Shown: positions 1 through 24,000 of the stretch, one piece after another
How the letters are laid out: the number at the start of each line of letters is the position of its first letter
Numbering within the stretch: the first letter of the stretch is position 1
Assembly: GCA_965365575.1 (NCBI GenBank)
Contig: CBDUCE010000016.1
Coordinates: 452 to 24,451 of the forward strand
Length of the DNA stretch: 24,000 nt
Source: an uncultured Gammaproteobacteria bacterium
GTDB lineage: Bacteria > Pseudomonadota > Gammaproteobacteria > Steroidobacterales > Woeseiaceae
Reading direction: 5' to 3'
Translations under genes and position numbers: made by a program
The notes under the pieces: model-generated
The model's database searches: none
What the model was told of the DNA's origin: nothing
What the model saw: only the letters and a program-made list of their open reading frames with translations

Positions 1-2
1 AG

Positions 3-335
3 CATTTCGGCCAGACGGCGGAGCACTTCAAGGCCATCGGCCGCGAGTACCGCGAGCTCTACGAGCACATGGCGGGCGGCGCCGACTCATTGTGCGATCG
101 CGACGCGCTCGACACCAAGTTGTCGTTCGCGCCGACAGCGATACTGGAATCGATCGCCGAAGAGCAGGAAGCGCCGGCGCCCCGGGACTTTGCGGACGAA
201 GACCAGCCCGCCGAAGCGGTCGCGGAGTCGTCTGACGAGCCGGTCACTGCCGAGCCCGAGAAAGAACCTGTCGAGGCGCTGAGCCCGGACGCGGAAACAG
301 AAGACGGCGACAAGGCCGCGCGCACGCTTCACTGA
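3..335 (+). CDS. 3' end of a gene that starts upstream of the window; hypothetical protein with an acidic, disordered C-terminal tail
   Basis: Frame 3 is open from the window edge (HFGQTAEHFKAIGREYRELYEHMAGG...) to TGA at 333-335. The tail is rich in E/D/P/A. A GC hairpin follows at 345-369. No family recognised. Confidence 0.5.
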   Translation, partial: HFGQTAEHFKAIGREYRELYEHMAGGADSLCDRDALDTKLSFAPTAILESIAEEQEAPAPRDFADEDQPAEAVAESSDEPVTAEPEKEPVEALSPDAETEDGDKAARTLH

Positions 336-344
336 TACGAAGCA

Positions 345-369
345 GGCGAGGCGCATCTTGCGCCTCGCC
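345..369. terminator. Perfect 10-bp GC hairpin between convergent genes (putative bidirectional terminator)
   Basis: GGCGAGGCGC (345-354), loop ATCTT, GCGCCTCGCC (360-369). It starts 10 nt after the stop at 335. There is no clear U-tract on either strand. Confidence 0.45.
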
Positions 370-389
370 CGGGGCGGCACTCAAGTGCC

Positions 390-457
390 ACAAATCGTTT
401 TCCCTGCGATTTGTCGTGCTCCCGGGACTCTTCAGCAAGTCCCTGCCCTTGGAGCAC
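390..457 (-). terminator. Structured region directly after the stop of the 458-2167 gene (two or three stems); terminator-like or mRNA-stabilising
   Basis: Outer stem GTGCTCC (416-422) / GGAGCAC (451-457) encloses GGGACT (424-429) / AGTCCC (438-443). A second stem is ACAAATCG (390-397) / CGATTTGT (407-414). No U-tract. Confidence 0.3.
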
Positions 458-2167
458 CTAGTTCGCGGCTGGCGCCCGGCAACAGGTACGCGGGTCCAGC
501 TCGGTAATGTAAATACCCGCCATGTCGTCTTCCTCTTCAGCGCCTTCGAATCCCATCTTGGCGTTGATGGCGAGCCAGTCGCCACGCAGTCCTTCGCGCT
601 CGATGCCGACCTCGATGATTTTCGAATCGACCGGCGCTTCGGGATCGAGCAGTTGACCGTCCATGGTCGTATCGGCAACAGTAAGGAACGGTGACCGGCC
701 CGGACCTTCTCTCAGGTAGATACCGTCGACACCGGCCGTGCGCGCCTTGAAGGCGCTCCTGAAGGTCGCACCAGTATTTCTCGACACCGCGAGATACGCC
801 GATGAGCGCCAGCGGACGGACTCGCCGTCCTCTTCGCCGCCTTCCTCGCCGTTGCCGTGGTGGCCACCGCCCGTGCACGGCGCCTTGCCCGCATAGTTCC
901 AGAACAGGAAGTCGTCGAATCCCTTACCGGTTTTCGCCAGCAGGTGCGTACGTTTCGTCCGCGTGTCGTGGACGAAGATGCCCTGGTTAACCGGAACTTC
1001 GCGTTCCTGGTAGCAGCCCGTGTCGTCACAGATGCTGCCCGGGTCACCCTTCAGCTCGCCCGTGTCCTCGCAGACCAGCGCTTTGTTGCAGTAGGCCCTG
1101 CGGTCCTTGTTGCCTTCTGTCGGGCAGTAAAGCTTGAGCGAGCGGGTCTCCGTGCCCCAGGCGCCCCAGAAGCCGACGTAGCGGCCGTCGAAGGCGATGC
1201 CTTCGCCGAGCGCATTGAAACGGGCCTTGGTCGCATCACCGGGGACGCGCTGTCCGATGCTGACCAGTGTCCTGAGCCTCGGGGTAGGCGCGAGCGGCGC
1301 CATGTAGATGCCGCCCAATGCCGGGGCCCACTCGTTGTCGAAACCGGCAAATACGACCTTGTGATCGGCTGCGTTTGGCGGTGCAGTCGAACCGAAGTAC
1401 GTCCTGGTGCCGGGAATATAGGTTTCGGTGCTGGCGATGTGAAACGCCGGGTGCAATCCGCCGGCAGGCTCCGGTAACACACGCCGGAAGAAGACGCCGG
1501 TCTTCTCCGTGCCGCCTTCTGAATAATTGCCCTTGAACGCGATGATGTTGCCATTCGTTATCGAGGGTGCGCCCGGGAAAACTTCAAACGGAACGAGAGT
1601 CTTTCCCGGCACACCGAAGAAATCGAACTCCTGAACGTGGCCGAGCTTGGCGGCACCTGTTATCAGCTCGCCGTCATACGGGTTACTGTAGATACCGGTC
1701 GTGCCGGCACGGGTTTCTGTACCGTCGGGTTCGTAGTAGCGATGCACCGGTTGATGATTGCCGCGTGTCGCGATCGTGTTCGTATGCATGTCGATACGCG
1801 GGAACGACGGCGTTTCGATAAATGTCGATCCCAGATCGTTCGGTTCGGGCACGAACGTGGTCCTGTCGAGAACCCGGACGATTTCGCTGTCCGCCTGCCC
1901 CATGTCGCGCGTGTAGATGCCATGCGTCGCGGGCCCGAGCGGCGGTCCGCCGCGGCTGCGCGCCCGCACGACGACCATGCCCCTGGTGTTGACCGAGGGT
2001 GGGTTGTAACTGTTGAAAGTTCGTCCCCGTGCAAACGGCATCAAGTCGTTGTTGTTAATGACGGTGTTCCATTGGAAGACGCTCTCCTTTTCGTCCGCGA
2101 CTGCAGTACCTGTTACCACCGCTGCCGCCACCAACAGATACAGGGATTTCTTGTACCTGGGGTTCAT
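458..2167 (-). CDS. Secreted hypothetical protein with about 7 internal repeats (beta-propeller-like; possibly the NxxGxxAF 'choice-of-anchor' repeat type)
   Basis: ATG at 2167 with AGGAGG 6 nt upstream (2174-2179). Signal peptide MNPRYKKSLYLLVAAAVVTGTAVA/DE. Recurrent G-[IV]-[YF] motifs: GIYTRD, GIYSNP, GVFFRR, GIYMAP, GIFVHD, GIYLRE, GIYITE. Several follow N/D-x-x-G-x-x-[AV]-F-like strands (NGNIIAFKG, DHKVVFAGF, DGRYVGFWG). Contains an acidic Gly/His loop, GGGHHGNGEEGGEEDGE. Confidence 0.85.
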   Translation of the reverse strand: MNPRYKKSLYLLVAAAVVTGTAVADEKESVFQWNTVINNNDLMPFARGRTFNSYNPPSVNTRGMVVVRARSRGGPPLGPATHGIYTRDMGQADSEIVRVLDRTTFVPEPNDLGSTFIETPSFPRIDMHTNTIATRGNHQPVHRYYEPDGTETRAGTTGIYSNPYDGELITGAAKLGHVQEFDFFGVPGKTLVPFEVFPGAPSITNGNIIAFKGNYSEGGTEKTGVFFRRVLPEPAGGLHPAFHIASTETYIPGTRTYFGSTAPPNAADHKVVFAGFDNEWAPALGGIYMAPLAPTPRLRTLVSIGQRVPGDATKARFNALGEGIAFDGRYVGFWGAWGTETRSLKLYCPTEGNKDRRAYCNKALVCEDTGELKGDPGSICDDTGCYQEREVPVNQGIFVHDTRTKRTHLLAKTGKGFDDFLFWNYAGKAPCTGGGHHGNGEEGGEEDGESVRWRSSAYLAVSRNTGATFRSAFKARTAGVDGIYLREGPGRSPFLTVADTTMDGQLLDPEAPVDSKIIEVGIEREGLRGDWLAINAKMGFEGAEEEDDMAGIYITELDPRTCCRAPAAN

Positions 2168-2183
2168 GGCTGTCCTCCTGGTT

Positions 2184-2206
2184 CCCCGGGCCTTTGCGGC
2201 CCGGGG
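2184..2206 (-). other. Intercistronic 9-bp GC hairpin between the two secreted-protein genes
   Basis: CCCCGGGCC (2184-2192), loop TTTGC, GGCCCGGGG (2198-2206). It lies between the stop at 2257 and the RBS/ATG of the downstream gene. On the mRNA (minus) strand no U-tract follows it, so it looks like a processing/stability or attenuating element rather than a full terminator. Confidence 0.4.
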
Positions 2207-2256
2207 TGTTTTGCCTGCTGTCGTCAGCTGGCGTTGTTATAAAGAGCGAGCGTGGC

Positions 2257-3822
2257 CTAGTGGCCGCCGCCTCCTCCGGTTACCCGGACGTTGCTGACCG
2301 CTGATACCGCGTTGTTACCCATGTAGGGATCCTCAGTCCCAGCCGCCGGCTCGACCACCGCTGTCCACGTGATCTTGGCGGATTCATGCGGCTCGCCGAT
2401 GGTGAAGTAGACCGTGCCCGTGCTGAAACTCAGGCCCGGCACGATTCCGTCGAACTCCCACACGAACGGGCCAGGCAGACCATCGACGAGGACGTCCCCA
2501 CCGGCATCCGTATTGGCGGTGACGGTGAGTATGCCCGCTGCCGTATCCGGTCCGGCATTCGCGACGGTAACCACGAACTCGCGGCCTTCCGTCGTCGCGA
2601 CGACCTGTTTCGGCACCTTCAGCCCGGACTTCGCGCTAATCGAGAGGTCAAACTCGTCGGTCGGGTCCGGTAATGGCGTGCACGGAACCGGGGTCTTGTC
2701 GGCGTCCGGAACGGCATACGTATGCATGAAGTGAATGACTTCACGCGTATCGTCGGCCGCTTCCGCGAAACCGCCGATATTGCCGCCGGAATAGCCGGGA
2801 TCGTCCAGGAACACAGCGGTCATTATTGGTCCAACGACGGCCTGGTATGATCCGCCTCCCAGATCCTGCAGGAACTCGAACATGCCGGTTTGTGGTACGT
2901 CCGGGGGTGGCGGGAGATACGCCGGCGACGGCAGTCCTGCCGGAGCCGCTCCGGCGAAGTTCGTCTGCCGGTCATAGTAGTAACCGGTGGCCGTACCGTC
3001 GGCGAGGCGAGTGTAGTCCAGGAACCATTTCTTGACGACCTCAATGTTACCCATCACTTCCATCTTGATATCTTTATCCACCTTGAATAGATAGGTATCG
3101 ACATTGGGATCAGTCAGTCCCATGATCTGGTTCAGGTAGACGAGCAGGTCGATGTTCACCTGGCCCGCCTTGTCCATCGCAACGCCGAAGCCCCTGGCGG
3201 CAGTTTCGAGTACGCCCGCACCTTGCGGCAGCGGCACGCCGATCTGGCCGTCCAGCATCAGGTACTTGTAAACCGCGAGGTTCTGCAGCGGCGAATCGAT
3301 CGTGCTGGTTACCAGCACATCGCCGACGTAGCGGCTGTAAACCATCCGGCCTGCCGCATCCAGCGATGTGCAGTCGGCAATCGCGAGGTTCACCAGCACG
3401 TCCTGAAGCTGCGATGCCAGGACTCTGTCCGAGGCACGCGACAGGTTGACGCGGCCGAAGTCCGCCTCTTCAACGCAGGTCGCGAATTCCGGCTCGATCG
3501 CACAGGTTGCCGGATCGGTCGGAACGAGCCAAACCTCGTCGATGTCATTCCAAATCAGGTCATCGGCAGGGCAGCCAACGTTTGCGGGAAAGCCGATCGG
3601 TTGCTGGCACATAGCAGCGTCTGTAATGGGCACGCCGCCTGCATCCCTGTAGAGGATGACAAGGTCGCCGTAGTCCGGTGGCTCGGGCGTTCCGCCACCG
3701 CCACCACCTCCGCCGCCCCCGCCGCCGCCACCGCCGCGTCCCTGGGCGAGCGTATCGCCGCTCAGGCCGACGGCGCCGACTGCGAGCGCGCCGAGTAATG
3801 TAAGAAGCAGTCTGGTCTTCAT
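2257..3822 (-). CDS. Secreted hypothetical protein with an N-terminal poly-glycine tract and a C-terminal CARDB/DUF11-like beta-sandwich domain
   Basis: I prefer ATG at 3822 (MKTRLLL...) over the track's GTG at 3831, because AGGAGG (3831-3836) sits 8 nt upstream of 3822. Signal peptide ends ...LSGDTLAQG. G15 run. C-terminal about 130 aa (REFVVTVANAGPDTAAG...GNNAVSAVSNVRV) resembles CARDB/DUF11 repeats. Ends GGGGGH. Confidence 0.85.
   Translation of the reverse strand: MKTRLLLTLLGALAVGAVGLSGDTLAQGRGGGGGGGGGGGGGGGTPEPPDYGDLVILYRDAGGVPITDAAMCQQPIGFPANVGCPADDLIWNDIDEVWLVPTDPATCAIEPEFATCVEEADFGRVNLSRASDRVLASQLQDVLVNLAIADCTSLDAAGRMVYSRYVGDVLVTSTIDSPLQNLAVYKYLMLDGQIGVPLPQGAGVLETAARGFGVAMDKAGQVNIDLLVYLNQIMGLTDPNVDTYLFKVDKDIKMEVMGNIEVVKKWFLDYTRLADGTATGYYYDRQTNFAGAAPAGLPSPAYLPPPPDVPQTGMFEFLQDLGGGSYQAVVGPIMTAVFLDDPGYSGGNIGGFAEAADDTREVIHFMHTYAVPDADKTPVPCTPLPDPTDEFDLSISAKSGLKVPKQVVATTEGREFVVTVANAGPDTAAGILTVTANTDAGGDVLVDGLPGPFVWEFDGIVPGLSFSTGTVYFTIGEPHESAKITWTAVVEPAAGTEDPYMGNNAVSAVSNVRVTGGGGGH
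3691..3735 (-). repeat. (GGN)15 triplet tract encoding 15 consecutive glycines
   Basis: Read directly on the minus strand: GGC GGT GGC GGC GGC GGG GGC GGC GGA GGT GGT GGC GGT GGC GGA, between Arg and Thr-Pro-Glu-Pro-Pro. Confidence 0.95.
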
Positions 3823-3900
3823 GATGTACACCTCCTTGAATTGGTGCTCAGTGGCTGAAGAGGTTGTATCTCGGCCACTGTAGGAAGCGTCACTCAGTCG

Positions 3901-3948
3901 TGTTTCCTACGTATTTCCGAACGGTGTGAAATTGTTACAGTGTGTTTC
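3901..3948 (+). promoter_or_regulatory. Copy A of a 48-nt conserved block (candidate OmpR-family operator / activator-dependent promoter)
   Basis: TGTTTCCtacGtATTTCCGAAcggtgTGAAaTTGTTACAGtgTGTTTC. 38/48 identical, ungapped, to 7671-7718. GTGTTTCCTA is repeated exactly 42 nt apart (3900-3909 and 3942-3951). Contains an extended -10-like TGtTACAGT (3933-3941). Confidence 0.55.
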
Positions 3949-3950
3949 CT

Positions 3951-4688
3951 ATGGACGCTGGACGACGTGACACTCACGCCAGCGATTCACATCTGCTGGT
4001 CGTAGACGACGACGAGGAAACTCGCGACCTCCTGTCGCTTTACCTGGGGCAGCAGGGATTCGACGTTGCCGTCGTCGAGGACGGCAAGACGATGGACGCC
4101 TGGCTCGCCGATAATTCGACAGACCTGGTCATACTCGACCTGATGCTGCCCGGCGAGGACGGCCTGTCTATCGCCAGGCGCCTGCAGAGCGACCACAAGC
4201 TGCCCATCGTGATGATCTCGGCCCGCGGCGAAGAACTCGACCGCATCGTCGGACTCGAGGTCGGTGCCGATGACTACCTGCCCAAGCCCTTCAACCCCAG
4301 GGAGCTTCTGGCGCGCATCCGGGCGGTTTTGCGCCGCAGCAGTCCCTCTGCCGGGCCCCACCCGGACCAAGGTACGGGCCATGAGTTTGGCGAATTTCGG
4401 TTTGACGGTGAACGGCGCGTTCTCTACCGCGGCACCGCTGAGGTGGATCTTTCGAAGGCGGAGTTCGACCTCCTGCAGGTGTTCGTCAGTCACCCTAACC
4501 GGGTGCTCAGCAGGGACCTGATCATGGACTGCCTGAGTGGCGGCGACCGGGACCCCTTCGACCGCAGCATCGACGTGCGGGTTACACGCCTGAGACACAA
4601 GATGGAAGACGACCCGTCCAACCCGAAGCTCATCAGGACGGTCTGGGGCATCGGCTACCAGTTCACCCCCAAAGGGGACGTGCCATGA
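3951..4688 (+). CDS. ompR: OmpR-family response regulator (receiver domain plus winged-helix)
   Basis: Close similarity by eye to E. coli OmpR across the whole length (LVILDLMLPGEDGLSI, RIVGLEVGADDYLPKPFNPRELLARIRAVLRR, RSIDVRVTRLR, TVWGIGYQF). The start is ATG 3951 or GTG 3942; neither has a Shine-Dalgarno. The stop overlaps the kinase start (ATGA). The orthologue-level symbol is an inference. Confidence 0.9.
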   Translation: MDAGRRDTHASDSHLLVVDDDEETRDLLSLYLGQQGFDVAVVEDGKTMDAWLADNSTDLVILDLMLPGEDGLSIARRLQSDHKLPIVMISARGEELDRIVGLEVGADDYLPKPFNPRELLARIRAVLRRSSPSAGPHPDQGTGHEFGEFRFDGERRVLYRGTAEVDLSKAEFDLLQVFVSHPNRVLSRDLIMDCLSGGDRDPFDRSIDVRVTRLRHKMEDDPSNPKLIRTVWGIGYQFTPKGDVP

Positions 4689-6136
4689 CTCTCTATCCGC
4701 GCTCGTTGCTCGGACGCACGGCGATCACCATCGCACTCACGCTGCTCGCTTTCATGGCGATATCCATGACTGCCGCCGTGTACTTCGTCTACAACCCGAT
4801 GGCTAAACGACATGCAGAGGATTTCGCCGGGATTATCGTCGCGGCGGCTCATTCGTTGCAGAGCCTGCCCGTAGACATGCACGCGGAACTGAAAGACCGG
4901 TTGCTGCAGGACCATGGCTTGATCGTTGCCGAACAACCCTTCGAATCGTTCGAAACCACATCAAACCTGCCGTTCTACCCGTTTTTTCACGAGGCGCTCC
5001 ATGAGCAGGCGGGTGAGGACCTGCGCATCGTCGAATCGGCGGACAGCCCGATCATCTGGGTGGACGTGCCGGCCCACGGCAAAATCTACAGGCTGGGCTT
5101 CGACAAGCAACGGCTCGGAATCAATCCGCCCGTTGTGCTGATCCTCGCAATCTGCGTCGGTGCATTGCTTACCCTGCTCGCGAGTCTGTTCGAAGTACGC
5201 AGGGTCGTCCGACCCCTCGATCGATTATCGCTGGCGGTGAAAAAGCTCGCGCGTGGAGGAAACCCGCCGCGGATCCTCGAAGAGGGTCCCGAGGAGATTG
5301 TCAGCCTTGCGAGGACATTCAACCGGATGTCGTCCGACCTGCAGCAACTCTCGGAAAACCGCACGGTGATGATCGCCGGCATTTCGCACGATCTTCGCAC
5401 CCCGCTGACCCGCCTCGGTCTCGCAGTCGAGATGCTGGACCAGGACTCGAACCCCGAACTGGTCGAGCGAATCCGCCACAACCTGGACACGATGAACAGC
5501 CTGATTGGGCAATTCCTGCAATTTTCGCGGGGCGTCGATGGCGAGTGCCCTGTCCAGTTGGACCTCTGGCAGGTGATCGAATCGCTGGCCGCCGATCTGA
5601 AACTCGAAGGGTCCGAGCTGAATTTGCACCGCAACGACCCGCCTTGCGTGTATTTCGCCGACGCGGTCGCCCTCGAACGGGTGCTGGCGAACCTGCTGAA
5701 GAACGCGGCGCAGCACGGAAATGGCAACCCCATCGACGTCGAGCTGCACTGTACCGACGACGCGGTCGCTATCGAGATATGCGATCGTGGCCCCGGCATT
5801 CCACACGATGAGTTGCAGGCCGTGTTTCGACCGTTCCATCGCGTCGGGGAGGCTCGCAGCCAGTCGCCCGGGGGCAGCGGTCTCGGCCTTGCAATTGCCA
5901 ATCAGCTCGCGCTGAAACACGGCTGGACGATACAGTTGCTCCCACGTGACGGCGGCGGGACGGTAGCCAGGCTCTCCCTGCCACCAGGTCAGCGCTTCGG
6001 ACTGTGTGGATCGTCAGCGCAGCGCCGGCAGAAAACGTTTGACGTGCAAACCGGCACCCCAGTCAGCGCCGCTGTCGGTAAGTCCTTTGAAGGCAAACAG
6101 CTGCAGACGCCAGTCGGCACTGAGCCGGTTCGATAG
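4685..6136 (+). CDS. envZ: EnvZ-like sensor histidine kinase (2 TM, periplasmic loop, HAMP, HisKA, HATPase)
   Basis: H-box GISHDLRTPLTRLGLAVEML. N-box NLLKNAAQHGNG. G-boxes DRGPGI and GGSGLGLAI. Translationally coupled to the regulator gene. The recognisable HATPase domain ends near 5986. The last 49 aa form an unconserved-looking tail that overlaps the convergent OMP gene. Confidence 0.88.
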   Translation: MTLYPRSLLGRTAITIALTLLAFMAISMTAAVYFVYNPMAKRHAEDFAGIIVAAAHSLQSLPVDMHAELKDRLLQDHGLIVAEQPFESFETTSNLPFYPFFHEALHEQAGEDLRIVESADSPIIWVDVPAHGKIYRLGFDKQRLGINPPVVLILAICVGALLTLLASLFEVRRVVRPLDRLSLAVKKLARGGNPPRILEEGPEEIVSLARTFNRMSSDLQQLSENRTVMIAGISHDLRTPLTRLGLAVEMLDQDSNPELVERIRHNLDTMNSLIGQFLQFSRGVDGECPVQLDLWQVIESLAADLKLEGSELNLHRNDPPCVYFADAVALERVLANLLKNAAQHGNGNPIDVELHCTDDAVAIEICDRGPGIPHDELQAVFRPFHRVGEARSQSPGGSGLGLAIANQLALKHGWTIQLLPRDGGGTVARLSLPPGQRFGLCGSSAQRRQKTFDVQTGTPVSAAVGKSFEGKQLQTPVGTEPVR

Positions 6137-6805
6137 GAACAAGCTGAGTTCCTGCGTCGGGTCCGCGCCTATCGACGACTCGCGGTAGTCGAAAAACATG
6201 CCGAGCCTTGCGTCGCGGGTGGCCTTGTAAATGCCGCCGGCGGAAGCCAGGAAGGCATCGTCGAGCACGGTGCCGGGCGGCTGGCCGCGGAACTTATGGC
6301 CGATCGAACCGATCCAGGTAAACCGATCCGCGAACTTGAGGAAATCTGCCTGCACCGTGAAATCATTCTCGCCGGTACCGAGCCCGTTTTCGACGTCGGC
6401 CGTTCCGAACTTGACCTTGCCGGTGAGATCCATGGCGAACCCCAGGCGCCGATTTCGGATAACGTCAAGGACCGTGACGCTGGCGATCACATCACCTATG
6501 CCGCTGTTGGTAACGATTTCGCCGGTGCCGGGGATCGGTTCGCCCCCCGGGCCCGTCACTACCGTTCCCTCGGGTGCCCTGACGCTGAGGTAGGGCACGG
6601 TAAGTCGGAATGAAAGGCGCCTGTAATCGATCGTCGCCTTGAGTGGCACGTAGAAGTCCTCGATGGCTTGATCACCGCCGTAGGTGCCCGTCGTGTATTC
6701 CGCGCCGGCCGCGAGTGTGAGTCGGGGCTTTTCGTCTTCCGCCACCGCCACGCTTAAAAGCAGAATCAGGCAGCCGAGCAATGAACTTGTCTGCACTCGC
6801 TTCAT
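6014..6805 (-). CDS. Small outer-membrane beta-barrel protein (resembles the 'MetA-pathway of phenol degradation' / transporter OMP family)
   Basis: Signal peptide MKRVQTSSLLGCLILLLSVAVA/ED. Alternating amphipathic strands. An early YTTGTYGG motif. Near-C-terminal ...GAGLHVKRF followed by LPALR. The family assignment is from memory only. Confidence 0.75.
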   Translation of the reverse strand: MKRVQTSSLLGCLILLLSVAVAEDEKPRLTLAAGAEYTTGTYGGDQAIEDFYVPLKATIDYRRLSFRLTVPYLSVRAPEGTVVTGPGGEPIPGTGEIVTNSGIGDVIASVTVLDVIRNRRLGFAMDLTGKVKFGTADVENGLGTGENDFTVQADFLKFADRFTWIGSIGHKFRGQPPGTVLDDAFLASAGGIYKATRDARLGMFFDYRESSIGADPTQELSLFLSNRLSADWRLQLFAFKGLTDSGADWGAGLHVKRFLPALR

Positions 6806-6824
6806 GCTGGTCTCCCTGGAAAAG

Positions 6825-6849
6825 GGGGGCCGGACAATTACCGGCCCCC
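6825..6849 (-). terminator. Rho-independent terminator-like hairpin between the DR-repeat protein gene and the OMP gene
   Basis: On the minus strand: GGGGGCCGG, loop TAATTGT, CCGGCCCCC, then CTTTTCC. The U-tract abuts the OMP RBS (AGGGAGA, 6811-6817) and the ATG at 6805. Confidence 0.6.
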
Positions 6850-6881
6850 AATCAGGAGGTCACCGAATACGGGGGACGGGG

Positions 6882-7562
6882 TTATTCGGCTTCCTCGATA
6901 TCGAGCTCAAGGGCTTTTGCCCGCAGCTCCATCTGCTCACGATGCTGCGCCCGGAACTTCTCGACTTCGTCTTCCGAGTCCATTTGGCGCAGCTGCTCGC
7001 GGTACTCATTGCGCTCCTGCACGGTCATCAACTCGCCGCCGTAGACGGGCCCCTGGCCCGGAGGCACGAGGTCTTTGCCCTGCAATTGCGCGCGCTCCTG
7101 CATTTTTGCCTCATGCCTGGTCTGGTGCTGCTCGCGAGCCTCGACGGTCTCCATGTTCACGAGCTGATTGCGATATTGCCTCAGCTCCTCTTCGGACATC
7201 AGCGCACTACCGTAGATGTCTTCGTCTCTCAGGCTTGCCGGATCGGTCACGTGGAGGCGGTCACGATCCTGAACACGATCCCGGTCCTGGTCATGTCCGC
7301 TGGCCTGGTCTCGATCCCGGTCTCGATCCCGGTCCATGGAATCGGTGGTGGTGTAGTCCCGGGTACGATCCCGGTCCTGGTCCATGTCACGGTCGTAGGT
7401 CTGGTCGCGGTCCATATCGCGGTCGTAGTCACGATCCTGGTCCATTTGCTGGTCGCGATCGCCGCTGCCACCGCCGCCCTGCCCCTGTTGGGCATCAGCG
7501 GTCAGGAAGGTGATTGCCAGCATCGACGCCAGGATGATGCTGATGGAAAGTTTGTGTCTCAT
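6882..7562 (-). CDS. Periplasmic/secreted protein with an Asp-Arg dipeptide-repeat region and a duplicated helical YGxxLM[ST]xxExxxYRxQL module
   Basis: ATG 7562 with a GGAGG RBS. Signal peptide ...AITFLTADA/QQ. The sequence runs GGGGSG, then about 68 aa of DRD/DQD/DMD repeats, then two ~47-aa paralogous segments. No family name recalled with certainty. Confidence 0.85.
   Translation of the reverse strand: MRHKLSISIILASMLAITFLTADAQQGQGGGGSGDRDQQMDQDRDYDRDMDRDQTYDRDMDQDRDRTRDYTTTDSMDRDRDRDRDQASGHDQDRDRVQDRDRLHVTDPASLRDEDIYGSALMSEEELRQYRNQLVNMETVEAREQHQTRHEAKMQERAQLQGKDLVPPGQGPVYGGELMTVQERNEYREQLRQMDSEDEVEKFRAQHREQMELRAKALELDIEEAE
7257..7460 (-). repeat. Cryptic tandem repeat DNA encoding the (D-R/D-x-D) low-complexity region
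   Basis: GATCCCGGTC occurs four times and CTGGTCCAT recurs on the plus strand. The region translates to DRDQQMDQDRDYDRDMDRDQTYDRDMDQDRDRTRD...DRDRDRDRD...DQDRDRVQDRDR. The repeats also create long shadow ORFs in other frames. Confidence 0.9.
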
Positions 7563-7670
7563 TTGTCGATCCTCCGTTAATCACTCGTGCTCCCCGTCGC
7601 TCTCTCCAGGCTCTTTTGTGGCAGTATCGAATGGAGATCGCCGACCCACGATAGAAATGTGCCGCGAAGA

Positions 7671-7718
7671 TGTTTCCGGCGAATTTCCGAATTGCCTGAA
7701 TTTGTTACAGACTGTTTC
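7671..7718 (+). promoter_or_regulatory. Copy B of the 48-nt conserved block
   Basis: TGTTTCCggcGaATTTCCGAAttgccTGAAtTTGTTACAGacTGTTTC. 38/48 identical to 3901-3948 in the same orientation. It ends 5 nt before the ATG at 7724. It lies in the divergent region between the DR-repeat gene and the kinase gene. Confidence 0.55.
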
Positions 7719-7723
7719 GCGCG

Positions 7724-8785
7724 ATGACCAATGCACAGCCTGCAGACGCTTTTACCTTGCTAACGACAAGCCCTCCGGCCCTGTCCGAAGCGCATGCGGC
7801 GAAACTGCTCCGGGAGCATTACGGCCTGGAGGGAATACTCGAATCACAGGACAGCGAACGCGACCAGAACTACCTGCTGCGAACAACGCCGGCGGACAAG
7901 TACGTTCTGAAGATTGCGAATTCCGCCGAGATCGAACCAATCACGGACTTCCAGATAGCCGCTTTGCTGCACCTGGAGAATTCGCCGGTCGCCGGACTGG
8001 TGCCGCGCGTCATTCGAACCGTGGACGGACACACACGGATCCGGGTTTCGGCAGATAGTGGACATGCTCATAGCGCCCGCGTGCTGAGCTGGCTGCCCGG
8101 CGTTATGCGCCGGCCGGACGAACTCAACCCGATCGCTCTCTACCGCATGGGCGAGACACTCGCATCGCTCGGCAAGGCGCTCCGCGATTTCGAACACCCC
8201 GCGAGCGACTACCCCCTGCTCTGGGACATCAAGCAGGCGGAGCGCCTGCGTGACCTGCTTGACACGGTTACCGACACGGCGTTGCGCGATGTCCTCCGTG
8301 AGCACATCGACACATTCGCAGAGGTGGTCTCGCCACGGTTGCCAGCGCTGCGCTGGCAGGTCATTCACAACGACCTGAACCCTGGCAACGTACTCTTCGA
8401 CCCCCGTGACGATCGCAAGGTAGCGGGCATCATCGACTTCGGCGATATGATCGACTCGCCACTCGTCGTCGACGCGGCGGTAGCATCGGCCTATCTTTGC
8501 CGCAGGAACGATGGTTCGCTTGCCGACATGCTCGAGTTCCTGCGCGGTTATAACGCGGTTGCACCGCTCACGGCAGACGAGTTCGCGCTCCTGCCGTACC
8601 TCATCACGATCCGCAGCGTGACTACCCTGGTCATTTCGCACTGGCGCGCGTCGATGTATCCTGACAATCAGGCTTACATCCTGCGTAGCGCGGCTCGTGC
8701 GCTGCATATGCTTAAGACATTCGGGCGAAGGCCGCCAACCGCGGTCACGCGTGAGATGCAGGAACACTGTGGAAACCAAGACTGA
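7724..8785 (+). CDS. APH-fold small-molecule kinase (homoserine kinase type II / hydroxylysine-kinase-like phosphotransferase)
   Basis: N-terminal ...LSEAHAAKLLREHYGL...SERDQNYLL. Catalytic loop VIHNDLNPGNVLF. Metal-binding IIDFGDM. No SD upstream of ATG 7724. Confidence 0.85.
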   Translation: MTNAQPADAFTLLTTSPPALSEAHAAKLLREHYGLEGILESQDSERDQNYLLRTTPADKYVLKIANSAEIEPITDFQIAALLHLENSPVAGLVPRVIRTVDGHTRIRVSADSGHAHSARVLSWLPGVMRRPDELNPIALYRMGETLASLGKALRDFEHPASDYPLLWDIKQAERLRDLLDTVTDTALRDVLREHIDTFAEVVSPRLPALRWQVIHNDLNPGNVLFDPRDDRKVAGIIDFGDMIDSPLVVDAAVASAYLCRRNDGSLADMLEFLRGYNAVAPLTADEFALLPYLITIRSVTTLVISHWRASMYPDNQAYILRSAARALHMLKTFGRRPPTAVTREMQEHCGNQD

Positions 8786-8995
8786 CGATTTGCTCGGGCG
8801 TCGCGACAAGCTGCTCGGGCCGGCCTACCGGCTGAACTACGACGATCCGGTGCATCCCGTTCGCGGCGAAGGTGTGTGGCTGCACGATGCGACCGGGCGC
8901 AAGTACCTCGACATTTACAACACCCTGCCGCGCGGCGGCGCCCTGGCGCGATCGGGCGCGATCGACCCTGACCAAAACATCCTGAAACTGCGCGC

Positions 8996-8999
<4 letters not shown>
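8769..8999 (+). pseudogene. Remnant of a class-III (AGXT2L/phospholyase-type) aminotransferase gene with most of the body deleted
   Basis: GTG 8769 overlaps the kinase 3' end. The first ~50 aa (TDDLLGRRDKLLGPAYRLNYDDPVHPVRGEGVWLHDATGRKYLDIYN) match the conserved N-terminus of this family. Similarity stops where NVPHVGH would be expected. The ORF ends after 76 aa with ...DPDQNILKLRA, which resembles the family's C-terminal G..NxLKxxPPL motif. Confidence 0.6.
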
Positions 9000-10125
<1,126 letters not shown>

Positions 10126-10129
<4 letters not shown>

Positions 10130-10749
10130 TCGACGAAGGGTATACAAAGTACGAGTGCGAGTGGCGGCAGGCACGCGCCTTGCCCGCGGAAGCTGTCGAC
10201 GAGCTCAACGCGTGGCGCAACCGGCTCCACGAACAGGGCCTCATCGGCTATTACCCCGAGCACGGCGTCGGTTTCGGCAACGTCAGCGTCCGCGAGGGCG
10301 CCTCACACAGGTTCATCATCAGCGGCACGCAGACGGGACACATCGCGCACACCGACGAGAACCACTACGCACGGGTCACTGGGTGCGATATCGACGCGAA
10401 TCACGTCGTCTGCGAGGGGCCGGTACAGGCCTCGTCCGAAGCGCTGACGCACGCCGCGATCTACGCGCTCGACGCCGGCATTCGCGCCGTGGTTCACGTG
10501 CACGATGCGAACCTGTGGCAGCAGTTGATCGATCGTATTCCGACAACCTCCCGCAGCGTCCCCTACGGCACCCCGGAGATGGCGCACGAATTTCAGCGGC
10601 TGTATGCGGATACCGATTTCCCGCTTCAGGGCATTGCCGTCATGGGCGGTCACGACGAAGGCATCGTGTCGTTCGGGAACGATATCGGGCAGGCCGCGGA
10701 GCGCATCCTGCGTTACCGGCAAGGTGCTACAAATACACGGCCGGCGTGA
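10126..10749 (+). CDS. Class II aldolase/adducin-domain protein (MTRu-1-P / 5-deoxyribulose-1-P aldolase candidate, or MtnB-type dehydratase)
   Basis: GTG start overlaps the mtnA stop (GTGA). FGNVSVRE...FIISGTQTG. Acid/base motif ASSEALTHAAIY. Zn ligands VHVHD (HxH) and GGHDEG. Confidence 0.8.
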
Positions 10750-11593
10750 CGACGTTGCGGATGCCGGCCTCGCGCAGCCGTGCCGCCGCCCTGCCGACGC
10801 CGGCCTGCGACATCGGCTGCCACTCGCGTGCCGGCGGCCGCACGCCGTGGTGCTGGAAGGCATTGAGCCTGACCCGCACCTCGCTGCCGAGTGTCTTCAC
10901 GAAATCGATCAGTTCGTCCAGTTCGGCATCGCCGTCGGTCTTGCCGGGCACGAGCAGGAAGCGTAGTTCGTAGAGCTTGCCGGCTTCATGCAGCAGTCGG
11001 GCCGACTGCAGGCTCTTCAGGTTGTCCTTGCCGGTCAGTTCACGGTGCAGCGCGTTGTCGAAGCCTTTGATATCAAGCATCACGCCGTCCGTAACCGGCA
11101 GCAGCCGCTCCCATCCGGACGCGCCGAGGTTGCCGTTGCTGTCGATGAAACAATCGAGACCGTCGAGGGCCTCGTCCGCCTTGATCGCCCCGAACAGCGC
11201 GCTGACAAACCCGGGCTGCCGCGTCGGCTCACCGCCCGACACGGTGACGCCGGTCAGGAACGGCCGGTGCTCACGCGCGAGCGCCAGGATTTCCCCGACG
11301 CTGTATTCGCGCACCATGGGATTGGCGTCGATCGGGCAGGCTTCGAGGCAATCGTCGCACTGGTCGCAGGCAAGCGGGTCGAACGCGATCCTGCCGTCGA
11401 CGAGCGACAGTGCGTCCGCGTGGCAGGCGGGTATGCAGTCACCGCAATGATTGCACTCACCGATGGTGTGCGGGTTGTGGCAGGCGGAACAGTCGAAGTT
11501 ACAGCCCTGCAGGAAGATGACGAGCCGGTTGCCGGGCCCGTCCACGATCGAGTACGTGAGGACCTTACTGACCGTAGCCCGGATAGAGTTCAT
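10727..11593 (-). CDS. yjjW: YjjW-family glycyl-radical enzyme activase (radical SAM with two auxiliary ferredoxin-like clusters)
   Basis: I prefer the start at ATG 11593 (MNSIRATVSKVLTYSIVDGPGNR, like the E. coli YjjW N-terminus). CNFDCSAC is the radical-SAM CX3CX2C motif. CNHCGDCIPAC and CDQCDDCLEAC are CX2CX2CX3C motifs. SGGEP is the SAM-binding motif. Confidence 0.88.
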   Translation of the reverse strand: MNSIRATVSKVLTYSIVDGPGNRLVIFLQGCNFDCSACHNPHTIGECNHCGDCIPACHADALSLVDGRIAFDPLACDQCDDCLEACPIDANPMVREYSVGEILALAREHRPFLTGVTVSGGEPTRQPGFVSALFGAIKADEALDGLDCFIDSNGNLGASGWERLLPVTDGVMLDIKGFDNALHRELTGKDNLKSLQSARLLHEAGKLYELRFLLVPGKTDGDAELDELIDFVKTLGSEVRVRLNAFQHHGVRPPAREWQPMSQAGVGRAAARLREAGIRNVVTPAVYL

Positions 11594-13100
11594 TGCCCAC
11601 CACGCGCGGCTTGCGATCAAGTATCCCGGTGAGCTCGGCGGCTTCCGCTCCGAGCACGGTCGTGTTGGTGCGCGAACCCTGCTTTTCCCTGAACCTGCGG
11701 ATGTCCGAGAGCCGGACCATATAACCCGTGACGCGCACGAGATCGTTGCTCGCGACGTTCACCGTGAACTCGCGGAAGCCGCTCGCAAACGCGCCCTTGC
11801 ACAGCTGCACGAGCGCTTCGGGATTGTTGGTGACGCTCTCGTCCACAGTCAGGATCTCGCTGATCCCCGCTTCGTAATACTGGTGGTGCGGCGCCAGCGC
11901 CTGTACGTGGGTGACCGGGTCCGGCTCGGTGCCGTAAGGGATGCGCACGCCGGGCGTCGCGTCGCTGTCGTCGCTGAGCCCGGCCTGCGAATGCAGCAAC
12001 GCACGGCCGCGCCAGACCTTGTCGAGCGGCCGGTTCCGAACCGCTTCCGCAATCGCTGCCGAGATGCGGTGGCCGAGCTTATTCGCGGTCTCGTCGAATC
12101 CGTAGCGGCCATCGCGGCCTTCCTTGTCCTGCAGTACGTTGACCGCTTCGGCCATGGCGAAAACACCGAACATGGCGGTAAAACGGTCTGTGTCGATCCA
12201 ACCCTCTTTCACGAGGAAACTGTCGAAGAAGCCGGACTCGTCGAACAGGTAATCGATGCGGGCCTGGGTGAGCCGGAAGTTCAGTTCGAGGTAATGCGGC
12301 AGGGTCACGGCGAAGAAGTCGGCCTCGCTGCCGGCCCGGGAGGCCACCTCTTTCAGGTTGACCCGCGTCAGGGTGGACGCTCCGCCGGCCAGCGGCAAGA
12401 CGTTGTAACAGCTGACGATGCCGTAGCCGCGCTCGTCGAACGCGTCCGCGTGAACGAGATGATTGGCGATGTGCGGCTTGCAGCACTCGGCGATATTCCT
12501 GCCCGCCATCGCGAGAATTTCCTCGCCGCTCGTCTGCGGGTCGTACAGCAGGGTCAGGTTGGGTGCGATCTGTTTGAGTTCGGCGTCGACGCGCAGGATC
12601 GTCCGCGCGACGCGGTTGTCCGTCGGGCCGATGTTGGCGTGCATGAAGGCGTCGGGCAGCGTGCGATCGAGGTAACGCCAGAAGAGCCTGATCTTCTCGT
12701 ACAGATCGTGGTCGCCGACGTCCGCACAGAACGGCAGCAGCAGTTCGTCGAGTTGACCGATGTAGACGGGCATGCCCGTTACCGAGGGCACGTGGTGATA
12801 GGCGATCATCAGCGTGTTGATGGCTTCGTCGAGCGTCGCCGGCGCCGGCAGTTCCAGGTATTCGCTACCCCGCTGCAGGACGACGCTGTAGTCGGGCAGC
12901 ACGTAGCGCGGCTTGTACGGCGCGTGACCCTCGTACATGTCGCAGATAACACGCTCGTCGAGCGCCTGCCGCGTCTCGGCGTCGAGCGACGGGTACGGCA
13001 GCAGGTTTTCGGCCTCGAGCGACAGGTAGCGCGCCTTCTGGGCGGGGTTGAGCGTGGCATCGTTGGCGATGCTGCGCAATTTGCGGAGAGTGTCCTGCAT
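11565..13100 (-). CDS. yjjI: YjjI-family (DUF3029) short glycyl-radical enzyme of unknown function
   Basis: 511 aa, similar in size to E. coli YjjI. C-terminal glycyl-radical fingerprint NDLVRVTGYMVRLSD. Candidate thiyl Cys in GIVSCYNVLP. It sits immediately upstream of its activase and overlaps it by 29 nt. Confidence 0.85.
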   Translation of the reverse strand: MQDTLRKLRSIANDATLNPAQKARYLSLEAENLLPYPSLDAETRQALDERVICDMYEGHAPYKPRYVLPDYSVVLQRGSEYLELPAPATLDEAINTLMIAYHHVPSVTGMPVYIGQLDELLLPFCADVGDHDLYEKIRLFWRYLDRTLPDAFMHANIGPTDNRVARTILRVDAELKQIAPNLTLLYDPQTSGEEILAMAGRNIAECCKPHIANHLVHADAFDERGYGIVSCYNVLPLAGGASTLTRVNLKEVASRAGSEADFFAVTLPHYLELNFRLTQARIDYLFDESGFFDSFLVKEGWIDTDRFTAMFGVFAMAEAVNVLQDKEGRDGRYGFDETANKLGHRISAAIAEAVRNRPLDKVWRGRALLHSQAGLSDDSDATPGVRIPYGTEPDPVTHVQALAPHHQYYEAGISEILTVDESVTNNPEALVQLCKGAFASGFREFTVNVASNDLVRVTGYMVRLSDIRRFREKQGSRTNTTVLGAEAAELTGILDRKPRVVGNELYPGYGQ

Positions 13101-13213
13101 GGTGTCGCTCCGGTTGCTGGTGCCGACACCTCTGATTCTAGCTGAAATCCGCTACAGATCGGTTGGTCCGGCTCCGTTATCATCGGGTTCCCCTGCCTCC
13201 ACGGGAGAGCGCC

Positions 13214-14035
13214 ATGTGCCGCTGGATCGCCTACTCGGGCACGCCCATTTATCTCCACGAAGCCATTTTCGAGCCGGAACACTCGCTGATCGACCAGAGC
13301 CTGCGCGCGAAGTCCAGCGAAACGACGACCAACGGCGACGGCTTCGGCATCGGCTGGTACAACGACCGCGAGTTCCCGGGCGTCTTCAGGGACGTGCGGC
13401 CGGCGTGGAACGACAGCAACCTGCGCGCCCTGTCGCAGCAGATTAAGGCGTCACTGTTCGTGGCCCACATCCGGGCAGCCACGGTCGGTGCCATTCAGCG
13501 CAGCAACTGCCACCCGTTCAGTCATGGAAAGTGGCTGTTCGTGCACAACGGCGCTATCGAAAGTTTCGAGAAGATCCGGCGCGAGCTGCTGTTCGCCGTT
13601 GCGCCGGAGCTCTTCAACTCGATCGAAGGTACAACCGATTCGGAACTCATGTTCCACCTGGCCCTGACTTTCGGCATGGCGAGCGATGTCGCGAGTGGCC
13701 TGGCACGGATGGCGGGTTTCATCGAGATGATCGGCGAGAAGCACGGCATCGAAGAACCGCTGCAGATGACGCTCGGCATCAGCGACGGCGAAAACCTCTA
13801 CGCGGTACGTTATTCGAGCGCGCGTGACTCGCGCACGCTGTTCCATAGCGCGGAGCCGGAAGCGCTGGAGGAAATCACGCCGGAAGCCGACCGTGTCTCG
13901 TCGAAGACCTGCGCTATCGTGTCGGAACCGCTGACCAGCCTGGCGGATGCCTGGCAGGAGGTACCCGAGTCGTCATTTCTCACGATTGCCAACGGCAAAG
14001 TGCAGCGCGACGACTTCGAGCCGCGCCGACCCTGA
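13214..14035 (+). CDS. Class II (Ntn) glutamine amidotransferase-like protein (YafJ/EgtC-like)
   Basis: Start chosen at ATG 13214, giving Met-Cys2 (MCRWIAYSG), with GGGAGAG upstream. NGDGFGIGWY, AHIRAAT, SNCHPF, FVHNGAI. Confidence 0.85.
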   Translation: MCRWIAYSGTPIYLHEAIFEPEHSLIDQSLRAKSSETTTNGDGFGIGWYNDREFPGVFRDVRPAWNDSNLRALSQQIKASLFVAHIRAATVGAIQRSNCHPFSHGKWLFVHNGAIESFEKIRRELLFAVAPELFNSIEGTTDSELMFHLALTFGMASDVASGLARMAGFIEMIGEKHGIEEPLQMTLGISDGENLYAVRYSSARDSRTLFHSAEPEALEEITPEADRVSSKTCAIVSEPLTSLADAWQEVPESSFLTIANGKVQRDDFEPRRP

Positions 14036-14131
14036 GCGCGAGACATTTAGATACAAGCCGTTACGAAACTGTCACCCGGGGTTGATACCGCCCCGGTAGT
14101 CTGTGTTCGCATCGGAGAGGTGAATACAGCC

Positions 14132-16519
14132 ATGATATTCAGGATGAAAGCCTGCCTTGCGGCAGCACTGTTCGGGCTTTGGATCGCGCCGGTATCGCCC
14201 GCGGCGGCCAGCGACACCGGCATCGAGGTCCGGGTCGTGAATGCGGAGACGCGGCGCGCGCTCGAGAGCGTCAGCGTCACCATAACCGCGAGGAACGGTG
14301 AGACATCGACGGCGGCGACCGACAGCGACGGCGTCGTGCGGATCATGGAACTCGAGCCGGGCCTTTACGCCCTGAACGCCATCGGCGCCGGCTTCGTCGA
14401 GGCGCTCGAACCGAGCATTCGCGTGGTTGCGCGCAGCACCACCCCGGTGCGTATCGAAATGCTGCCGATCGACGAGGGCCTCGACGAGGTCGTGGTGGTC
14501 GCGCGCGCGGTGCAGGCAGATCCCTACGCCGCCGTCAGTTCAACCTATCTCAACCGCGAGGAGCTGCGCAGCGCCGTCGGCGCCGGCAGCGACGTGATGC
14601 GGGCGCTGGACGGCCTGCCCGGCCTGATATCGACCGGTGACTTCGCCAACTTTTCGGTGCGCGGCCGCGGCCCGCGCGACAACCTGATCTTCGTCGACGG
14701 CCTGCCCTTCGACAAGGTGGTGCACTTCGACCAGACACTCGGCGAAGAGGAAGACATCGGCGGCGGCGGCCGCTTCTCGATTTTCGCACCCAATTCGATC
14801 CAGGGCGCCGAGTTTTCACCGGGCGGCTGGAGCGCCGCGTATTCCGGCCGCTCGGGCTCGCTGCTGCAGCTCGACGTCGTGGGCGGCAGCCCGACGCCGA
14901 GCGCGAGCCTGCGCATCGATATCGCGGGATTCGAGCTCGGCTACGACGGGCCGAGCGGATTCCACGACGACACCACGCTGTTCCTGACAGCCCGCAGCTT
15001 CGATTTCGGTCGGGTATTCGACATGATCGACGAGAAGGATATCGGTCAGCCCGAGCTTTCCGATTTCATCCTGAAGACGGTCACCGAGGTCGACGACCGC
15101 AACAGTTTCGAGGTGCTCGCCATCGCCGCGCCGGAAACCTACACCCGCGACATCGACAACGTGCTCGAGTCACCGAACTTCGAAGACGTGGCGCTGATCG
15201 ATTCCGAGCAGGATCTCGGCCTGCTCGGGTTCACCTGGCGGCGGCTCGTGGGCGACAACGGCGAGTGGACCAACAAGATCTATTTTCGCGACAGCGACAA
15301 GACCAGCTCCGAGGGCGAGGCCTACCCGGACCTCGTGCCGGACGGCACGCCGGCCGGCGGGATTCCTGTCCGGGAACGGTTGATCACCGTCGACGAGAAA
15401 GAAACCGAAATCGGCTGGCGCAGCGACTACTCGCTGATCAACCGCTTCGGGCCGGCAAGCCTGGGCCTGCGCGTCGTTCAGACCGACGTTGACTACTCCA
15501 CCTTCCTGCGCGAGGACTGGATCCGTTTCGTTTACCGCAGCACCGACCCGCGCCCGCCCGGCCAGGACTACATCGTGCTCACGCCGGACAACGTGAACTC
15601 CGCCTTTGCGGCAAAGGAAACGAACTATTCCGCCTATGCCGAGCAGGTCTTCGAGTTCGGCCGCTGGGACCTGCGCACGGGCCTGCGTTATGACCGCGAC
15701 GGCTTTGCCGGCGAATCCCTCGTCTCGCCGCGTTTTGCTGCAAACTGGCGCCTCTCGCCCGTCACGCGACTATCGGCGTCCGCCGGCATCTTCTACCAGT
15801 CGCCGCGCTACCTCGTGAGGTCCGCCGATCCCGACAATGTCGACATCTCGAATGAGAAGATCACGCACTTCAGCGTGGGTCTCGAGCACGACTTCGGTCG
15901 CGACTGGCGGCTGCTCGTGGAACCGTACTACCAGCAACTCGACGACCTCGTTGTGGCCGAAGGCAGGACCAGCGGCCGGGTGACAAACAACGGCGAGGGA
16001 ACGAATTACGGCGTCGACGTAGTCGTTTCGCGTTTCTTCGACAATGGCTGGTCGGCGAACGCGACCTACTCGTACAACAACGCGCGTTACGACGACAACG
16101 ACGGCAACGGCAAGTACGACGCGGATTTCAACCGGCCGAATTTCTTCTCGATCGGCGGCAGCTGGGAGATCAACGAGCGCTGGAAAGTCGGGGCCCGCTG
16201 GAAGTGGGCCGAGGGCCGGCCGACCGATGACTTCATCATCAACGAGGACGTGCTCGGCCCGGGCGAGCCGCTGCGTTATTCCAAGGAACTCACGGACCAG
16301 AACGCGCTGCGCCTCGAGGACTATCACTCGCTCAACATCCGCGTGGACTACCGGCGACCGATCGGTCCCGTGGATCTCGTCGCGTTCATCGACGTGATCA
16401 ACGTCTACGGCGGCCCCGGCGCGAATTCACAGGAATTCGATCCGCGCAACGGCATCAACGTCGTCGAGGAGAACGAGGCATTCCCGATTATCGGGATCAT
16501 TTTCGAGAGAACGTGGTAG
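14132..16519 (+). CDS. TonB-dependent receptor with an N-terminal carboxypeptidase-regulatory-like domain
   Basis: Signal peptide. CarboxypepD_reg-like segment (VRVVNAETRRALESVSVTI...TDSDGVVRIMELEPGLYAL). Plug (FSVRGRGPRDNLIFVDGLP). Long beta-barrel ending ...IIGIIFERTW. The start is ATG 14132 or 14144. Confidence 0.85.
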   Translation: MIFRMKACLAAALFGLWIAPVSPAAASDTGIEVRVVNAETRRALESVSVTITARNGETSTAATDSDGVVRIMELEPGLYALNAIGAGFVEALEPSIRVVARSTTPVRIEMLPIDEGLDEVVVVARAVQADPYAAVSSTYLNREELRSAVGAGSDVMRALDGLPGLISTGDFANFSVRGRGPRDNLIFVDGLPFDKVVHFDQTLGEEEDIGGGGRFSIFAPNSIQGAEFSPGGWSAAYSGRSGSLLQLDVVGGSPTPSASLRIDIAGFELGYDGPSGFHDDTTLFLTARSFDFGRVFDMIDEKDIGQPELSDFILKTVTEVDDRNSFEVLAIAAPETYTRDIDNVLESPNFEDVALIDSEQDLGLLGFTWRRLVGDNGEWTNKIYFRDSDKTSSEGEAYPDLVPDGTPAGGIPVRERLITVDEKETEIGWRSDYSLINRFGPASLGLRVVQTDVDYSTFLREDWIRFVYRSTDPRPPGQDYIVLTPDNVNSAFAAKETNYSAYAEQVFEFGRWDLRTGLRYDRDGFAGESLVSPRFAANWRLSPVTRLSASAGIFYQSPRYLVRSADPDNVDISNEKITHFSVGLEHDFGRDWRLLVEPYYQQLDDLVVAEGRTSGRVTNNGEGTNYGVDVVVSRFFDNGWSANATYSYNNARYDDNDGNGKYDADFNRPNFFSIGGSWEINERWKVGARWKWAEGRPTDDFIINEDVLGPGEPLRYSKELTDQNALRLEDYHSLNIRVDYRRPIGPVDLVAFIDVINVYGGPGANSQEFDPRNGINVVEENEAFPIIGIIFERTW

Positions 16520-16775
16520 CGCCGCTAACCGGGCTTGCCGTCGATCCGCGCCGTGAGCAGGAACGGTGCATAGACCGCGACGTACAGCAGAAACGCTGCA
16601 ATTCAGAGCGTACCGGCCGCCGATCACGGTTATCAGCACCAGCAGCAGCCGGGTGTTTCGATTGCTGCTGCAGAACAACGTGGGCGCAATCAGCAGCGCA
16701 ACACCAGGCAAAAAGGCGGGTTCCAGGACGGGGCGAGCAAGACGAACGGCACGAGTTACTGTGCGGCCTGCCCGC

Positions 16776-17186
16776 TCATTGGGGCCAGGCCCCGAGCAGG
16801 CGCAACGGCCCGAGTGGATCGTGCGTCCGCGCGATCACGTACATACCGGCGTAGACGAGAAGTGCGCTCACGAAACACGTTAGCCGGACCGTCCGCGTGC
16901 GGCCGCGCTTCAGGGCGAACGTGCCCAGACCGACGTAAACAACGAGGAGTGCGAGCTTCAGCCATAGCCAGCCGCTCGCGAACACGGCTGCAGGCAACAC
17001 GGTCAGCAGCGTCAGCGCGGCCATGAGAAGGACGATGTCGATGCCGTAGCTCAGGTAGCGAACGGGCGCCGCCATGCCCCAGGCCGCATTGCCCTGCACG
17101 GCGAGTCCGCGCAACAGGAACAGCGAACCGCTTGCGACAACGGCGGCGATATGCAGCAGCTTGATGTCAGGGTAGAACTCGATCAT
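16776..17186 (-). CDS. sirB2: SirB2-family inner-membrane protein
   Basis: I prefer ATG 17186 (MIEFYPDIKLLHIAAVVASGSLFLLRG...). Four hydrophobic segments. WLWLKLALLVVYVGLGTFALKRG is typical of the family. Confidence 0.75.
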   Translation of the reverse strand: MIEFYPDIKLLHIAAVVASGSLFLLRGLAVQGNAAWGMAAPVRYLSYGIDIVLLMAALTLLTVLPAAVFASGWLWLKLALLVVYVGLGTFALKRGRTRTVRLTCFVSALLVYAGMYVIARTHDPLGPLRLLGAWPQ

Positions 17187-17567
17187 CGATACGCGAAGAT
17201 ATTGCCGGAGCCCGCCCCGGCACGCCTTGATCTGGATCAGGGCATCCCTCACAACCCGGCTATACAGGCGTCGGCTACGCGGCCCCAGCGGTCCGCATCG
17301 TTGATGATGAAGTGCCCGTTCAGCCCGGAGTCTCTCTGAAATACCTCGAAATCGCCAACGCCGCCCGCAAAAACAGCAACCCCCAGAGACACGCCATGAG
17401 TTTATTCACTTGATCATCCTCTTCCCGTTTCGAAGAAGAGACGATTCTGGCCGACACGAGTTCGCGCTAGTCAGCATTCCGGGACGAACGTCCGCCAGGC
17501 GGGACGAGCGGCCGGACCTGAGCCGGACTGGTGTAGCATTGACGACAGCAATGCGAGTGGAGCCGTG

Positions 17568-17963
17568 ATGTCGTTTCTTGGCAATATCCTGTTTTTCATC
17601 CTGGGCGGATTCGCGATCTTCTTCGGCTACCTCCTGGGCGGTATCGTGCTGTGCCTGACGATCATCGGCATCCCGTTCGGCATCCAGTGCTTCAAGCTCG
17701 CGGGCGGCGTGCTCGCACCGTTCGGCCGCGAAGTGCGGGAAACGGAGCCGCCGGGCGGCCCACTCGCGCTGATCATGAACATCATCTGGATCATCCTGCC
17801 GGGCCTCGAACTGGCGATCATGCATCTTTGCCTCGCCGCTTTCTTCGCGCTGACCATCGTCGGTATCCCGCTCGCGACGCAGCACATCAAGTTGCTCCCG
17901 CTCGCACTGCTGCCGTTCGGCCGTGTGGTACGGGACATCGAGACAGGACGCCAGTACCCATGA
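17568..17963 (+). CDS. yccF: YccF (DUF307) inner-membrane protein
   Basis: Duplicated IIGIPFG / IVGIPLA motifs. LGGF...W pattern like E. coli YccF. GGAG lies 5 nt upstream of ATG 17568. Confidence 0.85.
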   Translation: MSFLGNILFFILGGFAIFFGYLLGGIVLCLTIIGIPFGIQCFKLAGGVLAPFGREVRETEPPGGPLALIMNIIWIILPGLELAIMHLCLAAFFALTIVGIPLATQHIKLLPLALLPFGRVVRDIETGRQYP

Positions 17964-18268
17964 TCTTTGTCTTCGAAGTGCACGTGCACCCGGGACACAC
18001 GGCAGAGGCCTATGCCGAGGCCTGGGTGCGAGCCAGCGAGATCATCCAGCGGGCGCCGGGGGCGCGCGGCACGCGCCTGCATCGCAGGATCGGAGACGAT
18101 CGCACGCTGCTTGCGATCGCGAGCTGGGACAGCAAGGATGCTCGCGACGCGATGGAGAAGAATCCTTCGGCGGAAGTACAGCGCATCATCGCCGAGCAGG
18201 CCGAGTTCGTCGATGTCCGCGTGATCGGCGAGTTCGAGGACCCCGACTGGGCCGTCAGCGCGACCTGA
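17960..18268 (+). CDS. Small ABM/Dabb-fold (antibiotic biosynthesis monooxygenase-like) protein
   Basis: Its ATG overlaps the yccF stop (ATGA at 17960-17963). MIFVFEVHVHPGHTAEAYAEAW...LLAIASWDSKDARDAME is a typical ferredoxin-like ABM pattern. About 102 aa. Confidence 0.65.
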   Translation: MIFVFEVHVHPGHTAEAYAEAWVRASEIIQRAPGARGTRLHRRIGDDRTLLAIASWDSKDARDAMEKNPSAEVQRIIAEQAEFVDVRVIGEFEDPDWAVSAT

Positions 18269-19196
18269 TCCACTTGACCAGGCTGTGCACGCCGACGAGC
18301 ACGCCGCCAGCGATGATGCCGGTAATTGCGTTGAACACCAGCGTCGCCAGGCCGGAGAACAGGTCGGCGGCAACCGGCAGGTCGTGGGCCACGCCTTCGA
18401 TATCGTGCAGCCACGCGGCAAGCAGCGGAAAGCCGTGCGCAAGTATCCCGCCACCCACGAGGAACATCGCCGCGGTGCCGAGAACGGACAGCGTTTTCAT
18501 CATTACGGGAGCAAAGCTCAGGATCATCTCGCCGAAGCGCCGTTGCAGCGCCGCCACCCTGGACTCGCCAGTCTTCTCCATGAGGTGCATGCCAACGTCG
18601 TCGAGCTTGACGATCCCTGCGACAAGGCCGTAAACGCCGACCGTAATTACCGCGGCGATGAGCGACACCACCCCGATGCGAACGGCGAGCTCCGCATCCT
18701 TCACGGTGCCGAGCGCAATGACGATGATCTCCGCCGACAGGATGGCATCGGTTCGTATCGCGCCGCGGATGCGCTGCTTCTCGAACTGCGCCATGTTCAC
18801 GCGGCGATCGGCAAGCGCCTCGACGCGTTTGGCGTGCTCCTCGTGTTCCTCCTCGCGGCTGTGCAACAGGCGATGCGCGACTTTCTCGAAACCCTCGTAA
18901 CACAGGAACGCGCCGCCAAGCATCAGGAGCGGCGTAATGATCCACGGGAACACCGCACTCAGGAACAGGGCCGCGGGCACCATGATGAGCTTGTTGAGCG
19001 CCGAGCCCTTGAACACCGCCCACACGACCGGAAGCTCGCGCTCGGCGCGTACGCCCGTGACCTGCTGGGCGTTGAGCGCGAGGTCGTCGCCCAGGACGCC
19101 GGCCGTCTTCTTCGCGGCAACCTTGCTCAGGACCGATACGTCATCGAGCAACGTCGCAATATCGTCGAGTAGTGTAAGCAGGCTGCCAGCGGCCAA
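18255..19196 (-). CDS. yedI: DUF808 inner-membrane protein (YedI orthologue)
   Basis: AAGSLLTLLDDIATLLDDVSVLSKVAAKKTAGVLGDDLALNAQQV... is nearly colinear with E. coli YedI. The start is therefore placed at TTG 19196, with GGAG 6 nt upstream, rather than the track's 19280. Confidence 0.85.
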   Translation of the reverse strand: MAAGSLLTLLDDIATLLDDVSVLSKVAAKKTAGVLGDDLALNAQQVTGVRAERELPVVWAVFKGSALNKLIMVPAALFLSAVFPWIITPLLMLGGAFLCYEGFEKVAHRLLHSREEEHEEHAKRVEALADRRVNMAQFEKQRIRGAIRTDAILSAEIIVIALGTVKDAELAVRIGVVSLIAAVITVGVYGLVAGIVKLDDVGMHLMEKTGESRVAALQRRFGEMILSFAPVMMKTLSVLGTAAMFLVGGGILAHGFPLLAAWLHDIEGVAHDLPVAADLFSGLATLVFNAITGIIAGGVLVGVHSLVKWIRSR

Positions 19197-19230
19197 GCGA
19201 GTCTCCGTCTTACTGCTTAAGGTCAGGCGA

Positions 19231-19878
19231 TCATCGGGGTTCGCAGGAAGCCGGCAAATCGTACCGGGTTCGAATCTCACCGATTTGTACGAGCATATCC
19301 TCGAGCCGTGCCTGCGCCTGCGCTGCGCCCTTCATCTCTCGGTCCTGCTCCGCGATGGCCGGCAACATCGCCGTTGCGGCCTGGTCCTGGCCGCGGTCAG
19401 CTTCGGTCAGCGCCTCGACCCAGAGCCCGGCCAGGGCGAAGTCCCGGTTACGCGACTTCTGTGCCTCGCGTGCGTTCGCCAGCGCGACGTCGTGCTTGCA
19501 CTCGGCAAGCGCCACAAAGCCGTTGAAAGCATCGTTTCCGATGTCGTCGCGAAACTTCTGCACACGTTTTTCGTACTCGGCCTGCTCCTGCGCGGCAACC
19601 TGTTTATCTGCTTCAGCCCCCGACATTCCGCCAACCACGGCGCCGCTGGCGCCGCCGTAGACCGCACCGCGTGCAGCAGCTTCGCCGACGTTACCTCCGA
19701 ATATAAGGGCCGTGGCCGCGGCACCCACTGCGCCGGCCATGGCTCCCGTGCCTGCGCCTTTGGACGCGCCCTTGGCTGCGTAGCTGTCACTCGCGCAGCC
19801 GGAACTCCATAGCACGCCACTCAAAACGAACAGTATCCCGATCAAATTTCGGGCATTAATTGATTCTGCAGACATCAT
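19231..19878 (-). CDS. Lipoprotein with an N-terminal glycine-zipper region and a helical C-terminal domain
   Basis: GAAGGAG RBS. Signal plus Cys (…VLSGVLWSSGC). Gly/Ala zipper GAGTGAMAGAVGAAATALIFGGNVGEAAARGAVYGGASGAVVGGMSG. Confidence 0.75.
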   Translation of the reverse strand: MMSAESINARNLIGILFVLSGVLWSSGCASDSYAAKGASKGAGTGAMAGAVGAAATALIFGGNVGEAAARGAVYGGASGAVVGGMSGAEADKQVAAQEQAEYEKRVQKFRDDIGNDAFNGFVALAECKHDVALANAREAQKSRNRDFALAGLWVEALTEADRGQDQAATAMLPAIAEQDREMKGAAQAQARLEDMLVQIGEIRTRYDLPASCEPR

Positions 19879-19903
19879 CGGCTCCTTCGTCGATTTGTGC
19901 CGA

Positions 19904-20341
19904 CTACTCGGTGTCCCGCCCGACGTCGCGACTCGGCGGGTAAGGGAATTTCACGTGCCCCCAGCGCACGACCAGTACGGCGACCGCGATGAGCAGGATA
20001 CTCGACGCGATGGCGATTACGCGTAGCGCATCCATGTCCTTGACGTCGATGATCAGGTAGCGCGCGATCGCGACGATGGCGATATAGAGCGGCATCCTTA
20101 CCGGCAACTTGCCCGACTCCCAGTAGATCTTCACCATCGTCACGGTCTCGACATAGATGAACATGAGCAGCAGGTCGGTCAGCAGGACGGTCTGCTGGAC
20201 CCACATGTGGCGTATTTCGATACCTCCGGCGACCACCGTCGCCAGCAGGATGATGCTGAGGCCGGCGTCTTCGACGAGCCTGGCTACGCGGATGCCGTGC
20301 CGCCGGATATCGCTGTGGACGTGCCCGCTCGAATCGCTCAT
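19904..20341 (-). CDS. psiE: PsiE-family (phosphate-starvation-inducible) membrane protein
   Basis: Four TM segments. FIYVETVTMVKIYWESGKLPVRMPLYIAIVAIARYLIID parallels the E. coli PsiE core (YFEFIALIVKYF...[21 protein letters not shown]). Confidence 0.8.
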   Translation of the reverse strand: MSDSSGHVHSDIRRHGIRVARLVEDAGLSIILLATVVAGGIEIRHMWVQQTVLLTDLLLMFIYVETVTMVKIYWESGKLPVRMPLYIAIVAIARYLIIDVKDMDALRVIAIASSILLIAVAVLVVRWGHVKFPYPPSRDVGRDTE

Positions 20342-20350
20342 CGGTGCATT

Positions 20351-22513
20351 CTACCGACTATTCTTCAGGACATTAATGCCCAGTACGCCCATATCCATGC
20401 CGTCGAACACCGGGAACCCCTGGCGCTCGAATACCGCTTTGTATCGCTGGTAGGGCATTCCGGCGTCGATAACGATGCCGACCAGGCGGCCGGTCGACTG
20501 CGCGAGCGACTTCAGCCTTGCCGCGAAATTCTCGGCCTCGGTGAGCTGCTGCGTATCAAGCTGCTCCGACAAAGGCACCAGCCCCAGCATGACGACGCCG
20601 GCACCGAAGCCAATCATCGCCTCCACGCAATCGAAATACACGGCTTCGTCGGCCATCGGCGTGAGGTCCAGTGGGTTCGCTGCCGCCACCAGCCCCTGCA
20701 TGCCGTGACGCTCGAGTATCCCGCCGAGCGCGGCTCGATCCTCTTCGCTGAGCAGGTACAGGCGTTCGGTGTCGTTGTCGCCCAGCGTATCGACGCTGCC
20801 GACCGTTTCGTAGCCGGCATTCGTGACGATCGCGAGCTTGCCCAGCGTGCGCAGGTCCGGGTAGGCGGCCATCCACTTGAGTACCGCGTTGAACTGGTTG
20901 AACGACTCGGTGATGACCGCACCGGCCTGGTGCAGCAGCCGCTTCTGCACGTGGTAGTCGCCCGTCATCGCACCGGTGTGGCTCGCGGCGGCGGATCTTC
21001 CGAGCCGCGAACGACCGCCCTTGTAGATGATGACGTGACGATTTTCGGCGCGAAACGCCTCGACCAGCTTCGCGACCGCGCAGGCATCGCCACCGACGAA
21101 TCCCTCGACGTAGATGCCGAGCACGCGCACGGACTTGTCCCGCGCGACCAGCGCCATGAAGTCCGACAGCTTCATGTCCAGCTGGTTGCCGATCGAGAAG
21201 CCGTACTTGAGGTGCAGGTTCGAGTGACGTGACAGGCGCGTGATCAGGAACGCGCCGCTCTGGCTGATCAGCGCGACGTCCGAATCCGGTGCGAACTGGA
21301 CGTTCAGTTTACTTTGCGGGATGAACAGGCTGTTGAGCTTCAGCGGCGACAACAGCATGCCGAGGCCGTTGGGTCCGACGATGGCAGGGCACCACTCGCC
21401 TGCTCGCCGGCGCGACTCGATGAGGTCGGAGAGCCTGTCGCCGAATCCTTCCCTGTCCGCGCCGTCGCCGATGCCGCCTGCAACGATATAGACGACCGCC
21501 GCGCCACTGCCCTGCGCACACAGCTCCTCGATCATCGGCACGCACTGGTTGGCAGCCAAAGCGAGAATCAGTATGTCGACCGGGTCGTCCAACAAAGCGG
21601 CAACGTCGGGTACACAGCGAACGCCGGCAAACTCACTGACGCCGGGCTTGATGACGAGAAGACCGTTATCCGGCAGGGACGACTGGCGCAGGTTCTCGAG
21701 GATCAGGCCGCCGACGCTCCCGGCCTTTGCCGATACGCCCGCCAGCGCGATCCGGCGTGGATTGAGGAGACTGTCGTCCTGCAGCGGCACAGGGCAGGTC
21801 TCATCATGCACCTCCGTCGACCGCAGGCCGACGCCGTCGAGTGCGACGAAATCGCCCGCGTTGTCGACGACCACCGGGTTCATCTCGAGCAAAGCGAGGT
21901 GCTCGCGCGCCATTAGTTCATCGAGCTGCCAGAGCTTGTCGAGAAAGCCGCGCAGGGCGTCGCTAGTGGTGAGCGCTGTTTGCTGGCGGCCCTCACCAAG
22001 CAGGATCTTGCCGAGCCAGTGTCCGCGGAGTTCTTCGAAGGCCTCCTCCGGGGTGTACGCGGAAGCCGGCCAGACGAGCAGGGACTGTTTGAATTCCCGC
22101 GCCCAGTCTTCCGTCAAAAGTCCGCCAAAGCCGAAACTGATGGTCGCCCCGCAGCACTGGTCTCTTTGCAGGCTGACGAAGATCTCGCTGGGTGCCTGGT
22201 TCGCGCGCCGGAACTCGACCCGCTCCGCGACCAGGGTCCCGAGCCACTCGAATTCCCCACCGATCCGCTCACGCATGCTCGCGCGCATCGCCTCGATGGC
22301 ATCGCTGTCGAAATCACAGAACGCCAGTGCACCACTATCGGACTTGTGCCACAGGTCTCGCACGATTCCCTTCACGACCACCGGGTCACCGTCTTCGAAT
22401 GGCACGCCGGCGAGCTTGCTCTCGTCGTCGATGAAGCTGTGGCGAGGCGTCCCGATGCCCACAGCGGACAGGAATCCGTAGACCTCGTGTTCCGGGATGA
22501 AAGCGCTGGTCAT
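20351..22513 (-). CDS. ADP-forming acyl-CoA synthetase family protein (acetate--CoA ligase-like) with the ATP-grasp domain placed at the N-terminus
   Basis: N-terminal ATP-grasp_5 signatures (PVVVKGIV..WHKSDSGAL; FGFGGLLTE; LLEMNPVVV). Then a CoA-binding Rossmann domain (RRIALAGVS...). Then the ligase-CoA domain (ISQSGAF; phosphohistidine loop AASHTGAMTG). Then a flavodoxin-like domain (LAIVTNAGYETVG). The start is ATG 22513 or TTG 22534. Confidence 0.85.
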   Translation of the reverse strand: MTSAFIPEHEVYGFLSAVGIGTPRHSFIDDESKLAGVPFEDGDPVVVKGIVRDLWHKSDSGALAFCDFDSDAIEAMRASMRERIGGEFEWLGTLVAERVEFRRANQAPSEIFVSLQRDQCCGATISFGFGGLLTEDWAREFKQSLLVWPASAYTPEEAFEELRGHWLGKILLGEGRQQTALTTSDALRGFLDKLWQLDELMAREHLALLEMNPVVVDNAGDFVALDGVGLRSTEVHDETCPVPLQDDSLLNPRRIALAGVSAKAGSVGGLILENLRQSSLPDNGLLVIKPGVSEFAGVRCVPDVAALLDDPVDILILALAANQCVPMIEELCAQGSGAAVVYIVAGGIGDGADREGFGDRLSDLIESRRRAGEWCPAIVGPNGLGMLLSPLKLNSLFIPQSKLNVQFAPDSDVALISQSGAFLITRLSRHSNLHLKYGFSIGNQLDMKLSDFMALVARDKSVRVLGIYVEGFVGGDACAVAKLVEAFRAENRHVIIYKGGRSRLGRSAAASHTGAMTGDYHVQKRLLHQAGAVITESFNQFNAVLKWMAAYPDLRTLGKLAIVTNAGYETVGSVDTLGDNDTERLYLLSEEDRAALGGILERHGMQGLVAAANPLDLTPMADEAVYFDCVEAMIGFGAGVVMLGLVPLSEQLDTQQLTEAENFAARLKSLAQSTGRLVGIVIDAGMPYQRYKAVFERQGFPVFDGMDMGVLGINVLKNSR

Positions 22514-22526
22514 CGCCGGACTCACG

Positions 22527-23318
22527 CTATTCAACGCCTTCGGTCTCGATCTTGATCAGCACACCGCAGTGCTTGCAATGCAGGGCATCAGGGTCGTGTC
22601 GATTCAGGCCGCATTCCGGGCATTTGTGCCGCACCTTGGCCGGCTGAAAGATCGCACGGGCCAGGCGAACGAACAGGGCCACTCCGAAGATCATAATGAA
22701 TACGGACAGGATCTTCCCGCCGGGTGTACTCAGCGTGATGTCGCCAAAGCCGGTGGTCGTTAGTGTCGCTACCGTGAAGTAAAGCGCATCGATGTAATTG
22801 ACGACACTGGCCTCTTCACCGAAACGCAGCACATAGACGATGGACGTGGTAACAAAGATAAAGACGAACAGGTTGACTGCGGCGAAGATCGCGTCCTCGT
22901 GCACGCGGAAAACACGCACATCGCGGCGGAGGTCGTGCAACAGGCGATACGAATGTATGAGTCGCAAGCCGCGAAGCACTCTCAGCACGGCCAGGTTCTC
23001 CGTGAGCAGCGGCGCGAGGAACAGCGAGGCGATAACGATGATGTCCGCGATCGTATAGAGCCGCAGCAGCGTCTTGCGACGGTCATCGGCTACCCATAGC
23101 CGGGCGCCGAAATCCAGAAGGATGAGCACGCCGAGAATCAGGTTGATGACAATTATCAGCGGCTGTTGCGCTGCCGCGACCGTGACCAGGAAATAGACGA
23201 TGGTGGCGACGTCGAAGGCGACCAGTCCATAGCGAAACATCGCGGCTTTTCGGCTGCGACCGTGGTACAGCAAGCGAACGCTGCGGTGAAGGCTGCTTTC
23301 GTCTTTGCGGTCAGTCAT
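22527..23318 (-). CDS. 6TM voltage-sensor-type K+ channel with a C-terminal zinc ribbon
   Basis: S4-like LRVLRGLRLIHSYRLLHDLRR. Pore/selectivity filter YFTVATLTTTGFGDI. C-terminal CPECG-x13-CKHCG. The start is ATG 23318 or TTG 23330. Confidence 0.85.
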   Translation of the reverse strand: MTDRKDESSLHRSVRLLYHGRSRKAAMFRYGLVAFDVATIVYFLVTVAAAQQPLIIVINLILGVLILLDFGARLWVADDRRKTLLRLYTIADIIVIASLFLAPLLTENLAVLRVLRGLRLIHSYRLLHDLRRDVRVFRVHEDAIFAAVNLFVFIFVTTSIVYVLRFGEEASVVNYIDALYFTVATLTTTGFGDITLSTPGGKILSVFIMIFGVALFVRLARAIFQPAKVRHKCPECGLNRHDPDALHCKHCGVLIKIETEGVE

Positions 23319-23389
23319 GAATCGCCGCAATCCTGGCGGAACTCTTCAGGCCTTCGCAGGTGGTTCCCCCCACCGCGATGACCTGGGCG

Positions 23390-23875
23390 TTAGCGCTGCC
23401 CGCCCGCGGATCCACGAGCGCCAGTCAGGGACACTTCGCCTGAATCCTTCACTCGGATCGATGGCCGCAGTGCGCCGGGATCCAGCTTTGCTTCAAAGCT
23501 GTAGGCAAGCGTCTCCTTCCCGCTCGTAATCAGTTCGCGGACCAGGCCCACACCGGCGAACAGGTCGGCCGACGCATTAAGCGTGATATCGCCCTCTCCG
23601 TAGCCGTCGATCACCGGCAAATCGTTACCGACACCCTGAATCAGCTTATACCCTTCGAGACTCACCGTGTATGACACGCCGGCGAGCTTTAGCGCCTCGC
23701 GATTCGGGTTGACCACGTGCAGGTCGATTTCGAATTCGGGCAGCATCCCCTGCGACGGGATCGCCCGCACCGATTTGACGGTGACCGTCGGGGTTTCCCA
23801 GCCCGGTCTCATGCCCGCGCAGCCCGCCAGCAGGACTGCGGCCGTGACAAAAAAGATCGTTAAACGAAGCACCAT
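23390..23875 (-). CDS. LEA_2 / WHy-domain (LEA14-like) lipoprotein
   Basis: Lipobox VLLAGC. EFEIDLHVVNPNREALKLAGVSYTVSLEGYKLIQG is the typical LEA_2 beta-sandwich signature. Confidence 0.8.
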   Translation of the reverse strand: MVLRLTIFFVTAAVLLAGCAGMRPGWETPTVTVKSVRAIPSQGMLPEFEIDLHVVNPNREALKLAGVSYTVSLEGYKLIQGVGNDLPVIDGYGEGDITLNASADLFAGVGLVRELITSGKETLAYSFEAKLDPGALRPSIRVKDSGEVSLTGARGSAGGQR

Positions 23876-23889
23876 CGCACCGGATTTGC

Positions 23890-24000
23890 TCAGTCGGTCG
23901 CCTTTTCGATGGCCTCTTCGGTTGCATCTACGGCCTCATCGGCTTTCTCCGCAGCCGCGTCGGCCATCTCGCCCGCCTTCTCCTTGGTGGTCTCGTAGGC
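23890..24000 (-). CDS. 3' end of a hydrophilic Ala/Glu/Lys-rich (LEA/YtxH-like) protein; the 5' part lies outside the window
   Basis: The minus frame is open from the window edge: AYETTKEKAGEMADAAAEKADEAVDATEEAIEKATD, then TGA at 23890-23892. It ends 14 nt upstream of the LEA_2 gene start. Confidence 0.5.
   Translation of the reverse strand, partial: AYETTKEKAGEMADAAAEKADEAVDATEEAIEKATD

Follow-up and report, generated by a model that had tools for sequence, protein, structure and literature searches.

A preliminary description of the window, by which we mean the whole 24-kb stretch of DNA that was analysed, reported six genes and a 48-nt block that occurs twice. All of them are present at the positions given there, and the six open reading frames were confirmed as follows:

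458..2167, minus strand: gene A, exported protein of 569 aa, second gene of the B-A operon
2257..3822, minus strand: gene B, exported protein of 521 aa, first gene of the B-A operon
3951..4688, plus strand: ompR-like response regulator gene (RR), Response_reg and Trans_reg_C domains
4685..6136, plus strand: envZ-like kinase gene (HK), HAMP, HisKA and HATPase_c domains
6014..6805, minus strand: gene C, exported protein of 263 aa, second gene of the D-C operon
6882..7562, minus strand: gene D, exported protein of 226 aa, first gene of the D-C operon

The kinase gene and gene C are convergent and overlap by 123 nt. The signal peptides of the exported proteins were assigned by eye.

The two signalling proteins are readily placed. 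In Pfam, RR consists of a receiver (PF00072, 99 bits) and a winged-helix Trans_reg_C domain (PF00486, 85 bits), and its best NCBIfam match is OmpR (NF007005) with 280.5 bits, which is under the equivalog cut-off of 331 bits and leads RpaB, MtrA and PhoB by about 83 bits (next family, 197.7 bits). An alignment with E. coli OmpR that spans 233 aa shows 51% identity, and the region of the recognition helix is near-identical. Its start codon has no Shine-Dalgarno sequence, and its stop codon is overlapped by the start of the kinase gene (ATGA). In HK, Pfam finds the HAMP, HisKA and HATPase_c domains, and the top NCBIfam match is EnvZ (NF007004, 240.7 bits, below the cut-off of 415): residues 2-433 align to positions 5-435 of the 440 in the EnvZ model, and a further 50-aa C-terminal tail extends beyond it.

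The B-A operon encodes two exported proteins of very different build. Protein A contains seven G[IV][YF] repeats, and its AlphaFold model is all-beta (pLDDT 75.6, pTM 0.80); a seven-repeat beta-propeller is supported by the model, and comparison with the PDB gave only generic propeller matches (TM <= 0.4). An exact-match look-up of the protein returned no record. It has more than 1,595 homologs of 46-88% identity in several phyla. No Pfam family matches it, DUF7453 and TIGR05002 staying below their cut-offs (16.5 bits against 50 for the latter), and one homolog (P0024) comes to 24.4 against a cut-off of 26.2 for PF24251. We therefore rejected its assignment to DUF7453 or to the NxxGxxAF choice-of-anchor propellers, as no model match lies above cut-off; a literature search on DUF7453, NxxGxxAF and DUF5666 found nothing relevant. 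Protein A also has an invariant acidic Gly-rich loop. For gene B, the ATG at 3822 behind AGGAGG is a better start than the GTG at 3831. The protein is laid out as a signal peptide, a G15 linker, a large alpha/beta domain without an assigned fold family, a CARDB/DUF11-like Ig domain and a C-terminal GGGGGH tail, and its AlphaFold model has a pLDDT of 84. In a Foldseek comparison with the PDB only the C-terminal part had matches, to the CARDB domains 3idu and 2kl6 (E 4e-5 to 1e-4, TM (target) 0.69-0.80); the CARDB structural match is metal-bound. The Pfam DUF11 model gives B 20 bits, under its cut-off of 24.6, and some B homologs carry PF01345 or PF07705. By fold match of the model, the C-terminus of B qualifies as a CARDB-type Ig domain. 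Remote homology of B to family Y, which is found next to A in other genomes, was also considered and dropped, since hhalign found nothing.

In the D-C operon, protein D contains the stretch QGQGGGGSG followed by an array of DRDYDRDM units, variable in copy number, and two helical repeats of about 55 aa (IYGxxLMSxxExxxYR...HExxMQERA), which define a repeat family of 412 cluster representatives; profile searches of Pfam and the PDB gave it no relative. EF-hand proteins occupy the position of D in some relatives. Protein C has no Pfam match even at E <= 10. Many of its relatives at 58-84% identity, including those at 80-84%, have a precomputed assignment to PF13557, Phenol_MetA_deg, and C is probably a small outer-membrane beta-barrel of the PF13557-like kind. 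It follows D in the loci that hold the full module and in most of the D-linked metagenome contigs that are long enough.

Each operon has a hairpin between its two genes:

2184..2206, minus strand: 9-bp GC hairpin in the gap between B and A, 4 nt before the Shine-Dalgarno sequence of A, with no coding-strand U-tract
6825..6849, minus strand: 9-bp GC hairpin with CTTTT directly after it, between D and C, a terminator-like attenuator before the Shine-Dalgarno sequence of C

The first is kept in L001-L004, L041, L007 and L021, while other hairpins stand at the same spot in L027 and L047; the second is kept in L002, L003, L004 and L041.

Upstream of each operon lies one copy of the block:

3901-3948, half-sites reaching 3949: block copy A, two predicted tandem OmpR-dimer sites, from the comparison of copies and the match to the E. 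coli motif
3901-3907, 3912-3918, 3933-3939 and 3943-3949: the half-sites of copy A, reading GAAACA/GTAACA/GAAATA/GAAACA on the minus strand
7671-7718, half-sites reaching 7719: block copy B, two predicted tandem OmpR-dimer sites, serving the D-C operon

The two copies, the only ones in the window, are on the same strand and identical at 38 of 48 positions, and a degenerate consensus allowing 3 mismatches had 0 matches in 100 shuffles. The preliminary description had taken them for one and the same 48-nt element. Its presence at both sites stands, but it is not a uniform 48-mer: on the plus strand it reads TGTTTC-n6-ATTTCC, a variable stretch of about 13 nt, then TGTTACA-n3-TGTTTC, so that four conserved half-sites surround a variable centre. 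None of the four hexamers varies across 10 reference-genome loci and 108 non-redundant occurrences in metagenomes; the variation is found in the centre of about 13 nt and in the spacers between half-sites. Conservation at 22 block positions is partly a matter of ascertainment, because the metagenome search pattern fixed them; the statistics of flanks and spacers are unaffected.

The half-sites have the form G(A/T)(A/T)AC(A), with a phasing of 10-11 bp, and the two dimer sites are about 32 bp, or three helical turns, apart. The E. coli OmpR box is a 10-bp repeat, tTTGTTACAT, within the motif KWWGTTACAT / GTTACATTTTGTTACAT (PMC5438342). Half-site 3 of the block, aTTGTTACAg, matches this box (PMC5438342), and the block core TTGTTACA equals it; the other three half-sites have GTTTC or ATTTC, not the canonical GTTACA. 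At the sequence level, direct repeats of 10 bp, set in tandem and with a core of the GTTACA type, are conserved beside the RR gene, and the block is most likely a conserved cluster of predicted OmpR-type binding sites. A reading of the boxes as oriented towards ompR was dropped, for the bottom-strand GAAACA/GTAACA fits the OmpR half-site better; read on that strand, the boxes would point to the exported-protein operons. A search of the window for more OmpR-box sites gave chance-level matches only, at 12395 and 17572, each with 2 mismatches.

Of the 80 related reference-genome loci that were retrieved, 10 carry the block in the orthologous intergenic region. It also occurs on at least 120 contigs from metagenomes, and its distances from the exported-protein genes are fixed. 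The divergent left gene in 127 occurrences is D (46), X (15), B (15) or Y (6), and the right gene is RR in 50 of them, including diverged homologs of 55-62% identity immediately beside the block. The distance from block to start codon is characteristic of each family: 2 nt for RR, 71-81 for B, 79-84 for X, 128-130 for Y and 106-108 for D. In 32 of the 33 contigs that could be scored, the RR start falls 1-2 nt past the block, and that of D keeps its 106-108 nt in 26 of 31. To the right of D-type copies the neighbour varies (APH 16, mtnA 9, and many unrelated genes) and the flank is unconserved. The block also abuts starts on the plus strand, the ATG of RR lying 2 nt and that of APH 5 nt beyond it. 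In L004 one block serves RR and Y and a second one B; in L006 the block is 78 nt upstream of B, with neither RR nor HK detected in the unmasked part of a locus that has masked stretches.

A -10-like motif, nAnnnT, is found at a distance of 9 nt from the proximal site, on the same strand as the exported genes. In the 108 non-redundant occurrences no flank position is near-invariant except its A at -15 and its T at -11, and this holds in all block classes. In the window it gives the following predictions:

3886..3891, minus strand: predicted -10 element of the B-A promoter, GACGCT, of the form nAnnnT, with 9 nt between it and the proximal OmpR site
7656..7661, minus strand: predicted -10 element of the D-C promoter, CACATT, with the same invariant A and T positions

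Transcription is accordingly predicted to start near 3879 for B-A and near 7649 for D-C. GACGCT and CACATT are weak -10 hexamers, and a standard sigma-70 scan reported no promoter in either intergenic region. Another candidate for the leftward -10, TACAGT/TATCGT at 17-18 nt from the block, is present in only about half of the occurrences, and we prefer the invariant nAnnnT for this reason. Its spacing of 9 nt would put site 1 near -30, as in pho boxes, which are centred at -28 and -34 (PMC2695467).

Beyond the closest relatives the six genes part company. The preliminary description saw them as one module, and the full set is indeed syntenic in L002, L003, L004 and L041, which are the closest relatives; further out it does not hold together as a unit, for the B-A or Y-A pair occurs without the two-component system in 52 of the 80 loci, across several phyla. 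B is upstream of A in 33 of the 80, and the cassette formed by A and either partner reaches at least six phyla. C is absent from some relatives that keep D, and in others the divergent position is taken by X (DUF5666), Y or EF-hand proteins. D adjoins the block in the 46 occurrences counted above, and adjoins envZ wherever a locus is long enough to show it. No other gene accompanies the two-component system as constantly as D does, and the six together do not make up a single evolutionary unit. APH was rejected as a member of the module, being absent or a remnant in close relatives, with an unconserved flank on its side.

We read the window as an OmpR/EnvZ-type system of a Woeseiaceae-like gammaproteobacterium together with two direct target operons, for which the block would be the operator, and we put the probability of this reading at roughly 0.72. 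That the system and the operons form one regulon, as the preliminary description had it, is well supported in silico and is the best reading, since the half-sites match the OmpR consensus next to a gene for an OmpR homolog, and the block is kept at fixed distances. Loss of synteny in relatives, or lack of the motif from their orthologous intergenic regions, would have spoken against the preliminary description, and within the clade it came through both checks. The analysis shows features of the sequence, how well they are conserved and how they are spaced; regulator binding and activation, the direction of autoregulation, the signal and what the proteins do belong to an inferred scheme. In this scheme the EnvZ-like kinase would phosphorylate the regulator, which would then bind the block and recruit RNA polymerase, the proximal OmpR site standing in for a -35 element 9 nt upstream of nAnnnT. 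B-A and D-C would be activated in the manner of pho-box and ompC/ompF promoters, and the conserved GC hairpins between the operon genes would probably raise B and D above A and C. Since copy A ends 2 nt before an ompR start that has no Shine-Dalgarno sequence, control of the regulator over its own operon is very probable; repression by occlusion seems the likeliest form, its sign being a guess. Probably the ompR transcript either has no leader or is translated with no help from a Shine-Dalgarno sequence.

The same start codon suggests another way to look at the block, as chiefly a core promoter or leader common to the plus-strand genes ompR and APH and not an operator for the divergent operons. 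Both ATGs that it abuts lack a Shine-Dalgarno sequence, and TGnTACAGT within it looks like an extended -10 at a position that would yield a near-leaderless transcript. Against this, the gene to the right of D-type copies varies and their right flank is unconserved while the distance to D is fixed, the last T of the -10 is lost in many RR-linked copies (TACAAA, TACAGA), and the conserved nAnnnT is on the opposite side and strand. We find this improbable as an account of the block as a whole; for ompR itself it is partly compatible with the operator reading. We hold it just as improbable that the block is bound by some other factor, for instance an OmpR/PhoB-family regulator encoded elsewhere, with adjacency a coincidence or a sign of cross-regulation. 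Direct repeats phased by 10-11 bp are common to the whole OmpR/PhoB family, and the three GTTTC/ATTTC half-sites would suit such a factor, but RR is directly downstream in those 50 occurrences, homologs of 55-62% identity included, and it is the closest OmpR homolog by model score beside a core, TTGTTACA, that equals the OmpR box. A structured RNA (leader or small RNA), dispersed repeat or mobile-element remnant is hardly tenable: the block is repeated and intergenic and copy B can form a modest hairpin, but the 24 kb contain no more than two copies, the distance to particular genes is always fixed, and terminal inverted repeats are absent. Only the spacers vary, and they do so without compensatory changes. 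We rejected an RNA element for lack of an Rfam match and of a significant fold (z-scores -1.2 to +1.25, the two copies folding differently).

Under the operator reading, the targets are envelope proteins (the periplasmic repeat protein D, the barrel C, the CARDB protein B and the propeller A), so the output would be a remodelling of the envelope or cell surface, presumably upon an osmotic, ionic or envelope signal. The picture of an outer-membrane conduit with effectors is speculative, as is the binding of cations or minerals by the targets, for which the EF-hand proteins in the D position and the metal-bound CARDB match are circumstantial. A bolder version, which we consider doubtful, would make the OmpR-box targets a hitherto undescribed extracytoplasmic system with which sediment bacteria handle cations or mineral surfaces, with a kinase that senses a divalent cation and not osmolarity, and with A and its partner as a new two-protein extracellular machine. 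Candidate parts of such a system are the Asp-Arg array of D, its EF-hand substitutes, the poly-Gly/His tails and CARDB domains of B and Y, the acidic loop of A, the DUF5666 lipoprotein X and the barrel C.

Woeseiaceae are reportedly among the most abundant marine-sediment bacteria, and most are uncultured. A literature search on Woeseia with OmpR found nothing relevant. The locus provides a testable OmpR regulon for this family, together with a model of the operator, promoter predictions and the protein families that it would target, and it draws attention to well-conserved exported families, the B-A and Y-A cassettes being found in many phyla with more than 1,500 homologs of A. If the regulon does respond to ionic or osmotic conditions, its targets would be candidates for envelope remodelling in sediment bacteria. 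The regulatory principle is a textbook one, as the comparison with known systems makes plain.

CarSR (BqsSR) of P. aeruginosa is an OmpR-family system whose targets in the response to Ca2+ and Fe2+, CarO and CarP, are a small protein of the periplasm and a beta-propeller that is secreted. Our locus likewise joins an OmpR-family system to a predicted propeller and a small periplasmic protein, with EF-hand proteins in the D position of some relatives; the binding motif differs, and homology is not expected. CpxRA-CpxP and ZraSR-ZraP each consist of a two-component system and an adjacent, self-induced periplasmic accessory protein. D resembles these as a small periplasmic helical protein linked to a two-component system and carrying regulator boxes. 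Its two helical repeats with LM(S/T)xxE are reminiscent of the two LTXXQ motifs, and relatives of D have Gly-rich tails as ZraP does. It differs in being convergent with envZ and not divergent from ompR, and in its Asp-Arg array. Membership of D in the CpxP/Spy/ZraP family (PF13801) is unsupported by profile homology: hhalign against CpxP, Spy and ZraP gave probabilities of 0.1-4%, PDB profile searches were negative, and only one distant relative (P0401) passes the PF13801 cut-off, marginally (30.5 against 29.2).

With the PhoB promoters (pstS, phoB) the predicted promoters of the window would share a box in the place of the -35 element that can be tandem and is also carried by the operon of the regulator. 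The pho box, 18 bp long and made of two direct repeats, overlaps the -35 or takes its place, and its centre lies about 28-34 bp before the transcription start (PMC2695467). Here, by contrast, the half-sites are of the OmpR type and not CTGTCAT, and RR scores 280 bits for OmpR against 196 for PhoB.

The closest likeness is to EnvZ/OmpR of E. coli and Salmonella, with its ompC and ompF targets, whose ortholog in Pseudomonas is usually named AmgRS. In E. coli, ompF and ompC have three dimer sites each (F1-F3, C1-C3), whereas two are predicted here, and the proximal one is nearer to the -10, with a pho-box-like centre at about -30. The order ompR-envZ, the stop/start overlap, the 51% identity of the regulator and the full-length EnvZ alignment are shared, and so is at least one target that is an outer-membrane beta-barrel (here C, probably). 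Shared too are 10-bp tandem direct repeats with the core TTGTTACA (PMC5438342), here as predicted dimer sites upstream of putative promoters that lack a -35. On the other side, RR and HK are below the equivalog cut-offs, three of the four half-sites are GAAAC/GAAAT with one pair phased by 11 bp, the targets are unrelated to OmpC and OmpF, and the putative operator abuts an ompR start without a Shine-Dalgarno sequence. The preliminary description had suggested an undescribed kind of module; what we see instead is an OmpR/EnvZ-type system with OmpR boxes and a lineage-specific regulon, whose regulatory logic is ordinary and whose novelty is confined to the uncharacterised exported proteins that it would control.

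Six open reading frames lie between 458 and 7723 of the window, whose G+C content is about 62%, as the preliminary description had given them:

458-2167, minus strand: A
2257-3822, minus strand: B, from an ATG at 3822 (AGGAGG upstream), preferable to a GTG at 3831
3951-4688, plus strand: response regulator (RR)
4685-6136, plus strand: histidine kinase (HK), its start overlapping the RR stop
6014-6805, minus strand: C
6882-7562, minus strand: D, with GGAGGA before its start

A to D are the exported-protein genes, in the operons B-A and D-C. The HK and C genes overlap convergently by 123 nt (window 6014-6136), and this overlap recurs in L002, a reference-genome locus, and among the publicly called genes of a further locus, L201.

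The regulator combines a Response_reg with a Trans_reg_C domain; in the kinase, HAMP, HisKA and HATPase_c domains are present. The top NCBIfam model is OmpR for the former (280.5 bits against 197.7 for the runner-up, below the equivalog cut-off of 331) and EnvZ for the latter (240.7 bits over a near full-length alignment, below the equivalog cut-off of 415), the final ~50 residues of the kinase extending past the end of the model. The regulator is 51% identical over 233 residues to E. coli OmpR, and its N-terminal ~12 residues are poorly conserved.

The two copies of the 48-nt block (3901-3948 between B and RR, 7671-7718 between D and an APH-family gene) are identical at 38/48 positions on the same strand, and there is no further such pair within the window. 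Both were matched there by a degenerate consensus with at most 3 mismatches, which gave 0 matches in 100 shuffles. Of the 80 reference-genome loci, each encoding A, that make up our synteny sample, 10 have the block in an orthologous intergenic region when up to 13 mismatches are tolerated; it is upstream of RR in nine of these ten and adjoins D in four. The L004 locus has two RR-type copies, one at RR and Y (an exported protein unrelated to B) and one ahead of B. In L006, the block stands 78 nt ahead of B, and RR and HK were not detected in the unmasked part of this locus, which includes masked stretches. The fixed segments are TGTTTC, ATTTCC, TGTTACA and TGTT(T/A)C, with spacings of 11, 21 and 10 bp, and substitutions concentrate in the central ~13 nt and the spacers.

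A pattern made from the hexamers of the block, with 22 fixed bases, matched at least 120 metagenome contigs, with 127 occurrences among the matches listed. In these 127, the divergent left gene is D (46), X, a DUF5666 lipoprotein gene (15), B (15) or Y (6), and the right gene is RR (50), APH (16) or mtnA (9). The distance from block to start is constant within each gene family.

Distance from block to gene start, among the matches listed
RR: 2 nt (31/33)
B: 71-81 nt
X: 79-84 nt
Y: 128-130 nt
D: 106-108 nt (26/31)

On its bottom strand, the block reads GAAACA, GTAACA, GAAATA and GAAACA, half-sites that we take to be the G(A/T)(A/T)ACA forms of the ompC and ompF boxes. Since half-sites of this form lie on the bottom strand, the predicted boxes are oriented towards the exported-protein genes. 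The OmpR motif of E. coli is KWWGTTACAT, alias tTTGTTACAT, and as a repeat it reads GTTACATTTTGTTACAT (PMC5438342), and the third half-site of the block is aTTGTTACAg. A logo was made from 108 non-redundant listed occurrences, including 39 with otherwise unrelated flanks. Outside the block, near-invariance across all classes is limited to an A at -15 and a T at -11, numbered from the block. Read on the bottom strand, the pair becomes nAnnnT, which covers the two key positions of a -10 at a distance of 9 nt from the proximal site of 18 bp; if nAnnnT is taken as a -10 element, the centre of the proximal site would fall near -30 and that of the distal site near -62. For the window, this predicts the following -10 hexamers:

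3886-3891: GACGCT, start predicted near 3879
7656-7661: CACATT, start predicted near 7649

A standard sigma-70 scan detected no -35/-10 promoter in either predicted promoter region, which is expected if the promoter is activator-dependent. The block could also be read as a core promoter or leader that the + strand genes share, which would agree with its place against the start codons, but this is at odds with the variable right flank of the D-type copies, where the logo has no conservation, and we consider it improbable. Binding of the block by a different regulator is unlikely, given its constant linkage to RR. We reject an RNA element and a mobile repeat as readings of the block, since Rfam gives no match, fold z-scores lie between -1.2 and +1.25, and covariation and inverted repeats are absent.

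We favor an OmpR-type operator, for which we propose that the EnvZ-like kinase would phosphorylate the OmpR-like regulator, two dimers of which would bind the block and switch on B-A and D-C from leftward promoters that lack a -35; in relatives, the targets of the bound regulator would be X-Y-A and others. In the RR-type copies, ompR starts 1-2 nt past the operator (window 3942-3953; all RR-linked loci). As the operator would cover the very start of the gene, autoregulation of ompR-envZ is implied, and it would probably be negative. This position, together with the lack of a Shine-Dalgarno sequence before the ompR start in any RR-linked ortholog, in contrast to the strong ones that precede A, B, C and D, suggests that the ompR message may be leaderless or Shine-Dalgarno-independent.

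The gap before the second gene of each operon contains a strong 9-bp GC hairpin:

2184-2206, between B and A: CCCCGGGCC-n5-GGCCCGGGG, no U-tract
6825-6849, between D and C: GGGGGCCGG-n7-CCGGCCCCC, then CTTTT

Both are kept in relatives, and loci of Bryobacterales and Methylobacter have different hairpins at this position. The hairpins probably act in partial termination or in stabilising 3' ends, which would raise the abundance of B and D over that of A and C.

The closest relatives of A come from Woeseiaceae and from unclassified gammaproteobacterial metagenome-assembled genomes, from sediments. The gene directly upstream of A is B in 33/80 loci and Y in 22/80, with both in three. One or the other precedes A across Gammaproteobacteria, Desulfuromonadales, Acidobacteriota, Methylococcales and others, so that, to judge from gene order, an exported partner plus A is the ancient unit. 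Among the 80 loci, the two-component system adjoins this pair only in a Woeseiaceae-like clade. The complete module is found in L002, L003, L004 and L041; L007 contains B, RR and HK; L008, L009 and L011 have an X-Y-A operon divergent from RR; and in L032, RR is divergent from X alone, with B-A ~5 kb off. Matches to C and D by tblastn are confined to the four closest genomes, and metagenome contigs carry D, usually with C, into more distant relatives. Comparative genomics backs the single regulon of the preliminary description, whose observation of six genes and a repeated block is borne out as a whole.

Other genes are found in these neighbourhoods. In six contigs of more distant relatives (L110, L141, L144, L163, L190 and L195), a small exported protein with two EF-hands (Pfam EF-hand_5, 40 bits) is divergent from RR; the other frequent gene at this place encodes a small Gly-rich charged exported protein, D-like, and both classes come from contigs with unrecognised flanks. 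A ~155-aa protein with a CxxCH end and a weak cytochrome c' match lies right of the block in L103, L139, L151, L160 and L199, and in L007 (11760-13715) and L032 (11755-13923), A is followed by the gene of a large surface protein with cadherin/Big_9 repeats. Window 7724-10129 holds the APH-family gene, then mtnA, joined in L201 by an aldolase II gene, the probable mtnB. The APH gene is missing in L004 and survives in L003 only as a 5' remnant; the NCBIfam models that match it best, PRK06148 and PRK06149, are ~1,000 residues long and align with it through their N-terminal third. The region looks like a methionine-salvage neighbourhood, separate from the regulon.

The Gly-rich stretches that had been claimed were found in B, D and A. 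A, whose stretch is GGGHHGNGEEGGEEDGE, has no relatives by sequence in Pfam or PDB; its AlphaFold model is all-beta (pLDDT 75.6, pTM 0.80) and resembles only generic propellers in the PDB (TM <= 0.4), and a seven-bladed fold would agree with its seven G[IV][YF] motifs. In the model of B (pLDDT 84), the C-terminal domain alone has a match among solved structures, the PF1109 CARDB domain (E 4e-5, TM 0.7-0.8 by structure search), the large N-terminal alpha/beta domain having none. B carries a G15 run behind its signal peptide and a Gly-rich C-terminal tail ending in GGGGGH (window 2257-2280, 3690-3740). Y likewise has an N-terminal Gly run behind its signal peptide and a Gly-rich C-terminal tail (L004 6615-8003, L008 8418-9920, L009 8298-9809, L011 8453-9925). 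The tails of B and Y end in H, KP or RP, with a G3+H terminus in 42/107 B homologs, and match no known sorting signal. C itself has no Pfam match, many of its relatives (58-84% identity) carry PF13557 (small outer-membrane barrels), and a 100% identical protein is encoded on a 13.5-kb ENA scaffold. D is built of a signal peptide, the Gly stretch GGGGSG, an array of DRDYDRDM units and a pair of ~55-aa repeats of the form IYGxxLM(S/T)xxExxxYR...HExxMQERA, which define a small family (412 cluster representatives among 1.84 billion) without Pfam or PDB relatives. The array (window 7250-7470) differs in copy number by ~1 to 7 units between otherwise near-identical metagenome contigs and is a hypervariable low-complexity segment. 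For such a system, the default signal would be osmotic or ionic; a divalent-cation reading, kept alive by the EF-hand substitutes, by the abundance of Asp in D and by the metal in the matched CARDB structure, is not established.

The proposal of an undescribed module finds no support, since in kind this is, as far as its sequences tell, an EnvZ/OmpR system with OmpR boxes. Its novelty lies in its members, uncharacterised proteins of the envelope that form a lineage-specific set and include the widely distributed partner-plus-A cassette; this brings a testable annotation for an ecologically important clade and no surprise to the field. As a linked periplasmic target, D would resemble CpxP/ZraP in function, with no detectable homology, and PF13801 is passed marginally by one distant D relative. 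Pho boxes overlap the -35, with their centres 28-34 bp ahead of the transcription start (PMC2695467), and the proximal OmpR box of the block would be similarly placed, near -30.

Follow-up and report, generated by a model that had tools for sequence, protein, structure and literature searches.

A twice-occurring 48-bp block as the probable regulatory module of an OmpR/EnvZ-like system in Woeseiaceae

Why should a 48-bp sequence occur twice within a few kilobases, once directly against the start codon of a response regulator gene and once in front of a second set of genes? The stretch of DNA that raises this question, called the window here, is 24,000 nucleotides long (C16:452-24451 of an assembly of 3.23 Mb in 367 contigs, 62% GC and 89% complete). 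It belongs to the Woeseiaceae, abundant sediment bacteria that are mostly uncultured, and a literature search for two-component systems of this family found nothing relevant. A preliminary description read the block as a phased array of binding sites for the adjacent OmpR-like regulator. We believe this is probably right at its core. On the comparative evidence, the block is likely a composite cis-regulatory module, an operator joined with core-promoter determinants, belonging to the OmpR/EnvZ-like system that lies next to its first copy. A phased direct-repeat operator for an autoregulated OmpR-family regulator is a textbook kind of element, so the argument turns on how the block is built, where else it occurs and which genes lie on its two sides.

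The two copies and the genes around them

The two blocks and their neighbours are laid out in the window as follows.

2257-3822, minus strand: exported protein with a poly-Gly tract and a weak DUF11 match, divergent from block A
3901-3948, plus strand: block A, with boxes TGTTTC (3901-3906), ATTTCC (3913-3918), TGTTAC (3933-3938) and TGTTTC (3943-3948)
3951-4688, plus strand: OmpR-family response regulator (RR), receiver and winged helix (Pfam PF00072 and PF00486)
4685-6136, plus strand: EnvZ-like sensor histidine kinase (HK), with HAMP, HisKA and HATPase_c domains
6014-6805, minus strand: 263-aa exported protein with a signal peptide, resembling an outer membrane (OM) beta-barrel; second gene of the block B operon
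6882-7562, minus strand: 226-aa exported acidic protein with Asp-Arg repeats; first gene divergent from block B
7671-7718, plus strand: block B, with boxes at 7671-7676, 7683-7688, 7703-7708 and 7713-7718
7724-8785, plus strand: APH-family kinase, its ATG 5 nt past block B and without a Shine-Dalgarno sequence (SD); MtnA follows

The RR start codon lies 2 nt past block A with no SD. The HK start overlaps the RR stop codon (ATGA), and the two genes are translationally coupled. The best NCBIfam match of RR is OmpR, with 280.5 bits against a cut-off of 331, and that of HK is EnvZ, with 240.7 bits against a cut-off of 415. Because both fall below the equivalog cut-offs we treat them as OmpR/EnvZ-like paralogues and not as equivalogs; neither reaches the thresholds that would place it in the OmpR regulon proper. 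A sequence search of the PDB with RR returned generic OmpR-family relatives alone (RegX3, MtrA, BaeR), and no OmpR-DNA complex for a comparison of recognition helices was among the results.

On the minus strand, the open reading frame at 2257-3831 would give 524 aa from a GTG at 3831, and the likely start is the ATG at 3822, which has the SD AAGGAGG. This poly-Gly/DUF11 gene is followed by one for a 569-aa exported repeat protein (458-2167). For the acidic-protein gene the SD is GGAGGA, and 108 nt separate its start from box 1 of block B. Its partner, the 263-aa barrel-like protein, has zero Pfam or NCBIfam matches, and the synteny of its gene is kept in about 20 genomes. The 3' ends of the HK and barrel genes, on plus and minus strand respectively, overlap convergently by about 120 nt (6014-6136). 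In close relatives this overlap is about 115 nt (at locus L051 HK runs to 6012 and the barrel from 5896), and in more distant ones the kinase match ends at about residue 437-440. The APH kinase is a variable plus-side neighbour, not conserved beside block B in other genomes. MtnA (8996-10129) lies 210 nt past the APH gene and has no recognisable SD (8971-8998; upstream catcctgaaactgcgcgc).

Box architecture and distribution among relatives

The preliminary description had set 3901-3948 against 7671-7718 and counted 38 identities in 48 without a gap. This holds, and it is far from chance: over 300 shuffles of both intergenic regions the best ungapped 48-nt match was 23.1 +/- 1.3, with a maximum of 27. 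The ten mismatches between A and B (block positions 8, 9, 12, 22, 23, 25, 26, 31, 41 and 42) are confined to spacer positions. The outer TGTTTC boxes occupy block positions 1-6 and 43-48 in both copies and are 42 bp apart, as had been claimed, and the perfect 10-mer repeat described for copy A is also there (GTGTTTCCTA at 3900-3909 and again at 3942-3951).

The same description proposed a weight-matrix (PWM) search of the full genome and held that a dispersed REP-like repeat would overturn its reading. A PWM trained solely on foreign copies (n=67) picks out two sites in this genome, copy B at 67.9 bits and copy A at 67.4, with the next best site at 4.5. Elsewhere in the 3.23-Mb assembly, on both strands, no site has more than 24 of the 38 shared positions. 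Since there are two copies, both far above background, the block is not a dispersed REP-like repeat. The wider form of this idea, in which the block is a REP- or MITE-like repeat or is left over from a segmental duplication, without any regulatory role, we find hardly credible. It can point to more than one copy per genome, up to four in one relative (G046). However, the two copies here and the one to four elsewhere sit in promoter regions, nearly all by exported-protein genes, and not in large numbers at unrelated loci. There are no terminal inverted repeats, the flanks of A and B are unrelated, and mismatches fall solely in spacers while the conservation reaches across families.

PWMs for the half-blocks (boxes 1-2 and boxes 3-4) gave few matches of at least about 20 bits in the whole genome, mostly within long ORFs. 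These matches look like chance, and the half-block search of the 89%-complete assembly found no further regulon members. One two-box look-alike on another contig (G000:C307:1219-1245) reads AATTTTTACAAATTGTTATATTTTCC, followed directly by the ATG of an ORF that is not a regulator; it scores 21.9 bits on the PWM for boxes 3-4.

Both blocks consist of four direct-repeat boxes in the same orientation. When 66 distinct copies from related Woeseiaceae and neighbouring families are aligned with their flanks, the conserved boxes are TGTTTC at positions 1-6, ATTTCC at 13-18, TTGTTACA at 31-39 and TGTTTC(C) at 43-49, with a weaker conserved GAA at 19-21. The four boxes carry close to the maximum information and the spacers almost none, and this footprint is seen across the genus and three further families. 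Phylogenetic footprinting, which had also been proposed, has therefore come out in favour of an operator: near-invariant boxes and free spacers in orthologous promoter regions. The boxes are stepped by 11, 21 and 10 bp (start to start 11-12, 20-21 and 10) in both window copies and in the 66 foreign ones, which would put all four on one helical face. Again this is operator-like, with at least two half-sites of 5-7 bp in the same orientation at 10-11 bp or multiples of it.

The earlier picture of inner boxes at roughly 10-11-bp steps survives in part. ATTTCC at 13-18 and TGTTAC at 33-38 are real boxes, but the slot at about 22-23 is not conserved and must be counted as empty. Judged from the alignment, the array is two pairs of boxes and not five evenly spaced ones. 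A candidate fifth box at -15 to -10 was rejected, as it lies 15 bp from box 1 and out of phase. There is an invariant A-N3-T 10 nt before box 1: A(-15) and T(-11), numbered relative to the block, are invariant in 65 of the 66 distinct copies and are also present in all 7 copies from other genera and families. Within the block, A39 and T43 are invariant in the 66-copy alignment.

We next ask whether the block travels with the regulator. Genomes were searched with a degenerate four-box pattern allowing up to 2 mismatches, with the reversed pattern as control. The block occurs in 36 of 154 genomes of the genus, mostly as same-strand pairs 2.3-3.8 kb apart, and the control gave 0 hits. In a sample of the order 21 of 401 genomes match the pattern, again with 0 control hits, and there are 7 credible matches outside the genus, in families f1, f4, f15 and f20. 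The layout is conserved in the roughly 20 loci examined: an exported-protein gene and RR-HK diverge from block A, the acidic-protein and OM-barrel genes run from block B back towards the kinase, and the far side of block B is variable.

An independent protein search of the same 154 genomes, defining an RR orthologue by E<=1e-85 and at least 70% identity, found one in 32, and 32 of these 32 carry the block. None was found in the 118 block-negative genomes (0/118), among the best 17 candidates scored per genome, a depth at which a divergent orthologue could be missed. Four genomes have the block and no RR orthologue; in two of them the kinase gene is cut off at a contig edge, and the other two (G070 and G107) are MAGs 78-82% complete. 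This co-occurrence is partly trivial, since the block is physically linked to the RR-HK cassette, and it comes from genomes that are related and not independent. It is worth setting beside it that distant acidic-protein/OM-barrel operons without an adjacent two-component system have no block. A winged-helix regulator, presumably the cognate one, thus lies near the site and co-occurs with it, with G070, G107 and G347 as the exceptions.

G347, a single-contig genome from another family, has an intact block upstream of a poly-Gly/propeller pair, and a search at E<=1e-60 found no RR orthologue in it. The propeller protein there is 84% identical, across families, to that of the window, and the locus (L115, C1:2168000-2180000) was probably transferred recently. 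Since that identity suggests recent transfer, retention of the block in G347 is weak evidence. A masked (N) stretch adjoins the block there.

These exceptions bear on the main alternative, which is that the array is bound by a different OmpR-family regulator, or by both that one and RR in cross-talk. A candidate exists. A paralogue in the same genome (C67, 42% identity) has GTATC-N4-TGTTTC-N4-TGTTTC upstream of itself (G000:C67 ~4760-4900), with a TATGAT element and the start codon following about 55 nt further on, and a triple TGTWWC array also precedes its orthologues in many genomes of the genus. More generally, paralogous OmpR-family regulators of the genus have 3-4 TGTWWC repeats at 10-bp spacing upstream of their own genes. 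Because the array upstream of the C67 paralogue is of the block's half-site type, and at the same 10-bp spacing, cross-talk is possible, and three genomes (G347, G070 and G107) keep the block with no detectable RR orthologue. Nevertheless we consider this alternative unlikely. The paralogue is in nearly all genomes of the genus, whereas the 11/21/10 four-box block, in the genomes searched, is almost always accompanied by the cassette. Upstream of the paralogue itself the boxes are three and contiguous, and the block PWM gives them no score; G347 lends little support given its probable history. The reading of the block as an array for the adjacent OmpR-like regulator is the one that the genome scan, the footprint and the tracking of RR over 154 genomes support, with binding by RR as its predicted consequence.

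Two genomes carry the arrangement in multiplied form. G046 (L051/L052, C124) has four blocks on one contig, one of them before a second poly-Gly paralogue and one before a gene for an 893-aa secreted protein. G136 (L058/L059, C4) has two complete RR-HK cassettes, each with its own block pair. From such loci the regulon seems to grow by duplication of a block together with a gene.

Candidate promoters on the two sides of the block

In nearly every copy examined, orphans included, a gene for an exported or membrane protein lies on the opposite strand 45-150 nt beyond box 1, usually with an SD. This pattern fails on the B side in G011, G134 and G069 and on the A side in G137. What the gene encodes varies. 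On the minus side of copy A it is, depending on the clade, the poly-Gly protein, a 112-120-aa EF-hand-pair protein or a DUF5666 lipoprotein; copy B has the acidic protein; and unlinked orphan copies have an 893-aa secreted protein, a 140-aa membrane protein or a 566-aa lipoprotein. In the EF-hand clade (L058-L068 and L104; for example G054, G136 and G070) the exported pair protein matches Pfam EF-hand_7 at 3e-10. Together with the Asp-Arg acidic proteins, the EF-hand pairs hint that the system handles Ca2+ or other divalent cations. In G011 (L057, C3 5770-5946) the acidic-protein/OM-barrel operon is missing and block B is kept. The minus side there consists of about 110 nt with no convincing ORF, ending in a good intrinsic terminator (GGGGCCGGTCCTGATCGGCCCC then T7), and this stretch could be a small RNA or a remnant.

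The preliminary description had proposed that the regulator controls the second locus as well. This is sound insofar as block B is conserved upstream of the orthologous operon. The target, however, would be the minus-strand acidic-protein/OM-barrel operon and not the APH kinase. By the same reasoning copy A would also serve its divergent exported-protein gene. The candidate promoter elements on which this rests, together with one for the regulator gene, are these.

3886-3891, minus strand: candidate -10 GACGCT (nAnnnT), 9 nt from box 1 of block A and containing A(-15)/T(-11); putative role
7656-7661, minus strand: candidate -10 CACATT, 9 nt from box 1 of block B; putative role
3938-3943, plus strand: candidate weak -10 CAGTGT within boxes 3-4, containing the invariant A39 and T43; putative role

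The first of these would read towards the 524-aa exported-protein gene and the second towards the acidic-protein/OM-barrel operon. On the minus strand the nAnnnT stands 9 nt after GAAACA and has the two critical bases of a -10 hexamer, though both proposed -10 elements lack the usual first T. Such an element at 9 nt from box 1 is what a Pho-box-type promoter would have, and it is there in 65 of 66 copies. Its strand is ambiguous, since A-N3-T is its own reverse complement and the direction cannot be read from sequence alone. A scan of 3700-8000 for consensus sigma-70 promoters and terminators found nothing, which fits activator-dependent promoters and gives them no positive support.

One could argue from these elements that the block is chiefly a core promoter working in both directions, with sigma-70 or an alternative sigma factor, that it is conserved for its contacts with RNA polymerase, and that it is not a response-regulator site. 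Both plus-side genes start within 2-5 nt of the block, nAnnnT-type elements stand at fixed positions on either side, and the minus-strand GGAAAC is loosely like ECF -35 motifs. We regard this as improbable. Four repeats in the same orientation at helical spacing are no promoter signature, no canonical -35/-10 pair was found, and the block is almost restricted to genomes with one two-component cassette. Furthermore, B-type copies keep boxes 3-4 even without a plus-side gene. What lies on the plus side of B-type and orphan copies varies or is missing altogether, so a plus-side promoter does not explain why the B-type ones conserve boxes 3-4. A specific ECF-sigma reading (GGAAAC-N16-TCnnA) was tried and rejected, its would-be -10 positions being unconserved.

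The plus side of the regulator copies is equally regular. All those inspected have an ATG or GTG 1-2 nt after box 4 (block position 50-51), and RR has no other in-frame start before the receiver domain. There is no purine-rich SD upstream of RR, in contrast to the strong SDs of the minus-strand genes next to it; in the clade of the window the APH gene likewise starts 5 nt past block B. Block positions 38-43 form a CAnnnT whose end lies 7 nt ahead of the RR ATG. If it works as a weak -10 within boxes 3-4, the RR mRNA would start at the ATG or 1 nt before it (3950-3951), and the predicted plus-strand start at block B would lie near 7720. A start 2 nt past box 4 without an SD makes a leaderless mRNA probable, and we take the RR mRNA to be probably leaderless or near-leaderless and autoregulated. 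One clade has a perfect plus-strand TATAAT about 30-37 nt upstream of block A, and there the RR mRNA could instead be leadered and contain the block. An extended -10 (TGnTACAGT) for the RR gene was rejected because it fits copy A alone and its last T is unconserved across copies.

Yet another explanation treats the block as an RNA signal, namely a conserved 5' leader or a small structured element in the RR/HK mRNAs. The block does abut two start codons, and being AU-rich in a 62% GC genome it could be an S1-dependent, SD-independent translation enhancer. We think this very unlikely. The block has no match in Rfam at E<=1, and copies A and B fold differently and weakly, with z-scores of -0.7 to -1.9. 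Neither a covariance-model match nor a covarying structure was found; the variable positions have no compensatory pattern and the conservation comes in discrete hexamers. In addition, many B-type and orphan copies have no plus-side gene. We return to DNA, and to the block as the putative operator of RR. The comparative evidence is unusually clear that it is most likely a four-box site and promoter module.

A proposed mechanism and its relation to known systems

The mechanism we propose is as follows. Phosphorylated RR would bind the half-sites TGTTTC, ATTTCC, TGTTAC and TGTTTC as two head-to-tail dimers on one face of the helix, as the half-site steps of 11, 21 and 10 bp suggest. On the opposite strand the nAnnnT 9 nt beyond box 1 would be the -10 of an activator-dependent promoter, with transcription starting about 7 nt past it, near 3879 for copy A and near 7649 for copy B. 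Boxes 1-2 would then lie at about -22 to -39, in place of a -35 element and much as in a Pho box, and boxes 3-4 at about -54 to -69 of the minus-strand start. The copy A promoter would drive the poly-Gly/DUF11 protein and the 569-aa repeat protein, and the copy B promoter the acidic Asp-Arg protein and the OM barrel. Through its occupancy the block would also set the level of RR itself. Seen from the plus-strand promoter, the dimer on boxes 1-2 would sit at about -40 and the dimer on boxes 3-4 over the -10. The binding, the promoter positions, the leaderless start and the sign of regulation are all inferred, and the expected autoregulation could be of either sign.

It is tempting to go further and join the two sides in a single reading, which we would call possible but doubtful. 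The block would then be a portable bidirectional promoter-operator cassette, one face recruiting the regulon on the minus strand and the other giving a leaderless, biphasically autoregulated RR. The activator-dependent face would recruit exported and possibly Ca2+-binding envelope proteins by duplication of block and gene together: the EF-hand pair protein, Asp-Arg acidic proteins, DUF5666 lipoproteins and poly-Gly proteins. On the other face a truly leaderless RR mRNA would start inside its own operator, and a dimer at about -40 would activate while one at about -10 would repress, a biphasic autoregulation like that of lambda PRM. If true, at least 40 uncultured gammaproteobacterial species would share this arrangement.

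Even the more modest reading of the block as a regulatory module of the OmpR/EnvZ-like system is of some consequence. It yields a precise predicted binding motif and a predicted regulon for an uncharacterised two-component system of the Woeseiaceae. That regulon would bring together exported proteins of unknown function (acidic, EF-hand, poly-Gly and OM-barrel) as one envelope module, which may respond to divalent cations or envelope stress. The block may also be a clean natural case of two divergent promoters relying on a single 48-bp module, with a leaderless mRNA probable from one of them. Leaderless mRNAs are uncommon in Gammaproteobacteria.

How does such a module compare with the systems already understood? 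The OmpR sites of E. coli at ompF and ompC (F1-F4, C1-C3) are tandem half-sites of the GTTACA/GAAACA kind spaced by about 10 bp, in helical phase, and are bound by head-to-tail dimers. The block is like them in having phased tandem half-sites beside an OmpR-type regulator with an OM barrel among its predicted targets. Unlike OmpR, RR is below the equivalog cut-off and its system is found in about a fifth of the genus. OmpR has three contiguous 20-bp sites, whereas the block has four boxes in two pairs with one empty slot. Its array also reaches to 9 nt from the candidate -10, and the RR gene abuts it, neither of which is the case for OmpR sites.

The Pho box of PhoB consists of two tandem half-sites at 11-bp spacing that end about 10 bp upstream of a -10, with no recognisable -35. 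Boxes 2-1 and the nAnnnT of the minus strand resemble this class II arrangement, and a second, upstream pair is present as at pstS. The half-site is nevertheless TGTTTC and not CTGTCAT, it reads away from the minus-strand promoter and may thus have the opposite orientation, and the upstream pair of the block is set off by one missing slot.

Two further systems are analogies of architecture only, and we imply no homology with either. At cpxP-cpxRA a divergent promoter region is common to a two-component operon and an exported accessory protein, and in lambda the cI mRNA from PRM is a leaderless regulator mRNA that starts beside its own operators.

A further comparison is with the tor boxes, four decameric direct repeats of the TGTTCA type in the divergent intergenic region between torR and torCAD, one of them of lower affinity (PMC9239176). 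TorR differs from RR in regulator subfamily, box sequence and spacing; moreover, the block recurs at a second locus and at others, and the RR start codon comes straight after the last box. For the tor boxes a division of labour has reportedly been described (Ansaldi et al. 2000), the torR-proximal boxes serving negative autoregulation and the others activating torC. What the block and the tor boxes have in common is the overall plan of four direct repeats in a divergent region, placed between a regulator gene and a target operon.
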